DNA of 64,000 bases from Promethearchaeota archaeon. Its GTDB lineage: Archaea; Asgardarchaeota; Lokiarchaeia; Sigyniarchaeales; SOKP01. Below the pieces are notes generated by a model. The model did no database searches and was not told where the DNA came from. It saw only the letters and a list, made by a program, of their open reading frames with translations. The stretch lies in contig JAHPZA010000009.1 of NCBI GenBank assembly GCA_019058445.1, positions 352,001-416,000 on the forward strand, given 5' to 3'. The position numbers were made by a program, and so were the translations under genes. This document shows positions 1 to 64,000 of this stretch, one piece after another. The first letter of the stretch is position 1; the number at the start of each line of letters is the position of its first letter.

Positions 1-1259
1 ACTAGTCCAGTTCCGTATCCTGGAACACTAAGAGGAGAAATGCCACTTTCAGTGAATCGATATCTTTCATAATTCTCATCATTTTGTACGAAATATTTTT
101 TAATTTCTAATTTTTCATGCTCTAAAGAAGATATGTTGTAATATGAATCAATGAGATATTGGTCAGATAAGATAAAAACGGGTACTTGATATTTTTGTGT
201 TAAATTAAACGCATTTTGAGTTAGTTTAAACGCATCTTCGATTGTTCCTGGAGCGAATATAATTCTTGGGAAATATCCCGCTCCAGCATAAAGAACTAGT
301 TCAAGATCTTCCTGCGCAGTACGAGTGGGCATACCGGTCGCAGGTCCAGGTCTCTGACCAACAAGTATTACAATAGGTAGTTCCATCATACCTGCTAAAC
401 TTACTCCTTCACACATTAGAGAAAAACCACCTCCAGAGGTAGAAACAAAAGAACGCGCCCCTGTATATGAAGCACCTATAGCTTTATTTATTACACTAAT
501 CTCATCTTCAGACTGATCAACTATAATAGAGAAATCAAGACCATGTTGAGCAAGAAAAGTTCCAACACCAGTAGAGGGAGCCATTGGATAAAATGTAACA
601 TAATTGGCACCTCCAGCTATAGCTCCCAGGGCCACTGCTTCTCTTCCATCTAACAAATAATCATTAATTACATCAAAATTTCTTTTCAACATGAATTCTC
701 TCTTTATTTTGCTATTTCTTATTAAATTCGCAGCAATTTCGAATCCTTTATCAGCAGCTTTAATATTCTCATCTATAAGAGCTTTTCCTTTACTTTTAAA
801 AGTTTCAGAAAGAGCTGTGTGAAGTGTATTTTCATTTACATTTAAAAGACCACATATAACACCAAGAGCAATTATATTAGCAAAAATTTTACCTCCAATT
901 TCCTTTGCAAGTTGCTCAAAAGGAATTTCAATCCTCTCGCAATCATTTTCAGAGCTCGTTTGAATAAATTGCTTTTCCCCGAGGACTAAAGTTTGTTGAG
1001 AAATTCTTTCCTTTATATGAGGTATTGCCTCTTCGTTAAGAGGAATTAATATGTCAATTCGTTCTATATAAGCCCGAACTGGATTGGAAGAGACACGTAT
1101 CGATGTGGAATTAACCCCACCTCGAACTCTTGACATATATTCTCTCGTTGCAAATACATTAAATCCAGATTTTTTTAATGTTCTTGTAAGTAAGCTTTCA
1201 ACTGTTTGAATTCCTTGACCCGCAGCTCCACATAATACTATAGAAAAATCATTCTCCAA
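1..1259 (-). CDS. 2-oxoacid:ferredoxin oxidoreductase subunit alpha (3' end runs off the window)
   Basis: Translated by hand: TTG start at 1259 after GGAGG; [20 protein letters not shown]..., [49 protein letters not shown]. Not in the ORF track because it is truncated. Confidence 0.9.
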
Positions 1260-1496
1260 AATAATTTCCTCCTTTTTTGAGTTTGATATGACAACAGTTA
1301 TTTAAATGATTCAAAACATTGTATTTTTGACAAAACTACTTTTTATTTAAGTTGGGATAGATAGTATTAAAAAGACTTTGTTAATGAATTATAAATCTGC
1401 AATTATAGAAACTAATAAATTATAGAATATTAGAATAAGTTTTATTAAGAAATACAGAAATTTTATATTTAATTTCGAAGCAAGGTGGCGTAAAAA

Positions 1497-2621
1497 ATTC
1501 GCTTACTCGAATATGAAAGTAAGGAAGTATTTTCTCAATTTGGTCTTCCGCTTGCGAAAAATAATGTGATCAATAATAAGGAAGATATTGAAGAAAAAGT
1601 AGATATATTTCAATTTCCAGCAATAATTAAATCACAAATTGCGATCGGAAGTAGAAAAAAAGCTGGGTTAATTAAAATTGCGCAGAATAACACCGAAGCA
1701 AAAGCTCTATGTGAAGAATTCTTTAGGAAAGAGGTTGGAGGCTTTCGAGTAGAAGCTATTCTTATTGAGGAATTGGTTACAATTCAACATGAATACTACT
1801 GCTCAATCGCCTTAGATGCTTCCAGTAGGCAGTTCTTTTTAATTGCGAGTAAAGAAGGAGGAATTGATATTGAAGAAGTGGCGACAACCCATCCCGAGGC
1901 TATAATTAAAGAAAATTTTTCATTGAAACAAGGTTTAACCAAAGAAATTGCTAAAAAGGTCGCAGAACAATTAGATATCACAAATAAACTTTTAAATTCT
2001 GCTATAGATATTTTTTTAAAGTTATGGGAAATTACATTTAAGACAGAAGCGCAATTAGTTGAAATTAATCCTTTAGTTTTGACCCCTTCAGGGTTATTAG
2101 CCGTAGATGGAAAGATGATTTTAGATGATGATGCAGCTTTTCGCCAACCATTAATTCAAGAATTAGAACCAAAAAAACTCTCTAATTTGGAGAAAGTAGC
2201 TAAAGAGGCAGGTTTTTCATTTGTAGAATTAGAGGGGGATATTGGAATCTTAGCAAATGGGGCTGGGTTAACTATGGCGCTTTTAGATGTATTATCTCAG
2301 CTCGGATTAAAACCCGCAAATTTTTTAGATGTTGGTGGGGGTGCCAGTAAAGAACGTGTGTATAAAGCCCTTGAGTTAATATTTAAACTGACTCCTAAAT
2401 GTGTTTTAATTAATATTTTTGGTGGAATAACCCGCTGTGATATTGTTGCAGAGGCTGTTATTCAAGCTCTAAAAGACTTCTCAAATGCTCCCCCTATAGT
2501 TATCAGATTAACGGGGACAAATGAAAAAGAGGGAATTGATTTACTTAAACGTGAGAATATTAATGCATTCAATGACGTAATGGAAGCAGTCAAAAAAGTG
2601 AAGGAGGTACTAGGTGGCTAA
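1497..2621 (+). CDS. sucC: Succinyl-CoA synthetase beta subunit (ADP-forming); probable ATT start
   Basis: EINPL, ANGAGL, PANFLDVGGG, NIFGGITRCD and RLTGTN motifs. The frame extends upstream of the track's 1566 start to (I)RLLEYESKE, the typical SucC N-terminus. Confidence 0.92.
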   Translation: MRLLEYESKEVFSQFGLPLAKNNVINNKEDIEEKVDIFQFPAIIKSQIAIGSRKKAGLIKIAQNNTEAKALCEEFFRKEVGGFRVEAILIEELVTIQHEYYCSIALDASSRQFFLIASKEGGIDIEEVATTHPEAIIKENFSLKQGLTKEIAKKVAEQLDITNKLLNSAIDIFLKLWEITFKTEAQLVEINPLVLTPSGLLAVDGKMILDDDAAFRQPLIQELEPKKLSNLEKVAKEAGFSFVELEGDIGILANGAGLTMALLDVLSQLGLKPANFLDVGGGASKERVYKALELIFKLTPKCVLINIFGGITRCDIVAEAVIQALKDFSNAPPIVIRLTGTNEKEGIDLLKRENINAFNDVMEAVKKVKEVLGG

Positions 2622-2622
2622 A

Positions 2623-3474
2623 ATGTATGTTAGTCAAAATTCAAAAGTGGTTGTTCAAGGAATAACTGGAAATCAAGGGGCCTTTCATACCAAATTAATG
2701 TTAGAGTATGGAACTAATATTGTTGCGGGAGTTACACCAAAAAAGGGAGGGCAAGAGGTACATGGTGTACCTGTTTTTAATTCCGTTAAAGAAGCAGTCT
2801 CAGAAAAAGACTGTGATACAAGTATTATCTTTGTTCCAGCAAAATTTATGTTTGAAGCTGTAAAGGAAAGTATATTAGCAGGTATCGCGATGACTTGTAT
2901 TATTACAGAAAATGTCCCAGTCTTTGATATGTTAAGACTAGTTGAGATGGCTCAAGAAAGAAAACAGCATCTTCTTGGTCCAAATTGTCCAGGAATGATG
3001 ATACCAGACAAAATAAAGCTAGGAATAATGCCAGGAGATATGTGTCATTACGGCAATGTAGCGGTGATTTCAAAAAGTGGTACTCTTTCTTATGAAATTA
3101 CTAAAACAATTGGTAACGCAGGAATTGGAGTTTCGGCTTATATTGGCATTGGAGGAGATCCCATTAGAGGGAAGACAATGATTGAAGCTGTTGAATATTA
3201 TTCTAACGATCCTAACACTAAAAAAATTGTACTTATTGGAGAAATAGGAAGTGATGAGGAAGAAAAGACTGCTGAATTTATAAAAGAGCATGTTTCTAAG
3301 CCCATCATTGCATATATTGCGGGAAAAAGTGCCCCTGAGGGAAAAAGAATGGGTCATGCGGGAGCTATAATTTCTGGAGATTTTGGTACAGCCCAAGGAA
3401 AGATTAAAGCATTAAAAAATGCTGGAGCTTTAATAGCAGATTTACCATGGGAAATCCCTAATCTTTTAAAATAA
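2623..3474 (+). CDS. sucD: Succinyl-CoA synthetase alpha subunit
   Basis: VQGITG, GPNCPG, SKSGTLSYE and MGHAGA (phospho-His) motifs; ATG at 2623 preferred over GTG at 2614. Confidence 0.95.
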   Translation: MYVSQNSKVVVQGITGNQGAFHTKLMLEYGTNIVAGVTPKKGGQEVHGVPVFNSVKEAVSEKDCDTSIIFVPAKFMFEAVKESILAGIAMTCIITENVPVFDMLRLVEMAQERKQHLLGPNCPGMMIPDKIKLGIMPGDMCHYGNVAVISKSGTLSYEITKTIGNAGIGVSAYIGIGGDPIRGKTMIEAVEYYSNDPNTKKIVLIGEIGSDEEEKTAEFIKEHVSKPIIAYIAGKSAPEGKRMGHAGAIISGDFGTAQGKIKALKNAGALIADLPWEIPNLLK

Positions 3475-3494
3475 TCAGAAAAATACTAAGTCTA

Positions 3495-4193
3495 ATGTCA
3501 GAATGGAATGTAAAACTAATTGAAAAGATTGAAAGAACTAAGGATACCAAAAGCTTTCGCTTTGAGCGTCCAGAAAATTTCACATACCTTCCCGGGCAAT
3601 TTACTACTTTTTATATACCGAAAGAAGGAAATGGTGAATTATTTCACCATTTTTCATTTTCTAGTTCTCCAACTGAACCATTTATTGAATTTACAACCCG
3701 TATCCGAGAAAGTGAATACAAACAGAGATTAGATCAACTTTCTCTTGGAACCACAATAAGGATAAGCACTATATTAGGAAAATTTTCATTAACTAAAAAA
3801 ATAAATAAGGTTGTTTTCATCTGTGCTGGAATAGGAATCACAGCGGCTAGGTCAAATATAAAATGGGTAATTGATACTCAAACTAACATTGACATAATAT
3901 TGTTGTACGGTAATAGAGACTTAAATAATATAGCTTTTAAAAATGAATTAGAAGCAATTAAGCAAAATAATTTTAAATTGTTTCATATTCTTTCCCACCC
4001 TACTGAGGATTGGAAAGGATGGAAGGGACGAATTAATGAACATTTTATATTATATAGTGTTCCAGATTGGGAGGAAAGAAGATGGTTTATCTCGGGACCA
4101 CCAGCGATGGTTGACATGGTTGAAAAAATTCTTACAGAAGATATATGTGTTCCTATGGAGATTATAAGAGAAGAATTCTATATAGGTTATTAA
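3495..4193 (+). CDS. Ferredoxin-NADP reductase-family FAD/NAD-binding oxidoreductase
   Basis: YLPGQF, FSFSSSP, AGIGITA, LLYGNR and SGPPAMV motifs. Confidence 0.85.
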   Translation: MSEWNVKLIEKIERTKDTKSFRFERPENFTYLPGQFTTFYIPKEGNGELFHHFSFSSSPTEPFIEFTTRIRESEYKQRLDQLSLGTTIRISTILGKFSLTKKINKVVFICAGIGITAARSNIKWVIDTQTNIDIILLYGNRDLNNIAFKNELEAIKQNNFKLFHILSHPTEDWKGWKGRINEHFILYSVPDWEERRWFISGPPAMVDMVEKILTEDICVPMEIIREEFYIGY

Positions 4194-4245
4194 AAAAAGG
4201 AAACTAATTATTTCTGTAAAGTGATTTTGAGGATAAAAATGCCAT

Positions 4246-5250
4246 TTAAAGTAATAAATCACACATATCTCTTAGTTCAAAAGGAATCTTTTTTTTACGT
4301 CCATATACTTTCAAAATCCAGTACGCATCAGGACAATATGAGGTAATAAAATTGCCCTCATCTGAAAATTTTTCAAAAAATCCACTTTCCTCTTTAAAAT
4401 CATTCATCCTCTTAAGTGCAATAGTTTCAATAATATCAGTTCTTAATTGATGGCCTACACCACCACCGCAACATGTTTTTGGAACTTTTGTTAATACATT
4501 ATATCCACTCTTTTTGTATAAATCTTCTAATATCTCAACAATTCCGGGAAATTCTCCATTTCTTAGAGGACATGCATGTTGGATAACTAAATTTCCTGAC
4601 TTCTTTTTTTCAGCAGGAGAAAGAAATTCTGTAAAATAGTTAATTTCGAGATCTGACATGCTAAACTCTTTTTTAAAAACCATGTAGCAACTAGGACAAG
4701 CAGTAATTATTCTTTTATATCCATTTTCTTTAAATATAGTTTTATTTTTGTTAACTAATTTATGATATGTATCCATTACTCCATTGCATAAAATAGGATA
4801 TCCGCAGCATATTTCTTTATCCAAAAGAGTAAAGTCTATTTTTTTATGCAATAAATATTTAATGAGATTCTCGGCATATACGGGAGTTTTCACAGCAGTA
4901 AAGCATCCTAAATATAAAAGGGTTTCAGATTCTTTAGGAATACCTTCAGGGAAGTTAACTCTACTCTTATTCATAGTAAATGGTGTTCCAAATGTCTCTA
5001 ATGCGTTAATAGTATCATTTAATCCCTTTATCTTTCCTCCATCCTTTAGAAATCTCTCTTTTAACTGAAATCTTTCTACTGAAGTACCGCAATCATTGCA
5101 ATGTATGCAATTATAGACTCGAAAATAATCATCCTGCTTGAATCTATAATCACTTTCAAGAAGTTTTTTAACTTCTTCATTAGTAATAAAATGGTCGGGA
5201 TCCGCTTCTCGACAAGGACAATAATAATCTTCTTGCTTAAAATCATTCAT
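4246..5250 (-). CDS. CCG-domain Fe-S protein (HdrD/GlpC-like)
   Basis: CxxCxxC, LYLGC, EICCG, CPSC, HAC and CCGGG motifs. Confidence 0.8.
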   Translation of the reverse strand: MNDFKQEDYYCPCREADPDHFITNEEVKKLLESDYRFKQDDYFRVYNCIHCNDCGTSVERFQLKERFLKDGGKIKGLNDTINALETFGTPFTMNKSRVNFPEGIPKESETLLYLGCFTAVKTPVYAENLIKYLLHKKIDFTLLDKEICCGYPILCNGVMDTYHKLVNKNKTIFKENGYKRIITACPSCYMVFKKEFSMSDLEINYFTEFLSPAEKKKSGNLVIQHACPLRNGEFPGIVEILEDLYKKSGYNVLTKVPKTCCGGGVGHQLRTDIIETIALKRMNDFKEESGFFEKFSDEGNFITSYCPDAYWILKVYGRKKKIPFELRDMCDLLL

Positions 5251-6239
5251 AGGAGTAATTCAAATATATCTTTAGCTTTTGGATGAATTTTACATTGTTT
5301 ACTAAATCTGCGTAATATCCACCAGCAACTTACACAATAGGTCGTAGCAAAATCCACATTATCTCTGTCAAAATCTTCCATACGTTTTTTAGCAACAGCT
5401 TCAATAATATCTGTTCGATGCATATAGCCAAGTCCTCCTCCACAACACCAATGGGGAACATCTATTACATTGTAACCACTTTGTTTCAATATATTATCCA
5501 CATTCTCAGAAACATCATCTCGACCACGATTTATTAGTTGACAAAGATGCTGAACCTCAATTGACCCAGATTTTTTAGTTTTTGACGGTTTTAAATAATC
5601 TATAATATACTTAAAATCGACTTCTCCATCCATCTCTGGTTTATAATAGGTATTGAAGAGAAAATAACAAGCCGGACAAAGACAAATAACTTTTTTATAT
5701 TTTTTAAAAATTTCGATGTTTTCTTTTTTGCATGTTTCAAATTCTTCCATAGATCCCGAAGCAAACCATGGCCAGCCACAACAAATTTCTGTGTCCAAGA
5801 TGGTAAAATCAATATTTTGATTTAAGAGATACTGTAGAGAGTGCTCTGTATACCGGGGAATCCTGATTGTTGAGAGACAGCCCATAAAAAAAAGGGTATC
5901 AGACTCTTTTGGAATACCCTCAAGACGTTTTATTCTCATTTTATTAGTTGGATAGGGGGTTCGAAAGTTTCTGAAACATTCACGCATCTCTTCAAGACCC
6001 TCAACAGTGAGATCTTGAGAGAGAAATTTTTGCTTTAATTTTATGCGTTCCATTTCAGTTTCACACAACCCGCAATGGACACAATTATAGATCTTTAAAT
6101 AGTCATCCTGGGTAAATTCAATTTTATCAAGCTTATTGACCATTTCCTTAACTTCATCATCACTATAAAAATGTTGAGGATCAATCTCCTCAGTTGGATA
6201 TTTTTTTCTGCCTTTAGGATATTTTAAATAATCGCCCAT
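5247..6239 (-). CDS. CCG-domain Fe-S protein (HdrD/GlpC-like), paralog of the neighbour
   Basis: CVHCGLC, FMGC, EICCG, CPAC, CCGGG and CVSC motifs; ATG at 6239 follows an SD-like sequence (track start is 6263). Confidence 0.8.
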   Translation of the reverse strand: MGDYLKYPKGRKKYPTEEIDPQHFYSDDEVKEMVNKLDKIEFTQDDYLKIYNCVHCGLCETEMERIKLKQKFLSQDLTVEGLEEMRECFRNFRTPYPTNKMRIKRLEGIPKESDTLFFMGCLSTIRIPRYTEHSLQYLLNQNIDFTILDTEICCGWPWFASGSMEEFETCKKENIEIFKKYKKVICLCPACYFLFNTYYKPEMDGEVDFKYIIDYLKPSKTKKSGSIEVQHLCQLINRGRDDVSENVDNILKQSGYNVIDVPHWCCGGGLGYMHRTDIIEAVAKKRMEDFDRDNVDFATTYCVSCWWILRRFSKQCKIHPKAKDIFELLL

Positions 6240-6308
6240 AAAAATACTTACCCTATTTATCATAAAAATGCGTTTATAATTAATAAAATAAAAAAAAAGA
6301 ATATTTCA

Positions 6309-6467
6309 TTATTTATCTTCTTTCAGTTTTACATCTGTTCTTTGTATGCCGACTTCTTTACTAGATGGTATAGCTGTGCCACAGTGGTCTTTTTTAGCCT
6401 CACCCTCTTTAAAGGCTTTATCCATTTCTTTCTCTAATTCATCTTCTGTCCATTCTTTATCAGTCAT
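6309..6467 (-). CDS. Small acidic protein with a single Cys (52 aa)
   Basis: MTDKEWTEDELEKEMDKAF...DHCG; ATG at 6467 follows GAGTGTGA; lies within the redox cluster. Confidence 0.6.
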   Translation of the reverse strand: MTDKEWTEDELEKEMDKAFKEGEAKKDHCGTAIPSSKEVGIQRTDVKLKEDK

Positions 6468-6597
6468 AATATAAAATATCACACTCAAATAAATAAAAAT
6501 TAGGTTTATAAAATATTGAATAATCGTTAAAAAATGCAAATCCATCTTAAGAAAGAAAAATTGAAAATAAAAAGTAGTTAAAAATGGTATATTTTTA

Positions 6598-6966
6598 CTA
6601 TTGTTGATTTATGTATTCTAACGCAGCATTTTCCTTTTCAACAGGGCGTCTCTCAGGTACATTTATATATTCTTTTCCTATACTCTCATAATAATCTTTT
6701 CGCATATATAAATTACAATAACAAGCGCCAAACTCGGGAACATCCTTTTGAGCATAATCACATGGGCAGATTAAGTCTCTATCCAACTCTCGGTTCCCAC
6801 AAGCCAAACGGCAGGGACATGATTGGTAGCCCAAATTTTTCTTATTTTCTACGAGTCCGTCAATCAAATCATTTAATGTTTTTTGATCTTTGTTTAATAT
6901 CCATCCGTTCTTTTCGGCTACTTGTTTACAATACTGAAGCATTCCGTCTTTTGTTTCCATGTCCAT
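6598..6966 (-). CDS. Ferredoxin:thioredoxin reductase catalytic subunit
   Basis: CPCR, CPC and CYC motifs typical of FTR-beta. Confidence 0.9.
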   Translation of the reverse strand: MDMETKDGMLQYCKQVAEKNGWILNKDQKTLNDLIDGLVENKKNLGYQSCPCRLACGNRELDRDLICPCDYAQKDVPEFGACYCNLYMRKDYYESIGKEYINVPERRPVEKENAALEYINQQ

Positions 6967-7298
6967 TATGTTTCCTCCCCTTGTTTCATTAATTCTTCAT
7001 ATTTATTCGGATCATATCCCACTACTACATCTTTTGCGTCGCACACCATATATGGATATGAAATTCGGTTTTGATAGTTAGTTCTTAAATAATCAAGTAT
7101 TTCGGATTTTTGAGATGTCTGTATTTTATCCACATCTACATAACGATATTTTATATTACGCCCGTTTAACCAAGCTTTACACTTTTTACACCACATGCAA
7201 GTACTGAGGGTGAATATAGTGATCTCTCTTTTTGCATTTTCTCCCTCAACTTGAACTGCTAAATTATCTATTAATTCTTCTGTCGTCATAAAAATCAT
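6966..7298 (-). CDS. Glutaredoxin/NrdH-like protein
   Basis: TCMWCKK CxxC motif, SYP cis-Pro and VVGYD; adjacent to FTR. Confidence 0.85.
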   Translation of the reverse strand: MIFMTTEELIDNLAVQVEGENAKREITIFTLSTCMWCKKCKAWLNGRNIKYRYVDVDKIQTSQKSEILDYLRTNYQNRISYPYMVCDAKDVVVGYDPNKYEELMKQGEET

Positions 7299-7347
7299 AT
7301 TTTTTATAATTTAGATCTCTATTAAATTAAATTGTTTAATCTAATAT

Positions 7348-7797
7348 TTAGGATTTTTTAATATTACTTTTCCATTCTGGGTCTATACAGTTGAACGCTT
7401 CTTCTGTTAAGCTTCGAATCTCACTGTCGCAGGAATCTAATAATATTCCTAAATGTTCAAGTGCTCTCTTATCCCCTATTTTCATCAAGCTTTCGACGAT
7501 TAAGAAGATCCGCTGCATATCTTGCTGATCTTCTGGTAGTTCTAACTCTTTTTTTAAAACATCCACAATCAGCATGGTGGCTTTAACATCTTTAATTTCA
7601 CCCATCGCTTCAATAATGCGATTTATAACAATGGGATCTTTTTCCGATTTTAGAACTTTAGCCAAAGAATTAGTTGCTCTCTTATCTTTCAAGTATCCTA
7701 AGTGACTGGCCGCTGCTACCCTTTCCATAGTAGTTTCTCCATGAAATAATTTCTTTATCGTTTGATTAAATTCCACGTTTTTAGTTTCCCAATCCAT
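7348..7797 (-). CDS. HEAT-repeat protein
   Basis: Repeated LGxxKDxRA-like helical units. Confidence 0.7.
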   Translation of the reverse strand: MDWETKNVEFNQTIKKLFHGETTMERVAAASHLGYLKDKRATNSLAKVLKSEKDPIVINRIIEAMGEIKDVKATMLIVDVLKKELELPEDQQDMQRIFLIVESLMKIGDKRALEHLGILLDSCDSEIRSLTEEAFNCIDPEWKSNIKKS

Positions 7798-7986
7798 CTT
7801 AATAGAAAAAAGAGCCTTTAAACATTAGAACTTGATGTTTATAATTTATAGAATTTCATTGTTTTATGAAGTAATTCTAAAAGATAATAAGGAAAGTTTT
7901 TAATATTTTAATTTAGCACACATTTTTAACCTCGTTCTTTTATAATCTTATTAATTTTAAGTTCGATTTTAAATACTTTTAGGAAA

Positions 7987-9066
7987 TTGGAGATGTCTGA
8001 GAAAAATAATAACGCTATTAATGCTAACTCTCATCCAAAAGAAAAAATACTTTGTATATCTTATTTTGATCAGATAATAGGCCCAAATCAATTTTATTGT
8101 AAGGAGCCTTTAATTGACAATGAATATCCGAATTTAAATCGAATTCTCGAATTCAATGAAGAGCCAGGAAGTTTTATTTTTGCATTTCGGAAATATCAAA
8201 CTGTTAATCATATATTTACCATTGATTCTGAATATGCAAGAGGAGGTGAGGAGCTTTTGATGATCTCTTATATGATAAGAGCAGCCTACTTTCGAAATGA
8301 AATTGTTGATGTGTTTAAATATTTAGAAAGTAAAAAGCCCATCCTTGAGAATTATGCCGAAGAACTAAAAAAATTAAAGGAACTTCCTGAAATATTACAT
8401 AGTAAGAATAAATCTGGTTTAAAAGGAAATATTCTTGAAATAAGCTCAGAAAAATTCAAAAATAAATTTCTAAAATTGTACCAAAAATATTTTCAAGAAC
8501 TTTCACCTAAGTTCGAACTTGAATCTCCAGTTCAACTTCAAAAAATTCCAAAAAAGATATTTATTCTTGGTGAGAGAAATACCGGAAAAACGGCTTTCTT
8601 GAGTAGTGTGGAGGATATTCAATTCCACAATCAGATAAACAATGACTTACCCACAATGATTTATGAGCTGTTAATAGATAATCTCACTATCTTAACCTAC
8701 GATTGTATTGAACAAAATTTTGATTGTGATCGGTGTAAAAACTACGGTGGATGCATTAAAAATGCCCAAGGCTTTATAGTAATGCTTAATGCGAGTGATA
8801 AAAATTCTATTGCTGGTAGTATAGAGAAGTTTCAAAAAATAGTAAAAAAATGCGAGGAAATTGAGAACAAAAAAATACCGATTGTAATAATTGGAAATTT
8901 ATTTAATGATAAAGAAGAAATTGATTCAGACTGCATATATAATATGTTTAATTTGAAAGAGCTAAAGGAATGTGGTATGAAAATCAAATATTATGCAATA
9001 AATGTTTTAAATGACAATGACACGATAATGAAAGCGCTAAGATGGCTTGTTCGGCACATGATTTAA
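7987..9066 (+). CDS. Longin/uDENN-like domain fused to a degenerate small-GTPase domain
   Basis: N-terminal SYFDQIIGP and DSEYARGG; C-terminal P-loop GERNTGKT and IPIVIIGN. Start is probably ATG at 7993. Confidence 0.65.
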   Translation: MEMSEKNNNAINANSHPKEKILCISYFDQIIGPNQFYCKEPLIDNEYPNLNRILEFNEEPGSFIFAFRKYQTVNHIFTIDSEYARGGEELLMISYMIRAAYFRNEIVDVFKYLESKKPILENYAEELKKLKELPEILHSKNKSGLKGNILEISSEKFKNKFLKLYQKYFQELSPKFELESPVQLQKIPKKIFILGERNTGKTAFLSSVEDIQFHNQINNDLPTMIYELLIDNLTILTYDCIEQNFDCDRCKNYGGCIKNAQGFIVMLNASDKNSIAGSIEKFQKIVKKCEEIENKKIPIVIIGNLFNDKEEIDSDCIYNMFNLKELKECGMKIKYYAINVLNDNDTIMKALRWLVRHMI

Positions 9067-9183
9067 TTACTTATATATAAAAATATTTCTCCTTTCCTTG
9101 AGGCTCTTGACATAAAAAAAAGATAAAAATAGTAGATTAGTTTAATCAATATATTAAGAGACTCGAAATAATTTTATTAAATA

Positions 9184-10278
9184 TTATATTTTAGTCATTT
9201 CTTTTTTTCTTTCTAAAATTGCTGAATATAATTGTTCTTTTGTTTCGAAAGGAATATCTATTTTTTCCTTTTTATTAAGCTGAATTGCATTTACTGGGCA
9301 AGTAGGAACACAGTTTCCACAACCAATACATTTTTTTTTATTTAATTTTGCAATTCCTTTACGCAATTTTATGGCATTCATCTGACAACGATCTACACAA
9401 GTTCCGCACCCCTGACATAATTCAAGATCTATTTCTGCTTGAAATGTACTAGATAACAACTTTGCAGGTTGAGGAAGGATTTTACAATTTGAAAGCATTC
9501 CACAACAGCACCCGCAACAGCTGCAAATAAATTCTGGATTTATTGTATTAAAGGCTTGTAAAACCAAGCCTTCTTCCTCGTTTTTTTGAATTATTTGAAG
9601 AGCTTCCTCTTTACTCACTTCACGCCCCCACCCCTGATCATTATATAACTGAGCCATATCTCCAAATCCAATACATGTTTCAAGTCTAGAAGTCATTTTA
9701 CACGACTCTCCAATCATTTTCTTTCCTTGACGGCATATACATTCAGCTACGCCTATTGGACCTTTAGTGTTTTCAATTATTTTTCTTAGTTCATCATATG
9801 TTGGTATATAATGTTCAGGAGTTATACTTTTTTCAACTGGAACTGTCCGAAATTGTGAAATTTGTGTACCAAATACTTCATTCATAAATGGCCCATAAGC
9901 ATAAGACCAAAAATCATTGTAAAATTCTTCAGTGAGTTTATTTATTTGATATTCATACATTCCAATTAAGAGGTAAGCATTAGCATAATATCTTTTACCG
10001 TTAATAGTTTTATAATGGATAGCTCCCTTTTTAACCATTTTGTCTAGAACGTGTGTTAGATCATGAACAGATATCTCTATGTCATTAACTCGCTCATAAA
10101 TTATCTCTGAAGGTTCATACGAATCGCTTAACTTGCATGCAATTTTTGCTTCATCTGGGGAAAATAAATGTTTTAATAATTCTATTTCAATCCCTGATTC
10201 TGTAGGAGGGAATCCGATTGGGAATTTATCCAGATGTTTTTGTAATTTTCTATAAATATCAGATTGAGCCTCATTCAT
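9184..10278 (-). CDS. 4Fe-4S binding protein (Cys-rich domain plus 2x[4Fe-4S] ferredoxin)
   Basis: CICR, CSCCGCCCG and two CxxCxxCxxxC motifs. Confidence 0.85.
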   Translation of the reverse strand: MNEAQSDIYRKLQKHLDKFPIGFPPTESGIEIELLKHLFSPDEAKIACKLSDSYEPSEIIYERVNDIEISVHDLTHVLDKMVKKGAIHYKTINGKRYYANAYLLIGMYEYQINKLTEEFYNDFWSYAYGPFMNEVFGTQISQFRTVPVEKSITPEHYIPTYDELRKIIENTKGPIGVAECICRQGKKMIGESCKMTSRLETCIGFGDMAQLYNDQGWGREVSKEEALQIIQKNEEEGLVLQAFNTINPEFICSCCGCCCGMLSNCKILPQPAKLLSSTFQAEIDLELCQGCGTCVDRCQMNAIKLRKGIAKLNKKKCIGCGNCVPTCPVNAIQLNKKEKIDIPFETKEQLYSAILERKKEMTKI

Positions 10279-10307
10279 TTTCTACTCATCTCAGTTTCTT
10301 TAATTTA

Positions 10308-11426
10308 TTATTTCATTATTTCTGCGGGTTTCTCAATTCTAGGAATCAATACTACAACTTCTCTTGGCCCTGTTCTTTTTAATTCAAGAGCTTCTTGAGG
10401 ACAATGATAAGCGCATATTCCACAGCCAATGCATCTTGTCTTATTGATTTCTAATAATTCATTTATTAAGTCTAATGCTTCCATAGGACATTTTTTTACG
10501 CATGTTTGACAGCCTACACAGAGTTCTTCATTCAATGACACTTCATAAGATGTTAATGCCTTCATTGGTAAATTACCCTCATAAAGACTGTGAAAAACTT
10601 CACAGCAACATTTACAGCAATTGCATATAGCAAATTCATCATTATTAGTATCTTGATAGGAATGAAAAGTTCTATGAACAAGACCTAAATCCTCTGCTTC
10701 CTTTAATAATTTAATTGCTTCATCTTTAGAAATTTCCTCAGCAAAATGATAATCTATATAAAATTGAGCAACTCTTCCAAAGAATAAACAATTTTTTTTT
10801 GGTGCTGCAATCTTGCATGGATCATTTAAGAGCTCTCTATGGTGCCTGCAATAGCAATTAGATACAGAAATAACATCAAATTTTTTGACTATCTGAGATG
10901 CAATTTCTAAAGGTAAAATTAATTCCTCAGGAGTTTCCATTTTTTCTTCTACTGGAACAATCCGATATATTGGTGTAGTTTGCTCAAATAATTTCATAGT
11001 AGTATCATAGTTCTTTTGATATCCCTCTCCAATATCTTGGAAATAAGCTTCAAAAAGTTGTGCTAATATCGTTTGCTTTTCCCCCGATTCTCCCTTCATA
11101 AATTGCATCTCAAAAATACCCGGTACAGGTCCTAATAAATAATATACCATAACACCTGTACTTCTACTTGGTGTGGCTATCATTACGCCATTTTTTACCA
11201 TTTGTTCTACTAATTTAAGAACCGTTTGCTTATCTAACTTTGAATTTGATATTAATTGATCTAAATTCATTGAACGCTTTTTAAATAATAGAATAATTTT
11301 TGCTTGCTCCTCAGTAAATAACAACTTAATAATTTTAATTAATGATTCGCTAACTGGAAAGGGTACTCCTCCTGATTTAATAAGCTTTCTTGCTACTTTA
11401 TACCATAATTTATTGTCATCTGACAA
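10308..11426 (-). CDS. 4Fe-4S binding protein, paralog
   Basis: CYCR, CNCCKCCC and two ferredoxin motifs; TTG at 11426 follows GAGGT (track start is 11480). Confidence 0.85.
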   Translation of the reverse strand: MSDDNKLWYKVARKLIKSGGVPFPVSESLIKIIKLLFTEEQAKIILLFKKRSMNLDQLISNSKLDKQTVLKLVEQMVKNGVMIATPSRSTGVMVYYLLGPVPGIFEMQFMKGESGEKQTILAQLFEAYFQDIGEGYQKNYDTTMKLFEQTTPIYRIVPVEEKMETPEELILPLEIASQIVKKFDVISVSNCYCRHHRELLNDPCKIAAPKKNCLFFGRVAQFYIDYHFAEEISKDEAIKLLKEAEDLGLVHRTFHSYQDTNNDEFAICNCCKCCCEVFHSLYEGNLPMKALTSYEVSLNEELCVGCQTCVKKCPMEALDLINELLEINKTRCIGCGICAYHCPQEALELKRTGPREVVVLIPRIEKPAEIMK

Positions 11427-11495
11427 TTTTTTCGACCTCATTAGATATATTATTGTTATGGTGACAGAACAATCGCACACTTATAAATGTTATTG

Positions 11496-11505
11496 TGTGA
11501 TCACA
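11496..11505. promoter_or_regulatory. Palindrome TGTGATCACA, candidate operator
   Basis: Perfect 10-bp palindrome between the Fe-S genes and the divergent TrmB-like regulator. Confidence 0.35.
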
Positions 11506-11545
11506 TCAGAACATATTTAAATAATTGATATAACATGGTATATAT

Positions 11546-12538
11546 ATGGTTAGAAAAAAAATAGAAAATGAAATTTTATCAGCACTCAAAGATGCTGGTC
11601 TTAACAATGAGGAATCCATTATTTATTATACATTAATAAAATATGGTAAAAAGGGAGCAACAGTCAGAAAAGTAAATCTTGAATTAAAGCAAATTGAGAG
11701 GACTACGATTTATCATATTCTAGAAAGATTAATTAAAAAGGAATTTGTCATTGCAAAGGAATCAGCAGAAACTCTAAAAAAAGCGAAAATATTTATTGGT
11801 TTAGAACCATCTAATTTTTTTAACAAAATGTTAACCCAAAAAAAGAAAGAATACCAGGATTTTGAAAAAAACGCACCCCTCTTTTTAGAACGTTTACAAC
11901 AAATATATGAACTTGAGGAAGAATACGCAATTCAAAATATAAATCCCTTTATTCAACCTTATTTAAGTCTGCTATTAAAAAATGGATGGAAAATATCAAA
12001 TCAAATTGTAGAAAAAAAATCAAAAATATTTGGATATGACTTTTATGATTATCATGTTGATCCTCCTTCTACAGGACCTTATACGGGATATGGGGGATTT
12101 CATATTTATGTATTTGATCATTTTATAGATTTTAGTAGTGAAAATAAAAAAGAAGTTGATTCAGATAAGAATAATTTATTTGGTGGAAAGATCAAAGAAT
12201 CTCCTTTGAAGAACCCATTACTATTACCTTATTCTAATACTGAGTTACAATTCGCTGTTTTGCAAATAAAGAGGATCGTAAAAGAGAGATTTTTAAAAGA
12301 ATTCAAAATAAGAAATGTAATGATTAAAGAAAGTGAAATCACTCTTTTAGGTATGATTTTTTCATCATTAATAGTCAAAATTAAATCCGAAAAAGATACC
12401 AAATTTAGAGAAGCATTTAATTCAGTATTATTACCAATTGAAAACAAGTGTTATTTCATTTGGGCAGTAAAACCAAAGGTAATCCTAGAATTGCTAAAGA
12501 GTGTTTTAAGAGTAGAAAATATTCCATTTAATGAATAA
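11546..12538 (+). CDS. TrmB-like winged-HTH transcriptional regulator
   Basis: LKDAGLNNEESIIYYTL...RTTIYHILERLIKKEFV pattern. Confidence 0.7.
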   Translation: MVRKKIENEILSALKDAGLNNEESIIYYTLIKYGKKGATVRKVNLELKQIERTTIYHILERLIKKEFVIAKESAETLKKAKIFIGLEPSNFFNKMLTQKKKEYQDFEKNAPLFLERLQQIYELEEEYAIQNINPFIQPYLSLLLKNGWKISNQIVEKKSKIFGYDFYDYHVDPPSTGPYTGYGGFHIYVFDHFIDFSSENKKEVDSDKNNLFGGKIKESPLKNPLLLPYSNTELQFAVLQIKRIVKERFLKEFKIRNVMIKESEITLLGMIFSSLIVKIKSEKDTKFREAFNSVLLPIENKCYFIWAVKPKVILELLKSVLRVENIPFNE

Positions 12539-12720
12539 GACAGGGTAAATATACATTGCAAATGTTAGACTGGAGTAAAGGCTCGTTCGACACATGAATT
12601 AATTATTAATATAACATAGAAAAATAAGACGATTTTATTTTCATTTAATAAAAAACGAATCGAATTCATTTATAATTTAGAGAATAAAAGTTTTTTATTG
12701 TTCTCAGCTACTTGTTATAT

Positions 12721-13032
12721 ATGAGTGATATTCAACTACCTATCATAATTACAAAATCCGATTGCCACAGGTGCAAAGAACTGAAGGAATGGATGAAAGA
12801 GAACGAGCTTCCTTATGTTGAAAAGGATATAGATGATGAGGAATTTGTACAGCAATTACTTCATGACTCCAACTTTGTTGGGATGTTCTGCGACAAAGAG
12901 GGATGTGTGGTTAATACGCCGGTTGTAATGTATAAAGGTAAATATATCTTTAATAAGTTATGGGGAATTGATGGTTTAAGAAAGAAAGAAGCCCAGAAGC
13001 TGTTTAAAGATTTATTTAAACTAAAGAAATAA
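12721..13032 (+). CDS. Glutaredoxin-like protein
   Basis: DCHRC CxxC motif and NTP cis-Pro. Confidence 0.7.
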   Translation: MSDIQLPIIITKSDCHRCKELKEWMKENELPYVEKDIDDEEFVQQLLHDSNFVGMFCDKEGCVVNTPVVMYKGKYIFNKLWGIDGLRKKEAQKLFKDLFKLKK

Positions 13033-13135
13033 TAATATTTTTTATTTTCTTTTTTCATAGAGGGTGGCGCTCTATTTCTTAAATTTTAAGAATATAAGGA
13101 ATTATGAATTTTGAGCTTAATTATTAAAAAAAGAG

Positions 13136-14008
13136 CTATTGAGGTTCTTCTTCTTTAAAGAATTTCGAAGGTCCATAAAAAATGATTAAAATAATTACAA
13201 GGACCCATACTAAAATAACGCTTACAGTCATGCTTTCAAGAGAAAACCAAAGATTAAATAATGTAGCAAAGGTATTTGTGATAGCATGAAACACAAGAAC
13301 AATAAATACATTAGAGTTGGAATTGGAATACAACCATGTATAAATAAAAGTTAAACCAATTGTAATTATAATAAAATTCACAAGAAATAATGGTCCTAAT
13401 CTATTCAAATCTGCATTTTGACCTACACCTGTAATAAAGAACATGGGTAAGTGCCATAAAGCCCATAATATACCTAAAATAAGACTTGTTTTTAATGCAT
13501 TCCATCGATCTAAAAGGGGATTTAAAACGTATCCCCTCCATCCAAATTCTTCTCCTAAAGCAAAAGCAAACATAAATACAAAAAGAAAAATTGCTATTCC
13601 AAGAATAGAGAATAAGGTAACATTATCAACTTGTTGAGATCCTGGGATTGGGAGCGGAGAACCTAATAATGCAAAAATTAACCAAATTATTATTGCTAAC
13701 ATTGAAAGAGGTAATATTGCAGCTAAATACCATATTAATTTTGGTTGAGTGACGTTAAATCCGCTATGTAATAATTTTTTTGCTCCATCTTTCCCCTCAT
13801 ACTTATATATCATAATAAAACTTGCTATAGTGGGGCCAAAAATCCTTAAATATCCAATATAAATCCAAAGATCGACAATGTCTTGCGATGTATTTATTAT
13901 ACCTATGGAAATTAATAATGAGGGTAACCATATTAACCAAGAAATTCCATATGCTAAGATAAAATACCCAAAGATAGGTCTGTTTATTTTTGTGTTTGAT
14001 TTTCCCAT
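13136..14008 (-). CDS. CPBP/Abi (CAAX) intramembrane protease
   Basis: EEFGWRG, WALWHLP and HAITN motifs; multiple TM helices. Confidence 0.9.
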   Translation of the reverse strand: MGKSNTKINRPIFGYFILAYGISWLIWLPSLLISIGIINTSQDIVDLWIYIGYLRIFGPTIASFIMIYKYEGKDGAKKLLHSGFNVTQPKLIWYLAAILPLSMLAIIIWLIFALLGSPLPIPGSQQVDNVTLFSILGIAIFLFVFMFAFALGEEFGWRGYVLNPLLDRWNALKTSLILGILWALWHLPMFFITGVGQNADLNRLGPLFLVNFIIITIGLTFIYTWLYSNSNSNVFIVLVFHAITNTFATLFNLWFSLESMTVSVILVWVLVIILIIFYGPSKFFKEEEPQ

Positions 14009-14109
14009 AATAAATCCTTCATAATTGTATCTTCTAAGATAAAAATGACAATATAAATTTAAATATTTTATAAAAAGAGGAATAAAATACCATTAAATAG
14101 ATTATTGAA

Positions 14110-15213
14110 CTATACATCCACTCTAGGTGGGGGAATAAAAACAGTTCTAAGACCTGTTCTATTCAAGTTCATTGCTTCTTCGGGGCAGTGGTGGGCACAG
14201 ACACCACATCCAATACATCTTTCCTCGTTTACAACGGCAAGAGTATCTTCTAATCCAATTGCTTCCATAGGGCATTTTTCGACGCAAGTACCGCATCCTA
14301 TGCAATTCTCTTCATTAACTTTTGCTAAATAAGAAGTTAATGTGTTTATTGGTGCTAATCCGCGATGATACAATTCTAAAGTGCCACAGCAGCATTTACA
14401 ACAACTGCAAATAGAAAATTCGTTATATTCTGGATCGTCCATATCGTGAAATGTAGTGTGAACATATCCATTTTCTTCAGCTTCTTTGAGCATTTTTAAT
14501 GCTTTATCTTTGGAAATAGGCTTAGCAAAGTCATGTTCTATTAAGAATTTGCCATGTTTACCTAATAATAAGCAATCTCCCCCTGGAGCATCCATTTTAC
14601 AAGGGTCTCCAACAAGTTTCTGCTTATGTCTACAATAGCAAGTTCCAACACCGTAAACATCATATTTTTCTACTATTTTAGTTACTTCTTCGAACGGTAA
14701 GACTGTTTGTTGTTTTACATCAACGTATTCCTCAATAGGGACGATACGGGTGCCGGGTTTTTGATTTTTGAATTCAGATACGAATGTATCATAATTTTTT
14801 TGAACCACCTGCTTCAAGTCGTTAAATAATTTCTCGTATAAATGTGCTATCTTTTTATCTTTTTCACTCGTACCACCGCGGTAAAATGTACGTTCGAATA
14901 TTCCCGCATAAGTCCCTATAAAGGGATTAAGGTGATACTCCATGATACCGGTATTTTCATTAGGTAAAGCAGTAATAAAACCCTCATACATTAGATCATT
15001 TAGCATTTTTTCTAATTCATTGTCATCCAAGTCTGTTTTTTGTTTTATTTGATCAATGGTAAGTATAGGCTTCCTAAATACATGAAGAAATTTGGCTTGT
15101 TCCTCGGTAATTAAAGTTTGTAAAATTTCGACAAGAGTGGGGTGATAAGGGATTGCTTCTCCTCCTGCCTTTTGAATTAGGCGTATAAGTTTTGACCATA
15201 TCTTTTCGGACAT
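14110..15213 (-). CDS. 4Fe-4S binding protein, third paralog
   Basis: CYCR, CSCCKCCCG and two ferredoxin motifs. Confidence 0.85.
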   Translation of the reverse strand: MSEKIWSKLIRLIQKAGGEAIPYHPTLVEILQTLITEEQAKFLHVFRKPILTIDQIKQKTDLDDNELEKMLNDLMYEGFITALPNENTGIMEYHLNPFIGTYAGIFERTFYRGGTSEKDKKIAHLYEKLFNDLKQVVQKNYDTFVSEFKNQKPGTRIVPIEEYVDVKQQTVLPFEEVTKIVEKYDVYGVGTCYCRHKQKLVGDPCKMDAPGGDCLLLGKHGKFLIEHDFAKPISKDKALKMLKEAEENGYVHTTFHDMDDPEYNEFSICSCCKCCCGTLELYHRGLAPINTLTSYLAKVNEENCIGCGTCVEKCPMEAIGLEDTLAVVNEERCIGCGVCAHHCPEEAMNLNRTGLRTVFIPPPRVDV

Positions 15214-15390
15214 TGTTTACTCACATTTTTTATTATTGGTCTATATTTATGTGGATTTAAATTTTAATAAAGTTACGACATCAAATTATATAAAATTGAG
15301 TAAGGTGGATAAAACAATTACATGATATTTTCAATTATATTAAAAACAGATGAGTATGCCATTAAAAAATATAAAAATAAAAAGAAATAA

Positions 15391-16227
15391 TTATGAATTT
15401 TGAGTATTTTTCCTTGTAAAATCAATCCCATAAAAACCAATGACTATGACGACTAATATTCCCATGATAATTAGACTCAATAGCCATGGCATATAATTCC
15501 CACCTGGAGTAGGTTCCATTAAAGGTAAAAGAACAAATATCAAATTCATCCAGGTATGAATGATTAAAGCTGGGACGATGCTCTGCTCAGTGTTATTTTG
15601 TATCCATGCTATTATAAGACTAAACACTACTTCATTAAGTATAAACAACCAGAGAGGAATAAAATCATGATGAGGAAAACCTACCACAAAGAATAGCGGT
15701 AAATGCCAAAATCCCCAAATAAATCCTAAAATTAAATTTGCCAAAAGAGAATTAGTCTTTTCTTCCATTCGAGGTTTAGCATATCCTCTCCAACCAAATT
15801 CCTCTGCTAATGGACCATCAATCAATAAAGTAATAATAAACATCAAGGGAATTAGCCATAATGGAATAGTTGCAACTGGAAAGCTTCCTCTAAATAGAAG
15901 AACATTGATTAAATGTGCAAGAATAACTAATATAGGTAAAAGAATTATCAACGGTATCCACCACCATCCTAATTTAAAATTAAGCCATCTCTTCATATTG
16001 TTTTTAAAACCGCTCTTTCCTTCAAATTTTAAAGTTAGACTAAATGCTGACACCATTGGACCAAAGGGTGCAATCATTCCTAGTACGAAATATACTGTAT
16101 ATGAACCACCTATTAAACCATTTGTGTATAAAACAGCTGGAAACCATAAAGCCCATGTAAAAGCATATGTTATTATAAAGTATAAAAGTAAATCTCTATT
16201 CACATTCTCAGATTCCATATTTCTCAA
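15391..16227 (-). CDS. CPBP/Abi (CAAX) intramembrane protease
   Basis: EEFGWRG, WGFWHLP and HTWMN motifs. Confidence 0.9.
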   Translation of the reverse strand: MRNMESENVNRDLLLYFIITYAFTWALWFPAVLYTNGLIGGSYTVYFVLGMIAPFGPMVSAFSLTLKFEGKSGFKNNMKRWLNFKLGWWWIPLIILLPILVILAHLINVLLFRGSFPVATIPLWLIPLMFIITLLIDGPLAEEFGWRGYAKPRMEEKTNSLLANLILGFIWGFWHLPLFFVVGFPHHDFIPLWLFILNEVVFSLIIAWIQNNTEQSIVPALIIHTWMNLIFVLLPLMEPTPGGNYMPWLLSLIIMGILVVIVIGFYGIDFTRKNTQNS

Positions 16228-16350
16228 CCTTAAATTTGTGTGAATATATGAAATAATTAGATTATATTAATATTTATCATTATAATTAATAAATTTAAAA
16301 TCAAAATATCCGAATGAGCACAATAACCTCTAAATATTTAAAAGAAATAT

Positions 16351-16950
16351 CTATAATTTAAATTCTGCTAATCTCTTTATTACTTTTCTAATAGTTTTTA
16401 GACCCTCTTCATCATCTTCTACGCCTTCTTTACCTCGATCATTACTCCATAAACTAGCTCCTAAATTGGCTCCGAATGCACCTCCCGATACGGATATAAC
16501 ATGATTTTGTTGATAAAAATCTAATATTGTTCTAATAGCAATCTCCTGACCTCCACTCCGATCACCCCCAACTGCTAAAGCTATACCGATCTTATTCTTA
16601 AATACATTAGGATTCCTTGCTACTAAGGCCCGCATTCTATCCATAACCGTTTTTAATTGTCCGGATAACGTACCTTGAAAAACTGGAGTGCCTAACAGTA
16701 GAAATTTAGATTTTTCTACTTTAGGATATAGATCTTGTAAATCATCCTTATAAACGCATCCTTTTTTCTCTCGAATACAGTAATCACAATTAATGCAGAA
16801 TTTTATATCCTTGGCTCTTACAGTCCAAAATTCTGTTTTAAAGCCAAACTTTTCTGAGGCATAATTTAAAGCATAATGTACAGCAAATTCAGTACCCTGA
16901 TTTCTTGGGCTTGCACATATGCCTAAAAAGTAGTTTTCATCTTCACTCAT
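16351..16950 (-). CDS. Iron-sulfur flavoprotein (Isf/flavodoxin family)
   Basis: SPR, CxxCxxC-x5-C, GTPVF and GGQE motifs. Confidence 0.85.
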   Translation of the reverse strand: MSEDENYFLGICASPRNQGTEFAVHYALNYASEKFGFKTEFWTVRAKDIKFCINCDYCIREKKGCVYKDDLQDLYPKVEKSKFLLLGTPVFQGTLSGQLKTVMDRMRALVARNPNVFKNKIGIALAVGGDRSGGQEIAIRTILDFYQQNHVISVSGGAFGANLGASLWSNDRGKEGVEDDEEGLKTIRKVIKRLAEFKL

Positions 16951-17081
16951 AATGATTCTTAGGTTTTTTATAGAATTAAAGCTATCGAAAATAGAATATT
17001 TTGAAAACTATTTTTCTGTTATAAAATTTATTTTATTAAAAAAAAAAAAGAACTTAACAACAAAGCGGTGAATAAACAAAA

Positions 17082-18011
17082 ATGATGAGTTTGGACAAAA
17101 TTTTGAGGGATGGAAAGCTACATATTTTTTTATTAGGGAGTGGTGGACCAATTAACAATAATTTAAGAGTTGCTCCAAGTATAGCTGTGATAGCAAACGG
17201 GGAATTTATTCTTGTTGACGTTGGACCTGGTTCATACCGAAATCTTGACATATTAAGACTTCCAGCTGCGCATTTAAGTGCGATTTTTCTCACACACTTT
17301 CACTCAGATCATATCGGAGATTTAGGTGAGGCAAATGTATTATCTTGCGCTAATGGAAGAATAAAACCATTAGAAGTATATGGTCCAGAAGGAGTAGAAA
17401 AAGTAGTGAATGGATTTATTATGGCGTATGAACAAGATTCAAAATATAGAAATGACCATCATGGAGATGAGGTTTTTAATCTTGAGATTGCTACTCCTAT
17501 AAGTAAAACTATAAAGCTACCAGATCCTAACGAGAAAGAATTAGTTTTTGATAGAAATGAGCTAAAAGTTTATGCATTTGAAGTGGATCATTCTCCTGTA
17601 AAACCTGCTCTAGGCTATAGGATTGAATTTAAAGGAATGAATGTTGCTATAACCGGTGACACTATAAAGACGGAAAACCTCGTTAAACATTGTAAGAATG
17701 CAGATATTCTTTTTAGTGAAGCCATTTCTTATGATATGTTAAAAACCGTGATTGCCGGAGCACAAGCACGTAACCTTTCTAGAGTCGTTAAAATTTTGAC
17801 AGATATTCAAGAATATCACATGGAACCTGTTGTAGCTGCCAAATTAGCTAAAGAGGCAGATGTAAAGAAAATTGTATTTGTCCATATTGTACCTCCACTA
17901 ACAAATAAATTGGCTGAACAAACATATTTAAAAGGCGTTTCTGATGTTTTTGATGGAGAAATTGTTTTGGGTGAAGATAACATGAAATTTCGATTAGATC
18001 CAAAACGATAA
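17082..18011 (+). CDS. Metallo-beta-lactamase fold hydrolase (RNase Z/arylsulfatase-like)
   Basis: THFHSDH, GDT and YHM motifs. Confidence 0.85.
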   Translation: MMSLDKILRDGKLHIFLLGSGGPINNNLRVAPSIAVIANGEFILVDVGPGSYRNLDILRLPAAHLSAIFLTHFHSDHIGDLGEANVLSCANGRIKPLEVYGPEGVEKVVNGFIMAYEQDSKYRNDHHGDEVFNLEIATPISKTIKLPDPNEKELVFDRNELKVYAFEVDHSPVKPALGYRIEFKGMNVAITGDTIKTENLVKHCKNADILFSEAISYDMLKTVIAGAQARNLSRVVKILTDIQEYHMEPVVAAKLAKEADVKKIVFVHIVPPLTNKLAEQTYLKGVSDVFDGEIVLGEDNMKFRLDPKR

Positions 18012-18154
18012 GGTATTAAAAAACTCTAGATGCGATAATTTTCAATAAATAACCTCCATCCCTAGGAAATGGATGTGGATTCTCTACTGATTTCCATTAT
18101 TTTATATAGAGATTAGATAAAAAATAAAAATTAAAGAAAGTTTTTTACTTTAAT

Positions 18155-18808
18155 ATGTCCTTTGAGAAACCATCGTTAGCACGAGTGAAAATTAAATTTC
18201 CAGATAAAATATGGATATCTCAAATTTTTAATAATTATAAAGATTTACAGATGGAAATTTCTTATTTTTTACCATATGACATCGAAAAATCAATTGGAAA
18301 TGCATTAATTGAAATAAAACATTACAAAATTGAGGAAATTATAGAGGAAATCAAACATCATCCATCTGTGTTTGAGTTTAGTTTATTAGAAAAGGAAGAA
18401 CATCGAATCAAATTCAATGTAAAAACAAAAGATCCCTATCTATTATACGGAGTAATTAAATGCGGGGTACTTGTCAATTTTCCGGTTAATGTTAGAGAGG
18501 GTTTTGCATATTGGAGATTAATTGCCACTCGCGAACGGATAGATGAATTACTCACGTTATTTGATGAGAGACAGATTAATTATGAATTACTTAGAATAGG
18601 AAATGCTCCATATGAAATAACCGATGATAAAAATAAACTAAGTCTGGAAGAATCTGAAGTTCTTGACCAGGCAATAAACTCAGGTTTTTTTGAAGTTCCA
18701 AGGAAAATTTCTCTAGAGGAATTGGCAAATCAATTAGGGAAATCTAAATCTGCACTATCAGTAATGTTGAGAAAAATAATTAAAAAGAAAGTAATGTTCG
18801 AAGAATGA
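18155..18808 (+). CDS. HTH-10 (bacterio-opsin activator-like) regulator
   Basis: C-terminal GFFEVPRKISLEELANQLGKSKSALS. Confidence 0.8.
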   Translation: MSFEKPSLARVKIKFPDKIWISQIFNNYKDLQMEISYFLPYDIEKSIGNALIEIKHYKIEEIIEEIKHHPSVFEFSLLEKEEHRIKFNVKTKDPYLLYGVIKCGVLVNFPVNVREGFAYWRLIATRERIDELLTLFDERQINYELLRIGNAPYEITDDKNKLSLEESEVLDQAINSGFFEVPRKISLEELANQLGKSKSALSVMLRKIIKKKVMFEE

Positions 18809-18810
18809 AT

Positions 18811-19623
18811 CTAGCAATAAAATTTACTAATTCTTTTCTCTAACTCATCCTTAGTTATATGATTAGCATTTAAAATGAATTCGCTTAACGGAGTCATGTC
18901 ATCAATTTCTAATACATTATCCGGGCAATTAACCAAGCATTTTAAGCACCTTAAACATTTTTTATTATCTGCCTCACCAATATCGGCATTCATTGCCTGA
19001 GAAGGGCATACTTCTTCACAGGTTCGACACATACTACAGTCCTTTCCTCTCCTCGACGGGGTGGGAAGAGTTTTTTCCCTATGCTCGAACCTCTGAAAAA
19101 CATGATTTGAAATAAGGGGATTTTCAACCTGCAGACTATTAGTTTCTTTTTCTTGAAACTTTTTCATAATATTTCTTGCAAATCTTTTTGCTAAGTCGTA
19201 ATCTCTCTTATCTGGTCGCTTCTCTAAAAAATTCCATCCTGCTAAATTAAATGTATGTTTTCCAGGAAATTCTGAAGAAGCAACTAGAATAAAATTACTT
19301 TGTTCTAAAATTTCTCTAGTATTAAAATGTGCCCCACCAACAGCAACACCACCATAGGTAAAGAAGGTAGCGCATTTTTTTCCCTCTCCATTTAGAGATT
19401 TAAGCCAATCTCTTACAACTGCTGGTATCCGCCAAGCATATATAGGAGCTCCGAAGATAAAGGCATTATAAGGAGATAAATCATATTTCTGTTGCCTTTG
19501 CTTATAGCTTGTAATATTAAAAGTATCAATCTCAACATTCATTCCTGCTAATTCATCTGCAATTGCTGCAGCAATATGTTCTGTGTTTCCAGTCCCAGAA
19601 AAGTAGAATAATCCTAATTTCAA
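18811..19623 (-). CDS. Flavodoxin-ferredoxin fusion (EFR1 family)
   Basis: YFSGTGNT and two CxxCxxCxxxCP motifs; TTG at 19623 follows AGGTGG. Confidence 0.85.
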   Translation of the reverse strand: MKLGLFYFSGTGNTEHIAAAIADELAGMNVEIDTFNITSYKQRQQKYDLSPYNAFIFGAPIYAWRIPAVVRDWLKSLNGEGKKCATFFTYGGVAVGGAHFNTREILEQSNFILVASSEFPGKHTFNLAGWNFLEKRPDKRDYDLAKRFARNIMKKFQEKETNSLQVENPLISNHVFQRFEHREKTLPTPSRRGKDCSMCRTCEEVCPSQAMNADIGEADNKKCLRCLKCLVNCPDNVLEIDDMTPLSEFILNANHITKDELEKRISKFYC

Positions 19624-19658
19624 TAAATCCACCTAATTATTTGAAAAAATACATTCCA

Positions 19659-22055
19659 TTATAAATTAATTTCTAAACGATTGATTATATCGTTTTGGAT
19701 AGCTGTTCCCAGATCGGTAAAATTAGCATTGTATCCTCCCACTTTTACTATTAAATCAGGATAATTCTCAGGATGTTTTTGAGCATCTCTTAAAGTATCA
19801 GTAGATACAACCGTAGGTTGGATTTGCATACCACCCTTATTAAAATAGGTTCTTAGGAGGTGATAAAACTTCTCTACGTTTTTATCTCCCTCAAAATTTT
19901 GAGGATGAAATCTCGCATTAATAGCTACTCCATTCGTTGCTAACGAATAGTTTAATTTTGCAATTGAATTTAAAGCTGCTGTTATACCATTGCGTTCAGT
20001 TTGGTTAGTTGGAGATAAGCTATTAGATAATGGCTGAAATGATTTTCTACCATCTGCCGAAGCTAAAGTAATTAGACCTTCTAGTACATGTATGCCCATA
20101 GTATAGCATCCAGGATTAAATCGACCTCCTCTAATGGGTTTATGTTTCACTACTTCTTGACAATAGAGGTCCCATAATTCAACTGCCATAGCATCAACTT
20201 CGTCTTGATCATTACCCCATTTTTGATATTTATTTAATAATTCCTTATGAAGTATATTTTGTCTTTTGAAGTTTGAATTTAAAATATTTACAAATTCGGG
20301 AAGAGTAATTAATTTTTGCTCATAGACTAGTTTTTTTATATTATACATTGAGTTTACCAAACTTGCAAAACTGAAGGCCGTTATCGAAGAGAAATTATAT
20401 TTTGCGCCACCCTGGGTATAATCTTTTCCTTTTTCTAAACATTCCTCTAGTGTTGCAGAGATAAATGACTGCTGACACCATTTCATAGCTTCATCGTCCA
20501 TTAAATTAGCAATTTGTGCAGCTTTTTTAATATTAAACTGAAGCTGTTTTTTAAAAGCTTTATAAAAATCTTTATACGTTTTAAAGCTAGCAGGATCCCC
20601 TGTTTGTAATCCATCAATCTGACTAGAAAAATGACTATAGCCATTATTGAGGGTCAATTCCAATACACCAGGTAAATTCAAAAACATATGTCCCGTAGCT
20701 GCGAATGTATTTCCTTGAGAGGTGGGTTCGACACATCCAATAATGACATAATTACGCGCGTCATCTAACGAATATCCTGCTTTATGTAAAGCCGGAACGA
20801 TAATTTCGTCATTATAAAAAGCGATTCCCGAGGTGGATTGAAAAACTTTTAAAGCTTCAAGAAAAAAGTTCTTAGGAGTACTTTTATGAATTCTAATGGA
20901 AAGATCCGAGGTAAGGGATTTAAGATTTTTATAGGCTTCTAAGAACATATAAGAGAGTTCATTTGTAGTATCCTCCCCGTTCGTATCAATCCCAGAAATA
21001 GTAATAGTTTGCGTATTTAACCCTATTGCATTCGCTGCTGCAGTATAATTCGTAGGCAATAACGTACAATTCCATGTAAGTTTTAAGTTTAATTCCTCTA
21101 TAAGCTCTAACGCAAACTCTCTTGTTACTTTATTTTCTTTAACATCATTATAATAATAAGACCATAAGATTTGATCTAGTCTACCTAAAGCTAAAACACT
21201 CCTATAATAAATGATATTTGCAATATTCTGAGTGAACCATATATATTGAACTGCTTCATAGAATGATTTTGGTGAGCTTTTTGAGAGATTTTCCATACAC
21301 TCTGCGATTGAAATCAATTCGCTTCTTCTTTTTATGTCATTTTCCCTTTTAGCCATTTGATGAGCAAGTTCAGAATAGCGAAGCGCAAACTCTATTGCGG
21401 CATGATAATATATTTTGACTGCCTCATAAAATGCATTCTTCTCTTTATATTCAGGATCAGCTTTCTCTAATCTCTTTTGAAAATACTCAGTCTCTTTAAT
21501 TATACCAGGATATCCTAGTTTCAATAATTTTTCGTACCCCGCACATATATGCCCCTCATTCGTTCCAGTCATTACAGCTATATTTGGTGCAGACGCAGCA
21601 GTATTATCATCTCTTAATAAAATTTTCTCCTCTTGCATTCTATTGTATATTATATCACCATACAGGGATTTCCCTTCCCAATACGGAATAATTTGCATCA
21701 GACTTTCAATATCTTCATCTGAAATATGAAAAGGTTGTGGTTTACGTTCTCCTAATTTTCTCAAACTTTCTTTATCTGTAAAACCTCTAAAAGAATGCAG
21801 TTCAAAAGTCAATTTTTCACCAAGATTTTTACTTGTTTCATTTCCAACAAGTAATTCATCATCTCTAATGAAAATTGTCATATTTTTTAATGTATGGGCG
21901 ATAGCCTTGGCTTTTTTTATGATTTCTGGGTCCTCTTCATTACTTTTATAAATTTCAGTAAAAAATTTAAGCCGCTGCACGCATAAATCATAGGAGCTTG
22001 AGAGCAAATTCTCTTTTAATTTGATCGTCCTTTTATTTTTTGCATTAGAAGCCAA
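19659..22055 (-). CDS. Glycyl-radical enzyme (PFL2/dehydratase-like family)
   Basis: GRLDQ, GCVEP catalytic Cys loop, and C-terminal HPENYPDLIVKVGGY. Confidence 0.9.
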   Translation of the reverse strand: MASNAKNKRTIKLKENLLSSSYDLCVQRLKFFTEIYKSNEEDPEIIKKAKAIAHTLKNMTIFIRDDELLVGNETSKNLGEKLTFELHSFRGFTDKESLRKLGERKPQPFHISDEDIESLMQIIPYWEGKSLYGDIIYNRMQEEKILLRDDNTAASAPNIAVMTGTNEGHICAGYEKLLKLGYPGIIKETEYFQKRLEKADPEYKEKNAFYEAVKIYYHAAIEFALRYSELAHQMAKRENDIKRRSELISIAECMENLSKSSPKSFYEAVQYIWFTQNIANIIYYRSVLALGRLDQILWSYYYNDVKENKVTREFALELIEELNLKLTWNCTLLPTNYTAAANAIGLNTQTITISGIDTNGEDTTNELSYMFLEAYKNLKSLTSDLSIRIHKSTPKNFFLEALKVFQSTSGIAFYNDEIIVPALHKAGYSLDDARNYVIIGCVEPTSQGNTFAATGHMFLNLPGVLELTLNNGYSHFSSQIDGLQTGDPASFKTYKDFYKAFKKQLQFNIKKAAQIANLMDDEAMKWCQQSFISATLEECLEKGKDYTQGGAKYNFSSITAFSFASLVNSMYNIKKLVYEQKLITLPEFVNILNSNFKRQNILHKELLNKYQKWGNDQDEVDAMAVELWDLYCQEVVKHKPIRGGRFNPGCYTMGIHVLEGLITLASADGRKSFQPLSNSLSPTNQTERNGITAALNSIAKLNYSLATNGVAINARFHPQNFEGDKNVEKFYHLLRTYFNKGGMQIQPTVVSTDTLRDAQKHPENYPDLIVKVGGYNANFTDLGTAIQNDIINRLEINL

Positions 22056-22231
22056 TCTTAAATCCTCGTAAAATCTTCTCTAGGTATAATAATATTAAAG
22101 CTACATAAAAATTATCCTTTAATATTTAATAGCATTTCAAATTAAAAACTAAGATGACTTGTATTAAATTTGAATTTAAAAGAATAAAATAAATAATGAA
22201 AAATCGAATATAATTTTCAAATTCATGCTTA

Positions 22232-23023
22232 CTATAACCATTCTTCACGTAGTATATCGCCTTGTAAGCTAACAATAATATTTTTAATTGGGACTTTCCT
22301 TTTTGCTCTCGCAGCACCCTCTTTCGCGAGATATACTAATCCAGAACAGCATGGAACTTGCATAGTAAGAACTGTCAGTGTATTGATCTTCGCATCATCC
22401 ATCCACGATCGTATCTTTTCTATATACACTTCTTGCCCTTGATCTAATTTTGGGCAGGCAATAGCAAGTGATTTCCCTTTTAAATATTCGGGATGAAATC
22501 CTCCTAAGGAATATCCTACACAATCAGCAGCAAGTAATACATCCGCACCTTGGTAGTAAGGAGCTGTTGGAGAGATTAAATGCATTTGAATCGGCCACTG
22601 TCGTAATTGAGATTTGATTGATCCCTCTATTACTTGTTCATCTCCATCATCACATTCGGTAAAAGTCATAGTACGCGATCCTGGACATCCACATGCAATA
22701 TTACCAGACTCATCAGCTGCTAGATGTAGCTCCTTTTGTTGAGTAGATTTTTGATTCTCAAGATGTTCTTCCACAGCTTTTTCATCAAATTCTACAGCTT
22801 CACGCTCGATTATTCTTAGAGCACCAGCAGGGCATTCACCGAGGCATGCACCCAGCCCATCACAAAATACATCACTTATCACCTTAGCTTTACCGTCAAT
22901 TATCTCTAATGCTCCCTCTGCGCAAGTAATTACACAATTGCCACAACCCGTGCATAAATCCTCATCAATTTCAATTATTTTTCTATTAACCAATTTTTTT
23001 TGTTCAGCTACTGTCATTTTCAT
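22232..23023 (-). CDS. 4Fe-4S ferredoxin-domain protein
   Basis: CTGCGNC, CDGLGACLGECP, CGCPG, QWPIQ, ACPKLD and VPCC motifs. Confidence 0.85.
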   Translation of the reverse strand: MKMTVAEQKKLVNRKIIEIDEDLCTGCGNCVITCAEGALEIIDGKAKVISDVFCDGLGACLGECPAGALRIIEREAVEFDEKAVEEHLENQKSTQQKELHLAADESGNIACGCPGSRTMTFTECDDGDEQVIEGSIKSQLRQWPIQMHLISPTAPYYQGADVLLAADCVGYSLGGFHPEYLKGKSLAIACPKLDQGQEVYIEKIRSWMDDAKINTLTVLTMQVPCCSGLVYLAKEGAARAKRKVPIKNIIVSLQGDILREEWL

Positions 23024-23082
23024 GATACTACTTTTTATTTCTTAATTAAAAAGTAAATCGATTTGCATATATCTTTACTTGC

Positions 23083-23092
23083 GAACATGTTC
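23083..23092. promoter_or_regulatory. Palindrome GAACATGTTC in a divergent promoter region
   Basis: Perfect 10-bp palindrome between divergent redox genes. Confidence 0.3.
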
Positions 23093-23145
23093 AAATTAAC
23101 AAATCATAATAAAAACCTTAAAATAAGAAGAAAAATCAATAAAAA

Positions 23146-24495
23146 ATGATGAAAGTTGTAATTATAGGAAATGGAGTAGCAGGTACTTTTACGGCTCAAC
23201 ATATTCGAAATCATGATGAAAATGTTGAGATTGAAATTTATTCACAAGAAAGTTATCCCTATTATACTCGAATAAAACTTCCAGAATTAATTAGTGAGCG
23301 GGTCAAGATTGATGATCTCATTGTTTTTAAAAAAGAATGGTATGAAAAGAAGAATATTAAAACTCATCTAAATAAAAATATTATTTCAATTGATCCCAAG
23401 CAAAAGCAAATATTTATAGAAGATGAGAATGAGCCTGTAGCTTATGATAAGCTCATTCTTGCTACAGGAAGCATGCCAAATATCCCACCTATTAAGAACG
23501 CAGTTGAAATGGTTGGCAAGGGAGTTTTTACCTTACGTAATATAGATAATGCTTTGGAGATTCGAAAATATATTAAAACTAATGAGATTAAGAAAGCTGT
23601 CATTATTGGTGGAGGTTTATTGGGATTAGAATTAGCAAGACAAATAAAAAATTGCGACTTAAATACAACGGTTGTAGAATTTTTTCCCAGGCTATTACCT
23701 CGCCAATTGGATGTGGGTTGTGGAGATATGCTGAAAGAAGATATAGAAAAAATGGGGATAAAAGTAGTGCTAGACGCAGCAACTGAAGAGATTGAAGTAA
23801 ACGGGACTATAAAAGGAATTAAAATAAAGGATGGAAGGAAAATTGAAGCAGACATCGTTTTAATTCAGGCAGGTGTAAGAAACACAATTGGTCTAGCAAA
23901 GAATGCAAATTTAGAGACTAATCGAGGGATTGTTGTCAATAAATACTTAGAAACTAGTGAAGAGGATATATATGCTGTTGGAGACTGCATAGAATACAAG
24001 AATCAAACTTGGGGGATTATTCCCGCTTGCCTAGAGCAATCTAAAATACTGGCAGCATCTGTTATAGGTAATCGAAATATCGAATATGAAGGTACGGTTC
24101 CAAAAAATACATTAAAGATCGTTGGAATAGATCTCACTTCTGTTGGAATATATGATCCTTCAGATAAAGATCTTGTTGGTGCAGGGTGGGATATTATGAA
24201 AAACATAGATAAAAAAGGAGGATGTTATAAAAAAATCGTGTTGAAAGATAACACTCTCAAGGGAGCAATCTTATTTGGAGAAAAAGAGGCAATTCCATAT
24301 GTTAATAAACACATTGAAAAACAGATAAACGAATCAGAGCTAAGAGAAGCTATTAATTTATATAAATGGATATGTGGAGGTTGTGGAGCAGAATATGATG
24401 ATGCTAAAATGGAGATATTATTCAAAGATTTACCTGAAGATTGGAAATGCCCTAATTGTAAAGGCCCCAAGTCAGGATTTAAGAAAAAAATATAA
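23146..24495 (+). CDS. NAD(P)H:rubredoxin oxidoreductase-like flavoprotein with a C-terminal rubredoxin domain
   Basis: GNGVAG, ATGS, GGGLLGLE and YAVGDC motifs; C-terminal CGGCG...DLPEDWKCPNC. Confidence 0.88.
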   Translation: MMKVVIIGNGVAGTFTAQHIRNHDENVEIEIYSQESYPYYTRIKLPELISERVKIDDLIVFKKEWYEKKNIKTHLNKNIISIDPKQKQIFIEDENEPVAYDKLILATGSMPNIPPIKNAVEMVGKGVFTLRNIDNALEIRKYIKTNEIKKAVIIGGGLLGLELARQIKNCDLNTTVVEFFPRLLPRQLDVGCGDMLKEDIEKMGIKVVLDAATEEIEVNGTIKGIKIKDGRKIEADIVLIQAGVRNTIGLAKNANLETNRGIVVNKYLETSEEDIYAVGDCIEYKNQTWGIIPACLEQSKILAASVIGNRNIEYEGTVPKNTLKIVGIDLTSVGIYDPSDKDLVGAGWDIMKNIDKKGGCYKKIVLKDNTLKGAILFGEKEAIPYVNKHIEKQINESELREAINLYKWICGGCGAEYDDAKMEILFKDLPEDWKCPNCKGPKSGFKKKI

Positions 24496-24533
24496 ATTTT
24501 AAAAAACACCATAGAAAAAATATTTGAAAAAGT

Positions 24534-24674
24534 ATGCCAACATATAGATGTAAACGATGTCAATTTCTCTATATTGATGAGAGAAGGGAAATTCCTTTTG
24601 AAGAACTCGATGAAAAGTTTAAATGCCCTAGGTGTCGGTGTTCAAAAAAAATGTTTGAATGTTTAGAAAGGTAG
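24534..24674 (+). CDS. Rubredoxin-like protein (46 aa, not in track)
   Basis: MPTYRCKRCQFLYIDERREIPFEELDEKFKCPRCRCSKKMFECLER. Confidence 0.75.
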   Translation: MPTYRCKRCQFLYIDERREIPFEELDEKFKCPRCRCSKKMFECLER

Positions 24675-24706
24675 TAAATCTTTAAAAATTCAAATGTGGT
24701 GAGATA

Positions 24707-26029
24707 ATGAAGAACTCCATTAAGAAAATGATTTTATTATTAATTTATTTTTCCAGTCCATTAGCTGTTATTCTCTTATTCTATATTTTAAATCCCTCAG
24801 TATTATCTCAACGTCCATTAAGACAGCTAGCAAATATCCTAGGTCTTACAGCTTATATCATTCTTATTTATGAGTTTGTGTTAACCTCCAGATTAAAGGT
24901 AATTGATAGGATTTTTGGAATGGATCGGATTATTTTATTTCACATAATTATGTCCGCTATTGCAATACAGTTAGCAGTTGTGCATGGGCTTATCATGTTT
25001 TATATAAGTGAAACAACTATCATTCTGATTGGATCGGGAATTAATCTCTTAGCACAATTTATTATTTTGATGGCAGTAGGCGCAATTTTTTTACATGGGT
25101 CTGGAAAGAAAATAAAAAAACTAGATTATAACGTAGCAAAGACAATACACAATTTAACAATTATTACAACATCTTTTTTATTTCTACATGCATTAGGTAC
25201 TAATCTTAATTATCCATCTCCAATTATACTTATTATATATACTCTTTTTTATTTATTGGCATTAGGATCTTGGCTAAATCTTAAAGTAATTCGAATAAGA
25301 AAAGTGAAAAACAATCCTTATGAAATTATTCAGGTAAAAAATGAGGCAGGTTCTTACTGGACATTAACATTAAAACCGAAGAATGCAGAAATTCTAGATT
25401 ATTCACCAGGACAATATGGCTATCTCTCCATAAAATCTCAAGAAGTATCAAAAGAATTTCATCCATTTTCATTTGCATCAAGTCCCGTAAAAAATGACTC
25501 TATTAGCTTTACGATAAAAGAATTAGGGGATTATACTAATCAAATTGGAACAGTTAAAATTGGAGAAACTGCTTATATTGAGGGACCTTATGGAATTTTT
25601 AATGCCCTTAAATCTAAAGCGAATCACCTAGTTTTAATTGCTGGAGGATCGGGTATTACACCCTTTCTTAGCCTGCTCCGTTATATGAAAGACACTAAGA
25701 ACACTAGAAAAGTAACTCTAATTTGGGGTGTAAAATTTCCTTATGAATTATTTCTGAATGATGAGTTTGAAGAAATGAAAAGGATAAATCCAAATTTAGC
25801 TATAATTCCGGTAATTTCTGATGATGAGAGTTGGGAAGGTGAATCTGGATTTATTGATCGCGAAAAACTAGAGCGTTTAGCTCCTTGTGTTGATCCTGGA
25901 AAAGAAATCCAAAAAAATGATTATTATATTTGCGGACCCCCAGCTATGGTAAAAAATGTACGACCTGCATTGAAATCATTGGGTGTAAATAAAAGTAAAT
26001 ACCTTCACACTGAAAAATTTTATCGTTAA
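24707..26029 (+). CDS. Ferric reductase-like transmembrane protein with FAD/NAD-binding domains
   Basis: TM region with paired His residues; HPFS, EGPYG, AGGSGITP and CGPP motifs. Confidence 0.88.
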   Translation: MKNSIKKMILLLIYFSSPLAVILLFYILNPSVLSQRPLRQLANILGLTAYIILIYEFVLTSRLKVIDRIFGMDRIILFHIIMSAIAIQLAVVHGLIMFYISETTIILIGSGINLLAQFIILMAVGAIFLHGSGKKIKKLDYNVAKTIHNLTIITTSFLFLHALGTNLNYPSPIILIIYTLFYLLALGSWLNLKVIRIRKVKNNPYEIIQVKNEAGSYWTLTLKPKNAEILDYSPGQYGYLSIKSQEVSKEFHPFSFASSPVKNDSISFTIKELGDYTNQIGTVKIGETAYIEGPYGIFNALKSKANHLVLIAGGSGITPFLSLLRYMKDTKNTRKVTLIWGVKFPYELFLNDEFEEMKRINPNLAIIPVISDDESWEGESGFIDREKLERLAPCVDPGKEIQKNDYYICGPPAMVKNVRPALKSLGVNKSKYLHTEKFYR

Positions 26030-26208
26030 TGATTATTATCCGATTTTTAACTTTTTCAGAATATATTCTTAAATGTTTGAATTTAAAATTCAAATTTTAA
26101 AAATATATTTTTGCTACCTTCAAATTATTAAAGAAAAGCATTTATAGTTCTTGGTACACATTTATTTAACTCTTCAATGAGAGGAAAAAATAAGGTTTTG
26201 AATGTTTT

Positions 26209-26805
26209 ATGGAAAATACGCTAAAGCTTGAAATAATTGCTCAAGAAAATTTGATTGTCGCAAAAAGAGAAAAAATAATTGCATCTGAATTAAAACAATT
26301 AGCTAAAAATCTCTTGAAAAAAGCAAAAACACGTGAAAAATTTGTAAATAGAGAAATTAATTTAGCAAAAATAAGAAAGGAATTTATCAAAGAAAATGAG
26401 AAATTATTAGAAAATAAAATTAAATCTAAAGATATATTAGAGATTTCTGAGGAAGAATTAAAAAAAGATAGGGATTTTATAGAGCATCATGAAAAAGTCG
26501 CTGAAGATCAACTCGAAATGGCAAAAAAACATAAATCAATTGCAGAAATCGAAGAAAAATTGGCCAAAAACAAAATTGAATTAGCAAATATTAAAATTCA
26601 TGCCTCAAATATCCGATTAAAGTTATCAAAATTACAACTTAAATATTTAAAAACGATTGAGAGAAGCGGCTCGCAATCAAAAGCAATGTTAATTAAAGGG
26701 TTGTTTAAGCAAGAACAAGAAAATTTGAATCAATACTTAAGCGAAATAAGGGAAAAAGAGGAGGAAATAAAATTACTGCAAGCGAATATAACAAATTTAA
26801 AATAA
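26209..26805 (+). CDS. Coiled-coil hypothetical protein
   Basis: 198-aa ORF rich in E/K/L heptads. Confidence 0.6.
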   Translation: MENTLKLEIIAQENLIVAKREKIIASELKQLAKNLLKKAKTREKFVNREINLAKIRKEFIKENEKLLENKIKSKDILEISEEELKKDRDFIEHHEKVAEDQLEMAKKHKSIAEIEEKLAKNKIELANIKIHASNIRLKLSKLQLKYLKTIERSGSQSKAMLIKGLFKQEQENLNQYLSEIREKEEEIKLLQANITNLK

Positions 26806-26871
26806 TATTTATCCTCCTATATTTTAGTAAAACTTAAAACTCAAGTTTAAATTATTTATGCTCAATATACT

Positions 26872-27288
26872 CTATTCTTCTTTTAACTTTTTAAGAATAT
26901 ATTCCAAAATAGTAATCACTCGTTCTTTATATGAAATTTGCTCTGGATAATCATAACTAAATGATTTCCAATGAGGTCGCTTATGACCTATTTTAAATTT
27001 CACACCTTTCATAGTAGTCCAGTAAGAATTAGGATTAATCTTGGTAGCTATTTGATCGGCAATAATATACCAATGATACTTAGTTTGGATATTAGCTCCT
27101 GAATTGAGTGGTGCGGGATTGACTCGGGTTTTGACGCTATTAAAATTAAAACTCCATCTATCAGGTGCTTTTTTAGTTTCATGCCATTTCCCATCTTTAT
27201 AATTCCAAAAGTGAGAATGACCAATCTCCATACCTGTATATTTTTTGTACTTGTAAGATTTAAGTGTGTTGTACGTCGTTAAAATCAC
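26872..27288 (-). CDS. Hypothetical protein
   Basis: 138-aa Trp-rich ORF (YTGMEIGHSHFW...YHWYIIADQ); start uncertain. Confidence 0.6.
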   Translation of the reverse strand: MILTTYNTLKSYKYKKYTGMEIGHSHFWNYKDGKWHETKKAPDRWSFNFNSVKTRVNPAPLNSGANIQTKYHWYIIADQIATKINPNSYWTTMKGVKFKIGHKRPHWKSFSYDYPEQISYKERVITILEYILKKLKEE

Positions 27289-27411
27289 TTAATTACAAAA
27301 TTAACTTAGTACAGTAGTACACATTTTCATATAAATAATAAGACACCTGCAATTTTTCAATAATATTCATAAAAAATCCAACTTCTAAAAATTAAGAGAG
27401 AATTGAAATGA

Positions 27412-29007
27412 TTAATTTCTTTTATAGACAGATTTGCCTCTTACAATTGTCTCAAGAACTTGAATATTTTTTATCTGGGCTTTCGGGACTTCGAGTGGAT
27501 TTTTATCTAATATAACAAAATCTGCTAATTTTCCAACCTCGATGCTCCCTTTTACATCTTCTTCAAAGGCGGCATATGCTCCATTTATTGTGTATGTTTT
27601 TAAAGCCTCTTCAATAGAAATACATTGTTCTGGCACTAATCCATTTCGAGTAACTAAAGCATGTATCCCTAAAATAACATCCGGTACTTCAACCGGGCAA
27701 TCTGAACCTGATGCTATGACCACCCCGGCATCTATAAGTGATTTATAGGGGTAGGTATATTTACATCGGTCCTTCCCAATACGTTTTTCCAACCAAGTAT
27801 ATTCTGAATTAATAAATGATGGTTGACAAGACGCGATCAAACCCAGTTCTTTCATATCACGAATAACATCAGCGGTTAACATAGATGCATGCTCAACTCT
27901 ATGACGATGGTCTTCTCGGGGATTTTCTTTTAAGAGTCTTTTATATAAATCAACCACTATTCTATTACCCTTATCTCCTATTGTATGAACACCTATTTGA
28001 AATCCACGATTATGAGCATCTTTCATTAAATTGTATAATTTTTCAGTATCAACCACACAAAAACCACACATATCGGGAGCGTCCGAAAAAGGTTCAAACA
28101 TGCATGCTGTTTTTGCTCCAAAAGTGCCATCTGCAAACGTTTTAAAACCCCCAATTTTAAATTTACTGTATTTATGTCCCTCATCTAAGGGAGGCTTTTT
28201 TACTTTTACGATATTATTGATATCCTCTGTGGTTACTAAACAATACCAATTCTGAAGTACTTTTGGAATAATTGATTTCATAATTGAGAACTCAACACCC
28301 CGACCTCTATCATATTCGACTAGACCGCAAATTGAGGTAATCCCCTTTTCAGCTAATATTTTAAATGCTTTTTCTGCGCCATCCATAATTTCGGATGGGT
28401 TTGGAAACGACATTTTAGAATATAAGAGATTTAGAGCTTCTTCGGAAATAATTCCAGTTATTTCTCCCTTTTCATTTTTTCTTATTTCTCCACCCTCAGG
28501 AACTTCTGTTTCAGCTGTTATTCCAGCAATCTCTAATGCTTTAGTATTTGCAACCCCAATATGCCCATCATATCTTACAAGAAAAACCGGATTTTCAGAA
28601 CAAATCTCATCTAGTTGCCATCTTGTTGGTAATGTTCTTTCTTCAGGATTAGTGAAATATTCTTCATTTAGACGTAACCCAATTATCCATTCAGATGAGT
28701 TTTTTTGAGGAGCAGTCTCTCTTATGAGAATGTGAAGATCTTTCATACTTTTAACATTAGTAAGATCAAGATTCACTAGGAAAAATATGAACATTATTGG
28801 ATGCATGTGTGAATCAATAAACCCCGGAAGTAATGTAAATCCATCCAAATTAATTAATTCAAATCCATCTCCCATTTTTTGTTTAATCTCAGTAAATTTT
28901 CCCACAGCAACAATTTTTTCTCCTTCAGTTGCTACTGCTTCTACAGAAGGTTGGTCCTCATTTAAAGTTAATATGGCTCCCCCATAATAAATCCTTTTTT
29001 CATTCAA
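27412..29007 (-). CDS. Amidohydrolase-3 family (YtcJ-like)
   Basis: PGFIDSHMH, HTIGD, HRVEHA, GSDCPVE and GKLADF motifs. Confidence 0.9.
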   Translation of the reverse strand: MNEKRIYYGGAILTLNEDQPSVEAVATEGEKIVAVGKFTEIKQKMGDGFELINLDGFTLLPGFIDSHMHPIMFIFFLVNLDLTNVKSMKDLHILIRETAPQKNSSEWIIGLRLNEEYFTNPEERTLPTRWQLDEICSENPVFLVRYDGHIGVANTKALEIAGITAETEVPEGGEIRKNEKGEITGIISEEALNLLYSKMSFPNPSEIMDGAEKAFKILAEKGITSICGLVEYDRGRGVEFSIMKSIIPKVLQNWYCLVTTEDINNIVKVKKPPLDEGHKYSKFKIGGFKTFADGTFGAKTACMFEPFSDAPDMCGFCVVDTEKLYNLMKDAHNRGFQIGVHTIGDKGNRIVVDLYKRLLKENPREDHRHRVEHASMLTADVIRDMKELGLIASCQPSFINSEYTWLEKRIGKDRCKYTYPYKSLIDAGVVIASGSDCPVEVPDVILGIHALVTRNGLVPEQCISIEEALKTYTINGAYAAFEEDVKGSIEVGKLADFVILDKNPLEVPKAQIKNIQVLETIVRGKSVYKRN

Positions 29008-29141
29008 TTTTAAGATCCCCTATTAAAAATAATCTTTAGTTTTAGTTTTTGAAATGTAATATCAAATATAAAATATTTAACAAGAGTTTAGCTTTAAAAA
29101 ATGGAGGAGAAATTTTGAATTATGAGAATATTACGACTTTT

Positions 29142-30758
29142 CTATTCTTTTTTGTAAGCAGTTTTACCACGTATAATCGTTTCTACAACTTTTAGATTTT
29201 TTATATCATTATTTGGGATCTCCAAAGGATTTTTATCTAAGATAACCAAATCTGCTAACTTTCCAACTTCTATACTGCCTTTTACATTCTCTTGGAAAGC
29301 AGCATACGCACCATTAATAGTATAAGCCTTTAAACTCTCCTTTATTGACACGCATTCTTGAGGAGTGTAACCTACTCGAGTAACCATAGCATGAAGTCCT
29401 AAAATAGGATCTGGATCTTCGACTGGACAATCTGAACCTGCAGCAAGAATAACACCAGCATCAATTATAGATTTAAAAGGATATACATAAGAAAAACGCT
29501 TTTTACCTAATCGTTCTTCCAAAAAAGGGCAATCTGAGATTATAAATGGTGGTTGACATGAAGCAATTAATCCTAATTCTTTCATATCATTAATAACATC
29601 TGGGGTTAGCATTGAAGCATGTTCAATTCGATGTCGATGATTTTCTCTTGGAAATTCAGTTAAAAGTTTTTTGTATAAATCTACGATCCCTCGATTACCT
29701 TTATCTCCAATTGCATGAATAGCAATCTGATAACCAAGATTATGCGCAGATTTCATAAGATTATAGATTGTATCATCATCAATCACACAAAAGCCATAAT
29801 TATCTGGTTGGTCTAAATATGGGTCAAACATATAGGCTGTTGATGAACCAAAGGTGCCATCATACCAAAACTTTATACAACCCACTTTAAATTTCCCATC
29901 ATCTTTACCCTCATCTAAGGGTAATTTCTTTATTCTCTTCAATTTTTTGGGAGTTGCAGTATAAACTATACTATAAAAGTTCTGAAGGATTTCTTCTTTA
30001 ATTGTTTTAAGAATCGGAATTGCGATACCACCTAGATTTTCAACGCCACCTTCTCTATCCATTTCATAAACACCATGGACAGTGGTTAATCCTTTTGATG
30101 CTAAATCCTTGTAAAAAGTTGATGCAACTTTAACAATTTTCTCTCTGCTTGGTAGAGTAATTTTTGAAATTATCATATTTCTCGCGTTTTCAGTTAGAAT
30201 GCCATTAGGTTCGCCATTTTCATTTTTTTGTATTTCTCCTCCATCAGGTGAGACTGTATTTTTATCAATTTCAGCAATTTCTAATGCTTTACTATTGATG
30301 ACGCATAAATGGCCATCATGTCTTAAAAGAAATACAGGATTTTCAGAACAGGCCTTATCTAAATCCCAACGTGTCGGTAAAACTGGAACCTCAAAATTTT
30401 CCTCCATTAAATTCAATCCCATAATAAATTCATTAGGTTCCGCTGATTTTGCTGTTTCTTTCAGAAGTTCCTGAAGTTCTTCCAAGCTTTTTATACTTGA
30501 AAGATTTAAATTCATTAAGAAAATAAGAGAGAAAATAGGATGCATATGGCAATCAATAAATCCTGGAAGAAGAGCTTTATCTTTTAAATCTATGATCTCG
30601 TAATCCTTGTCCATCTTATCTTTAACTTCCTCTAAATTGCCTACAGCAATAATTTTTTCACCGCTTATGCCCACTGCTTCAACCAGTGGTTGATTATCGT
30701 TTATGGTGATAATTGGTCCGCCAACAAAAATTTTCCCTTCAGATGTGTCATTATTCAT
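29142..30758 (-). CDS. Amidohydrolase-3 family, tandem paralog
   Basis: PGFIDCHMH, HAIGD, HRIEHA and GSDCPVE motifs. Confidence 0.9.
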   Translation of the reverse strand: MNNDTSEGKIFVGGPIITINDNQPLVEAVGISGEKIIAVGNLEEVKDKMDKDYEIIDLKDKALLPGFIDCHMHPIFSLIFLMNLNLSSIKSLEELQELLKETAKSAEPNEFIMGLNLMEENFEVPVLPTRWDLDKACSENPVFLLRHDGHLCVINSKALEIAEIDKNTVSPDGGEIQKNENGEPNGILTENARNMIISKITLPSREKIVKVASTFYKDLASKGLTTVHGVYEMDREGGVENLGGIAIPILKTIKEEILQNFYSIVYTATPKKLKRIKKLPLDEGKDDGKFKVGCIKFWYDGTFGSSTAYMFDPYLDQPDNYGFCVIDDDTIYNLMKSAHNLGYQIAIHAIGDKGNRGIVDLYKKLLTEFPRENHRHRIEHASMLTPDVINDMKELGLIASCQPPFIISDCPFLEERLGKKRFSYVYPFKSIIDAGVILAAGSDCPVEDPDPILGLHAMVTRVGYTPQECVSIKESLKAYTINGAYAAFQENVKGSIEVGKLADLVILDKNPLEIPNNDIKNLKVVETIIRGKTAYKKE

Positions 30759-30841
30759 GATAAAAAATCCATTAATCTAATTAAAAATTTTAATCTAAAT
30801 AAAGAAATAAAAAATAAAAATTAAGGTTTAAGATTTTAAAA

Positions 30842-32233
30842 TTATACTTCAAGGGTTTCTTCCGGAATTGTTTTACAAATTTCTGTCAAATCAATGCCTT
30901 TTTTAGCAAGCCACTTTTTTCTTATTATATAATAGATCACAGCTCCAAGGTAAAAGCAGATAGAAATTAGAACTGCAATTGGAGAAATTAGTACCATTAA
31001 AATAATCGAGAAAATGGCGTATGCTACATTAATCACTACGCACGCTATTAAAACTTTCCTTTTTAGCTTAAATTGTGATTTCTTCATCAATTCGGGGAAT
31101 TTTTTTTCGAGTTTAAGGGGAACTGATGCGAGGACTAACGCCCCAATAGATCCTGTAAATGCTAACACAATTGATAGATCAATTATACTCGCTTGAAAGA
31201 ATAGAAGGATCAACGCGCCAGCCACAAATATGGTTATAGACCAATGAGGGGTCTTATACCTCTTGTTGAGTTTTGCAAGAAAAGAAGGAAGTAATTGATC
31301 TCGTGCAGCACTAAATAGATTTCTTGAATATGCGAGGAGAATCCCATGAATCGTTGAGGCAATAGCGATAAGAATAAGAATACTTAAAAAAATTAAAACC
31401 CATGGAGGAAAGAATAATGCCGCTACATCTACTAGATTCCCTTCTATTTCTCCTAAAGTTCTCCAATCCATATTTCCAGTCATAACGATAGATACTAATA
31501 TGTAAACAGTTGCAATTAAAAAGAAACTAATTAATAGGCCTAAAGGTATATTTTTTCTCGGATTTTTCACCTCACCCCCAATTTCGGCTACTGCTGTAAA
31601 TCCTTGATAAGAAAAACTTAATATTACAGCACCCATGAAGACACCAATAATTCCCATAGGAAACAATCCCCCACTTCCAGTGCCCCTCAATTTATTTACA
31701 TCAATATGGGGTAATCCAAATATAATGAAAATTAAAATGACCAGAAAATCACCACAAATCGCAAGCAGAATCTGAAGCCAACCAGTAAATTTAATTCCAA
31801 AAAGGTTTGTAATGTAAAATACGAGCAATATAATAATCGCAACTATTAAGAAAGAACCAGGGATAAATACCTCAAAATAAAGACCAAATCCTAAAGCTAA
31901 TAATGCCAATCCTCCCACAATATTTAATATTACTGTAGCGACCACTAGCATACCTATAAATGGAGATCCTAACCTTGAGCTATAAACCCAAGCACCTCCG
32001 CTAACTGGAAAAGCAGAAACAACATAACAAATAAGAATCGCGCCAATAACACTAGGTATACCTGCTATTATAAAGGCAAGCCATAAAGCCGGACCTGTAA
32101 CACCAGCAGTAACTCCCGTTTGAATTAATATCCCCGCACCAACGACGTATCCAAAAACGAAAAATATTACAGACCATAAACCTAATTCTCGTTGTAATTT
32201 AACTTCATTTTCAATTGAAGGTGGTTCACTCAT
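30842..32233 (-). CDS. APC-family amino acid permease
   Basis: VGAGI, PVSGG, EVKNPRKNIP and TPHWS motifs; about 12 TM helices. Confidence 0.9.
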   Translation of the reverse strand: MSEPPSIENEVKLQRELGLWSVIFFVFGYVVGAGILIQTGVTAGVTGPALWLAFIIAGIPSVIGAILICYVVSAFPVSGGAWVYSSRLGSPFIGMLVVATVILNIVGGLALLALGFGLYFEVFIPGSFLIVAIIILLVFYITNLFGIKFTGWLQILLAICGDFLVILIFIIFGLPHIDVNKLRGTGSGGLFPMGIIGVFMGAVILSFSYQGFTAVAEIGGEVKNPRKNIPLGLLISFFLIATVYILVSIVMTGNMDWRTLGEIEGNLVDVAALFFPPWVLIFLSILILIAIASTIHGILLAYSRNLFSAARDQLLPSFLAKLNKRYKTPHWSITIFVAGALILLFFQASIIDLSIVLAFTGSIGALVLASVPLKLEKKFPELMKKSQFKLKRKVLIACVVINVAYAIFSIILMVLISPIAVLISICFYLGAVIYYIIRKKWLAKKGIDLTEICKTIPEETLEV

Positions 32234-32432
32234 AGAGTTCTATCGTTGTGTATCAATTAATAACTTTTACAATCTACAGAATTGTCTAATGGTTAGCAAG
32301 CCAGTTCTTGACTCAAATCTCCTCATCAAATTAGATATTTTTATAAAATATTAAATCAATATTTTTAATACAGATTCAATTTAAATCCATAAATTATAAC
32401 ACATAAAATTAAAAGTAAATTTCGTGGTGAAA

Positions 32433-32570
32433 ATGGCTAAGTGGGAATGTCAAGCATGCGGTTATGTATACGATGAAGATGCTGAAGGAACGAAGTTTGA
32501 AGATCTCCCCGACGACTGGACTTGCCCAGTTTGTGGGGTTGGTAAAGATATGTTTGAAAAGATTAGTTAA
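32433..32570 (+). CDS. Rubredoxin (45 aa, not in track)
   Basis: [45 protein letters not shown]; preceded by SD GGTGA. Confidence 0.95.
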
Positions 32571-32991
32571 TTATCTTAATAATTAGCTTAAAATCTCCTC
32601 TTTTTTTTTATTCTTACTTCACTTTTTGATATCTATATATCTTAAATTTAGTCTATATAATACCCGCCAGAATGAAAATAGAATTAGCGTATCTCTTATA
32701 AATTATATACCGCACCTTTATATAAGTTATCATAATTTACTTATTGAGAAGGAATCAAAAAATTCATTCCTATATTGGATTTCGCCCTTGTTAGACTTTT
32801 TGGAAGTTTAACCCTCTCTTTATTTTTGCATTTTGGACTGGATTTGGATTTCCTTCTTTTCCTGTTTATTTCCTAAGAGATGAATTATAAAAAGGAGACT
32901 AGTAGTTTTCATTCAAATTTATTCGAAAAAGTAATAAATCTTTTTACCATTTTTTATTTGACAGAAGATATTTAATAGGATTGATTATATT

Positions 32992-33213
32992 ATGACAAAA
33001 ATTGGAATTTGTTCGATTTGTGGAGAGAAAGCGAGAATTTTTCAATGTTTGAATGGAGAATGTAAAAAATGGGTTTGCCTTGATTGTTCTAATGAATATA
33101 TTGCTCCTATGATTGAGTATTACTACAAAACTGAATCCTTGCCTATATTAAAATGTCCTAGCTGTGGAAGTAATTTGGATAAAACTTCGACAGAAGATAT
33201 CATTTTTCGATGA
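32992..33213 (+). CDS. Small Cys-rich zinc-finger protein
   Basis: CxxC, CxxxxC, CxxC and CxxC (8 Cys). Confidence 0.6.
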   Translation: MTKIGICSICGEKARIFQCLNGECKKWVCLDCSNEYIAPMIEYYYKTESLPILKCPSCGSNLDKTSTEDIIFR

Positions 33214-33280
33214 GTTGAAATCTTAGCTCTTTTATTTTATCTTTTATTATTAAAAATAAAACTCCCACCTAAAAAAGAAA

Positions 33281-33700
33281 ATGAGATTTCTTTCATTTCA
33301 CTGTGAATATTTCAAATATAAAGCGACTAAAAGAAGCCGCTCAAAAATTTTTGAGGAATTAACCAGTGAAAACACAGAAAATGAGCTTCAAAATGTGATT
33401 GTACTCTTTATAAGTATAGAAAAACAAGATGAAAGCAGACAGGACGTTATTGAAAAGGGCATACATGAAATAGAGAAAATCATTAATCAACTGAAAGTTT
33501 CTAATATCGTATTACTCTCGTTTGCTCATCTTTTTGGAAAATTAAGTTCTCCTGAATTTGGTTTGAAGGCATTAAAAAAATTAGAAGATTTACTAAGAGA
33601 AAGAGATTTCACGGTTATTAGACCACCTTTTGGTTGGTTTAATGAACTTGAGATGAAAGCCAAGGGTCATCCTCTATCAAGAATTTCCCGAATTATTTAG
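33281..33700 (+). CDS. Stand-alone archaeal-type ThrRS editing domain protein
   Basis: SFHCEYF, FAHL, PFGW and KGHPLS motifs. Confidence 0.85.
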   Translation: MRFLSFHCEYFKYKATKRSRSKIFEELTSENTENELQNVIVLFISIEKQDESRQDVIEKGIHEIEKIINQLKVSNIVLLSFAHLFGKLSSPEFGLKALKKLEDLLRERDFTVIRPPFGWFNELEMKAKGHPLSRISRII

Positions 33701-33727
33701 ACCAGTATTAAGTCCTTTAAGTTCAAA

Positions 33728-33955
33728 TTAGTAAATAAAAACTCTAAATAACCAATATAGTAAATATAGCGCTCCAAGAACGGCAAATAATATTCTTAGT
33801 TTTGATAAATATAGACGCTTACCAGTTTTCTCATAAGTTGTAAACAAATCAGATGAGTGAGTAGCTTCACAGTCGAAACACTTAAAGTTTTGAGAGTCTT
33901 GATCGAAACCTATTTTACCGCCGCAAACTACGCATTTTCCTTGTTTTTTTTTCAT
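33728..33955 (-). CDS. Zinc-ribbon protein with a C-terminal TM anchor
   Basis: CVVC...CFDC followed by a hydrophobic tail. Confidence 0.6.
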   Translation of the reverse strand: MKKKQGKCVVCGGKIGFDQDSQNFKCFDCEATHSSDLFTTYEKTGKRLYLSKLRILFAVLGALYLLYWLFRVFIY

Positions 33956-34266
33956 ATTAATCCCTTATTAAAGAATTTTTTTTAACCAAAAAAGCAGATG
34001 TAAAAAAACTATATTATGTTCATAAATGTAAATTGTAATAAAATTGATTCGATTTTCTTGAATGAAATTAGTTGAGTCTTTATACTTTTCTCTTTATAAA
34101 TATCAAAGACGATTAATAACACAAATTATACATAGAAAACGAAATATATATTATCTTTCGTAAAACGCAAAGCTCATAGTGACATATAAGGATAAAATTT
34201 AAAAGAGTATCAAATAAACATTTATTAATCAAATAGAGAATTGGATCAGAAAAAAAACATAAACTT

Positions 34267-34386
34267 GACTCCTGCCACACCCTGGATTTTTGTCTTTTGG
34301 TTAGTGTAAGTTTTTACACTCTGATTTTGCCCTACTGATCCTATAATTTTATAGACCTTGTATTGAGGTCGCCGTTGGCAGGGGTC
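34267..34386 (+). ncRNA. Candidate structured non-coding RNA (120 nt)
   Basis: Terminal 11-bp stem GACTCCTGCCA/TGGCAGGGGTC with one G-U pair, three internal hairpins, GC-richer than its flanks, TATA-like TTTATTAA at 34221. Confidence 0.45.
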
Positions 34387-34513
34387 TCCTTTATATTTAT
34401 TAGTAAAATTTAGATTCTTAGAAACTTAAATCCGATATTCTTTCATTTTTGTCATTTTTTTTTTAAATATATACCACTCTAATGAAATATAAAGAAGAGA
34501 AAGTTGATTTGTT

Positions 34514-34825
34514 ATGGCTATATCATCAAAAAGGAAAGAAAATTATGGAGATTTGAAACAAAATGTAAAACATATGCAAGTTTGCCCATTATGTAAAGAA
34601 AAATTTGAAATTGGGATTGAATCTAATACTTTAAAAGAATTATCTGAATATGGTAAATTTCCCTATCCTCATATTCACTTACATGGTAATCCCCTTCATG
34701 CGATGCTGTGTTATATAGATAAAAATCTAACCGTAAGAAGTGTAGGAGTAATAAATAGCGTAGAAATCTCGAGAAATATTGATACATTCCAGCAACTCAT
34801 GATGAAGTGGGCAAATCCATACTAA
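34514..34825 (+). CDS. Hypothetical protein (CxxC...HxHxH)
   Basis: 103-aa ORF with CPLC and YPHIHLHGNPLHA. Confidence 0.65.
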   Translation: MAISSKRKENYGDLKQNVKHMQVCPLCKEKFEIGIESNTLKELSEYGKFPYPHIHLHGNPLHAMLCYIDKNLTVRSVGVINSVEISRNIDTFQQLMMKWANPY

Positions 34826-34988
34826 ATTGAAGGGTAATAGCAACTGCTATTGCCAATAATGACAACGACTTATTATATATTACCCAAAAAGGTTTATTAT
34901 ACTAAGTATACATTACTTTATCAAAACAGTTTATTTATTCGAAATAGAATTGGAATATTATAGCTAATACCCTTTTGGTGTCCCTTTA

Positions 34989-36191
34989 TTGAGTCAGATT
35001 TCACCTACTAACCTCTATGAATTATATAAAGAAAAGAAAATTAATAAAAGAGAATTTCTAAATCGAACCATTACTATCTATGAAATTTCAGATTCAGAAA
35101 AAATTCGATTAGAATGCTTGAAAATCATTAACCTTGCAGATATAAAATCTGAAAAACTCTTTAAGTTTTTGGAAGAAATAATCATTGCTGATCCTGAGAT
35201 TGAGATAAGATTAAACGCAACCAGTTTAGTTCTGAAAAAATTTCCTAATAGCGGTTTTAATTTAGTAAACTATTTATTTAATAGTAGTGAACCCAAGGAA
35301 TTTATCATCAGAGTTGCCAAAATTATTGCTGAAGCAATGGTATCATCAGATAATAATATTACGAGCGAAGTTTCTAATTCCTTGAAATCTTTGATTCTTA
35401 AAATCTTTGAAAATGGAGATGTGAAAAGTTTTGAGATCTTATGGGGTGACTGGTTTCATAAAATTCATGAGGGATTTTGGGAATTTCTACTGGAAATAAC
35501 AGAGCCAATTGGGCTATTAGAGTTAATGGATTATTTCATCTCAAATTATGAAATTTATGATTGGTTCTATAATTCTCTACTGGTTAAATATAATTTCGAG
35601 CAATGGGTCTCCTTTCTTAATAATTCAAGGTTTTCAGGTCGATTCTTTTATATCATATCCTTTTTAGAAGAAAAAAAACCATCAACACGCTTTTACCAAA
35701 TTATTGATTTTTTTAAAGATATGGGAGCAAATTTGTCGCAATCTCAAATGAGTCTCATTAAGGATATTATTAAGAAAAACAATCAATATAGTCTCGTATT
35801 AGCTTTAATTTTCCATTGGTTTCACAATTTTAATATAGTTTCTTTAAAAGAGATTTTAGAAGATTCTGATTTGAAATTTATTCTTAAAATTGCTGAATTG
35901 ATAAAAAATCCTAAATTTGGATTCATTACGTATGATGATTTTTTATTTTCAGTAATTTCATTACTATTAAAAGCAAGTGAAGAAATTAATGAAAACTATT
36001 TTTTACTTTTTTTTCAGAACATTCCACTAGGATTAAAAAGAAGTATGACATCAAAATTATTGGATATTATAAATCCCACACAATCATATGAAAATACTGA
36101 AAAAGATAATTTTTATAAAACAAAATTTGAAGTTGCAGATAAAATTCTTGGACTATTGTCAAAATATTATGACATTAATTCATTTACGTAA
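34989..36191 (+). CDS. Hypothetical helical protein with a HEAT-like N-terminus
   Basis: 400-aa ORF; SDSEKIRLECL and DPEIEIRLNA units. Confidence 0.6.
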   Translation: MSQISPTNLYELYKEKKINKREFLNRTITIYEISDSEKIRLECLKIINLADIKSEKLFKFLEEIIIADPEIEIRLNATSLVLKKFPNSGFNLVNYLFNSSEPKEFIIRVAKIIAEAMVSSDNNITSEVSNSLKSLILKIFENGDVKSFEILWGDWFHKIHEGFWEFLLEITEPIGLLELMDYFISNYEIYDWFYNSLLVKYNFEQWVSFLNNSRFSGRFFYIISFLEEKKPSTRFYQIIDFFKDMGANLSQSQMSLIKDIIKKNNQYSLVLALIFHWFHNFNIVSLKEILEDSDLKFILKIAELIKNPKFGFITYDDFLFSVISLLLKASEEINENYFLLFFQNIPLGLKRSMTSKLLDIINPTQSYENTEKDNFYKTKFEVADKILGLLSKYYDINSFT

Positions 36192-36337
36192 TAAACTTCT
36201 TTTTATTTAACCTAAAGTCCTCTTTCAAAATTTAAGTATAAAAACTACGACAAAAAAAATCTGAAATCTTACAGGCTATTTTTCTTTAAAAACTTTCAGT
36301 TAATATTAATATCAAAAAAAAAGTTTAAGATAAAATT

Positions 36338-36574
36338 ATGAGTTCAGGATCAGTAAAAAGTAATAATAAAGGATTTATTGAAAGTAGTCTTGCTCTTGAA
36401 AGCAAAAAAAAAAAATCATATTATGGATTATCAGGCGCAATTATCTCATTCTCAAGCCTTTCTAATAAAGAACAAACTATTGATGGTTATTTAATCGCGA
36501 AAAATATCCCATTTACAGAATTAGATCCAGAATTAAAGCAAATTTTAAGACAAGAATTTACAGATACTCGTTGA
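36338..36574 (+). CDS. Hypothetical protein
   Basis: 78-aa ORF with an ATG start. Confidence 0.45.
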   Translation: MSSGSVKSNNKGFIESSLALESKKKKSYYGLSGAIISFSSLSNKEQTIDGYLIAKNIPFTELDPELKQILRQEFTDTR

Positions 36575-36623
36575 GATCTAAAAAATATATAAAAATGGTT
36601 GAATAGGTAATTTCAGTTTTGAT

Positions 36624-37088
36624 CTAATCAACATCCACCGCAATTCCACACTTATTACATCTTTTTGCTCCTCGAAATAATGGATTGCCACAATCAGGGC
36701 AATGATATCTTTTTTCTTCAGACTCAACCCATTTTTCAGTTCCAATCTCCCGCCATGTTGGAATAGCCCTAAGAACTACTTTTTTACCTACTTGAATTGG
36801 GAAATTTTCGATGAATTTACAAGGAAAATCATCACATTGATGGCAACCTTCAATACCTTTATCTTGAGAGCAAGTCTTAATAGGGCATCTTCTGCATACA
36901 GGAAATACAATACCATCGCTAAGACACCCCGTACAAGCGATATCTTCCTCAGATTTTGCGAAAGCTTTATAGATGGGCAATAAAAGTTTCTTAAATTTTA
37001 AATTATTTTCCCTATGGGCAATATAAATTGAGCATACACCACAATACAACCCACACGGAGCCAAGAGTTCCTTTTTAACATCCACCAT
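36624..37088 (-). CDS. DUF3795-like Cys-rich protein
   Basis: APCGLYCGVC, CTGC and CHQCDDFPC motifs; C-terminal zinc ribbon. Confidence 0.8.
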   Translation of the reverse strand: MVDVKKELLAPCGLYCGVCSIYIAHRENNLKFKKLLLPIYKAFAKSEEDIACTGCLSDGIVFPVCRRCPIKTCSQDKGIEGCHQCDDFPCKFIENFPIQVGKKVVLRAIPTWREIGTEKWVESEEKRYHCPDCGNPLFRGAKRCNKCGIAVDVD

Positions 37089-37237
37089 AATAAATCTCTT
37101 TATTCTTTAATTACATGGGATAATTCATACTATAAATTAAAACTTTCAAAATGAGAATAATTCATGATTAACTCATAGCTAGAATCGTATTTTTAACTTG
37201 ATTTCAGCCGTTTCAAAAAATAAGATATATCATTGGA

Positions 37238-37270
37238 TAAAAAAAGGTGTTTGAGGGAAACTCAAACACC
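37238..37270 (-). terminator. Hairpin plus U-tract terminator downstream of the TFB-like gene
   Basis: Perfect 10-bp stem GGTGTTTGAG/CTCAAACACC followed by T8 on the minus strand. Confidence 0.6.
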
Positions 37271-37345
37271 CATGCCACACCCTTTTTTATTTTCCTTCTC
37301 GTATAATTTTAAGCATTAATATTTTTTGATATCCTAAAGATTAAA

Positions 37346-38683
37346 TTATTTATAATGAGAAGGCTCTTTATTTGCTAAAGATTTTAATAATTCTAGGTCA
37401 TATAATTCGCGTTCTTTATTTTCAAGTGTATACGCATCAGAAGAATGAGCGATTTGTTGAATATTAAACCCAATAGAACGATTAAAACAATTCAAAAAGA
37501 GATACTTAGGAAAGCCATTATTATTTTTTAAAGAATTGGAATGATAATCAACATAATTAAAAAAATCAGGCTTTTCTTTTAAGTTACTTAATTTAGGTTT
37601 AACCTTACTTGATTGAATCTCTGTTTTATCGTTAATTTTCTTTTCCCATAGGGTACTATTCGCTTCTAGAAGTCCCTTTTTTTCCATAACTTGTTTCAAT
37701 AAATCGGCTGATTTTATAAGAGTTGTAAATCCCGAAATTTTGAATTCATTAAAAATCCTCCTTTTTACTTGAGATTGAATTGTACTCATTTTAATTCCTA
37801 ATTTATTACAAATTGAACTCACTGAAACATTTTTATCTTCGTAAGAACACAATATTGAAATAGAGGCAATTAATCCTGCTATCACATCATCCTTTGTATT
37901 CTTTATATTATCCCATAATTTGTACAATATTTTCTTACATTGAAAATAAAAGGTCATTCCTAGCTGAAAATGTTCAGAAATCTCTGTAAGCTTCTGCAAA
38001 ATATATTTCTTTCTGTTTCTTACTTGATATTGTGGAAAAATATGGAGGATTTGAAGCTTAAACGCATTAAAGTCTTTTTTTAAAATTTTAGAAATTTCTA
38101 ATAATTCAGCCTCATTTATCGATACATTTTGAAATTTAAAAACTAAGTAGATTGTTAGTGGAACTAGTTTATCAGGAGTTCGATATTTCGTTCCAGGCTT
38201 AAGAGCGGCACGGATTTTTTTAAAGTTTTTAAATACCATTCCCTTTAAAGATACAGGTAAATTTAAGCCCGTAAAAATCCTATTTATTTCGATTTTTGCT
38301 TCTTCTAAAACCGCTTCTTTATTACTTTTAATGGATTGAAGTTTATTCAATTTTTCTAGTTGAACTGATCTTTCATTTTGGAGTCGTTCCCTGATAAAAC
38401 CTATTTGTGTGGTTCCTAATTTTGCATATTGAACACTATCATAATTATAAGGATTATGATATTCCAGTTTTTGAAGCTCTAAAACGATTCCACAGTTCTT
38501 ACAAACATATCCTTCTTTTGTTTCTAATATATCAACAGACTTACACACATCACAAGATAATTCAGTGAAAATTTGAGATGATTTTTTATCTTTTGAATTG
38601 ATATATTGATGTTTATCAGGGTTATGATTAAGATTTTTTTTTAGTTCTTTCGAAGCCAATTTTATATCACTATTTTTTCTCAT
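37346..38683 (-). CDS. Divergent TFIIB/TFB-like protein
   Basis: Zinc ribbon CDVC...GYVCKNCGIVL, then two cyclin-like helical repeats ending in HTH-like SVSSICNKLGIKMSTI. Confidence 0.7.
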   Translation of the reverse strand: MRKNSDIKLASKELKKNLNHNPDKHQYINSKDKKSSQIFTELSCDVCKSVDILETKEGYVCKNCGIVLELQKLEYHNPYNYDSVQYAKLGTTQIGFIRERLQNERSVQLEKLNKLQSIKSNKEAVLEEAKIEINRIFTGLNLPVSLKGMVFKNFKKIRAALKPGTKYRTPDKLVPLTIYLVFKFQNVSINEAELLEISKILKKDFNAFKLQILHIFPQYQVRNRKKYILQKLTEISEHFQLGMTFYFQCKKILYKLWDNIKNTKDDVIAGLIASISILCSYEDKNVSVSSICNKLGIKMSTIQSQVKRRIFNEFKISGFTTLIKSADLLKQVMEKKGLLEANSTLWEKKINDKTEIQSSKVKPKLSNLKEKPDFFNYVDYHSNSLKNNNGFPKYLFLNCFNRSIGFNIQQIAHSSDAYTLENKERELYDLELLKSLANKEPSHYK

Positions 38684-39075
38684 TAGTTGAAATAATAAAG
38701 GTAGGATTGTGGCTTTTAAATCCTTCTTTTTTTGAAAAAAATTAATTTAAAATATAACTTAAATTTGAGATCACATTGTTTATATGAAATTATTCACTTA
38801 ATTTCCTATTTTGAATAATATGATAAGCGAATTAATAAATCTGAGAGAATATGTAGAAGGTTAAAAATTTGATCTCTAGAATCAAATTGCAAATCCAAGG
38901 GTATATTGATCACTCCCAAAAATTAAAAGCTTGGAAAAAAGATTTAAACCCTTCTCCTTAAAATCTTAAAGTATATATTGCTAAGGGAAAGAATTTTGAG
39001 AACTTCTATAAGATCTGGCAATAAATTGAGCCTTATTTTAATTATATGTTTTTTAGATTCGAAAATCAATAGATT

Positions 39076-39834
39076 TCATGATATAATCTTAAATAAATCT
39101 TTTAAGTTTGAGATTTTTTGTACATCTCTAAATAATGAGTTATATGGATCAGCCTTGGTTGACGGTTGGTTAGCCTTGTAATCTGTAAATAAACGATCTT
39201 GATCTAATTGCGCTCTTTGAATTAAAATAGGCATGATACGTGCCGCTTTAGCTCCCTGAATATCCTCTGGTGCATCTCCGATGTAGACGATTTCATCATT
39301 TCGAAGTTGTAATTCTTCAAGTGCTAAGAAAAAAATACCTGGATCTGGTTTCTTTATTCCAACCTCACCAGAAATAACTATGGAATCGAAATAACTATAA
39401 AGATTCATACTTTGCAGGACATAATAAATATGAGGCGGATAATCAAAATTCGAAATGAGTGCGATTTTTTTATTTTTCTTAAATTCTTTTAATACGGGAA
39501 TTGTATCTGGATCGAGAGAAACATATTTATGCCAAGCATTTAAACAAGAATTCGCCGTAAATGCAAGCTCATCATTATTTAAATTTAAGCCTAATTCATG
39601 ACAAAGTCTCTGGATTCTCCTTTCATAAGTGGTCAGACCATCATTTTTCAGAGGAGGGACCTTTTTTTTAAAAAATCCATCACATTTGGTTGAAAATGAT
39701 TCAAATGACATATTTAATCCGTGATTCTGCAGATTATTATAAAAAGCTAAAATCCAATCAGCCCAAGCTTTTGGATTGTCATTATAAATCATAAGTGTTC
39801 CGTATAAATCAAAAAAGATTCCTTTAACCTTCAT
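39076..39834 (-). CDS. HAD-family hydrolase
   Basis: FDLYGTL, ISN, KPDP and GDAPEDIQGA motifs. Confidence 0.9.
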   Translation of the reverse strand: MKVKGIFFDLYGTLMIYNDNPKAWADWILAFYNNLQNHGLNMSFESFSTKCDGFFKKKVPPLKNDGLTTYERRIQRLCHELGLNLNNDELAFTANSCLNAWHKYVSLDPDTIPVLKEFKKNKKIALISNFDYPPHIYYVLQSMNLYSYFDSIVISGEVGIKKPDPGIFFLALEELQLRNDEIVYIGDAPEDIQGAKAARIMPILIQRAQLDQDRLFTDYKANQPSTKADPYNSLFRDVQKISNLKDLFKIIS

Positions 39835-40106
39835 TTTCCTTTATGTACATTTTATTGTTTAATATGCGATGAGATTAAACAATAATTCTTAGAGTATTTT
39901 ATAAATTTTTCCTTTAAATAGAACGAAATTATAGATATTTCAACAAAATGAGAAATAAACTAAATTTATCTGTTATTAGATTTTACCACAGAATCTTTAC
40001 TTCTTCATTCTAATATATATTTTTTTGAGCATAATTAGGTTTATTTCTCTATTTCTTCTTTTTCCTTTAAATAAATCGGATTGAATTTATTTTTAAAATA
40101 TATACT

Positions 40107-41342
40107 ATGCGTGAATTGAAAATGTCAGATATTAGTCAAATTAAAGGCATTAATGCTCGACAGATAAAATTATTACAAGAAAATGGAGTAAGTACTGCTG
40201 AAGCGTTAGCAATGTCTCCTATTAATGTGGTTTCAGATATTGACGGATTAGGGGAAAAATCAGCGAAAAAACTCATATGGAATGCTAGAAATGCTTTGGG
40301 GATGACTGATTTTACGAAAGCTTCAGAGATCGATGAAAATACTGAATATTTTACTACAGGCTCATCGGAACTCAATAAAATATTAGGTGGTGGATTTCAA
40401 ACGGGGAAATTAACGGAAGTCTATGGCCCATTTAAATCGGGAAAAACGAATTTGGCACATACAATCTCGGTTACTGTTCAATTACCCAAAGAGAGAGGTG
40501 GTATTGAAGGCTCTGCTGCATATATAGATACCGAAAATACATTTTCTAAGGAAAAGATTAAAAGGATTGCGAAGAGATTTGGACTTAACCAAGACGATGT
40601 ACTTTCTAAGATATATCACGCGAGGATTTATAGTTCTGACCATCAATCTCAAATGATTATGAAAGCTGAGACTCTCTGTAAAACAAGAAATGTACGATTA
40701 ATTGTGTTAGATAGTTTGATGGCCCTTTTACGGAATGAATATGTCGGGATAGGATCACTTGCAAAAAGGCAGGGGGTGCTAAATAATATGATTCACGGTT
40801 TATCAAGGGTCGCAGAAACTTATAATTGTGCGGTATTGCTTACAAATCAAGTCGCTACAAAAATGGTGGGAATGTTTGCAGCCGATGACGCCATAGGAGG
40901 AAATATAGTAGCCCATGGCTGTCATTTTAGAGTAATGTTTAAAACCAAAGGATTTTCTTCAAATAATTCTTTAAAAAGAAGGGCAGTTATCGTTGATGCT
41001 CCTGATTTGCCACCAGAGGAATGTGAATTCTATATTACAAATGCAGGAATTGCTGATACAGATAAAGTTGATATTAGCCCCCAAGAAGTTTCAGAATTTG
41101 AATTTGAAATAGAAAAACTTTATGAGGAAAATGATGAGAACACACCTTTTACCGATATTCCATTAACAAATGTCAAAGGAATAGGGAAGGGAACAGCCGA
41201 AAACTTGATTGCAAATGGGATATCTTCAATAGAAGATTTAATATCTGTAGATCCAAATGAACTTTCAGCAAAAATAAGTGGCATCTCTTCAAATATGGTG
41301 CTTGAGTGGCAAAAATCGGCAAAAATCTTAATAAAATCTTAA
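40107..41342 (+). CDS. radA: RadA/Rad51-family recombinase paralog with an extra C-terminal HhH domain
   Basis: N-terminal HhH, Walker A GPFKSGKT, YIDTENTF, LIVLDS and TNQV; C-terminal VKGIGKGTAENL. Confidence 0.85.
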   Translation: MRELKMSDISQIKGINARQIKLLQENGVSTAEALAMSPINVVSDIDGLGEKSAKKLIWNARNALGMTDFTKASEIDENTEYFTTGSSELNKILGGGFQTGKLTEVYGPFKSGKTNLAHTISVTVQLPKERGGIEGSAAYIDTENTFSKEKIKRIAKRFGLNQDDVLSKIYHARIYSSDHQSQMIMKAETLCKTRNVRLIVLDSLMALLRNEYVGIGSLAKRQGVLNNMIHGLSRVAETYNCAVLLTNQVATKMVGMFAADDAIGGNIVAHGCHFRVMFKTKGFSSNNSLKRRAVIVDAPDLPPEECEFYITNAGIADTDKVDISPQEVSEFEFEIEKLYEENDENTPFTDIPLTNVKGIGKGTAENLIANGISSIEDLISVDPNELSAKISGISSNMVLEWQKSAKILIKS

Positions 41343-41506
41343 ATAAGAGACAATTTATACTATAGTCATTAATTTTTAAAAATTATTTATTTTAATTAAT
41401 TATAAACTATAAATAATAAAGGGTAGAAGTTTAAATAATCGTATAGTATATGTTATATTATCCAGACGAAAAGAAATCAATTTGAGTATCACAATAACCG
41501 TCAATC

Positions 41507-41704
41507 ATGAATGAAGAACTCCATTGTCCTCGATGTAAAAATAATAAGATAATAGATTATGGCGAAACGTTTGATTGTCTAATATGCAAACTTGAATTTG
41601 AAAAAAAGGACCTGGAACTATATGATGATGAGTCTGCTATTCTCTCTATAGAGGAAAAATTGGACATTGTAAAAGTGCTTAAAACAAATTCAGAAAAAAA
41701 ATAA
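41507..41704 (+). CDS. Small zinc-ribbon protein
   Basis: CPRC...CLIC. Confidence 0.65.
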   Translation: MNEELHCPRCKNNKIIDYGETFDCLICKLEFEKKDLELYDDESAILSIEEKLDIVKVLKTNSEKK

Positions 41705-41808
41705 GAACATACTAATTAAATATCTTGGTAAGTGTTTCTGTTTAATTTTTTCTTTAAATACTCTTGATTTATTTTACTCTTAATCAATTCAAATAAAATA
41801 AGAGTAAA

Positions 41809-42360
41809 ATGACAATAAATACCGTACCGAAGGTTTTATATCAAAATCGGATAGCTGAGATTTTAGATGAAGTAAGGGATAACTATGGCAAACTCACCAG
41901 GAATGGGTATATTTATGGCCTTATTGCTATTGATCAAGATGCAAAAATCATCGCCATTGATTCAAGATTCGACCGGAAATTAAATTATTGGGATTTAAGT
42001 TCTATTGGTGCTGCATTATACGGGGTTTCTCGACAAGGACAGGACTTTTTTGAAGCAGATTATCTAGATCGAGCGGCGATTATCTATAATAATTTACAAT
42101 TATTTGTACGATCAATAGGACATGTAAATATTCAAAAAAAAGGTCAAAGGGAAATTCTGATCGTACTTTTGGCAGACAGAGATGTAAATGTGGGAGTCAT
42201 TATATTACAGATGAGTCGATTTGGTCTAAAAATCAAGAACGAAATAGAAAAAAGTGGTACTATTAAGAACACATTGAAAATGAGTGAAAAAGAGCTGAAA
42301 GAACATATCAAAAAGCTTAAAAAGGAAATCTTTAGCGATAAAATTAGCACCACATCGTAG
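41809..42360 (+). CDS. Roadblock/MglB-like protein
   Basis: Roadblock-like pattern (LIAIDQDAKIIA, SSIGAALYG); lies directly upstream of an MglA-like GTPase. Confidence 0.6.
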   Translation: MTINTVPKVLYQNRIAEILDEVRDNYGKLTRNGYIYGLIAIDQDAKIIAIDSRFDRKLNYWDLSSIGAALYGVSRQGQDFFEADYLDRAAIIYNNLQLFVRSIGHVNIQKKGQREILIVLLADRDVNVGVIILQMSRFGLKIKNEIEKSGTIKNTLKMSEKELKEHIKKLKKEIFSDKISTTS

Positions 42361-42377
42361 ACAGCGGGGATTGTTGA

Positions 42378-43028
42378 ATGATTAACTCTAAACAGACCAA
42401 TAAAAGTAGAATTAACGTCAGTAACACTTTGAGCTTTAATGACTGTGATGGAATAATCCAGTTTAAAATTGTGTATTGGGGCCCCGGAGAATCTGGTAAA
42501 ACAACTAACTTTATGAGATTAAAAGAAAAATTTCACTTTATGAAATTATCTAGTAGTTTTTCAATCGAAACCACTGAAGGAAGAACATTATGGCAAGATT
42601 CAGTGTTTTTCTCGTTCAAATTCAATATCAATGAGAAAAAATATATTATTATCACGCAAATAGTAACATGTACCGGACAAGAGAGATTTCTTTCCACACG
42701 GGAATACGTTCTTGAGGGTGCAGATGGGATCATATATGTTGGAGATTCCAACCCCGACATGATTGAGCAGAATAAGCGTAGCTTTCGAGAGCTGATAAAT
42801 TTTACCAAAAATAAAGACATTCTATATGTCGTCCAATTAAATAAAAGAGATTTAGAAAATGCCATTTCTATGTTAGATTTTAAGAAGCAATTGGGTTTAC
42901 CAAGAGAGGATAAATATCCTGATGGTAGCTATGTAGTATATCCTGTAATCGCATTAGAAGGAATAAATGTGGTTAACTGCTTTCAAAATCTGATACTTCA
43001 AGTTGTTATTGAATATTTCAAATTGTAA
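42378..43028 (+). CDS. MglA-like small GTPase
   Basis: KIVYWGPGESGKTTN, GRTL, TGQ, GADG and QLNKRD motifs. Confidence 0.88.
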   Translation: MINSKQTNKSRINVSNTLSFNDCDGIIQFKIVYWGPGESGKTTNFMRLKEKFHFMKLSSSFSIETTEGRTLWQDSVFFSFKFNINEKKYIIITQIVTCTGQERFLSTREYVLEGADGIIYVGDSNPDMIEQNKRSFRELINFTKNKDILYVVQLNKRDLENAISMLDFKKQLGLPREDKYPDGSYVVYPVIALEGINVVNCFQNLILQVVIEYFKL

Positions 43029-43102
43029 ATGGTTTATAATTCTTAATTAGTGTAGTTTTAGTTCGATTGGATGTTGACTAGTATTATCCCTTTAAAAAAA
43101 AC

Positions 43103-46100
43103 CTAATTTTCATTTGGCAGTAGATCTGGATAAATTGGCTCAAATTTCTCATTAAATAACTTATGATTCATCCAAATTTTATCTCTATCATTCCACTTCA
43201 GGTTTTTCAAAGGATTATATGCATCTAAGTACTTTAAATTACCATAAACGTACTTCATTAAATTTTGTCCATCTATCATATCATTAAGAATTAAATACTT
43301 ATGAATTTTAAAAAATTGGAATAGTAGATCAAAAATTCTTTGAAAATCACTTAGTTCTGTCGAAGGCAAATAAACCTTAATTAATAGTCCATTTTCAAAT
43401 TTCACAATATCAGGATTGCCGTAAATAAAGAATTCCCCCTCAATTTCGTATATAAAGCAATAATTAAAGTAGGAAAAGATTTTTATAAGTGTTTCCATTG
43501 ATTTTTTTTTCAATGAAGGTAATATAATATAAATTTTATCTTGAAAATCTAAATTCTTTAACTTTATATAAGGTACAATTAAATTGGTTTTAATCAAGGT
43601 TGATATTTTATCTATAAGAGAATAGTTTCTTGTACCCATAACCGATTTCAAATCTAATAATTTCCAGGAATAAATTTCAGTTAAATCATTAAATAATTTT
43701 GAACCATAGCTATAATATTTAGAATCATTAAGTGTGTCGAAATCATATCCTTTTGGTTTGGGTATTTGCTTATTAAACTCTGTATCAAATAAAATTTTCT
43801 GTAAATAGACCTTAAATTTACGTGATTCTAATTCCCACCCATATGGGCCTATATTTTGGTTAAAATGAATAATTGGATAGAATTTTTTAATGAAAAAAAT
43901 GCAATATTCACTGATTATTTTTTTAGATTTTGCAAGCCAATTAATATAGGTCATGTTGGGCTTACGATATGGAAATAGATATTTAATAAAAAAGGATGGA
44001 GTGTTGTCTATATAAGCAGGATATTTAATATTCTGAAAACTATTAATAAATAGGAGCTTAAAATCTATTTCATTCATATTAATAGGGCGAATGTGTAGAT
44101 AATATTGTCCGAATCCAAAATTTTGAAATACTGGTTTGAACTTAATTGATTTTATGCATTTTTTAAAAAAATCATTATTTTTAATCTCTTTGAACTTTTC
44201 AACATCTATAAGAACATTCTGAAGATTTTGATGGAACTTTGATAAATTTTGTAATTTGTTAACATTAAAATCTAATTTTTCTCTGGAAACCCTGTCTTCA
44301 ACTTGTTCAACTAATTTTTTAAAATCCTTCTCAGATGACCAAAATATTTCTGGATTTTTTATTTTAGATACTTCAAAAACCTTTAATTTACTACCAAATT
44401 TTTTCTGAATATATCTAAAATACTGATCAAAGAGATCTTTTGTATAAAAAAATTCTTTTCGATCAAGATCATAAAAATCTTTCAGTGTAGCAGATTTAAA
44501 AAAACCATCATAAAAATATCTTTTTAAACTAATGAGATTTTCATTGAATAAATTAAAAAAAATCGATAAGATGAATTCTTTTTCTTTTATATTTGGAAGA
44601 TAAATTTGAACAAGTCTTAATTCTGCTTTGTTATTTATTTCAATACCAGCGTCATTAATAACTCGAGGAAAATATTTTTTTATTTTATTAAGAATATTTC
44701 TTGTTCGAAGATTATCTTCTAAAATTAGCTCTATAAAATATTTAGCAAAACTGGTTGTATTAATAGTATTTATTAATAATGGTTTTAAAACAGGTAATTC
44801 ATATGTTAAAAAAGAATCTAATACGTCTTCTATATCTTTACTTGTAATGTTGCTAAGTTTGTAATTTTGAAATATATTCATTATTTTTTCTTCTTTTGTT
44901 CTATAAATTTTTGTTACAATATCTTTATCTTCTATAATTTTCGATATTGCTTTTAAATCAAAAATTTTTAACTTTGAACATAATTTAAAGAAGTTGAAAT
45001 AAGTTTGGTATTTTTTAATTTCTTTATTAAATTCTATCTTATTTGTAAAATATATAGGAATTAAATCGCGATTTAGTAATTTTTGGATCTTATGGTTTTT
45101 AAGGATAATATTATCGTCAATATTTGGAGAGATGCTTTTATTTTTAATAATTTCTTGAAATTGGAATGTATTTTTAACTTCGGAGTTTTTATTTAAAAAA
45201 GTTTTTATTAATCTCACGCCGGTTAAAAGATTCTTTAATATTTCTAGAATATAGAAGAAGCCAAAACTTTTATTTAAATCTAGAAAGTTTAGAAATTTCT
45301 TTTTAACTTCAAGATTTTCTTGAAATGATTCGATATTATTTCTTAATCTACTTATTAATCTACGTTGACTTAATATTTCATTAAATAAATCAGATTTTAT
45401 CGTTCTAGTTGTCTCAGTTTGTCTTTCGAAGCTAAATCCATCCATTGACCATTGATATGCTCTATTAATAACCACGTAATCTAAAATTGAGAGTTTGAAA
45501 AAATTTTCTTTTCGGTCAAATTTTAATTTAAAATCTATTTCATTATTTTTGTTGTATTGAATATGGTCTGGATTTACCAGTCTTCCTCTTCTATAAAATT
45601 CTCTAAAATAATTGAGATTTAAAAAATTACCTGTATCATTAGTTAAAAAACAAGATTTTTCGATAAGATATCCAAAATTCACTAGTCTATTTAAAAAATC
45701 ACCTAAATCCTTTTGATAACTTAAAGGTATTACGAACCATCCTGAGACCTCGATTGCAAAATTATTTTCACTCGACTTTGAGTATACAAAAAAGGGAAGA
45801 TTTTCTATAATTTGATTAATTTTAGATTTCTCTAAAGTTGGATTAAAAGTTAATTTGCAAAAATTCACGCCAGCATTAATTAGTTTATAATTAATTCTAT
45901 ATGATGGACCAATATAACTGAATCTATTAATCCAACGTGTGTTATTACTAAATTTTCTCAAACTAAGATCTGTTTGTAATTCTCCATTCTCTATAAATCT
46001 TTTAAAGTGATTTTGATAATCTAATAATGCCTTATAACTTTGTACTTTATAGAAAATTCTGATTAAAACTCTAATAGTCTCAATTATTTCGTCACTATAT

Positions 46101-46774
46101 ATTGATTTAGAAGATTTTAAAATAAATTCTTTTAAAAATTTGTCATGAAATTCTTCAGATTCATCATCAATTAAATAAATATTTTTCCTAATGTATGTAA
46201 AAAATAATTTTATAGGACTTTCGGTTGTTTCATCACCTTTCATTTTAAGGAATTTTTCAAGTTTGTCAAATTCAGCTGCTAAAAAATCATAGTCTAAAAT
46301 ATGACTCCGCATTAAGTGTTTCCATTCTTTAATAATTTCAAATTTATCTAAGTTTATTTCTACAATCTGATTGATAATAATCTTTATACCTTCGTTATCT
46401 TTGAGTGTGTCTGGGACAAAACAGTAATAAGCTTCTCTTAATAGAATGATGGGTAAATAATTTTGATATTCCTTGAAGATTTTAATAGTGAGGAGGTTAT
46501 TATAAAGATTTTTTTTCACACCAATATCAAGTATGTTTTGTTTTTCAAAGTCAATATCTTCTTTATCTACTTCGTATGTAATTTTAAAATTTGAATTAAT
46601 AATATCTAAATTGAGATAAACACTAATTTCATTAAGTAAATTAAGAAAAATTTGATTTAGATCTTTTAAATTATTTAGTTCTTCTAATTTTTGCAGATCT
46701 TTAAAATTTAAGTTACTCATAAATCTATTATCAAAAATTATAGGTATTTTAGTTTTTCTATTTAATGTTACCAC
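43103..46774 (-). CDS. Large hypothetical protein (1223 aa)
   Basis: Long intact ORF with no clear catalytic motif. Confidence 0.75.
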   Translation of the reverse strand: MVTLNRKTKIPIIFDNRFMSNLNFKDLQKLEELNNLKDLNQIFLNLLNEISVYLNLDIINSNFKITYEVDKEDIDFEKQNILDIGVKKNLYNNLLTIKIFKEYQNYLPIILLREAYYCFVPDTLKDNEGIKIIINQIVEINLDKFEIIKEWKHLMRSHILDYDFLAAEFDKLEKFLKMKGDETTESPIKLFFTYIRKNIYLIDDESEEFHDKFLKEFILKSSKSIYSDEIIETIRVLIRIFYKVQSYKALLDYQNHFKRFIENGELQTDLSLRKFSNNTRWINRFSYIGPSYRINYKLINAGVNFCKLTFNPTLEKSKINQIIENLPFFVYSKSSENNFAIEVSGWFVIPLSYQKDLGDFLNRLVNFGYLIEKSCFLTNDTGNFLNLNYFREFYRRGRLVNPDHIQYNKNNEIDFKLKFDRKENFFKLSILDYVVINRAYQWSMDGFSFERQTETTRTIKSDLFNEILSQRRLISRLRNNIESFQENLEVKKKFLNFLDLNKSFGFFYILEILKNLLTGVRLIKTFLNKNSEVKNTFQFQEIIKNKSISPNIDDNIILKNHKIQKLLNRDLIPIYFTNKIEFNKEIKKYQTYFNFFKLCSKLKIFDLKAISKIIEDKDIVTKIYRTKEEKIMNIFQNYKLSNITSKDIEDVLDSFLTYELPVLKPLLINTINTTSFAKYFIELILEDNLRTRNILNKIKKYFPRVINDAGIEINNKAELRLVQIYLPNIKEKEFILSIFFNLFNENLISLKRYFYDGFFKSATLKDFYDLDRKEFFYTKDLFDQYFRYIQKKFGSKLKVFEVSKIKNPEIFWSSEKDFKKLVEQVEDRVSREKLDFNVNKLQNLSKFHQNLQNVLIDVEKFKEIKNNDFFKKCIKSIKFKPVFQNFGFGQYYLHIRPINMNEIDFKLLFINSFQNIKYPAYIDNTPSFFIKYLFPYRKPNMTYINWLAKSKKIISEYCIFFIKKFYPIIHFNQNIGPYGWELESRKFKVYLQKILFDTEFNKQIPKPKGYDFDTLNDSKYYSYGSKLFNDLTEIYSWKLLDLKSVMGTRNYSLIDKISTLIKTNLIVPYIKLKNLDFQDKIYIILPSLKKKSMETLIKIFSYFNYCFIYEIEGEFFIYGNPDIVKFENGLLIKVYLPSTELSDFQRIFDLLFQFFKIHKYLILNDMIDGQNLMKYVYGNLKYLDAYNPLKNLKWNDRDKIWMNHKLFNEKFEPIYPDLLPNEN

Positions 46775-46904
46775 GTTTTCTCGAATAAATCTTGAAATAG
46801 ATAAACATTAACAAGTATCTCCTCTTTATGATTATTTTGTTTTACCTTATTTAAATTAGTTATTATATAATCTAATAAATAACAAGGAGAGTATTCTTTT
46901 TAAT

Positions 46905-48500
46905 TTAGTTATTTGTATTCCTTAACATTAACTTCTTATACAAATTAAAATTAACAAAGTTTTGCTTTTTTAAGGATAATAATCTAAAAACTGAATAGAA
47001 TGGATTACGTAATGCATTTTGAACTTTTATTATCTCCTTTATAAATTTAAAATTTAAAGTTAGTGAATCCATAAAATTGAAATCCTTACTTGGATCAACA
47101 ATCATAGAATAATATGGTTGTTTTTCGTTAAAAATCTTCCACCAATTTTTGTAATAAATTTTTGCGCCGTATTTATTTTGGGCCTGACTATACACTTCTG
47201 ATCCCGAGAAAGCGAGGTATTTATTAAATCTTATGTTAATCTTATATTTTTCAGCTAAAGATTTTCCATCACCTCTTTTTTGAAAGAAAAAATCCCAATT
47301 TTCTTGGATTGTACTTCTATCCTCACCAGGTAACCCCATTAAAATGTAATAACTTATCGGTAAATCTAATTTATTTGCTTCTCTAATGATTTCCTCAAAT
47401 TTCATTAGATATCTATTAATACCTCTTTTGATTTGCTCTTCATTTTTGCCACATATTTTTCCCATTCTATATAGTAAGGTTTTTGAGCAAGATTCTAACC
47501 CTATCCTGAGAAATATGTTAAATTTTTTATAAATTTCTAAATCTTCTATATTGCATGTATCTACTCTCGTTTCTATACGTAATTGAAATGGCAATCCACC
47601 TTCTTCTTGGTATATTCTCTCTAATTCCTTAAAAAACTGTTCTCTTAACGATTTTTTAGGTAAAAAAATCATATCCGAGATTTCAACTTGTTTAACTGAT
47701 AACCACTTTGTATTTTTAATCACATTTAATTCCTCGATACATTTTTTCACTGGTTTTACTCTTAGCGTTTTATAACCATCTAAGAAGCTTTCTGAATTAG
47801 GACAAAAATTACATCTGAAGATACAACCTCTAGTAAATTCTAAAAAAATTCTATTATTTTTTTTTATAATGTTTTTATATTTTTCATATAAACTCAAATC
47901 AATAATTGGTATATCATCAAGGTTTGATACTAATTCTGGTTCCAAAATAATACAATTTTTAGATAAAGAATTTCTTCTATTGATTTTGTTGTTTAATAAA
48001 TCCTTCACTAATTTAAAAAAAGGAAGCTCTCCTTCATCCTTAATTAGATAATCAAAAGGAGAAGTATTTTGAGGATACTCTTCACTTATAAAGTTTGGGA
48101 AGCTAGCCGGTTGGAAATCTTCCGGATTTATAGTAGCATGTGGACCGCCTACTACTATAATACATTTTGGATTAATGAATTTCTTTATCAAATTAGCAGT
48201 TTCAATTGTATTTATATAACTATATCCCCCATAACAAGAGATTGCGACTAAATTAAATTTAAATTTTTTATAGTTTTCTTTTAATAATTTTCTAAGTTTA
48301 TTCCTATAAATTTGAAGATTTTTTGGAATAAATTCAGGTAAGTTTTCATATCTTAAATCTAGGTATTTCTCATCGACTAATCCATTTAGCTCTTTTTCTT
48401 TAGAGTTTAAGAAATTAGAAATTCGTATAAAACTATTCAATAAAAAAGGCGTACCATATGACTCAAATGGATAAATATACAAGATTTTGATATTGTTCAT
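46905..48500 (-). CDS. B12-binding radical SAM protein
   Basis: VVGGPHAT, EGE, TRGCIFRCNFC, GLES and GLPGE motifs. Confidence 0.9.
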   Translation of the reverse strand: MNNIKILYIYPFESYGTPFLLNSFIRISNFLNSKEKELNGLVDEKYLDLRYENLPEFIPKNLQIYRNKLRKLLKENYKKFKFNLVAISCYGGYSYINTIETANLIKKFINPKCIIVVGGPHATINPEDFQPASFPNFISEEYPQNTSPFDYLIKDEGELPFFKLVKDLLNNKINRRNSLSKNCIILEPELVSNLDDIPIIDLSLYEKYKNIIKKNNRIFLEFTRGCIFRCNFCPNSESFLDGYKTLRVKPVKKCIEELNVIKNTKWLSVKQVEISDMIFLPKKSLREQFFKELERIYQEEGGLPFQLRIETRVDTCNIEDLEIYKKFNIFLRIGLESCSKTLLYRMGKICGKNEEQIKRGINRYLMKFEEIIREANKLDLPISYYILMGLPGEDRSTIQENWDFFFQKRGDGKSLAEKYKINIRFNKYLAFSGSEVYSQAQNKYGAKIYYKNWWKIFNEKQPYYSMIVDPSKDFNFMDSLTLNFKFIKEIIKVQNALRNPFYSVFRLLSLKKQNFVNFNLYKKLMLRNTNN

Positions 48501-48651
48501 TGTTTAGTTCATTTAATTTTGTCTTAATATTTAATTTTAAAAAAATAATTAAAACTCTATTAATTTTTTTCTTTAAAAAATAAGAATATATTTAATTTTA
48601 AGAAATAACAAATTATTTAAACGAAATTTTAAAAATTTTTATTTTAGAAGT

Positions 48652-49827
48652 ATGAATTATAATAAAAGAAATGTTTTAGTTTATTTCTATACTTATTTTG
48701 TTGCACAGTTAATTTTTGTTTATGTAAATGTATATTTGCCAATTTATTTCTTCAATGTCTTGGATGTTGACAGAAGCTTACTTGCTTTTATCCAAATTTT
48801 CGCTTATTCAGCATTATTAATAAAACCCGTAATAGCAATTTTCTTTGATAAAGCAAATTCTCCAATAAAAATCCTAATCTTTTTAAGTTCTATAGGTATT
48901 TCAATAAGCTTCATATGCTTTATCTTTTATTTGAATTATATTATAGTTTTTGGTGTCTTTCTTTCAATTAATTTTGCTTGTGTTTCGATTATGGATGTAG
49001 CAATTGATAAAATAATCGTTGATATCTCTCCAGATGAAAAAGCAAAGGATCGTAATGCATTATTTACTAGATTAGGTGCCTTCATGGGAGCGCTTTTTCC
49101 TAACATTATTTCAATTATAATTTTTACAAATATTTATTCAATTTCAATTTGGAACCAATTTTTTTTAATTGGTGTTTTAGCAACAATCCCTTTAATCTTT
49201 ATGAGCTTATTATTAAATGAAAAGCTAAATAGTATAAAAAATAGTGAAAACTTAAACGAAGAGATAAGTATAAGTCAAGCCAAGAAAAAAAATATTCTTT
49301 TATTAAGCATTTTTTCATTTCTCAAATATTCAGAGAGATTATATGAATATCCGCTTGAGCCTTGGATTTTAAATAAATATGGAGAACAATATTTCTCCCT
49401 ATTCGTGTTGCTTTTTATAGTTTTAATAATAATTAATACAATTGGATTAATTATCGCAGGACTAGTTTCAAATAGGTTTGATAGAATAAAAATTTTAATG
49501 ATTTCATCTATTTTATATGGAACCCTAATGATTATTGCCCCTTTTACTGATCTAATTACTTTTTTTATAATATTAGGATTTATGCAATTATTTGATGGAT
49601 TTATATTAATAAATTTAATCGCACTGATGATTGATATCTCAAAAAAAAAAGTTTTATACTACCAAATAATTGCAACCTTTATGATAATTGCTGCAGTAAT
49701 ACTAGTTCCATTAGGTACTTATTTATCGTCATTTATAGCAACTGAGCTACTTATTGTGATAGCAGGTGTTTTGACTATTATTTCAATCATTCCACTCATT
49801 TTTTTAAAAAATTATAAGAATAAATAA
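48652..49827 (+). CDS. MFS transporter
   Basis: About 12 TM helices; DVAID and GLVSNRFDR motifs. Confidence 0.8.
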   Translation: MNYNKRNVLVYFYTYFVAQLIFVYVNVYLPIYFFNVLDVDRSLLAFIQIFAYSALLIKPVIAIFFDKANSPIKILIFLSSIGISISFICFIFYLNYIIVFGVFLSINFACVSIMDVAIDKIIVDISPDEKAKDRNALFTRLGAFMGALFPNIISIIIFTNIYSISIWNQFFLIGVLATIPLIFMSLLLNEKLNSIKNSENLNEEISISQAKKKNILLLSIFSFLKYSERLYEYPLEPWILNKYGEQYFSLFVLLFIVLIIINTIGLIIAGLVSNRFDRIKILMISSILYGTLMIIAPFTDLITFFIILGFMQLFDGFILINLIALMIDISKKKVLYYQIIATFMIIAAVILVPLGTYLSSFIATELLIVIAGVLTIISIIPLIFLKNYKNK

Positions 49828-49858
49828 CTTTTTGTTATCTATTATTTTTATATTTAAT

Positions 49859-50704
49859 TTAATTGGATTCATAGCAATATCCTATAAAAATTATTATTAT
49901 TATTACTAAATCAAAGAGTTCAGCAAAAATTAAAAAAATGGCTGAATAACCAATTGTTTGTCTCCTTAGTGGCAAAGTCATAATAGAGATAATATATAAG
50001 ATTAAATCTATAAAAAACGCTAATGATATTAATAATGGTCTACCCTGAAAAGAGTGCTTTTTTCCATAAGAATAATAAAAAGTGAAAGAAATCCATATTA
50101 ATGAGGATATATGAAAGCTTATTAATATCAAGCCTAAAATTATTGAATTCGGTGTTAAAATAATTATAGTTGATTCTGAAATGGATAATACTATTATCAC
50201 TATAGAATTCAATTTGTTTCTATAATGAGTATCAATTAGATTTTTATGATTTTTGTTAATTGATGATAATACAATATCTATACCTATAAAAATTAACGGT
50301 GCTGCGGTTAAAACAATAAGTATATATCGAATTTTTAATAAATTTAAAATAGCAGATTCCCCAGCAGTATAAAAAGTGAGTATATAGAGTAAGTTAATAA
50401 GCTTTCCATACACTAATCCTAAAAAAAAAAGGCCAAATAAAAAATTAGCATCTGTAAAATGCATTTCTTTTTGTTTACACCATTGCCAAAAGGCGTAAAT
50501 CATCATTCCGATTGTAATAGATATCCTGAATAAAATAAAGATAGTAATACTCCACATACCCTCATATCGATTAAGTGAGTTTTTGATTGCTGTAAAATGA
50601 GATATGTATAAATAGAATATGCCTACAAAACCACCTATGATAATTGTGAACAGAAATGATTTAATTTTATTTTTTTTTTGCAAATTATTCTTACTCTTAT
50701 TCAA
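49859..50704 (-). CDS. Multi-pass membrane protein
   Basis: 7-8 hydrophobic segments. Confidence 0.65.
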   Translation of the reverse strand: MNKSKNNLQKKNKIKSFLFTIIIGGFVGIFYLYISHFTAIKNSLNRYEGMWSITIFILFRISITIGMMIYAFWQWCKQKEMHFTDANFLFGLFFLGLVYGKLINLLYILTFYTAGESAILNLLKIRYILIVLTAAPLIFIGIDIVLSSINKNHKNLIDTHYRNKLNSIVIIVLSISESTIIILTPNSIILGLILISFHISSLIWISFTFYYSYGKKHSFQGRPLLISLAFFIDLILYIISIMTLPLRRQTIGYSAIFLIFAELFDLVIIIIIFIGYCYESN

Positions 50705-50866
50705 TTGAGAAAATTATATCTATAATAACTATAATGATAATACAAGCGAATCTTCCTTAAATTAAAACATTTTATTTTTTTAAATAATCGATTTAAAGAA
50801 CACTAAAATAAAAGTAAAGTTTCAGTTATTTTAAAATTCACATAAAAAGAAATAAAGTTTATGTTT

Positions 50867-51600
50867 TCAAATTGGAATTTTATTCTTTTCTATAATCCAT
50901 TTGTTTGTTAAGAAAGTTTGATTAATCCCTATATCTGGCGTATATTGAGAATGAATTGTCGATTTTGGAAACCAAACTTCCTGACCAGATGGAAAAACAA
51001 TAAGTAGTGCTTTTTCAGTTTCAGCTTTAATAGATCCATTAATTTCGATCTTTGCATCATCTAACTCATTTGATTTTATAATAGTGGTCTCTAAGATTGT
51101 ATTTTCATCTATATTAATTTTTTTTGATCTAATCTCATTTGAAGATTGGATTTGCTCAAGATCAGCATCTTTCTTTTAAGATATGTTTGAAGTAGTAGCA
51201 AATTCAATCTTTTCTTTAAGTAAATGCTTTAATAATAATTTAAATATCTCTATTTGAGCTATTCCGAGCATTTTTGGTAATTTCCGATATTTATCCATAG
51301 TTTTTCTTCTTGATTATTTTCCCAACTGAAAGAAATTGACGTATTATTGTCTTTATATTTATGATAGCTAGACCAAGAATCGATTTTACGTTTTAAAACT
51401 TGCAAAATCATTACCATTTCGTCCAAAGAACATCGAATAGTTTTTCCTTCACCCTGAGTTGGTTTTTCCCAAGCATTATTTGGTTTTTTCTTAATGCATC
51501 TTAAAAACACATAAGGCTCATGTTTGGAAGAACTCTGGAGTATTAAACCAGTTGATTGTCCAAAAAAACTTTGGCTATGGGTATCTGTCATTTTTATCAT
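50867..51600 (-). pseudogene. Disrupted hypothetical gene (frameshift plus TAA)
   Basis: After NIGNY a frame change near 51277 continues as KMLGIAQIEIF...EFATTSNIS*KKD...KAETEKALLIVFPSGQEVWFPKSTIHS...KNKIPI*. Confidence 0.65.
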
Positions 51601-51825
51601 ATAACCTAATATTTTGCAGTTTTTAAGATAAAACAGGTAATTAGTTTTTTATAATTTCAAATTATTTAAAGAAAAAGTATGGAAACAATTGATCTAAATT
51701 ACATAGAGTTAACTTTATATTATCAAACAAACTAAGATTTAAATTCTTCATAAATTAGCTTAGAGTCATTTATTATAAATGATAAAAGCCTTTTAGCGTT
51801 TAATAGACGATGTATGTGATATATT

Positions 51826-52659
51826 ATTAGTGAATTATACCCTCAATTAAACACAAAATCAGAATCCTTATATCATAAGGCAATCAAACAACTCATTTAC
51901 AAATACATTCTAAATTCAAATAAAAGTATTATTGAAAGCTCAACTGAGAAATATTTTAAAACCCGAAGAGCAGATCTTTTTTTTGAACTCCGCGATGGTA
52001 AAAAAGTTGTTATAGAGGTACAGCATTCAAAAATTACAACCAAAGAAATAATTGAAAGGACTCAAGAATATAATCAAAAAGGAATGTTTGTCTTGTGGAT
52101 CTTACATGGGAAAGGAAATTGCATCTCATGTCCCAAATTTCCTGAAAATATAAAATATGTTAAAATAAGTCCCGCTGAGAATACCCTTCATAAGATATAT
52201 GGAGGGAGAGTGTATTATGTGAATGTGAATGAATATTTCCATAAAATAACGATAACTTTTCCTTTCGCTATACATTACTCCCTTTCGGATAAAAAGCCAA
52301 GAAAATTGTTACGAAAGAATTTTAAATATTATTATTATAGAAATGCAAATTTCACAATGATTAATAACTGGAAATTACTCTGTGTTGAATATAATGGATT
52401 TAAAATAGCTAGGTTTTATGATAAAAATATTAAAACCTCCCTGAAAAATCAAATCTTTAATTTTATTCAAGAGTTCACAAAAAATTATCCCCAAAATTAT
52501 GAGAAGAGATCTAAAACTAAGAAATTAGTAAAAAATATCATCAAAAAATTCAATGTAGAATATGGAAAAACCATTATTATTGATTCGCTTTACCTTTTGA
52601 TCGATCAAATTCAAATTAATCAGAAATATATCAATCAAATCAGAAATAAGTATCGATAA
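51826..52659 (+). CDS. CoiA-like PD-(D/E)XK nuclease; probable ATT start
   Basis: The frame is open from 51820. The nuclease core ESLYHKAIK...RRADLF...VIEVQHS...ERTQEY...VLWI lies mostly upstream of the track ATG at 52084. Confidence 0.7.
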   Translation: MSELYPQLNTKSESLYHKAIKQLIYKYILNSNKSIIESSTEKYFKTRRADLFFELRDGKKVVIEVQHSKITTKEIIERTQEYNQKGMFVLWILHGKGNCISCPKFPENIKYVKISPAENTLHKIYGGRVYYVNVNEYFHKITITFPFAIHYSLSDKKPRKLLRKNFKYYYYRNANFTMINNWKLLCVEYNGFKIARFYDKNIKTSLKNQIFNFIQEFTKNYPQNYEKRSKTKKLVKNIIKKFNVEYGKTIIIDSLYLLIDQIQINQKYINQIRNKYR

Positions 52660-52798
52660 AGCTCATTTTTACATCTTCCCACGAGAAATTTGAGCAATAC
52701 TAAATTTTAAAAAATAGGTTAATTTAAAAAAAAGTATATTAAAGATTATTATTATTAGAAACTAAATTATAAAACAAATTTATATAAGGTGAAAAACC

Positions 52799-53542
52799 AT
52801 TAGTATTGATTGGACAAAAGCAGAGGAGGCCCCACAAAAAGCTCAAAAGGTTGAAGGAAAAGTCTTACTAGATTTGAGATCAAAGATTTCAAATTTAGAA
52901 AAAGAAGTAAATGAGAGTAAATCAAAATTAGACAAGACAAAAAGCGAATTAGATACGACTAAAGAAAATTTAACGAATACAGAAAAAAGCCTAAAAGAGA
53001 CAAATGAAAAACTATCTTCAACAGAAAAAGAAAGAAGTGATTTAAATGAAGAACTAAATAAACTCAAATCAGAGAAATCGGATGTGGATGGTAAATTAAG
53101 TGACACAGAGAAAAAGGTTTCAGAATTGGAGAGTAAAGTTGGTGAATTAGAACAAAAAATTGCTGAAAAAGACAAAGAAATTGAAAGTATTAAATCTGAA
53201 CTTTCCACTAAAGATAGTGAAATTGGAAAGATTAAAAGTGATTTAGAAAAAGAAATGGAGACTATCAAGTCTGACCTTTCCAGTAAAGACAGTGAAATTG
53301 GAAAGGTTAAAGGCGATTTAGAGCAAAAAGTCTCAGATAAAGATACGGAGATTGCTAGTCTTAAAAATGATCTTGAGGTAAAAGTAAATCAAATAAATGA
53401 ACTGAACGATAAAATTAGCTCATTTGAAGCACAGACTTCTGATGCTGAGGGTGCTCCAAATATTATTGAGCAAATTAAGGAAATAATGAAAACTAAAGGG
53501 TTTCTCTCTGACAGAGAATTTGAAGGGATGTTATCCCAATGA
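52799..53542 (+). CDS. Coiled-coil protein; probable ATT start
   Basis: SD AAGGTGA, then ATT-AGT-ATT-GAT-TGG; long heptad region with KDSEIGK repeats. Confidence 0.7.
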   Translation: MSIDWTKAEEAPQKAQKVEGKVLLDLRSKISNLEKEVNESKSKLDKTKSELDTTKENLTNTEKSLKETNEKLSSTEKERSDLNEELNKLKSEKSDVDGKLSDTEKKVSELESKVGELEQKIAEKDKEIESIKSELSTKDSEIGKIKSDLEKEMETIKSDLSSKDSEIGKVKGDLEQKVSDKDTEIASLKNDLEVKVNQINELNDKISSFEAQTSDAEGAPNIIEQIKEIMKTKGFLSDREFEGMLSQ

Positions 53543-53822
53543 TTTAATATTTGATCATCGGAATTAAGAAGTTTTCTTGAATAAGAATTCAATTCCTCAC
53601 AGAATTTTTTGTTTTTCTATTATTTTTTTTTAATTAATGGTTGAACCAGGAGTTGAGATAATATGTTAGATAACGATATACTAATCAAATAACAAATTAT
53701 GATCGTGAAACAATGATTTCACGAAAAAGTAGGGAAAAAGGATATACTTCTTAAAATATTGAGAGTATATATTTACTTAAATTAATTTCTTTCAATAATT
53801 TTATTTTAGTTAAGTTGATTAT

Positions 53823-54768
53823 ATGAAAGTGGGTTTACATATTGGTAAATTCGATTGGGGTAAAGATGCTGCGGAAATTAATAATAAGTTAATTGAAATT
53901 ATTCAGACTGCCGAGAAAAATAATTTTTTTAGTTTATGGGTAATGGATCATTTATTCCAGTTAGGTACTTAATATGGGACTATTCATGGTCCAATTAATG
54001 CTCCAATGTTAGAAGGTTATAGTACTATTGCATACTTAGCTGCTTTAAGCAATAAAATAAAACTTGGTGTACAAGTTACATGTAATTTTTTTAGAAATCC
54101 TGGTTTGTTAATAAAGATGATCTCAACTATAGATGTTCTTTCTGGCGGTAGAACATATTTTGGAATAGGAGCAGGGTGGTTTAGACAAGAAGCGAGAGGT
54201 TTAGGCATTCAATTTCCCTCATTAAATGAGCGTTTTGATCGTTTAGAAGAAACATTAGCAATTGCAAAACACATATGGAAAGGAGAAAGAAAACCTTACA
54301 ATGGAAAATACTATAAACTTAAAAAACCTATTAATAGTCCTCAACCCATAAGTAAACCTCACCCTCCAATTCTTATAGGAGGATCAGGTGAAAAAAACAT
54401 TAAGATTAGTAGCGAAATATGGAGACGCATGTAACATAGTGATCGGAACATCACTTAAAGAAGCAGGAGTTTTATATCAAGAAGATATTAATTGGCAGCA
54501 GAGGATTAAATATACAGAAAAGAAATTAGCAGTTTTAAAGAAACATTGCGAAGATCTTGAAAGACCTTATAATGAAATAGAAAAAACAATAACAACATAT
54601 ATTAAAATATCACCAGATGCTATGGATGCTGAAGAAGTTATAAAGATATGTCAAATCTTGGCTAATATTGGAATTCAGCATATTATTTTTAATATGCCTA
54701 ATATTCATGAAATAGAACCACTAGAAATAATGGGTAAAAAGGTGATTCCTGAAGTTGAGAAATTCTAG
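53823..54768 (+). pseudogene. LLM-class (F420-dependent) oxidoreductase pseudogene
   Basis: ATG at 53823 and WVMDHLFQ; in-frame TAA at 53970; frameshift in the A-run at 54391-54397 within the GGSGEK/KTLRLVAKYGD motif. Confidence 0.85.
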
Positions 54769-54955
54769 CATACTTAGAGAAAGTTGAAATTCCTTCCATA
54801 AATGATCATGAATATGGGTTAATTAAGATGAAAATATTTATCATATCAGCTTCATTATTCTTTTATTATTTTATAAGAAATAATTATCCATAGGAAAATC
54901 CTTTCCGATATTTTTACAATGCTCTTAAGTTTTATATTTTATTAGTAGTAATTTC

Positions 54956-54973
54956 ATATGAATCATTTCATAT
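54956..54973. promoter_or_regulatory. Inverted repeat resembling an ArsR/SmtB operator
   Basis: ATATGAA-TCAT-TTCATAT directly upstream of the heavy-metal ATPase. Confidence 0.55.
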
Positions 54974-55024
54974 TTATCAATTAGAGGATCATAAGATTTA
55001 TTTAGGTGATAAAAAATAAGTATT

Positions 55025-57175
55025 GTGGAATGTTCAAGTCCTTACTGTGAAATTGATGAGGAAGAAGAAGAGGAATCCTTTTTTGAAGAACATTTCTGGT
55101 ATTTTATAATTCCATCTGCAATAATCTTAGGAATCGCTATTTTTTTAGAATTTTTTTATGAAATGGTTTTATTAGGGCAAATTTTTGCGATTTCATCGAT
55201 TTTTCTTTCTAGTTATGGTGTTGTGACAGAAGCTATTGAAGACATTAAACATAAAAGGATAACAGCAAATATTTTAATGATAATAGCCGCTGTAGCTTCG
55301 TTTTTCATATTTCACGGACAAGAGGGAGCAACTGCGATATTACTTTATGCCATAGCTGAAAGATTGGAAGAAATAACAAATGATAAGTCAAGGAACGCGA
55401 TTAAGGAACTACTTGAATTAGCCCCCGATGATGCCTTATTAAAAATTGATAATGGTTATAAAAATGTTCCAGCAAAGGAGGTTCAAATAGGAAAAATAAT
55501 AGGAATAAAGCCGGGAATGAAAGTACCATTAGATGGGGTAATTATGAAAGGGAGCTCTTATTTTGATGAAAGCGCTATAACTGGTGAGAGTGTTCCGGTC
55601 TTTAAGAACGAGGGCGATGAGATTTTTGCGGCCAGCTTAAATTCTGACAGTTTTGTGGATATAGAAGTCACAAGAGAGAGTTCAAATACCATTGTAGCTC
55701 AAATTGCAGAAAGTGTCAAACAAGCGCAATTAAACAAAAGCAAACATGAAAGATTTATAGAAAAATTCGCACGATACTATACCCCAATCATCATATTGGC
55801 AGCATTGATGGTAATGATTATCCCACCTCTAGTCTGGGGTTTGGACTTTAATGATTGGTTTTATAGGGGATTGATATTGTTGGTAGTTTCATGCCCCTGT
55901 GCTTTAACATTATCTACTCCACTTGCAAATATCGCATCCTTAACAAAACAAGCTAGAGAAGGAATTTTAGTTAAAGGAAATAGATTTATTGAAGAAGTGA
56001 ATGATATAGAGGTATTTGCATTCGATAAAACGGGTACACTAACAGAAGGAAAATTAAAAATTTTTGAAATTTTTGCTTATAATGGGATTGACAGAGAGGA
56101 AGTAATTAGTATCGCTGCCAGTTTAGAAGCACTTTCAGAACATCCAATTGGTAAAGCAATTGTTAATGAAGCTAAAAACAAGGAATTAGCATTTCAATCT
56201 GTAGATAGTTTTGAAGTGATAAAGGGAAAGGGGATAAGAGGACAAATTAACGGGGAATCTTTTTATGTTGGAAGCAAAAGCTATATCGAAGAATTAAATT
56301 ACCAGCTACCTTTAAAAGATTTAGAGGATATAGAGAGTTCTGGAACTATCCCTATTTTGTTAGGTAATAACCAGAAATTATTAGGAATCATCTCAATTAG
56401 AGATGTTTTAAGAGTCACAGCTCCAATTCTAATAAATGGACTCAGAGAAAGAGGTTACGAGACGGTTTTAATATCTGGTGATAATCAGGCAGTATGTGAT
56501 TCGATTGGAGCATGCTTAGACATAGATCACGCTTACGGAGAGCAATTACCTGACCAAAAACTCGAAGAAATAAAAGATTTAAAGAAAAAATATAAGGGAG
56601 TAGCCATGGTTGGAGATGGAATAAACGATGCTCCAGCTCTTGCTTTAGCAGATTTAGGTATTGCGATTGGAGCCTCAGCAACAGATATTACATTAGAAAC
56701 TGCAGATGTTATTATTATTAATGATGATTTGAAAAAAATCTTAACTTATATTGACATTTCCAAAAAAACAAACCAAAAAATAAAACAGAATATTTGGACC
56801 TCAATAATTGTTAAAGTGTCTTTTGCAGTTTTAACAGTTATCGGTTTAATGACATTATGGCTTGCTGTAGGTATTGGAGATATGGGCGTATCTTTGCTCG
56901 TTTTGCTTAATGGGATGACAATTTTTAGATACAAATTTAAATATAAAGAAATTTCGTCTGAAGAACTGGAAACTGAGGCAAAAATACTAGTATGCGAACA
57001 TTGTAAAACTGAAAAAATTATTCCGCAGCATCATGGAAGAGATATGCTTCTTTCTAAAGATAACGACAAGTTAATTTGCTGGAGAAAGATGTTAGATAGC
57101 GAAGGTCTTGAGCCTTGTGAAGAAGAACTGCCACTTTTCTGCCCTAAATGTGAAAATTTATTAGAAGTTAAATAA
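55025..57175 (+). CDS. P1B-type heavy-metal translocating ATPase (Zn/Cd/Pb-like)
   Basis: TGES, SCPC, DKTGT, SEHP and GDGINDAP motifs; Cys/His-rich C-terminal tail. Confidence 0.95.
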   Translation: MECSSPYCEIDEEEEEESFFEEHFWYFIIPSAIILGIAIFLEFFYEMVLLGQIFAISSIFLSSYGVVTEAIEDIKHKRITANILMIIAAVASFFIFHGQEGATAILLYAIAERLEEITNDKSRNAIKELLELAPDDALLKIDNGYKNVPAKEVQIGKIIGIKPGMKVPLDGVIMKGSSYFDESAITGESVPVFKNEGDEIFAASLNSDSFVDIEVTRESSNTIVAQIAESVKQAQLNKSKHERFIEKFARYYTPIIILAALMVMIIPPLVWGLDFNDWFYRGLILLVVSCPCALTLSTPLANIASLTKQAREGILVKGNRFIEEVNDIEVFAFDKTGTLTEGKLKIFEIFAYNGIDREEVISIAASLEALSEHPIGKAIVNEAKNKELAFQSVDSFEVIKGKGIRGQINGESFYVGSKSYIEELNYQLPLKDLEDIESSGTIPILLGNNQKLLGIISIRDVLRVTAPILINGLRERGYETVLISGDNQAVCDSIGACLDIDHAYGEQLPDQKLEEIKDLKKKYKGVAMVGDGINDAPALALADLGIAIGASATDITLETADVIIINDDLKKILTYIDISKKTNQKIKQNIWTSIIVKVSFAVLTVIGLMTLWLAVGIGDMGVSLLVLLNGMTIFRYKFKYKEISSEELETEAKILVCEHCKTEKIIPQHHGRDMLLSKDNDKLICWRKMLDSEGLEPCEEELPLFCPKCENLLEVK
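56996..57175 (+). repeat. 180-bp direct repeat, copy 1
   Basis: Identical to 57935-58114 on base-by-base comparison. Confidence 0.95.
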
Positions 57176-57323
57176 AAAATCTAAATTTTCCAAATAATCC
57201 TTAAATAATATTCGATTTTTAACTCATCTATATTTTCAAATCTCGACTTGAATATTGGTAGAAATGTATTAAAAAAAAAAGAATTTTGAAGGTTTTTATT
57301 AATAATTAACCTTTTTTTAAATA

Positions 57324-57572
57324 CTACTTCCCTTTTTTAATCATTATTGCTCCAATAATTATTAGGATAATTCCTATAATGAGCATTGCAACACCCATTC
57401 CAGAATACATCGCACCGACATTGCCAGAATAACCATATGCTGCGGCTTCTGATTCAGCAGAACTAATCACTGAGCCTGCCCATATGTAATAAATCCCCGC
57501 GGGTAGTAATATTATACCTGCAACAAGTAAAATAATCCCTATAATAAATAATGCTAGATTTTTTGCTGCCAT
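57324..57572 (-). CDS. Small two-TM membrane protein
   Basis: Two hydrophobic helices; ATG at 57572 follows AGGGTG. Confidence 0.7.
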   Translation of the reverse strand: MAAKNLALFIIGIILLVAGIILLPAGIYYIWAGSVISSAESEAAAYGYSGNVGAMYSGMGVAMLIIGIILIIIGAIMIKKGK

Positions 57573-57934
57573 AGTAAACACCCTTGTTTTTTAAAAGATT
57601 TTAAAAAATGTGACTCTAGAATAATTTACAATCATTAATATTTAAAGCTTATCTAAAATAGAAGTGGTTATTGATTATCAAATATAATTAATCTCATAAA
57701 ACTACGGTGAATTTTAATTTCTATAAATGGAAATCTAATTCTCTTATAAAATTATATGAATCCATGCTAAATTATCTTGATTGTATCATAAAAATACGTT
57801 CTATCATTATTTCATTTTAAAAAGTTTCTCTTTCTTATGGAATTCGACCAACACGTTGTAGTTATACGAATTCCTTGCAATATGTAGTATTTTCATGGAT
57901 AATACTATAATATCAAGTAAAAATATTAGTATTT

Positions 57935-58114
57935 GAACATTGTAAAACTGAAAAAATTATTCCGCAGCATCATGGAAGAGATATGCTTCTTTCTAAAGAT
58001 AACGACAAGTTAATTTGCTGGAGAAAGATGTTAGATAGCGAAGGTCTTGAGCCTTGTGAAGAAGAACTGCCACTTTTCTGCCCTAAATGTGAAAATTTAT
58101 TAGAAGTTAAATAA
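57935..58114 (+). repeat. 180-bp direct repeat, copy 2 (3' fragment of the ATPase gene)
   Basis: Identical to 56996-57175. Confidence 0.95.
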
Positions 58115-58313
58115 TTGAAAAAAAATTGATAATTTGACCTCATTTATTTTTATTTACGTCTTATTTTTTACAACCGAGAAAAATAAAAATTAAATAAAGA
58201 ATAGACAACCTTACGTAATTTTACATTATTAGGAATCTATAGAGAACATTTTAAATCTAGGGTAATTTATCTTGCATACTGAATAATCTTAATTCAGTCG
58301 CATTTTTATTTAC

Positions 58314-58398
58314 GCGGGAATTGCCAAGTTTGGTCAAAGGCGCTGGACTCAGAATCCAGTCACGAAGGTGTTCGGGAGTTCAAATCTCCCTTCCCGCA
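58314..58398 (+). tRNA. tRNA-Leu(CAG)
   Basis: Acceptor stem GCGGGAA/TTCCCGC+A, anticodon arm CTGGA-CTCAGAA-TCCAG, long variable arm, T arm GGGAG-TTCAAAT-CTCCC; CCA not encoded. Confidence 0.95.
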
Positions 58399-58518
58399 CT
58401 TGTTTTATTTCAATTCTGGAAAGTTTACTTCGATATTTTCTAGTTCAATGGAAATACAAACTATAATAAATGAAGATGAAAATCTAATTATTAGCTCTTC
58501 AAAAAAAAGGTATTTATT

Positions 58519-58884
58519 ATGTCATATGAACAAAAACCATCTGAATTTGAGGAAGAAGCATCTACAAAGTCTAAATCTTTTAACTTTCGAGTATTCAAAC
58601 TAAATGTAGAATCGGAAGAATTTGAAGAACTAATGCTAAATAATGAAGATAAAGTCGTAAATTTACTCGATCATGATGAGATTTTACTATTTGTAGATAA
58701 AATGAATTTTCGTGTATGGATATGGGAAGGTGGGAAAACTTTACCAAGAATGAAATTCATGTCAGCAGAAGCAGCCCATAAAATTAGAGATCAGTATGCT
58801 TTTGATTATAATATTACTACTATAGATGACGGAGATGAACCTATAGAATTTAAAATGATTATAGGATTGGATTTAGAAACATAA
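58519..58884 (+). CDS. Single gelsolin-like domain protein
   Basis: LLDHDEILLFVD...VWIWEG...KFMSAEAA...IDDGDEPIEF gelsolin pattern. Confidence 0.75.
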   Translation: MSYEQKPSEFEEEASTKSKSFNFRVFKLNVESEEFEELMLNNEDKVVNLLDHDEILLFVDKMNFRVWIWEGGKTLPRMKFMSAEAAHKIRDQYAFDYNITTIDDGDEPIEFKMIIGLDLET

Positions 58885-59060
58885 TGAGAAATAGATGTTG
58901 AAGCATAATAGATTTAGTTAAGTTCTAGGGTAAATTTACATTTAATTATTAAATCCATTAGATTATGTTAAAATTACTAATCTATTTTCTATAGAAACAA
59001 TAATAAATAATTAAAATATTAAAATTATTATATTATTGAAAACTAAGAGTTAAGGATAGT

Positions 59061-59792
59061 ATGTCCAACGAGGAAAAACTACCTACTGATTTAAGCAAAC
59101 GGTTGAAAAAAGTTCAACTGCCTGAATTTGAAGAAGAAAAGTTAAGAATCTTTCAGTTTAATGATCAATTAGCAGAATATGAAGAATTAGACGTTGATGA
59201 GGGGGTTCCATTATATGAATTATTAGATCCTGATTTTATATTGTTGTTTGTAGATCCGGAACACTATAGAGTATGGATCTGGCACGGGGCAAACACTACA
59301 ACAAGAATGAAATTTATCGCAGCTAAAATTGCACCAAAAATAAGAGATCGATATGGAATAGCATATAAAATAACTGCCGTTGATGAAGGGCAAGAAACTA
59401 AGGCCTTTAAGATAACTTCAGGTATAGAAAAGGAAATAGATTACGAGAAAGAACAGACAGGGCCTGCTTATGAGGGTACAGCAGCAGATGATGAATTGAT
59501 TAAGGAACTATCACGTGAAAAAATCGTATTATTGTTAGAAAAAGCTGGAATTCCAGAGGGTTACCAGAGAAAAATGGTCATTGTAAAAAATAAAATATAT
59601 GGCTATAAGGAATATGACCAAAATTATATGGGTTCAGTGATTAAAGAAAAAAAATTATTTCCTTTAAAAGAACAAGTTCCTGATGGCCCTTATTTAGCAG
59701 AGAATTATGTACCAAGGATCTTATTCTCATTTAATAATGTAGTCATTACAGAACTTCTACAAAGAACTGAAACTGAAGATAGCAATAATTAA
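59061..59792 (+). CDS. Gelsolin-like domain protein with a C-terminal extension
   Basis: LLDPDFILLFVD...VWIWHG...KFIAA...VDEGQETKAF plus an extra domain of about 120 aa. Confidence 0.78.
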   Translation: MSNEEKLPTDLSKRLKKVQLPEFEEEKLRIFQFNDQLAEYEELDVDEGVPLYELLDPDFILLFVDPEHYRVWIWHGANTTTRMKFIAAKIAPKIRDRYGIAYKITAVDEGQETKAFKITSGIEKEIDYEKEQTGPAYEGTAADDELIKELSREKIVLLLEKAGIPEGYQRKMVIVKNKIYGYKEYDQNYMGSVIKEKKLFPLKEQVPDGPYLAENYVPRILFSFNNVVITELLQRTETEDSNN

Positions 59793-59823
59793 ATAAAGGC
59801 ATACCTTTTATTGGAGAAAAATT

Positions 59824-59970
59824 ATGAGTCATGTAAGGCGAAAACCAGCAAAAAGACCTATAAGAACGATTAAAAAGAAGCGTAAAAGAAACTGGACATC
59901 AATATTAATTTTAGTATTAATGCTATTTAGTGGTATTATAGGTATAGTATTTGTTGTTACTTTTACATGA
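59824..59970 (+). CDS. Small basic tail-anchored membrane protein (48 aa, not in track)
   Basis: MSHVRRKPAKRPIRTIKKKRKRNWTSILILVLMLFSGIIGIVFVVTFT; preceded by SD GGAGA. Confidence 0.65.
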   Translation: MSHVRRKPAKRPIRTIKKKRKRNWTSILILVLMLFSGIIGIVFVVTFT

Positions 59971-60044
59971 AAAATCCAAGTAAATAACTTAAAAACATCT
60001 CAATCTTTTAAGTATTTAATAAATTTTATCCATATATTTAAACC

Positions 60045-60737
60045 TTGAAGTTAAAAAAAGCAGATATAATTTTAATTGTTTTGTTAATGATTCTTACTTT
60101 TATTTCAATAGATCTATTCTTAAATAGGAGTCATCAAGAGGCAATTGAAAATATATCAAAATATGAACCATTCCAGAATTTAATGACGGGGCTTTTAATA
60201 ACATTTTGGGTGTGTGTAATTGGAAACCTATTGCCAATACCAACTCCTTACACTTGGGTTGTGTGCTACAGCTCATCACCGTTTTTAGCATTACATCCGT
60301 TATTTCCGTTGTTGGTTGGATTTATTGCAAGTGTCGGTTGTCTTGTTGGAGAAATGGGAGGTTATGTTATTGGAAGAAGTGCCGCAGAAGTGGTTTCAGA
60401 AGAACGAACGAGGGATTTTAAAAAGATGCATGAACTTCTAGTAAATCACCCGAAACTCACTCCATTCCTTATTTTTTTATTTGGTCTTACGCCTCTCAAT
60501 GATGATCTCATTATCGTTCCTCTTGGCTTAATGAAATATGATTTTAAGAAAACGCTCCTGTTTTGTTGGTTAGGAAAATTCAGCTTAATGCTTATATTCG
60601 CTTATAACTTACTCAATATTTGTAATTTAATTGGAGGAGAAAATTGGATAATAAGTATAATAAGCTTGTATATTCTTATTTTTTTAATTTATCTCTTTAT
60701 AAGAGTTGATTTCCTAAAAATAATATTCAAGGAGTAA
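60045..60737 (+). CDS. VTT/DedA-family membrane protein
   Basis: LPIPTP, GEMGGYVIGR, TPLNDD and GLMKY motifs. Confidence 0.8.
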   Translation: MKLKKADIILIVLLMILTFISIDLFLNRSHQEAIENISKYEPFQNLMTGLLITFWVCVIGNLLPIPTPYTWVVCYSSSPFLALHPLFPLLVGFIASVGCLVGEMGGYVIGRSAAEVVSEERTRDFKKMHELLVNHPKLTPFLIFLFGLTPLNDDLIIVPLGLMKYDFKKTLLFCWLGKFSLMLIFAYNLLNICNLIGGENWIISIISLYILIFLIYLFIRVDFLKIIFKE

Positions 60738-60793
60738 GAATTAACAGAATAGGTTAAAAATTAGATAATTATGAATAAATTAAAAATGAAGTA

Positions 60794-61021
60794 TTAAATA
60801 CTTTCTTTTGAATATTTTTCAATTATATAATTCTGAAGTGAAAACGCATATTTTTCAAGGTTTAGAATTAAAATTTTTTGTTGAACTTCCCTAAGATACG
60901 ATACATCTAAGGATTCAAATAAATTTTTTAAATTGTCGATTGAATTAAAAACCTCTACTATTATCTTCCAATCTTTTGCCCATTCTACATCATGATGCTC
61001 TTTACGTCCTATTTCCTCTAT
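60794..61021 (-). CDS. Hypothetical protein (75 aa) with probable ATA start (not in track)
   Basis: SD GAGGT, then ATA-GAG-GAA...: (M)EEIGRKEHHDVEWAKDWKIIVEVFNSIDNLKNLFESLDVSYLREVQQKILILNLEKYAFSLQNYIIEKYSKESI; no ATG/GTG/TTG in frame. Confidence 0.6.
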   Translation of the reverse strand: MEEIGRKEHHDVEWAKDWKIIVEVFNSIDNLKNLFESLDVSYLREVQQKILILNLEKYAFSLQNYIIEKYSKESI

Positions 61022-61183
61022 TTTTAAAACCTCTTTTTTAAAATTGATATTTTAAAATGATATATATTCTCTGATTTATCCCATAGTAACTTACCTTAAA
61101 AAATGTTTAGATAGTGAAGAATAAGTGATAATATAAAGCAACTAAGTTATTAAAACAAAAAAAAGAATAAAAAAAATACTAAT

Positions 61184-61768
61184 TTAATTTTGTATATGTA
61201 TAACAGTGGTATTTGATGCATTCTCCATGATTCGTAGTTTCTTCTTTTGATCCCCAGAATTCACGATTATGCCAATTATAAAATCAATAAGGAGTAAACC
61301 AGGATTGGCTTTAAAGAGATTATTTAGTAAATAATCTCCAGTAGCAGCTACCTCTAAAGAGTCTTGATTTACAGTCCTTATTTTCATAGCCATTTTACCA
61401 ACAGTTTGGCCGTTATTGCTAGTTTCTAAAATCCAGAAATAGAGAAGAGCTATCGCATAACCAATTATAAATGCTACAGCCACGTGTACTGTAGCAAATA
61501 AAATTCCATAAGCTATCCCAACTATAACAGCATCAATTATGAATGCAATAAATCTTTCACCAAAATCAGCATATTTTACACCTGCGGGGGCAGGTTTTGA
61601 TTTCTTTTCTTTTTCTGCTACTTGCTGTTTAGGGAGTGCCAGTTCAGTTTTTGGAGGTTCAGCTTCAGCTTCGGGTACCCTCTCTCTCAAATCCGCACCA
61701 CATGAGCTACAAAATTGAGTGTCAGTATCTAATTCAGAACCACAAGCAGGACAATATTTAACAACCAT
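61184..61768 (-). CDS. Zinc-ribbon plus RDD family membrane protein
   Basis: CPACG...FCSSCG, RFIAFIID and GQTVGKMAMKIR motifs. Confidence 0.85.
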   Translation of the reverse strand: MVVKYCPACGSELDTDTQFCSSCGADLRERVPEAEAEPPKTELALPKQQVAEKEKKSKPAPAGVKYADFGERFIAFIIDAVIVGIAYGILFATVHVAVAFIIGYAIALLYFWILETSNNGQTVGKMAMKIRTVNQDSLEVAATGDYLLNNLFKANPGLLLIDFIIGIIVNSGDQKKKLRIMENASNTTVIHIQN

Positions 61769-61877
61769 TACTTAAACCTTTCAATTATTTTTTTTAAATT
61801 TATATTATGACGATAATTATATAATATCTTTTTTATAGTTAAATTTTTTATAGTCCAATTCCTATTCTATTATAATT

Positions 61878-61946
61878 ATGAAAATTATGAAAATAATTCC
61901 TATTGGTATTATCATTACTAGTATTATTATTGGAATTATTATATAA
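61878..61946 (+). CDS. Putative Ile-rich leader peptide of cimA (22 aa)
   Basis: MKIMKIIPIGIIITSIIIGIII*, 13 of 22 codons Ile; about 25 nt downstream of TATA-like TTTTATAG and 117 nt upstream of cimA. Confidence 0.75.
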   Translation: MKIMKIIPIGIIITSIIIGIII

Positions 61947-62063
61947 TTTCATAAAAGAAATGGAATTTTAAACTCTTCTTACCTTTTCTTTTATCTTTTC
62001 TAGGGGTTTAAGATTTCATCTTTGATAATATAAAATGATAAAAATCTGAAAGGAGGAAAAGCA
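61947..62063 (+). promoter_or_regulatory. Putative attenuator structure in the cimA leader
   Basis: Stem of about 18 bp with G-U pairs (61960-61977/62002-62019) enclosing a U/C tract that is also complementary to the SD region GGAGGAAAAG. Confidence 0.55.
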
Positions 62064-63674
62064 ATGGCAAAAAATAATAAATTATACATATATGATGCAA
62101 CCCTTAGAGAAGGAGCTCAGAAAACAGGAATAAGTTACTCAATCGAAGATAAGATTCGTATAATAGAGAGATTAATTAATGATTTACATATTCCTATGAT
62201 TGAGGTTGGCTGGCCAGGATCAAATCCCAAGGATATAGCGCTCTACAAAAAGATTCCAACTCTCGATACTAACTCTAATGGTACCAAGATATATGCTTTT
62301 GGAGCTACTAGACGTAAAAATATCCAGGCACAAGACGATCCAAATCTTAGAGCCTTGCTTGCTGTTGGAATAAAAAGGGCTACAATAGTTGGAAAGAGTT
62401 GGGATTTGCATGTTGAAACAGCTTTAGAAACGAATTTGGAAGAAAATCTTAATATGATTGAAGATACTATCATGTACTTAAATAAAAATGGAATTGAGGT
62501 GGTATATGATGCGGAGCACTTTTTTGATGGATATAAAAGCAATAGGCAATATGCCCTCGAAACAATATCATGTGCTTCCAATGCTGGTGCGTCATGGATA
62601 GTATTATGTGATACAAATGGTGGCCTTTTACCGCATGAACTCGGTCCTATTTTTGAAGACGTAAAAGATTATTTAGGTAATGATATTCCTTTAGGAATTC
62701 ATGCTCACAATGACTCTGGAGTAGCGAATGCCATTGCTTTGGAAGCCTATCAACATGGCGCCAGCATGATCCAAGGAACAATGAATGGATTTGGTGAGAG
62801 ATGCGGAAATACAGACTTAACAACAATTCTTCCCGTTTTAAAATTAAAAATGGGGGTAAATTGTATTTCTGATGAAGCTTTAAAAAATCTTACCGAAGTT
62901 TCCCACTATATTTATGAAATGGCCAATTTGCCTGGCAAAGATGATCAACCTTTTGTTGGAAGATATGCTTTTTCTCATAAAGGAGGTATTCATGTTTCAG
63001 CAATGAGAAAGGATGTCAGAACATATGAGCATGTAAATCCAGAGTTAGTTGGAAATTCTCGAAATATAAAAGTTTCAGAGTTGGCCGGAAAAAGTTCGAT
63101 ACTTCATATGGCCAATAAATTTGACATTCCTCTTTCTGAGACAAATCCAAAAGTTTCGGCAATACTTCAAGAAATAAAGAATAAAGAAAATCAAGGTTAT
63201 TCTTTTGAGGGTGCTGAAGGTTCATTAGAAATTATAATGAGAAGTATGGATATGAACATTCAAGATCCCAATTATTACAGAAACAAATTCTTTCAATTAG
63301 AAGGTTTTCGAGTTCTTACAGAAATGTATAAGGAGGATTTAATATCTGAAGCTACTATTAAAGTGAGAGTAGGAAATGAAATGTTTCATACAGCTGCTGA
63401 TGGAAATGGCCCAGTAAATGCCCTTGATAACGCACTGAAAAAAGCCTTGGTCTATTTTTATCCAAGTATTAAGGAAATTGATTTATCCGATTTTAAAGTA
63501 AGAATAATAAACCAGGAAGGAACAGCATCGAAAGTTAGGGTATTAGCTGAGACTCACGATGATGAGGGGAGTTGGGGAACAATTGGAGCTCATGAAAATA
63601 TTATAGTAGCGTCTTGGGATGCTTTAGTGGATTCATATATATTTAAATTGCTTAAAGATAAATCAAATTGGTAA
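62064..63674 (+). CDS. cimA: Citramalate synthase
   Basis: YDATLREGAQ, GWPGSNPKD, DAEHFFDGYK, HAHND, GFGERCGN, HKGGIH and GNGPVNALD motifs (bacterial-type CimA clade of the LeuA family). Confidence 0.88.
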   Translation: MAKNNKLYIYDATLREGAQKTGISYSIEDKIRIIERLINDLHIPMIEVGWPGSNPKDIALYKKIPTLDTNSNGTKIYAFGATRRKNIQAQDDPNLRALLAVGIKRATIVGKSWDLHVETALETNLEENLNMIEDTIMYLNKNGIEVVYDAEHFFDGYKSNRQYALETISCASNAGASWIVLCDTNGGLLPHELGPIFEDVKDYLGNDIPLGIHAHNDSGVANAIALEAYQHGASMIQGTMNGFGERCGNTDLTTILPVLKLKMGVNCISDEALKNLTEVSHYIYEMANLPGKDDQPFVGRYAFSHKGGIHVSAMRKDVRTYEHVNPELVGNSRNIKVSELAGKSSILHMANKFDIPLSETNPKVSAILQEIKNKENQGYSFEGAEGSLEIIMRSMDMNIQDPNYYRNKFFQLEGFRVLTEMYKEDLISEATIKVRVGNEMFHTAADGNGPVNALDNALKKALVYFYPSIKEIDLSDFKVRIINQEGTASKVRVLAETHDDEGSWGTIGAHENIIVASWDALVDSYIFKLLKDKSNW

Positions 63675-64000
63675 TTTTATTTTCTAATAGACTTTATAGC
63701 AATTTCTAATAATTTTTTAAATTTTAAAATCTCTAAGATAAGAGATTTATCTTTATATTAAGGTAAATTTATATATCTAAATAATTCATTAATTTATAAG
63801 AATACGCTTTATATTGATTATTTAAGGAATTTAGGTGATAAACAAGGTTTTTATTTTTTCTATAGGTAATATATCTCAATCATTTAAAAACCATTGATAT
63901 TACGCATCTTCAACACGAACGATTAGGTCTAATAAAAACAATAAAATAATTTAAAAAATTTTAAAACAAAAGAATGAAAGATATTTCACGAATCTTTTTG

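Follow-up and report, generated by a model that had tools for sequence, protein, structure and literature searches.

On the accepted view of translation initiation in archaea, AUG, GUG and UUG serve as start codons and aIF1 rejects AUU. Among bacteria, an AUU start is carried by infC and also by E. coli pcnB. Expression of infC from its AUU rises when IF3 is scarce, and in vitro the aIF1 of Sulfolobus rejects AUU (PMC4705826), so that efficient use of AUU in an archaeon needs tolerance, or else its efficiency is low. Eukaryotic eIF1 autoregulates through a poor-context AUG on its own mRNA (PMC4705826), and mitochondria start at AUA, AUU and AUC by way of an f5C34 tRNA-Met (PMC5048346, PMC2655697). 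Our literature search found no published description of non-AUG starts in Asgard archaea.

As in infC and pcnB, the sucC gene of a Promethearchaeota archaeon (Lokiarchaeia) presents a near-cognate Ile codon behind a normal SD, which an ordinary initiator tRNA would be expected to read. The gene lies on the forward strand of the window, the 64,000-nt stretch of DNA that was analysed. Its start region reads AAGGTGG (1482-1488), an in-frame TAA (1491-1493) that closes the frame two codons before the putative start, AAA (1494-1496) and ATT (1497-1499), with the SD-like motif 8 nt before the ATT. The codons that follow, CGC TTA CTC GAA TAT GAA AGT AAG, give (I)RLLEYESK, and the earliest in-frame ATG, GTG or TTG is GTG 1566-1568 (codon 24), which has no SD on its 5' side. 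An earlier note on this DNA had described this arrangement, and each of its elements was recovered at the same coordinates. Read from the ATT, sucC spans 1497-2621 (374 codons plus stop) and encodes the ADP-forming succinate-CoA ligase beta subunit; its homologues are annotated as succinate-CoA ligase subunit beta, an N-terminal ATP-grasp_2 domain (PF08442, 1.4e-51) is followed by a Ligase_CoA domain (PF00549, 3.3e-20), and the gene adjoins sucD. Counted from the ATT, residue 3 aligns to position 2 of the ATP-grasp_2 profile. Together with start codons found there in orthologues, this bears out the proposal that the ATT occupies the Met-equivalent position of SucC.

The downstream gene sucD (2623-3474, forward strand; N-terminus MYVSQNSKVVVQGITG) is an internal control from the same operon, pairing the same SD with a canonical start. 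Its ATG, one base past the sucC stop, follows AGGTGG-CTAAA (SD at 2611-2616), so that GGTGG-CTAAA-ATG in sucD can be set against GGTGG-CGTAAAAA-ATT in sucC. The 8-nt spacing in sucC fits that of canonical starts of the same genome, where SD 5-mers peak at spacers of 5-10 nt.

The new element is how deeply an Ile-codon start is conserved at sucC. The earlier note had allowed that all close relatives might carry ATG; the equivalent codon is instead ATT in 7 of 11 relatives and TTG, GTG or ATG in the rest, and in all 11 an SD and a nearby in-frame stop accompany it. Over 44 Asgard sucC loci the start-equivalent codon is ATT in 23, ATA in 14, ATG in 4, and ATC, CTG and GTA in one each, so that an ATT, ATA or ATC is present in 38 of the 44, and such starts span at least five NCBI-labelled Asgard phyla. 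Of 32 non-Asgard sucC loci whose codon here was read, every one has ATG, GTG or TTG, and all but a few have ATG. Asgard orthologues carry GGAGG, GGTGG or GAGGG 5-9 nt before the codon, and across Asgard phyla the 23 codons upstream of GTG 1566 show conservation at the protein level, IRLLEYESKE[IV]F, in agreement with the MxLxEYxxK with which all SucC proteins begin. This comparison supports ATT as the likely start of sucC and a habit of Ile-codon starts that appears to be common to the lineage.

The public prediction for this gene (P0002) is nevertheless a 351-aa protein that begins MINNKEDIEE at GTG 1566 and lacks 23 residues of the ATP-grasp domain, which agrees with the earlier claim that standard gene callers truncate such genes. 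Among Prodigal-type calls in public data we found at least five different wrong N-termini for the sucC family. NCBI translation table 11 lists ATT, ATC and ATA as alternative initiators, and NCBI prokaryotic annotation already applies them to some sucC genes, including one 374-aa protein (P0003) that begins MRLLEYESK and whose contig DNA reads ATT (L037/L003). This is case-by-case annotation, however, and describes no lineage-wide property.

Four further genes in the window share the arrangement, as had been claimed, and at each of their start-equivalent codons relatives have ATG, GTG or TTG. A CoiA-nuclease-like gene (51826-52659, forward strand) has GTGAT 5 nt upstream of its ATT and a TGA two codons upstream (51817); its first canonical start is codon 88, while the CoiA_nuc domain covers residues 13-96. 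A sister species has ATT at this codon and three genomes of the same genus have ATG. The gene for a coiled-coil protein (52799-53542, forward strand) begins at an ATT behind AAGGTGA (GGTGA at a spacer of 6), whose own TGA lies in frame three codons upstream; the first canonical start is codon 27, the N-terminus of the family reads (M)xIDW, and the equivalent codon is ATT in 8 members, ATG in 3, and ATA, TTG and GTG in one each. On the reverse strand, a conserved small ORF of 75 aa (60794-61021) opens with ATA behind GAGGT (spacer 7), with a TAA two codons upstream. It is present in 23 of 31 relatives, and ATA-GAR follows GAGGT in about 8 of 14 relative loci when counted by eye, the automatic tally (ATA in 4) being an undercount owing to tblastn alignment offsets; another relative has ATG there.

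The fourth, a P-type ATPase gene (55016-57175, forward strand; Pfam E1-E2_ATPase), probably starts at an ATA preceded by GGTGA-TAAAAA at a spacer of 6, but its start is ambiguous from sequence alone, as an in-frame GTG three codons downstream, 15 nt from the SD, could serve instead. In relatives of this gene the codon is ATT in the sister species, where there is no nearby GTG, ATA in one genome and ATG in two others.

At genome scale, we took ORFs of 150 codons or more with no canonical start nearby and scanned their 5' parts for SD 5-mers at spacers of 4-10 nt. Such 5-mers precede ATA 56 times against 18.5 in a control spacing window (Poisson 2e-12) and ATT 37 times against 11 (Poisson 6e-10), whereas all other codons pooled gave 260 against 266; ATT and ATA thus show, genome-wide, the SD spacing peak seen at real starts. 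Use of CTG, a codon with a different first base, is possible as well. Among ORFs lacking an SD-led canonical start, an SD with ATT, ATA or ATC was found in 121, while composition-matched control codons gave 32-43; the corresponding number of ORFs with an SD and a canonical start is 576. Strong SDs are about three times as frequent at ATT/ATA/ATC starts as at canonical ones. Where the 5' extension was at least 20 codons long and coding-like (75 ORFs), 39% had an SD with one of these codons within the first 12 codons, against 5.6% of non-coding-like extensions; over 20 codons the codon-usage score used here gives only a moderate discrimination between coding and non-coding sequence, and it serves for group comparisons only.

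In at least nine further genes a Pfam domain starts ahead of any canonical start codon; these genes encode a GGR-like Rossmann protein, a TFB Zn ribbon, two GFO/IDH/MocA proteins, GT2, LRR, HeH and TPR proteins and an Arf-like GTPase. Of 40 candidates with an SD and ATT, ATA or ATC compared with Pfam, about 12 had no match and in about 17 the earliest domain began only downstream of the first canonical start; such cases carry no information and do not speak against the reading. The genes with such starts include TFB, small GTPases and aIF1, and the CoiA-like, TFB, GGR-like and ATPase genes have ATT, ATA or ATC in some close relatives or paralogues and ATG in others. We estimate that some 80-90 strong-SD genes start at ATT, ATA or ATC, roughly 2% of genes and plausibly up to 5%, a count that depends on the model and ranges from about 45 to more than 250. 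A figure of 250-590 genes, taken from the excess of long 5' extensions over a geometric expectation, was rejected, since an upstream gene that overlaps will lengthen a stop-free run as well. The earlier note had said that this lineage routinely initiates at AUU/AUA; comparison supports the habit, but at a few percent of genes and not at most of them.

The factor that governs start fidelity is itself among these genes. In the aIF1 family the equivalent start codon is ATT in 16 members and ATC in 3, and the first canonical codon falls inside the CVC of the Zn knuckle; in a sister family a GTG, TTG or ATG mostly precedes the knuckle. The gene of a fidelity factor with a near-cognate start conserved among relatives is what infC exemplifies in bacteria, although the domain of life and the factor are different, the aIF1/SUI1 fold being unrelated to IF3. 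Start selection by aIF1/aIF2 may be relaxed, as had been suggested; on inspection, loop 1 of aIF1 looks ordinary. The initiator tRNA gene, which we located by sequence pattern, has a CAU anticodon, three G:C pairs in the anticodon stem, A1:U72, two introns and an encoded CCA end, and is absent from both the ARAGORN (23 tRNAs) and Rfam RF00005 (19) sets for this genome. A pattern search of the genome for initiator-type anticodon stems with other anticodons returned nothing tRNA-like, and since tRNA detection here is poor (19-23 genes found), a second initiator-like tRNA could have escaped it.

We infer from these comparisons, with good confidence, that sucC is an intact gene started at AUU and that the same kind of initiation operates at the four other window genes and at about 2-5% of the genes of this genome. 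An SD:anti-SD duplex would place the AUU at 1497 in the P site, where the ordinary CAU initiator tRNA would pair with the first two bases and tolerate a mismatch at the third; given such a tRNA, the N-terminal residue of SucC is most likely Met. SD-directed near-cognate initiation at AUU, AUA or AUC would proceed likewise at the other sites. At sucC and aIF1 the Ile-codon start has probably been kept by selection across many genera, which suggests that these starts are deliberately weak and may respond to initiation stringency, like the AUU of bacterial infC.

A closely related reading, which overlaps with this explanation and differs in emphasis, treats the Ile-codon starts as gene-specific regulatory devices that tune SucC or couple it to aIF1 abundance, without globally relaxed fidelity. 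We regard it as a reasonable possibility, although we lean against it. It draws strength from the persistence of ATT, ATA or ATC at 38 of 44 Asgard sucC loci even though ATG is one mutation away, from ATT or ATC in 19 aIF1 family members, from a genome-wide rate of only a few percent and from the threefold excess of strong SDs. Many of the starts are not conserved, however, and the switches to ATG in the CoiA-like, TFB, GGR-like and ATPase genes look more like drift under tolerance than like regulation; the two readings are compatible with each other.

An improbable alternative places the widening in the tRNA, with a C34 modification (f5C34-like) or a second initiator-like tRNA reading AUA, AUU and AUC. 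The favoured codons do all have AU at positions 1 and 2 and vary at position 3, f5C34 serves mitochondria at AUA and AUU in the sources cited above, and tRNA gene detection is incomplete. Yet the anticodon loop (CAU) of the one initiator tRNA gene recovered is unremarkable, no initiator-type stem with a variant anticodon turned up in the genome, and CTG, a position-1 variant, may also be in use. The likeness to mitochondria lies in the codons; mitochondrial mRNAs are leaderless and AUA is Met in elongation, whereas the starts proposed here would depend on the SD and nothing suggests reassignment.

It is highly improbable that SucC is made in an N-terminally shortened form from GTG 1566, the first canonical start and the public gene call, with the upstream 23 codons as an untranslated leader: the GTG lacks an SD, those codons are conserved as protein and match MxLxEYxxK, ATP-grasp_2 begins at residue 3, and in relatives the equivalent position has no start codon and the predicted truncation points vary. 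Scarcely credible, although the genome is a MAG and a three-codon GTG GCG TAA (1485-1493) does stand in frame, are a G>T consensus error, since the same ATT or ATA in 37 independent assemblies makes an assembly error at 1497-1499 very unlikely; a decaying pseudogene, since the reading frame is unbroken and shares 60-87% identity with its orthologues; and re-initiation after the mini-ORF, whose GTG is part of the GGTGG SD and is missing from most orthologues, where GGAGG is found. A leaderless sucC start was likewise rejected, as this feature is not conserved in orthologues.

Returning to SD-directed initiation at AUU, AUA and AUC as the preferred explanation, we offer a further, speculative proposal that we consider unlikely as it stands: these genes in Asgard archaea may form a stringency regulon whose output is set by the level of aIF1, with aIF1 regulating itself through its AUU or AUC. 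Members of the regulon would include aIF1 itself, small GTPases, a paralogue of TFB and, in at least five NCBI-labelled Asgard phyla, sucC. Set beside infC, the habit of Ile-codon starts here appears to affect tens to hundreds of genes and not a handful, and autoregulation is a proposal. Set beside eIF1, the factor is homologous (eIF1/aIF1) and its own mRNA would likewise carry a weak start site, but eukaryotes weaken the context and scan, whereas here the codon is weakened and the SD positions it.

Gene finders that allow only ATG, GTG and TTG leave Asgard proteomes without N-termini or whole genes, with consequences for comparative and structural work in which Asgard proteins inform arguments on eukaryogenesis. 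A neighbour of the eukaryotes that appears to tolerate, and in places to conserve, AUU, AUA and AUC starts is a natural study system, for which the conservation at sucC provides a single, easily testable reporter. The near-cognate start of aIF1 bears on the evolution of start-codon stringency and of its feedback control, and a stringency regulon, if real, would prefigure in archaea both the autoregulation of eukaryotic eIF1 and the regulated use of non-AUG starts.

The start region of sucC is arranged as the earlier note had described, with a Shine-Dalgarno (SD)-like AAGGTGG at 1482-1488, an in-frame TAA at 1491-1493, AAA at 1494-1496 and ATT at 1497-1499, after which come the codons CGC TTA CTC GAA TAT GAA AGT AAG. 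Translation of the window from 1494 gives K-I-R-L-L-E-Y-E-S-K-E-V-F in a frame that stays open for 375 codons. The predicted product is SucC, with a Pfam ATP-grasp_2 match (1.4e-51; profile positions 2-201 on residues 3-194) followed by Ligase_CoA. Since this alignment begins at residue 3, with profile position 2, ATT 1497 occupies the expected position of the SucC methionine, as had been proposed. The first canonical in-frame start (ATG, GTG or TTG) is indeed GTG 1566, codon 24 counted from the stop, which lacks a preceding SD and whose use would cost SucC 23 residues of its ATP-grasp domain. Within the same operon sucD offers an internal control: it starts at ATG 2623 after AGGTGG-CTAAA, and the SD is nearly identical to that in the AAGGTGG-CGTAAAAA-ATT of sucC, whereas the start codon is canonical only in sucD. 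A mini-frame, GTG-GCG-TAA (1485-1493), lies in frame directly before the sucC ATT; it belongs to the SD and is not kept in orthologues.

The window is positions 352001-416000 of contig C9 in a 4.61-Mb assembly of 10 contigs with ~31% G+C (G000), and the nearest public sucC loci come from MAGs labelled Promethearchaeota or Promethearchaeia; the host is a Lokiarchaeia-type Asgard archaeon. Amongst sucC orthologues from whole genomes, the Met-equivalent codon is ATT in G000, four other genomes of the genus and two further genera of the family, and is otherwise TTG (two genomes), GTG (one) or ATG (one). Each orthologue carries a GGAGG/GGTGG-type motif 5-9 nt before this codon, and in most the frame is closed by a stop 1-5 codons upstream. 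A wider set comprised 76 usable loci. The 44 from Asgard archaea, which take in MAGs labelled Thor-, Hod-, Heimdall- and Hermodarchaeota, have ATT in 23, ATA in 14, ATG in four, and ATC, CTG and GTA in one each; the 32 non-Asgard loci, from Anaerolineae, Thermoplasmata, Methanomassiliicoccales and others, have ATG in 27, GTG in two and TTG in two, with one not usable at that position. The RLLEYESK that follows is almost invariant. A consensus error at the sucC ATT was ruled out, as independent assemblies cannot have one in common, and so was a pseudogene. The repeated interchange of ATT and ATA across these loci, without ATG, one mutation away, becoming fixed, suggests that selection favours a non-AUG start in sucC. 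The nearest sucC genes outside the Asgard archaea in a pattern scan (loci L067-L085) are those of Anaerolineae (Chloroflexota), at ~40% identity, ahead of other archaeal sucC (Thermoplasmata, Methanomassiliicoccales) at ~35%.

The same arrangement had been reported at 51826, 52799 and 61021 and possibly at 55016, and the start-equivalent codons of relatives back each of the first three. ATT 51826 (+ strand) begins a CoiA-nuclease-like gene whose domain spans residues 13-96, with the first canonical start at codon 88; the equivalent codon is ATT in the sister species and ATG in three same-genus genomes, in an identical TGA-TAT-NNN context. ATT 52799 (+; 52799-53542) begins the gene of a coiled-coil protein from an expanded family. 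Every member starts (M)-x-I-D-W after AGGTGA, in which TGA serves as the in-frame stop, and the start-equivalent codon is ATT in eight members, ATG in three, and ATA, TTG and GTG in one each. This family has seven matches in G000, several in tandem on contig C3 (45450-48256), and 2-12 per relative, and its Pfam matches are only generic coiled-coil ones. ATA 61021 (- strand) begins a 75-aa ORF that 23 of 31 relatives share; GAGGT-N7-ATA-GAR was read by eye from printed sequences of several relatives (about eight of 14 loci), and one relative (L228) has ATG. An automatic tally gave ATA 4, GTG 3 and others, the ATA count being low because tblastn alignments begin at differing offsets. ATA 55016 (+) is the probable start of a P-type ATPase gene: the equivalent codon is ATT in the sister species, which lacks the nearby GTG, ATA in another genome and ATG in two. 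That GTG, three codons downstream and 15 nt from the SD, makes this case slightly weaker, and at the level of sequence all five sites are supported.

Across G000, the spacer between 5-mers of the anti-SD complement AGGAGGTGATC and confident canonical starts peaks at 5-10 nt. The corresponding test for other codons was run on the 5' parts of ORFs of at least 150 codons, ahead of the first canonical start and where no canonical triplet was near. At spacers of 4-10 nt, ATA had 56 SD 5-mers, with a sharp peak at 5-7, against 18.5 in the control window (Poisson 2e-12), and ATT had 37 against 11 (6e-10). Codons other than starts, ATT/ATA/ATC and CTG, when pooled, had 260 against 266, and AAT had two against about 10. 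CTG may be an additional start codon: 41 filtered CTG codons genome-wide had six SD 5-mers at spacers of 7-9 and none at 0-6, and two Asgard sucC loci (L053, L039) have one CTG and one GTA at the start-equivalent codon.

In a looser count of 3,841 non-overlapping ORFs of at least 100 codons, 576 had a strong SD with a canonical start and a further 121 had a strong SD with ATT/ATA/ATC before the first canonical start, against 32-43 for composition-matched control codon sets. The excess is ~80-90 genes, ~2% of ORFs or about one in eight strong-SD genes. An SD-led ATT/ATA/ATC lay within 12 codons of the upstream stop in 39% of 75 ORFs with coding-like extensions of at least 20 codons and in 5.6% of 178 with non-coding-like extensions, a test that selects by codon usage, independently of the SD, and agrees with the spacing test. 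Because about 14% (13.6%) of canonical starts have an SD 5-mer, ATT/ATA/ATC starts appear to lean on strong SDs. Because the strict filter passed a single window site out of five, the true number probably exceeds this lower bound, and we put such starts at roughly 2-5% of genes. Routine initiation at AUU/AUA in this lineage, as had been suggested, is supported by SD spacing and orthologues, to that extent.

Forty SD-led ATT/ATA/ATC candidates were translated from that codon and scanned against Pfam. In nine of them the first domain starts ahead of any canonical start. A flavoprotein resembling geranylgeranyl reductase has its Rossmann motif at residues 4-35 and the next canonical start at 99, a TFB paralogue has a Zn ribbon at 13-46 (next start 42) and an Arf-like GTPase, begun at ATC, has a P-loop at 13 (next start 29); the other six are two GFO/IDH/MocA oxidoreductases, a GT2 glycosyltransferase, and LRR, HeH/Ish1-domain and TPR proteins. 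The rest of the 40 were uninformative in Pfam, and none was contradicted. In relatives of the TFB paralogue ATG stands at identical spacing after GAGGT, and homologues of the flavoprotein all begin at ATG no more than 1-2 codons from the ATA.

G000 has a single SUI1/aIF1 gene (C10:8794-9123; L103/L134), with an open frame of 109 codons whose first canonical codon, a GTG, falls within the C-V-C of its N-terminal zinc knuckle. Its alignment to Methanocaldococcus jannaschii aIF1 begins at residue 3, so the start must lie just upstream, where an ATT stands 9 nt after GGTTGTGA, which contains the in-frame stop TGA. Sixteen genomes of the family have ATT at this codon and three have ATC, preceded by the same GGTTGTGA; a sister family (f2) mostly has GTG, TTG or ATG upstream of the zinc knuckle. 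Loop 1, in which R31, Y32 and K34 are important in P. abyssi, reads R-K-W-G-K in G000 as opposed to R-R-F-G-K in M. jannaschii, a substitution that by sequence is conservative, and laxity is therefore not explained by anything in aIF1. The initiator tRNA gene (C7:14171-14341) encodes an ordinary CAU anticodon in a CUCAUAA loop, A1:U72, three G:C pairs in the anticodon stem and CCA, and is interrupted by two introns: one follows the anticodon loop, and the other, of ~65 nt, lies in the T-loop. Inspection of these two genes, as had been recommended, has added another probable ATT start and no unusual loop or anticodon. No initiator-type stem with another anticodon was found in G000, where tRNA detection is poor: ARAGORN and Rfam found only 19-23 tRNA genes in 4.6 Mb, so most escape standard detection. 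The sole tRNA found by ARAGORN in the window is tRNA-Leu(CAG) at 58314-58399.

The best-supported reading is that the SD would direct initiation at the Ile codon, where normal Met-tRNAi would pair with A and U and tolerate a mismatch at the third base. Such reading would resemble that of the bacterial infC AUU, a codon normally rejected by IF3, scarcity of which gives more infC translation (PMC4705826). Sulfolobus aIF1 rejects AUU in vitro (PMC4705826), and Asgard use therefore implies one of three explanations: a pre-initiation complex with greater tolerance, starts of low efficiency, either tolerated or wanted, or a tRNA modification allowing broader codon pairing, as mitochondrial f5C34 is described as doing (PMC5048346, PMC2655697). 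Two patterns coexist. Many ATT/ATA/ATC starts are replaced by ATG in a close relative, a pattern suggestive of tolerance and drift; those of sucC and aIF1 persist over long distances, as if a weak, stringency-sensitive start were selected for.

NCBI translation table 11 includes ATT, ATC and ATA as initiators, and some sucC genes are already annotated from ATT, such as P0003 (374 aa, MRLLEYESK, from an ATT-reading contig). Public Asgard SucC predictions (P0002-P0121) nonetheless have at least five different N-termini at one conserved gene start: the correct 374-aa form, a 372-aa form begun at an internal Leu codon, truncations of 356-365 aa, forms extended upstream to a canonical start, and the 351-aa truncation of this very gene, as expected from the claim that gene callers shorten such genes. 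The termini include MRLLEYESK, MLEYESK, extensions that retain an Ile ahead of RLLEY, and forms shortened by 10-27 residues.

Archaeal start codons are given as AUG, GUG and UUG (PMC4705826), near-cognate sites were set aside in Haloferax ribosome profiling (PMC7261190), and our literature searches turned up no account of Asgard starts at AUU/AUA/AUC. The new contribution is the sucC Ile-codon start and its conservation across Asgard phyla. The earlier note's observation is confirmed, and its interpretation is supported by the comparisons made here, in which near-cognate, SD-led starts would be a lineage-wide habit that includes the gene of the proofreading factor itself. Asgard Ile-codon starts have clear practical consequences for annotation and yield a testable regulatory hypothesis.

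Follow-up and report, generated by a model that had tools for sequence, protein, structure and literature searches.

A conserved isoleucine-rich leader frame upstream of citramalate synthase in Asgard archaea as a candidate isoleucine sensor

The 64,000-nucleotide window analysed here (the whole stretch of DNA under study, from a Promethearchaeota archaeon) contains a very short reading frame, packed with isoleucine codons, immediately upstream of the citramalate synthase gene cimA; the question raised by this locus is whether an archaeal ribosome translating that frame could sense isoleucine and thereby set the expression of the gene behind it. Leader-peptide attenuation is a textbook bacterial mechanism that needs translation concurrent with transcription, and a full-text literature search found no published report of it in archaea. 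A sequence-only reading of the window had proposed that ribosome stalling on the Ile codons controls cimA, with the match between codon identity and pathway product as its key signal; it would have been refuted if orthologues lacked such a frame, if equally Ile-rich short frames were common in this genome, or if cimA transcription started downstream of the frame. We find it likely that the leader is a cis-acting Ile sensor, with cimA expression going up when ribosomes stall on its Ile codons. That the frame is translated, that ribosomes stall on it, that stalling increases expression and that termination is the step affected are all inferred; expression, transcript-end and ribosome data are lacking for these organisms, all of which are represented by metagenome-assembled genomes.

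All parts of the leader-cimA locus described here lie on the forward (+) strand. The leader uORF runs over 22 codons from its ATG at 61878 to its TAA at 61946 (61878-61946) and would encode MKIMKIIPIGIIITSIIIGIII; 13 of the 22 codons specify Ile (10 ATT, 1 ATC and 2 ATA), the product contains three III triplets, and 117 nt separate the stop codon from the cimA ATG at 62064. Coordinates, sequence, Ile count, triplets and gap were all re-read as first described. The identification of cimA (62064-63674, 536 aa) as citramalate synthase is likewise confirmed by its match to TIGR00977 over residues 6-534, which at 671.9 bits lies above the curated equivalog cut-off of 450. Among the 27,317 ATG frames of 15-40 codons in the whole 4.6-Mb genome, the leader uORF has the highest Ile content (59%), and the only other frame with at least 55% Ile is found on its own reverse strand; when 19,499 intergenic frames were scanned for a bias towards any one amino acid, it came fifth. 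Short frames as rich in Ile as this one are not common in the genome, of which the leader uORF is the extreme.

We collected 58 distinct versions of the leader from Promethearchaeota (Asgard) genomes and metagenome contigs, 23 from genome loci and 35 from contigs. The frame is present at 23/23 cimA loci of the GTDB family that have sufficient upstream DNA. The 35 metagenome leaders were retrieved by the leader DNA pattern alone; CimA follows in 27, at a distance of 97-120 nt in these intact copies, the contig end cuts off the remaining 8, and no other gene follows in any. The linkage of the leader to cimA is exclusive, and an Ile-rich uORF does stand before the orthologues. The leaders are 16-24 codons long in 57/58 cases (median 21 codons, median Ile content 52%), and the same number keep both an ATG at the promoter-defined 5' end and a stop 0-3 codons past the G-I-I block; the exception is L010, a relative in which the uORF stop is lost and the frame reads 57 codons. 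The N-terminus is basic (MKK, MKR or MRLR) and is followed by a hydrophobic stretch with a conserved Pro and Gly, and the C-terminal block is conserved as I-I-I-G-I-I(-I)(-I)-stop. For Gly, 28 leaders use GGA and 30 use GGG, while both of the Ile codons that follow read ATT in 58/58. Six different spacings separate the Pro CC from the Gly GG, ranging from 21 to 36 nt and all divisible by three; slippage in ATT repeats could also produce three-base indels.

Outside this family, cimA is also preceded by an Ile-rich frame in a second GTDB family; the frame there is a different one, and behind it comes a stem whose interior is U-rich. No Ile leader was seen in four genomes examined from another Asgard family, whose CimA is 45% identical and whose G+C content is about 50%, nor in families with G+C-rich cimA upstream regions. 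A contig labelled Halanaerobiales that carries a 72% identical CimA fragment, from the genome-collection scan, was left out. Mismatch-tolerant searches of the source genome with the post-stop motif, P1 arm and GII-stop block showed no recognisable second leader copy; such searches are uninformative in a genome of 31% G+C, where they return dozens to hundreds of matches.

The same genome also offers an internal control for the match between codon and pathway. The cimA paralogue leuA (NF002085, 581.8 bits) is preceded by a Leu-rich frame whose product ends with LLDLLLLLLL; only one other intergenic frame in the source genome contains six or more Leu in a row, and a Leu-rich frame precedes leuA in 20/27 loci of relatives. 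In front of trpB2 lies the Trp-rich leader MATVNNWAWRWQWPWRWR, second in the genome-wide single-amino-acid scan, whose W-x-W motif is kept in most relatives. Leucine at leuA and tryptophan at trpB2 strengthen what the sequence-only reading had taken as its key signal; ileS in the source genome has no Ile-rich upstream frame. In the trpB2 leaders the uORF lies inside a covarying long hairpin with a U run immediately after it, and this architecture lends the hairpin model independent support.

Upstream of the frame, an A-rich stretch and the TATA-like octamer TTTTATAG (61846-61853) together occupy 61840-61853 and are a candidate archaeal promoter of the leader-cimA transcript. The TATA-like box is confirmed, with 24 nt between its end and the uORF ATG, where about 25 had been noted before. 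An alignment of the metagenome leaders (n=35) anchored at the ATG shows an A-rich stretch from -40 to -34 and a T-rich or TTTAAA-like segment from -33 to -26; position -28 is an A in all 35, and the best TATA-like octamer ends mostly 23-26 nt upstream of the ATG. No Shine-Dalgarno sequence was found upstream of the uORF on reading the sequence. No transcript start has been mapped, but the spacing from TATA box to ATG implies a predicted 5' UTR of about 0-4 nt and hence a near-leaderless mRNA; the start of cimA transcription would then fall at the uORF ATG or at most about 4 nt before it, not downstream of the frame. Sigma-70 matches from a bacterial promoter scan were dismissed, the host being an archaeon.

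The leader RNA (61875-62026) folds with -35.9 kcal/mol (z = -4.92), and 0/200 shuffled sequences fold as well. H1 and P1, two of its three helices, were found by RNAalifold, while P0 comes from the minimum-energy fold and pair tables; the tables were scripted on motif-anchored positions, since MAFFT misaligned the Gly block, and no covariance model was used. In P0, the 5' arm UAUGAAA (61877-61883), which includes the uORF start codon, pairs in the minimum-energy fold with UUUCAUA (61947-61953), the 3' arm immediately behind the stop codon, which is supported by both the fold and the pair tables. The AUG:CAU pairing is present in 58/58 leaders, and the flanking pair at -1 is U-A in 28, A-U in 6 and C-G in 3, with a U-U mismatch in 17. 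All 23 aligned genome leaders have the post-stop TTCA, for which there is no coding reason; it formed part of the search pattern for the 35 metagenome leaders.

H1 joins AAUAAUUCC (61892-61900; RNAalifold, 23 leaders), over the Ile-Ile-Pro codons, to GGAAUUAUU (61932-61940; RNAalifold, pair tables and fold), over the Gly-Ile-Ile codons just 5' of the stop. Its 9 bp are 71-100% canonical across the 58 leaders, eight of them 95-100%, with one compensatory C-G change. The CCN Pro and GGR Gly codons are the only conserved G/C-containing codons of the peptide, and the same two pair with one another in H1; conservation of this helix could nevertheless reflect the peptide instead of the pairing. P1 follows with a 5' arm at 61954-61977 (core GAAAUUUUAAAC; RNAalifold and fold), into which a 5-nt insertion, AUGGA, has entered in the source genome and its closest relatives, and a 3' arm GGGGUUUAAGAUUUCAUCUUUG at 62002-62023 (pair tables and fold). 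Its 13-bp core is 91-100% canonical in 56 leaders, and L013, L014 and L040 show compensatory replacement of A-U by C-G. Covariation is sparse in general, and the helices are nearly fixed in sequence. A search of 61000-63000 against Rfam at E <= 10 gave only chance-level matches to unrelated families.

Between the arms of P1 lies a pyrimidine-rich loop (61978-62001), which is a candidate premature termination signal. In archaea, termination relies on oligo-U together with aCPSF1/FttA and not on a hairpin. The leaders carry a conserved oligo-U tract 24-32 nt 3' of the uORF stop, in the loop of this AU-rich helix; measured over 56 leaders, the loop is 79% pyrimidine and, at the median, 33 nt long, with a run of at least four T in 54/56 and of at least five T in 38/56, and the first 10 nt past its AAAC are T-rich (median 6 T). 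The tract of the source genome consists of three T4 runs only, while close relatives have T5 or T6. For runs of at least six T in the source genome, the figure is 34% after gene ends versus 15% before gene starts and 8% within genes.

The machinery of a classical bacterial attenuator is missing from what was searched. A terminator scan found no bacterial-type Rho-independent terminator (a G+C-rich stem plus U run) before cimA, and no mutually exclusive terminator/antiterminator pair overlapping the leader frame was found in the leader folds, which give two adjacent, compatible hairpins. A classical 2:3 antiterminator, in which the uORF end would pair with the 5' arm of P1, was considered and rejected: it would comprise only 6 AU-rich pairs, and, reasoning from the alignment of genome leaders, it is broken without a compensating change in the TAAATTC half of the leaders.

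We suggest the following sequence of events. Transcription would begin at the uORF AUG or a few bases before it, and a ribosome would load on the near-leaderless 5' end and translate 16-24 codons, half of them Ile, the last of which abut the stop codon. When charged tRNA-Ile is scarce, the ribosome would dwell on the Ile codons, holding P0 and H1 open and covering the RNA immediately past the stop. When Ile is ample, it would complete the uORF and depart, so that the hairpin closes; the closed hairpin and the exposed RNA are inferred to promote premature termination at the oligo-U tract, either intrinsically or via aCPSF1/FttA. A stalled ribosome would block this termination, and RNA polymerase would continue into cimA. 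Termination at the U tract is the output step that we favour, but it is an inference that we hold only tentatively, and the role of P1 is left unexplained by it. In the E. coli pyrBI/pyrE and tna (TnaC) systems, a ribosome close to RNA polymerase or parked at the end of the leader blocks a terminator hairpin or a termination factor, and an antiterminator helix is unnecessary. This blocking logic is the one favoured for the cimA leader, although those systems sense UTP or free tryptophan instead of codon starvation, and use bacterial Rho or intrinsic terminators. In the same tentative spirit, we consider it possible that, in the Asgard archaea of this lineage, near-leaderless Ile/cimA, Leu/leuA and Trp/trpB2 leaders couple ribosome dwell time to premature termination without an antiterminator helix.

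The explanation that competes most seriously keeps the same Ile sensor and changes its output: a stalled ribosome would alter cimA translation or mRNA stability and not termination, for example by refolding around the ribosome-binding site, or by exposing the 5' end and the U-rich loop to aCPSF1 or aRNase J or shielding them from it. We regard this as rather unlikely, but we cannot exclude it. The conserved P1, which has no role in the termination model, would be more at home here, as would the burial of the 5' end in P0, and cimA owns a strong Shine-Dalgarno sequence, GGAGG (62052-62056, read directly), within the A-rich spacer at 62024-62063. That stretch, however, shows no conserved pairing of the ribosome-binding site in 15 folded leaders, and uORF-to-RBS duplexes (RNAduplex against shuffled sites) are no stronger than chance, with a mean z = 0.07 over 52 leaders. 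A long-range UUCCU:GGAGG pairing, seen in the full-length fold of the source genome, was rejected, as it is not kept in relatives with a GGTGA Shine-Dalgarno. The mycobacterial polycysteine sORFs, the nearest bacterial leaderless analogue, do act on translation (bioRxiv 10.1101/834739), and they share with the cimA leader a frame rich in one amino acid, which is sensory and leaderless there and is predicted to be near-leaderless here; several occur per genome, forming a ribosome-directed regulon. In that system, a duplex that would conceal the ribosome-binding site is prevented by the stalled ribosome (bioRxiv 10.1101/834739), unlike in the cimA leader, where such duplexes remain at chance level.

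Two further explanations do without Ile sensing or without translation. The frame could code for a small, hydrophobic membrane peptide with a function of its own, sharing no more than a transcript with cimA; its basic N-terminus, hydrophobic stretch and Pro/Gly residues have the shape of many single-pass micro-proteins, but the stretch is only about 14-18 residues long, and a membrane helix would tolerate Leu, Val and Phe, while Ile makes up 79% of the hydrophobic residues in the leaders versus 27% in the proteome, a bias from which we read that Ile is specifically selected. The exclusive linkage to cimA, the Leu-rich frame at the equivalent position before the paralogue leuA, the Trp/Arg-rich trpB2 frame, which cannot form a membrane helix, and the mutual complementarity of the Pro and Gly codons in H1 also speak against such a peptide, which we consider highly improbable.

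Alternatively, the leader could be an untranslated structured RNA, riboswitch-like or protein-binding, with the ORF a by-product of AU-rich ATT repeats. The strong leader structure and the nucleotide blocks conserved past coding need (the post-stop TTCAT and the P1 arms) are what such an RNA would show, and slippage in the repeats yields 3-nt indels without any translation. It would not account for the retention of an in-frame ATG and stop in all leaders but L010 despite changes in length, for amino acid identities that fit the pathway at cimA, leuA and trpB2 alike, or for the unrelated sequence of the second GTDB family being again an Ile-rich frame; with no Rfam family matched either, we think this very unlikely. 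That the frame is a mere accident of intergenic DNA can practically be ruled out: low complexity is a real concern because the region is only 18.6% G+C, and the reverse strand of the same stretch is also an Ile-rich frame, but the frame is the genome's extreme for Ile, and its conservation across 58 leaders, with a fixed spacing to cimA, refutes chance and removes that concern. Control of cimA by Ile stalling, as the sequence-only reading had it, is supported, and none of the three findings that would have refuted it was made, while translation, stalling and the route of output are inferred.

Set beside the enterobacterial attenuators (ilvL of ilvGMEDA, ivbL of ilvBN, thrL, leuL, trpL, hisL and pheL), the cimA leader has in common with them an upstream frame packed with end-product codons, regulatory codons near the stop, structured RNA with a U-rich tract between leader and first gene, and separate leaders for separate pathways in one genome. 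It differs in its archaeal host, its candidate TATA/BRE promoter and its predicted near-leaderless start, and neither a 2:3 antiterminator nor a G+C-rich terminator hairpin nor a match to an Rfam leader family was found for it. The uORF attenuator of Mycobacterium tuberculosis ilvB1NC is reported to rest on mapped transcript ends, ribosome footprints and reporter assays (PMC13236596). Together with Corynebacterium ilvBNC (PMC11857589, PMC10272879), it resembles the cimA leader in having a branched-chain-rich uORF in a long leader and in stopping transcripts early, at a U tract that precedes a gene of branched-chain biosynthesis; for cimA this early stop is inferred. Those leaders have a terminator/antiterminator pair, a Rho-independent terminator and mixed Leu/Val/Ile codons, whereas the cimA leader is almost pure Ile, is inferred to control cimA, and has two adjacent non-overlapping hairpins.

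If the proposed mechanism is true, Archaea would have their first example of ribosome-mediated attenuation, and it would come from the prokaryotes most closely related to eukaryotes. The leader family makes it testable whether ribosomes in archaea act in cis on RNA polymerase or on the fate of the mRNA, and how such control works without bacterial-type terminators. For annotation, the leader uORFs would add a category of tiny but functional genes overlooked by gene callers.

The pathway around cimA poses a puzzle of its own. The canonical route from 2-oxobutyrate to Ile requires IlvC (ketol-acid reductoisomerase), which was not found in the source genome (the best TIGR00465 score is 21.9 bits, and KARI_C has no match); across the genus, 0/10 genomes match TIGR00465 at E <= 1e-20, two of them being 98-99% complete. 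The best IlvC candidate proved to be a D-2-hydroxyacid dehydrogenase. The leader flags cimA as a probably Ile-controlled gene in organisms whose canonical Ile pathway otherwise seems incomplete. In the source genome cimA appears to be monocistronic, the genes downstream being unrelated or on the opposite strand. The genome also encodes a threonine ammonia-lyase, and cimA may therefore not be the sole source of 2-oxobutyrate.

Re-reading of the sequence places the Ile-rich upstream open reading frame (uORF) where the sequence-only reading had put it: an ATG at 61878 opens 22 codons on the forward strand, MKIMKIIPIGIIITSIIIGIII, closed by a TAA at 61944-61946. Its 13 Ile codons (10 ATT, 1 ATC and 2 ATA), the TATA-like TTTTATAG at 61846-61853 and the 117 nt between its stop and the next ATG at 62064 were likewise confirmed, and the gene that starts there is indeed a citramalate synthase gene, cimA (TIGR00977, 671.9 bits against a cut-off of 450). 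The genes beyond cimA are unrelated or on the opposite strand, and cimA appears to be monocistronic in this genome; on the other side, the neighbour of the leader is a divergent gene for an RDD/zinc-ribbon protein. The divergent intergenic region holds TTTTTTATAGT as a tandem duplicate (61828-61856), one copy of which may serve this minus-strand gene (61184-61768). The nearest public records to the window are Promethearchaeota metagenome-assembled genomes. Its gene content is archaeal, of Asgard-like character; the encoded RadA/Rad51 recombinase (40107-41342, forward strand) and Arf-family small GTPase (42378-43028, forward strand) are consistent with an Asgard origin of the contig.

Since G+C is only 18.6% in the intergenic region upstream of cimA, and 31% in the genome, Ile-rich frames arising by chance were a real possibility. 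Among the 27,317 ATG frames of 15-40 codons in the genome, the cimA uORF has the highest Ile content (59%), and the sole other frame with at least 55% Ile is the reverse strand of the uORF itself; when 19,499 intergenic frames were scanned without bias for enrichment in any one amino acid, it came fifth. Ile-rich frames do not arise by chance in this genome, despite the low G+C.

CimA orthologues were found in 26 of 41 related genomes, as well as in public genome contigs. At all cimA loci of the same GTDB family with sufficient upstream DNA, an Ile-rich frame ends 103-133 nt ahead of the gene. Metagenomes were searched with a DNA pattern taken from the leader alone, made up of the Gly-Ile-Ile block, TTCA and an arm of the predicted helix P1; the pattern retrieved 48 contigs, and the peptide is encoded in 35 of them. 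CimA follows 97-120 nt downstream in 27 of these 35, the contig ends before any gene could appear in the other eight, and a gene other than cimA follows the leader in none. The remaining 13 matches do not encode the peptide and are due to chance. Genome loci and metagenome contigs together gave 58 distinct leaders, with a median of 21 codons and of 52% Ile; Ile makes up 79% of their hydrophobic residues, compared to 27% in the proteome. The C-terminus is I-I-I-G-I-I with 0-2 further Ile before the stop, except at two loci: in L010 (from a relative, G012) the stop is lost (CAA for TAA) and the frame extends to 5 nt before cimA, and in L040 the stop is shifted by two codons. Between the Pro and the Gly codon, the leaders show six different spacings (21-36 nt), each a multiple of three; slippage in the ATT repeats could have contributed to this pattern.

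CimA of the same type is present in just 16 of 251 sampled genomes of the phylum. In a distant Asgard family (~50% G+C) no Ile frame precedes cimA, the gene itself being present. In another family within the same order (loci L024, L025 and L026), cimA lies directly 3' of leuA, and the gap between them contains a different, longer frame, again Ile-rich at its end (e.g. ...GLGLIIIIISIILNLIIC), with a stem after it whose interior is U-rich; a sensor at this site would be internal, not promoter-proximal. A public 4.9-kb contig labelled Halanaerobiales (L050) carries a CimA fragment 72% identical to the CimA studied here, and is probably a mis-binned Asgard contig.

The cimA paralogue leuA, encoding 2-isopropylmalate synthase (locus L089, 1423-3036; NF002085, 581.8 bits against a cut-off of 517), has a leader of its own. 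This Leu-rich frame, ending ...SSLVLLLSLLDLLLLLLL, lies on the forward strand of contig C4 (58346-58459; L089, 1216-1329) with its stop 93 nt before leuA, and its ATG comes ~26 nt after the end of a TATA-like box. Only one other intergenic frame in the genome contains six or more Leu in a row, and a Leu-rich leader precedes leuA at 20 of 27 relatives' loci. Each of these two homologous synthases has a leader rich in its own end product, which is our best reason to infer that these codons are read. No Ile-rich frame was found before ileS in this genome. The second rank in the single-amino-acid scan (same 19,499 frames) is held by a Trp-rich frame, MATVNNWAWRWQWPWRWR, on the minus strand of contig C6 (1236705-1236761; locus L052, 6706-6762), ~165 nt upstream of trpB2, a gene for a TrpB-like enzyme (L052, 5141-6541, minus strand; NF009057, 638 bits); a frame with a W-x-W C-terminus is found before trpB2 in most of 30 relatives from four GTDB families. 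In these leaders the uORF sits inside a long hairpin whose outer helix varies in sequence by lineage while its pairing is kept, and a U run directly follows on the 3' side. Elsewhere on C6 (449501-449638, forward strand; locus L055), a small frame containing CKCGGDCIS three times directly adjoins, on the upstream side, a radical SAM/SPASM enzyme gene (L055, 427-1686), and looks like the precursor of a ribosomally made, modified peptide.

When 35 cimA leaders are aligned on the uORF ATG, positions -40 to -34 are A-rich and -33 to -26 form a T-rich or TTTAAA-like box. The centre of an archaeal TATA box lies ~26-27 nt before the transcription start; from this spacing and the position of the box, the transcript is predicted to begin 0-4 nt before the ATG, and no Shine-Dalgarno sequence is found ahead of the uORF. 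RNAalifold (23 leaders), single-sequence folds and motif-anchored pair tables (56-58 leaders) predict three helices. H1 pairs AAUAAUUCC (Ile-Ile-Pro, 61892-61900) with GGAAUUAUU (Gly-Ile-Ile, 61932-61940); its pairs are each canonical in 71-100% of leaders, eight of the nine in at least 95%, with one compensatory change. The pairing of the Pro with the Gly codon in H1 can account for the absence of G and C from all other conserved codons. In P0, the AUG and its flanks (61877-61883) pair with UUUCAUA after the stop (61947-61953); AUG:CAU is present in 58/58 leaders, and the pair at -1 occurs as U-A, A-U and C-G. P1 joins GAAAUUUUAAAC (61954-61977) to GUUUAAAAUUUC (62002-62023), its 13-bp core being 91-100% canonical, with C-G replacing A-U as a compensatory change in three lineages. 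The leader as a whole (61875-62026) has a folding energy of -35.9 kcal/mol (z = -4.92); 200 shuffles gave no fold of equal stability. The P1 loop (median 33 nt, 79% pyrimidine) contains four or more consecutive T in 54/56 leaders and five or more in 38/56; in this genome there are three T4 runs. The 10 loop nt right after AAAC are T-rich (median 6 T), which places a U tract ~24-32 nt past the uORF stop. An A-rich spacer, the Shine-Dalgarno sequence GGAGG (62052-62056) and then cimA follow 3' of P1.

We consider it likely that the cimA leader senses charged tRNA-Ile in cis. The output step itself is an inference, and we only tentatively assign it to transcription termination at the U tract, a possibility that falls somewhat short of even. 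Taking the trpB2 leaders, with a uORF inside a paired hairpin and then a U run, as a clue, we favour a two-state model of ribosome occupancy versus release. A ribosome parked on the terminal Ile codons would prevent the uORF hairpin from closing and shield the RNA 3' of the stop, and polymerase would read past the U tract; once the ribosome departs, the hairpin would close or a termination factor would gain access, and transcription would stop. The start of the U tract ~24 nt past the stop roughly fits the downstream reach of a ribosome plus the RNA held by polymerase, by our own estimate only. Runs of at least six T within 60 nt are found after 34% of gene ends, vs 15% ahead of gene starts and 8% within genes; this enrichment fits oligo-U as a terminator signal and makes a termination output plausible. 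The leader folds contain no classical antiterminator, the two hairpins being adjacent and compatible; P1 could itself act as a terminator-like hairpin, or it could protect read-through transcripts. An output through translation or stability instead is considered less likely. Translational control is not favoured: the cimA ribosome-binding site shows no conserved pairing in the leader folds, and its duplexes with the uORF do not exceed shuffled controls in strength (mean z = 0.07).

In working principle, the control proposed here is like that of the bacterial leader-peptide attenuators ilvL, ivbL, thrL, leuL and trpL, of the M. tuberculosis ilvB1 uORF (PMC13236596) and of the Corynebacterium ilvBNC leader; the leader is similar, too, to the leaderless polycysteine frames known in mycobacteria (10.1101/834739). 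Unlike classical attenuators, it has neither a terminator/antiterminator pair nor a Rho-independent terminator. It has no match in Rfam, and in the literature searched, which left out most subscription journals, we found no archaeal example of leader-peptide attenuation. The earlier proposal that Ile codons in the uORF control cimA is supported at the comparative level, and the leader is a new archaeal version of a known type of regulator, with its output mechanism unresolved.

The canonical Ile and Val route looks incomplete, and how citramalate-derived 2-oxobutyrate is turned into Ile is unexplained here. The genome encodes threonine ammonia-lyase, several IlvD-family dehydratases and LeuC-like proteins, and its acetolactate-synthase-like enzymes all score under the curated cut-off. 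Ketol-acid reductoisomerase (IlvC/KARI) was not detected in it: the best TIGR00465 match (21.9 bits) falls on a D-2-hydroxyacid dehydrogenase, and KARI_C, searched in this genome only, has no match. At E <= 1e-20, TIGR00465 is matched in 0/10 genomes of the genus (counting the present one), two of the ten being 98-99% complete; the genus genomes without detected IlvC/KARI still retain cimA and leuA, together with their leaders.

Follow-up and report, generated by a model that had tools for sequence, protein, structure and literature searches.

Isoleucine-codon-rich leader of cimA in a Promethearchaeota genome: a candidate ribosome-read attenuator with U tracts in a hairpin loop

The leader of cimA in the window (the whole 64,000-nucleotide stretch of DNA that was analysed) is read, at a probability of about 0.5, as an isoleucine gauge, that is, a leader-peptide attenuator read by the ribosome and built for archaeal termination. 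A fuller proposal is put forward tentatively: a U-tract terminator read by aCPSF1/FttA would be masked and unmasked by the translating ribosome as an isoleucine gauge in Asgard archaea; the conditional signal would lie inside a hairpin loop, and the case would be the first amino-acid-responsive attenuation in Archaea. The following features were assigned:

61840–61853, + strand: BRE/TATA-like promoter element TAAATTTTTTATAG, ending about 25 nt 5' of the uORF AUG
61875–61892, + strand: 5' strand of helix P1 in the uORF start region, UUAUGAAA in two tandem copies, pairing with the box after the stop codon
61878–61946, + strand: leader uORF MKIMKIIPIGIIITSIIIGIII, 13 Ile in 22 codons, stop codon 61944–61946 (direct reading)
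61892–61900, + strand: 5' arm of helix A, AAUAAUUCC, codons Ile-Ile-Pro
61932–61940, + strand: 3' arm of helix A, GGAAUUAUU, codons Gly-Ile-Ile
61947–61954, + strand: 3' strand of P1, box UUUCAUAA directly 3' of the uORF stop codon
61951–61960, + strand: purine box X, AUAAAAGAAA, exact reverse complement of loop positions 61985–61994
61960–61977, + strand: 5' arm of stem B (direct reading, folding, conservation)
61978–62001, + strand: polypyrimidine loop with three U4 tracts, candidate aCPSF1/FttA-type terminator signal
62002–62019, + strand: 3' arm of stem B (direct reading, conservation)
62020–62051, + strand: A-rich, poorly conserved spacer, 52% A over 48 leaders, of variable length
62052–62056, + strand: Shine-Dalgarno (SD) sequence GGAGG of cimA (direct reading)
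62064–63674, + strand: cimA, citramalate synthase, 536 aa (TIGR00977 equivalog, 671.9 bits; cut-off 450)

For comparison, 49 non-redundant cimA leaders were used, all with a cimA at least 72% identical and all from one Promethearchaeota (Lokiarchaeia-type) family; some counts cover 48, 44, 42, 39 or 37 of them. With a covariance model of the leader, matches were obtained in 25 of the 151 genomes of the order (one each, all in this family, f1), and every match that was placed sits just upstream of cimA (placement by tblastn for six newly fetched loci, by position relative to the cimA matches for the rest). Search of the source genome with nhmmer and by regex gave one significant copy, the only other nhmmer match having E = 6.1; Rfam 15 gave, for the window, a tRNA-Leu at 58314–58398 as the sole match above the gathering score and none at the cimA leader. 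A crude scan of the source genome for small ORFs rich in a single amino acid yielded no further leader peptide that was accepted; besides the cimA uORF it returned the minus-strand mirror image of that uORF and a false positive within a gene on contig C8. No Ile leader was found at the single ileS of the source genome.

An Ile-rich uORF was present in every leader whose cimA is at least 72% identical. Its length is 16–23 aa and differs by whole codons only, the reading frame being preserved through these whole-codon insertions and deletions. The Gly codon at the helix A site was GGA or GGG in 46/46 cases and never GGU, a codon used 20 times elsewhere within the same uORFs; the third position of this Gly codon is constrained by RNA pairing. 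When 42 leaders were anchored on the uORF AUG, an A-rich segment at −38 to −34 and TTT(T/A)AA at −33 to −27 were common to them. Because the promoter-like element of the window ends about 25 nt before the AUG, the spacing implies an mRNA that would be near-leaderless (5' UTR of 0–5 nt, no SD for the uORF); the spacing argument comes from general knowledge of archaeal promoters. We infer that the uORF is translated and that ribosomes stall on it.

The uORF had been described in the initial annotation as able to fold on itself; both helices claimed there were read directly from the window and are conserved over the 49 leaders. In P1, TTATGAAA (61885–61892) pairs with TTTCATAA (61947–61954); the 5' strand is a 9-nt duplication (61875–61883 and 61884–61892), the pairing octamer having an identical copy at 61876–61883. 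The 8 pairs of P1 are 92% canonical versus 36–55% when slid, with compensatory changes at position −3 (U-A, C-G, A-U) and at +3 (A-U, U-A). In helix A, ATAATTCC (61893–61900) pairs with GGAATTAT (61932–61939); nine pairs were counted, each kept in 41–49 of 49 leaders, one position occurring as U-A, U-G or C-G. Both helices were tallied on anchored windows, the 3' arm of helix A and some AUGs being misplaced in the MAFFT alignment. Once its 5' arm is covered, the 3' arm of helix A can pair locally with AUAAUUUC (61943–61950), and this local hairpin had 6–7.6 expected bp in the constrained fold with a ribosome stalled upstream.

Stem B (61960–61977/62002–62019) consists of 18 pairs, four of them non-Watson-Crick and all four G-U on the + strand; the 18-bp stem with G-U mismatches only and a U-rich loop was thus found as it had been annotated, and it recurs in the 49 leaders. 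Compensatory changes were AAAC/GUUU to AACC/GGUU (L015, L016, L018) and U-A to C-G (L179, L198). Taken together, the start/stop helix P1 and stem B are 90% paired in the 49 leaders versus 59–63% with the partner slid by one column; double-change cells numbered 23 versus 6.4 in shuffles, and none of 500 shuffles reached 23. Folding of the + strand gave z = −2.55 versus −1.38 for the minus strand; z = −4.1 was obtained for the region of stem B alone. Among the non-Watson-Crick cells over the leaders G.U was counted 87 times and A.C 7 times, and for this reason the conserved pairing is that of an RNA on the + strand, not of a DNA inverted repeat.

The loop of stem B (16 U, 6 C, 2 A, 0 G) carries U4 tracts at 61984–61987, 61989–61992 and 61996–61999. 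Across the leaders the loops are 24–43 nt long (60% U, 21% C; 81% pyrimidine over the whole length); a U4 tract is present in 46/48 and at least two in 37/48, compared with 8.7% of background windows of 32 nt and 22% for the 3' flanks of genes. Genome-wide, T≥7 occurs within 60 nt of gene ends in 28% of cases versus 5% upstream; the loop of the window has U4 tracts only, the gene ends here often carrying these longer runs. An aCPSF1/FttA is encoded in the genome (TIGR03675, 875 bits; cut-off 580; G000:C9:658929–660809). By the criterion for such archaeal terminators, at least two U4 tracts occupy the roughly 30 nt that precede the termination site; tracts in this number are bound by the KH domains of aCPSF1 and give high termination, and the Loki-aCPSF1 orthologue complements (PMC8716108). 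In the cimA leader termination is presumed to occur at or after the U tracts of the loop, with aCPSF1/FttA as the presumed factor.

Within the loop, Y (UUUCUUUUAU, 61985–61994) is the exact complement of X. X begins 5 nt and ends 14 nt after the final base of the uORF stop codon and is inside the footprint of a ribosome terminating there; the order X, 5' arm of stem B, Y, 3' arm of stem B makes X:Y and stem B mutually exclusive. In constrained folds of the nascent RNA, X:Y had 7–9 expected bp when the ribosome was absent or stalled and 0.3 bp when it occupied the stop codon. Over 37 leaders the unpaired probability of U4 was 0.57–0.60, against 0.75 once a ribosome occupied the stop codon (rise in 30, fall in 2). 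In equilibrium folds X:Y gives way to stem B whichever ribosome state is imposed, and any effect of X:Y must therefore be kinetic. X:Y forms also without any ribosome; read-through is therefore expected from a leader that is not translated, in contrast to trp-type superattenuation.

Pairing of X with its own loop was better than with shuffled loops in 12/44 leaders (2 expected), and for 6 of 19 distinct X boxes the own loop outdid at least 90% of foreign loops. A reciprocal change was found between two close relatives: ACAGAAA/UUUCUGU (L183) versus UCAGAAA/UUUCUGA (L199). The covariation of X:Y is lineage-specific and was seen in roughly one lineage in three; for about half of all lineages (L181, L006 and L158 groups) X:Y was no better than foreign or shuffled loops, and hence the switch is not uniform across lineages.

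The ribosome-position switch of the initial annotation survives in part. Mutually exclusive pairings do exist, and the structure shifts between stall and stop codon in the constrained folding proposed there, as X:Y (9 versus 0.3 bp) competing with stem B. The choice named earlier, AATTCC pairing with a second GGAATT at 61962, failed: it had 0.0–0.1 expected bp in every ribosome-constrained fold, and the second GGAATT is found only in the 5 leaders whose cimA is at least 85% identical, those of the closest relatives. Occlusion of the SD, the other outcome envisaged, fell as well (see below).

The isoleucine gauge would operate as follows. Transcription would start at or just before the uORF AUG, and the loop of stem B would present two to four U4 tracts. 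With plentiful Ile-tRNA, the leading ribosome would arrive at the stop codon with the polymerase still in the loop, the U4 tracts being located +28 to +53 nt from that codon; the ribosome's footprint would cover X, and the U tracts would consequently emerge naked. The polymerase would lose its ribosome and terminate at or after the U tracts, helped by aCPSF1/FttA; stem B would then close, tie up X and hold the U tracts single-stranded. With scarce Ile-tRNA, the ribosome would stall at the upstream Ile codons, and X would be free to pair with the U tracts on their emergence; in some lineages the 3' end of the uORF may pair with the 5' arm of stem B in place of X:Y. The U tracts would stay masked for a time sufficient for the polymerase to reach cimA, whose SD sits in an open A-rich stretch. 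The sign of regulation in this scheme is a presumed one, as is the latch role of stem B; the latter is a guess, stem B being dispensable for the masking model.

Among the other readings, bacterial-style attenuation is improbable, though the least so. Stem B, with X as A-tract and a U-rich flank, would be a hairpin terminator, X:Y or the pairing of the uORF 3' end with the 5' arm of stem B would be the antiterminator, and the loop would be U-rich only for pairing with X. The mutually exclusive order of the four segments suits it. So does the uORF 3' end, GGGAUUAUUUAAUUUC: it is similar to the 3' arm of stem B, and in 10/48 leaders its pairing with the 5' arm is better than that of shuffles; further, the stem base is lengthened by AAGAAA:UUUCUU after the 3' arm in many leaders (in the window, UCUUU at 62019–62023 can lengthen stem B via AAAGA at 61954–61958 of X), and in the L006 group a T5 run follows the stem immediately. 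An intrinsic terminator, however, is a hairpin followed directly by a U run, and in the 20 nt after stem B any U4 tract was found in only 9/48 leaders and two in none (0/48). The stem is AU-rich, the entire 24–43 nt loop is rich in pyrimidine, beyond the 8–10 nt that would pair with X, and the T runs at gene ends here stand without preceding hairpins (z = −0.18 versus −0.11 in controls). Stem B was rejected as a generic terminator hairpin on these two counts, namely the mostly absent U run after it and hairpins not enriched before gene-end T runs. The earlier statement that the U tract is unlike that of a bacterial GC-hairpin terminator is borne out by the same distribution of U4, in the loop and rarely after the stem.

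Translational control of cimA is unlikely, and more so than the hairpin terminator; the SD would be occluded by the U-rich loop or uORF RNA, on the pattern of the leaderless poly-Cys uORFs of mycobacteria, or ribosomes would undergo termination-reinitiation or shunting across stem B. Complementarity of the loop to the SD, annotated earlier, is present in the window (CUUUUCU with GGAAAAG), and the mean energy for a pyrimidine loop pairing with a purine-rich RBS is about −8 kcal/mol. Shuffled loops, however, give the same loop:RBS duplex energy over 48 leaders (−8.27 kcal/mol for the real loops, −8.32 for the shuffled ones; 4/48 at p<0.05), and in the window at most 2 loop:RBS bp are expected. 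The clade L184/L209/L202/L152 has an exact 10–12 nt complement of its own RBS in the loop. The unpaired probability of the RBS (−14 to +3) was 0.49 without a ribosome, 0.49 with a stalled one and 0.45 with one at the stop codon; accessibility falls with the ribosome at the stop in 5/39 leaders, and over the set it is the same for stalled and terminating ribosomes, which speaks against the proposed occlusion by ribosome position. The uORF stop lies about 12 nt before a stable stem and so resembles shunt configurations, in which the stop of a uORF is placed shortly before a stable stem; against this reading, the spacer from stem to SD differs in length and sequence, and cimA has a strong SD of its own.

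Much less probable still is a functional hydrophobic micropeptide, or a protein-binding or stabilising RNA, the Ile-richness being incidental to an AT-rich genome and nothing being sensed. Length and hydrophobicity of the peptide would suffice for a membrane helix, and the IIP...IIGII positions are kept; elsewhere, however, sequence and length drift and the Ile content stays. The uORF peptides (42) contain 51% Ile versus 10% in the proteome, and the Ile share of ILVFM is 0.76 versus 0.31, though Leu and Phe codons are equally AT-rich. RNA pairing accounts for the conservation of the Pro and Gly codons, including the constraint on the third Gly position, and the element is tied exclusively to cimA. 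In another family, a distant cimA is preceded by an unrelated Ile-rich uORF and a hairpin with a U-rich loop. The metabolic setting gives the micropeptide some room: CimA opens the citramalate route to isoleucine (by the TIGR00977 equivalog match), but ilvC (ketol-acid reductoisomerase) was not found in the source genome or in nine genus mates, and an Ile-biosynthetic logic is not self-evident in this genus. For the same reason it is not certain that CimA serves isoleucine synthesis, nor, with that, which sign of regulation to expect. A weak IlvC-like match adjoining an AHAS-like gene was assigned as a D-2-hydroxyacid dehydrogenase and rejected as IlvC.

A DNA operator for a transcription factor (e.g., an Lrp-type regulator) in place of an RNA stem is very improbable and was rejected on the asymmetry of G.U and A.C: the arms are AT-rich quasi-palindromes downstream of a promoter, and Lrp-family regulators commonly control amino-acid genes in archaea, but the mismatches are strand-specific, the compensatory changes preserve pairing and not sequence, and the element sits after the uORF, which is taken as translated.

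Leader-peptide attenuation is a textbook bacterial mechanism that needs coupled transcription and translation and hairpin terminators. No report of it in archaea was found in the searchable literature, and reviews of archaeal coupling and termination are silent on it. The isoleucine gauge proposed here would be wired differently, a conserved Ile leader being combined with U4 tracts inside a stem loop that face a complementary purine box; if true, translation would be coupled directly to the eukaryote-like 3'-end machinery (CPSF73-type aCPSF1/FttA). The cimA leader would serve as a compact natural test bed for functional coupling of archaeal ribosome and RNA polymerase, for the choice of sites by aCPSF1/FttA, and for the gating of factor-dependent termination by RNA structure in the lineage closest to eukaryotes. 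It would also be a metabolic puzzle that CimA is gauged by isoleucine where no ketol-acid reductoisomerase can be detected in the genome.

With the enterobacterial attenuators (ilvL of ilvGMEDA, ivbL of ilvBN, trpL) the cimA leader would share a short uORF rich in codons for the amino acid to which the downstream enzyme is presumed to be linked, a stop codon at which a terminating ribosome hides one strand of an alternative helix, mutually exclusive RNA pairings, and a decision made during transcription of the leader. It differs from them in its host, an archaeon that has no Rho and is not known to use hairpin-dependent termination, in an AU-rich stem with the U tracts in the loop instead of after the stem, in X:Y crossing stem B with no 1:2/2:3/3:4 sharing of strands, in a uORF that appears leaderless, and in the predicted read-through of the untranslated leader.

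Archaeal U-tract terminators read by aCPSF1/FttA are described from Term-seq and reporter work in Methanococcus maripaludis (PMC8716108) and from the FttA-Spt4/5 pre-termination complex (PMC11616081). Like these, the cimA leader has at least two U4 tracts within about 30 nt and an aCPSF1 orthologue in the genome, and its candidate signal lies 28–53 nt after a stop codon, as do the T runs after ordinary genes here; unlike these, it is placed in a 5' leader, where a conserved hairpin loop holds it across from a purine box complementary to it. The searchable literature yielded no description of a comparable conditional terminator with U tracts.

In the mycobacterial Cys "ribulon", leaderless short ORFs encode poly-cysteine, and stalling makes the RBS of the following gene accessible (bioRxiv 10.1101/834739). 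Common to both systems would be a leaderless sensory short ORF in first position and pausing on a run of codons for one amino acid that remodels the downstream RNA; the mycobacterial system is translational, whereas in the cimA leader the accessibility of the RBS is constant and the structure that changes holds the terminator-like U tract. In the E. coli tna operon, where attenuation is Rho-dependent, a ribosome held at the stop codon of the leader TnaC blocks the factor and read-through results. The cimA leader would resemble tna in factor-dependent termination just past the leader ORF and in a ribosome at the stop codon that decides the access of the factor; unlike in tna, occupancy of the stop codon is predicted to lay the factor site open, and sensing would be by codon starvation, not by arrest through nascent peptide and ligand.

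The source organism is an Asgard (Lokiarchaeia-type) archaeon, because its genome (4.6 Mb, 31% G+C, 92.6% complete) encodes ribosomal protein L15e and an aCPSF1 orthologue. Features of the locus, in positions of the window:

61878–61946, + strand: uORF, Ile-rich leader ORF 5' of cimA, 22 codons, 13 of them Ile, MKIMKIIPIGIIITSIIIGIII
61951–61960, + strand: X, purine box, AUAAAAGAAA, exact complement of Y
61960–61977/62002–62019, + strand: stem B (arms B5' and B3')
61985–61994, + strand: Y, UUUCUUUUAU, in the loop of stem B
62064–63674, + strand: cimA, citramalate synthase (TIGR00977, 672 bits vs a cut-off of 450)

An RDD/zinc-ribbon gene is transcribed divergently from the leader; the ORF after cimA begins 300 nt 3' of it and is without a Pfam match. 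On the minus strand, 61862–61915 reads as a mirror-image ORF, MIIPIGIIFIIFIIIIE, that faces the divergent gene. Rather than a second leader, it most probably reflects the palindrome of helix A within the uORF, along with the symmetry of AUU and AAU. Two tandem duplications were seen in the clade of the window: TATA-like TTTTTTATAG (61829–38 and 61844–53) and ATTATGAAA (61875–83 and 61884–92); the latter supplies the uORF with a pair of in-frame AUGs, either of which can form P1, the helix joining the uORF start to the post-stop segment.

Orthologues of cimA were taken from related genomes, species-representative genomes and metagenome contigs and gave 49 non-redundant leaders (cimA at least 72% identical in all). 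Common to 49/49 are an Ile-rich uORF with mostly an MK..IIP start and an IIGII(I) end, a UUCAU box 3' of its stop codon, and a stem GAAAUUUUAAAC.../...GUUUAAAAUUUC with a pyrimidine-rich loop. A covariance model of the leader matched 25 of the 151 genomes of the order, exactly once per genome and all in family f1; every match that was placed (with tblastn for six additional loci, by position relative to earlier cimA matches for the rest) lies immediately 5' of cimA. The leader is absent from cimA orthologues of ~50% identity in other families, one genus excepted (L029/L030; family f2, genus g21; L029:1270-1500). There, the leader of cimA (~49% identical) has an Ile-rich uORF of 36 codons and unrelated sequence that ends LIIIIISIILNLIIC; 8 nt past its stop stands a 9-bp stem, ACUCUUUGC/GCAAAGGGU, with two U5 tracts in a loop of 26 nt. 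This leader shares the f1 architecture but not the f1 sequence.

The source genome holds one significant leader copy; no second was found by copy search, small-ORF scan or inspection upstream of ileS, the single full-length ileS (G000:C10:172988-175546, L232) having no Ile-rich leader upstream. An Ile-rich small ORF, MIIIIRISRIQLIFIVIRDCPI (G000:C8:72374-72443; L218:576-644), lies inside a minus-strand coding region and was discarded as a false positive of the scan. An Rfam search of the leader gave no family match.

Ile makes up 51% of uORF residues vs 10% in the proteome, and 76% vs 31% of the hydrophobics ILVFM; Leu and Phe codons are equally AT-rich. The AUGAA box stays in frame with GGR-AUU-AUU-stop across whole-codon indels (peptides of 16–23 aa), which is consistent with a translated uORF. 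A BRE/TATA-like block at −38 to −26 of the uORF AUG (42 leaders), together with the lack of an SD ahead of this AUG, most likely places the uORF at the extreme 5' end of the mRNA.

All pairings listed in the initial annotation were read directly in the sequence. On folding against shuffles, z was −2.55 for the + strand and −1.38 for the minus strand, which folds no better; the stem region alone gave −17 kcal/mol (z = −4.1). P1 joins the start region (UU)AUGAAA to UUUCAU(AA) directly past the stop; its eight pairs are 92% canonical vs 36–55% in slid registers, with U-A, C-G or A-U at one position and A-U or U-A at another. In helix A, AAUAAUUCC pairs with GGAAUUAUU; its Gly codon is GGA or GGG in 46/46 leaders and GGU in 0/46. 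In the proteome GGU accounts for 29% of Gly codons, and at other sites within these uORFs it occurs 20 times. The Pro codon has its third base outside helix A, and that base varies freely; RNA pairing therefore explains the conserved Pro and Gly. Stem B has 14–18 pairs in 48/48 testable leaders, with compensatory changes (AAAC/GUUU to AACC/GGUU; U-A to C-G). In the MAFFT alignment P1 and B together are 90% paired vs 59–63% on a one-column slide, and double-change cells number 23 vs 6.4 in shuffles (0/500 as high). Non-Watson–Crick cells comprise 87 G·U and 7 A·C, which excludes a DNA-level inverted repeat.

The X:Y pairing was found by folding the RNA as it stands before synthesis of B3'. The order X, B5', Y, B3' makes X:Y and stem B cross, and the 18-bp stem cannot coexist with X:Y. 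X:Y is better than composition-matched shuffles in 12/44 leaders (2 expected), and of 19 distinct X boxes, 6 pair better with their own loop than with at least 90% of foreign loops. Divergent X boxes come with matching loops: two close relatives show a reciprocal change (L183 ACAGAAA/UUUCUGU vs L199 UCAGAAA/UUUCUGA), and further pairs are AUAAAGAAAAA/UUUUUCUUUAU (L005) and, G·U-containing, GAGAAUUUU with GAGAUUCUC (L015). X:Y is not above chance in about half of the lineages (L181, L006 and L158 groups). In L181-group leaders B5' is paired instead with the 3'-terminal part of the uORF, which is a degenerate repeat of B3'; the alternative helix is not the same in all lineages.

Folding with a constrained ribosome bore out a position-dependent pairing, namely X:Y; the switch first proposed, AATTCC with a second GGAATT at 61962, gave 0.0–0.1 expected pairs in every fold, this second site being part of a 5-nt insertion present only in the five closest leaders. 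In RNA that ends short of B3', the expected number of X:Y pairs is 7.3 when no ribosome is present, 9.1–9.3 with a ribosome stalled on the Ile codons (helix A is then open, and its 3' arm pairs locally with AUAAUUUC) and 0.3 with the A site on the stop codon. In 37 leaders the unpaired probability of U4 tracts was 0.57–0.60 (no ribosome or stalled) vs 0.75 (ribosome at stop), up in 30 and down in 2. After B3' emergence stem B prevails in all ribosome states; in these models any switch would therefore be kinetic, limited to the moment of loop transcription.

Occlusion of the cimA SD by loop pairing, the other outcome initially suggested, was not borne out: the mean loop:SD duplex is −8.27 kcal/mol vs −8.32 for shuffled loops (p < 0.05 in 4/48), i.e. 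the complementarity is compositional, and RBS accessibility is 0.49 (no ribosome), 0.49 (stalled) and 0.45 (terminating). A translational component is possible in one clade (L184, L209, L202, L152), where the loop contains CUUUUUUACCAU, the exact complement of the clade's cimA RBS, UUGGUGAAAAAA; the shorter motif UUACC recurs in many loops outside it.

The loop is 60% U and 21% C (background 48% pyrimidine). At least one U4 tract occurs in 46/48 loops; at least two occur in 37/48, vs 8.7% of background 32-nt windows and 22% of gene 3' flanks. A bacterial-style reading of the same switch, with stem B as terminator and X:Y as antiterminator, is possible and disfavoured, since U runs are lacking past the stem: the following 20 nt hold a U4 tract in 9/48 leaders and two in 0/48. 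A makes up 52% of the spacer between stem and cimA. In the source genome a run of T≥7 stands within 60 nt of 28% of gene ends vs 5% upstream, and hairpins are not enriched ahead of such runs; the terminators of the host thus resemble the oligo-U signals usual in archaea. From the uORF stop the stem core begins at +12 and the U4 tracts lie at +28 to +53 nt (medians); given expressome dimensions, a polymerase with a ribosome close behind would be in the loop as the ribosome reaches the stop. In Methanococcus maripaludis the aCPSF1 KH domains bind most strongly, and termination is highest, where at least two U4 tracts are present; a Lokiarchaeal orthologue complements in this species (PMC8716108).

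From the observed parts, their conservation and their in-silico dependence on ribosome position we infer archaeal-type attenuation, in which uORF translation, stalling, termination site and factor, regulation sign and the role of stem B are putative. With ample Ile-tRNA the ribosome would get to the stop and cover X; the U tracts would emerge naked as the polymerase loses the ribosome, leading to aCPSF1/FttA-assisted termination; stem B would then, through AAAGA:UCUUU pairing, tie up X in its 3' half and leave the tracts accessible. If Ile-tRNA is scarce, the ribosome would stall upstream, X would pair with the U tracts, or the uORF 3' end would hold B5', and the masked signal would let the polymerase reach cimA, whose RBS would always be open.

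Ketol-acid reductoisomerase (ilvC, TIGR00465) was not found in the source genome (92.6% complete), in nine genus mates (two of them 98–99% complete) or, for genera g4, g5, g6 and g10 (which include leader-plus-cimA genomes), in the members searched; cimA is present in 8/9 genus mates and the leader in all checkable ones. The source genome has LeuC-like (3), LeuB-like (1), IlvD-like (5) and AHAS-like (7) genes. With ilvC not found, the expected direction of cimA control is drawn by analogy.

No description of leader-peptide attenuation in archaea was found in the literature searched. Mycobacterial leaderless poly-Cys uORFs (bioRxiv 10.1101/834739) act by a translational mechanism, which RBS accessibility does not support for the cimA leader. 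The logic of the leader is that of the ilvL/ivbL/trpL attenuators, but it is without the terminator that defines this family, and the host machinery differs; with archaeal aCPSF1 terminators it shares the U tracts by which these are recognized.
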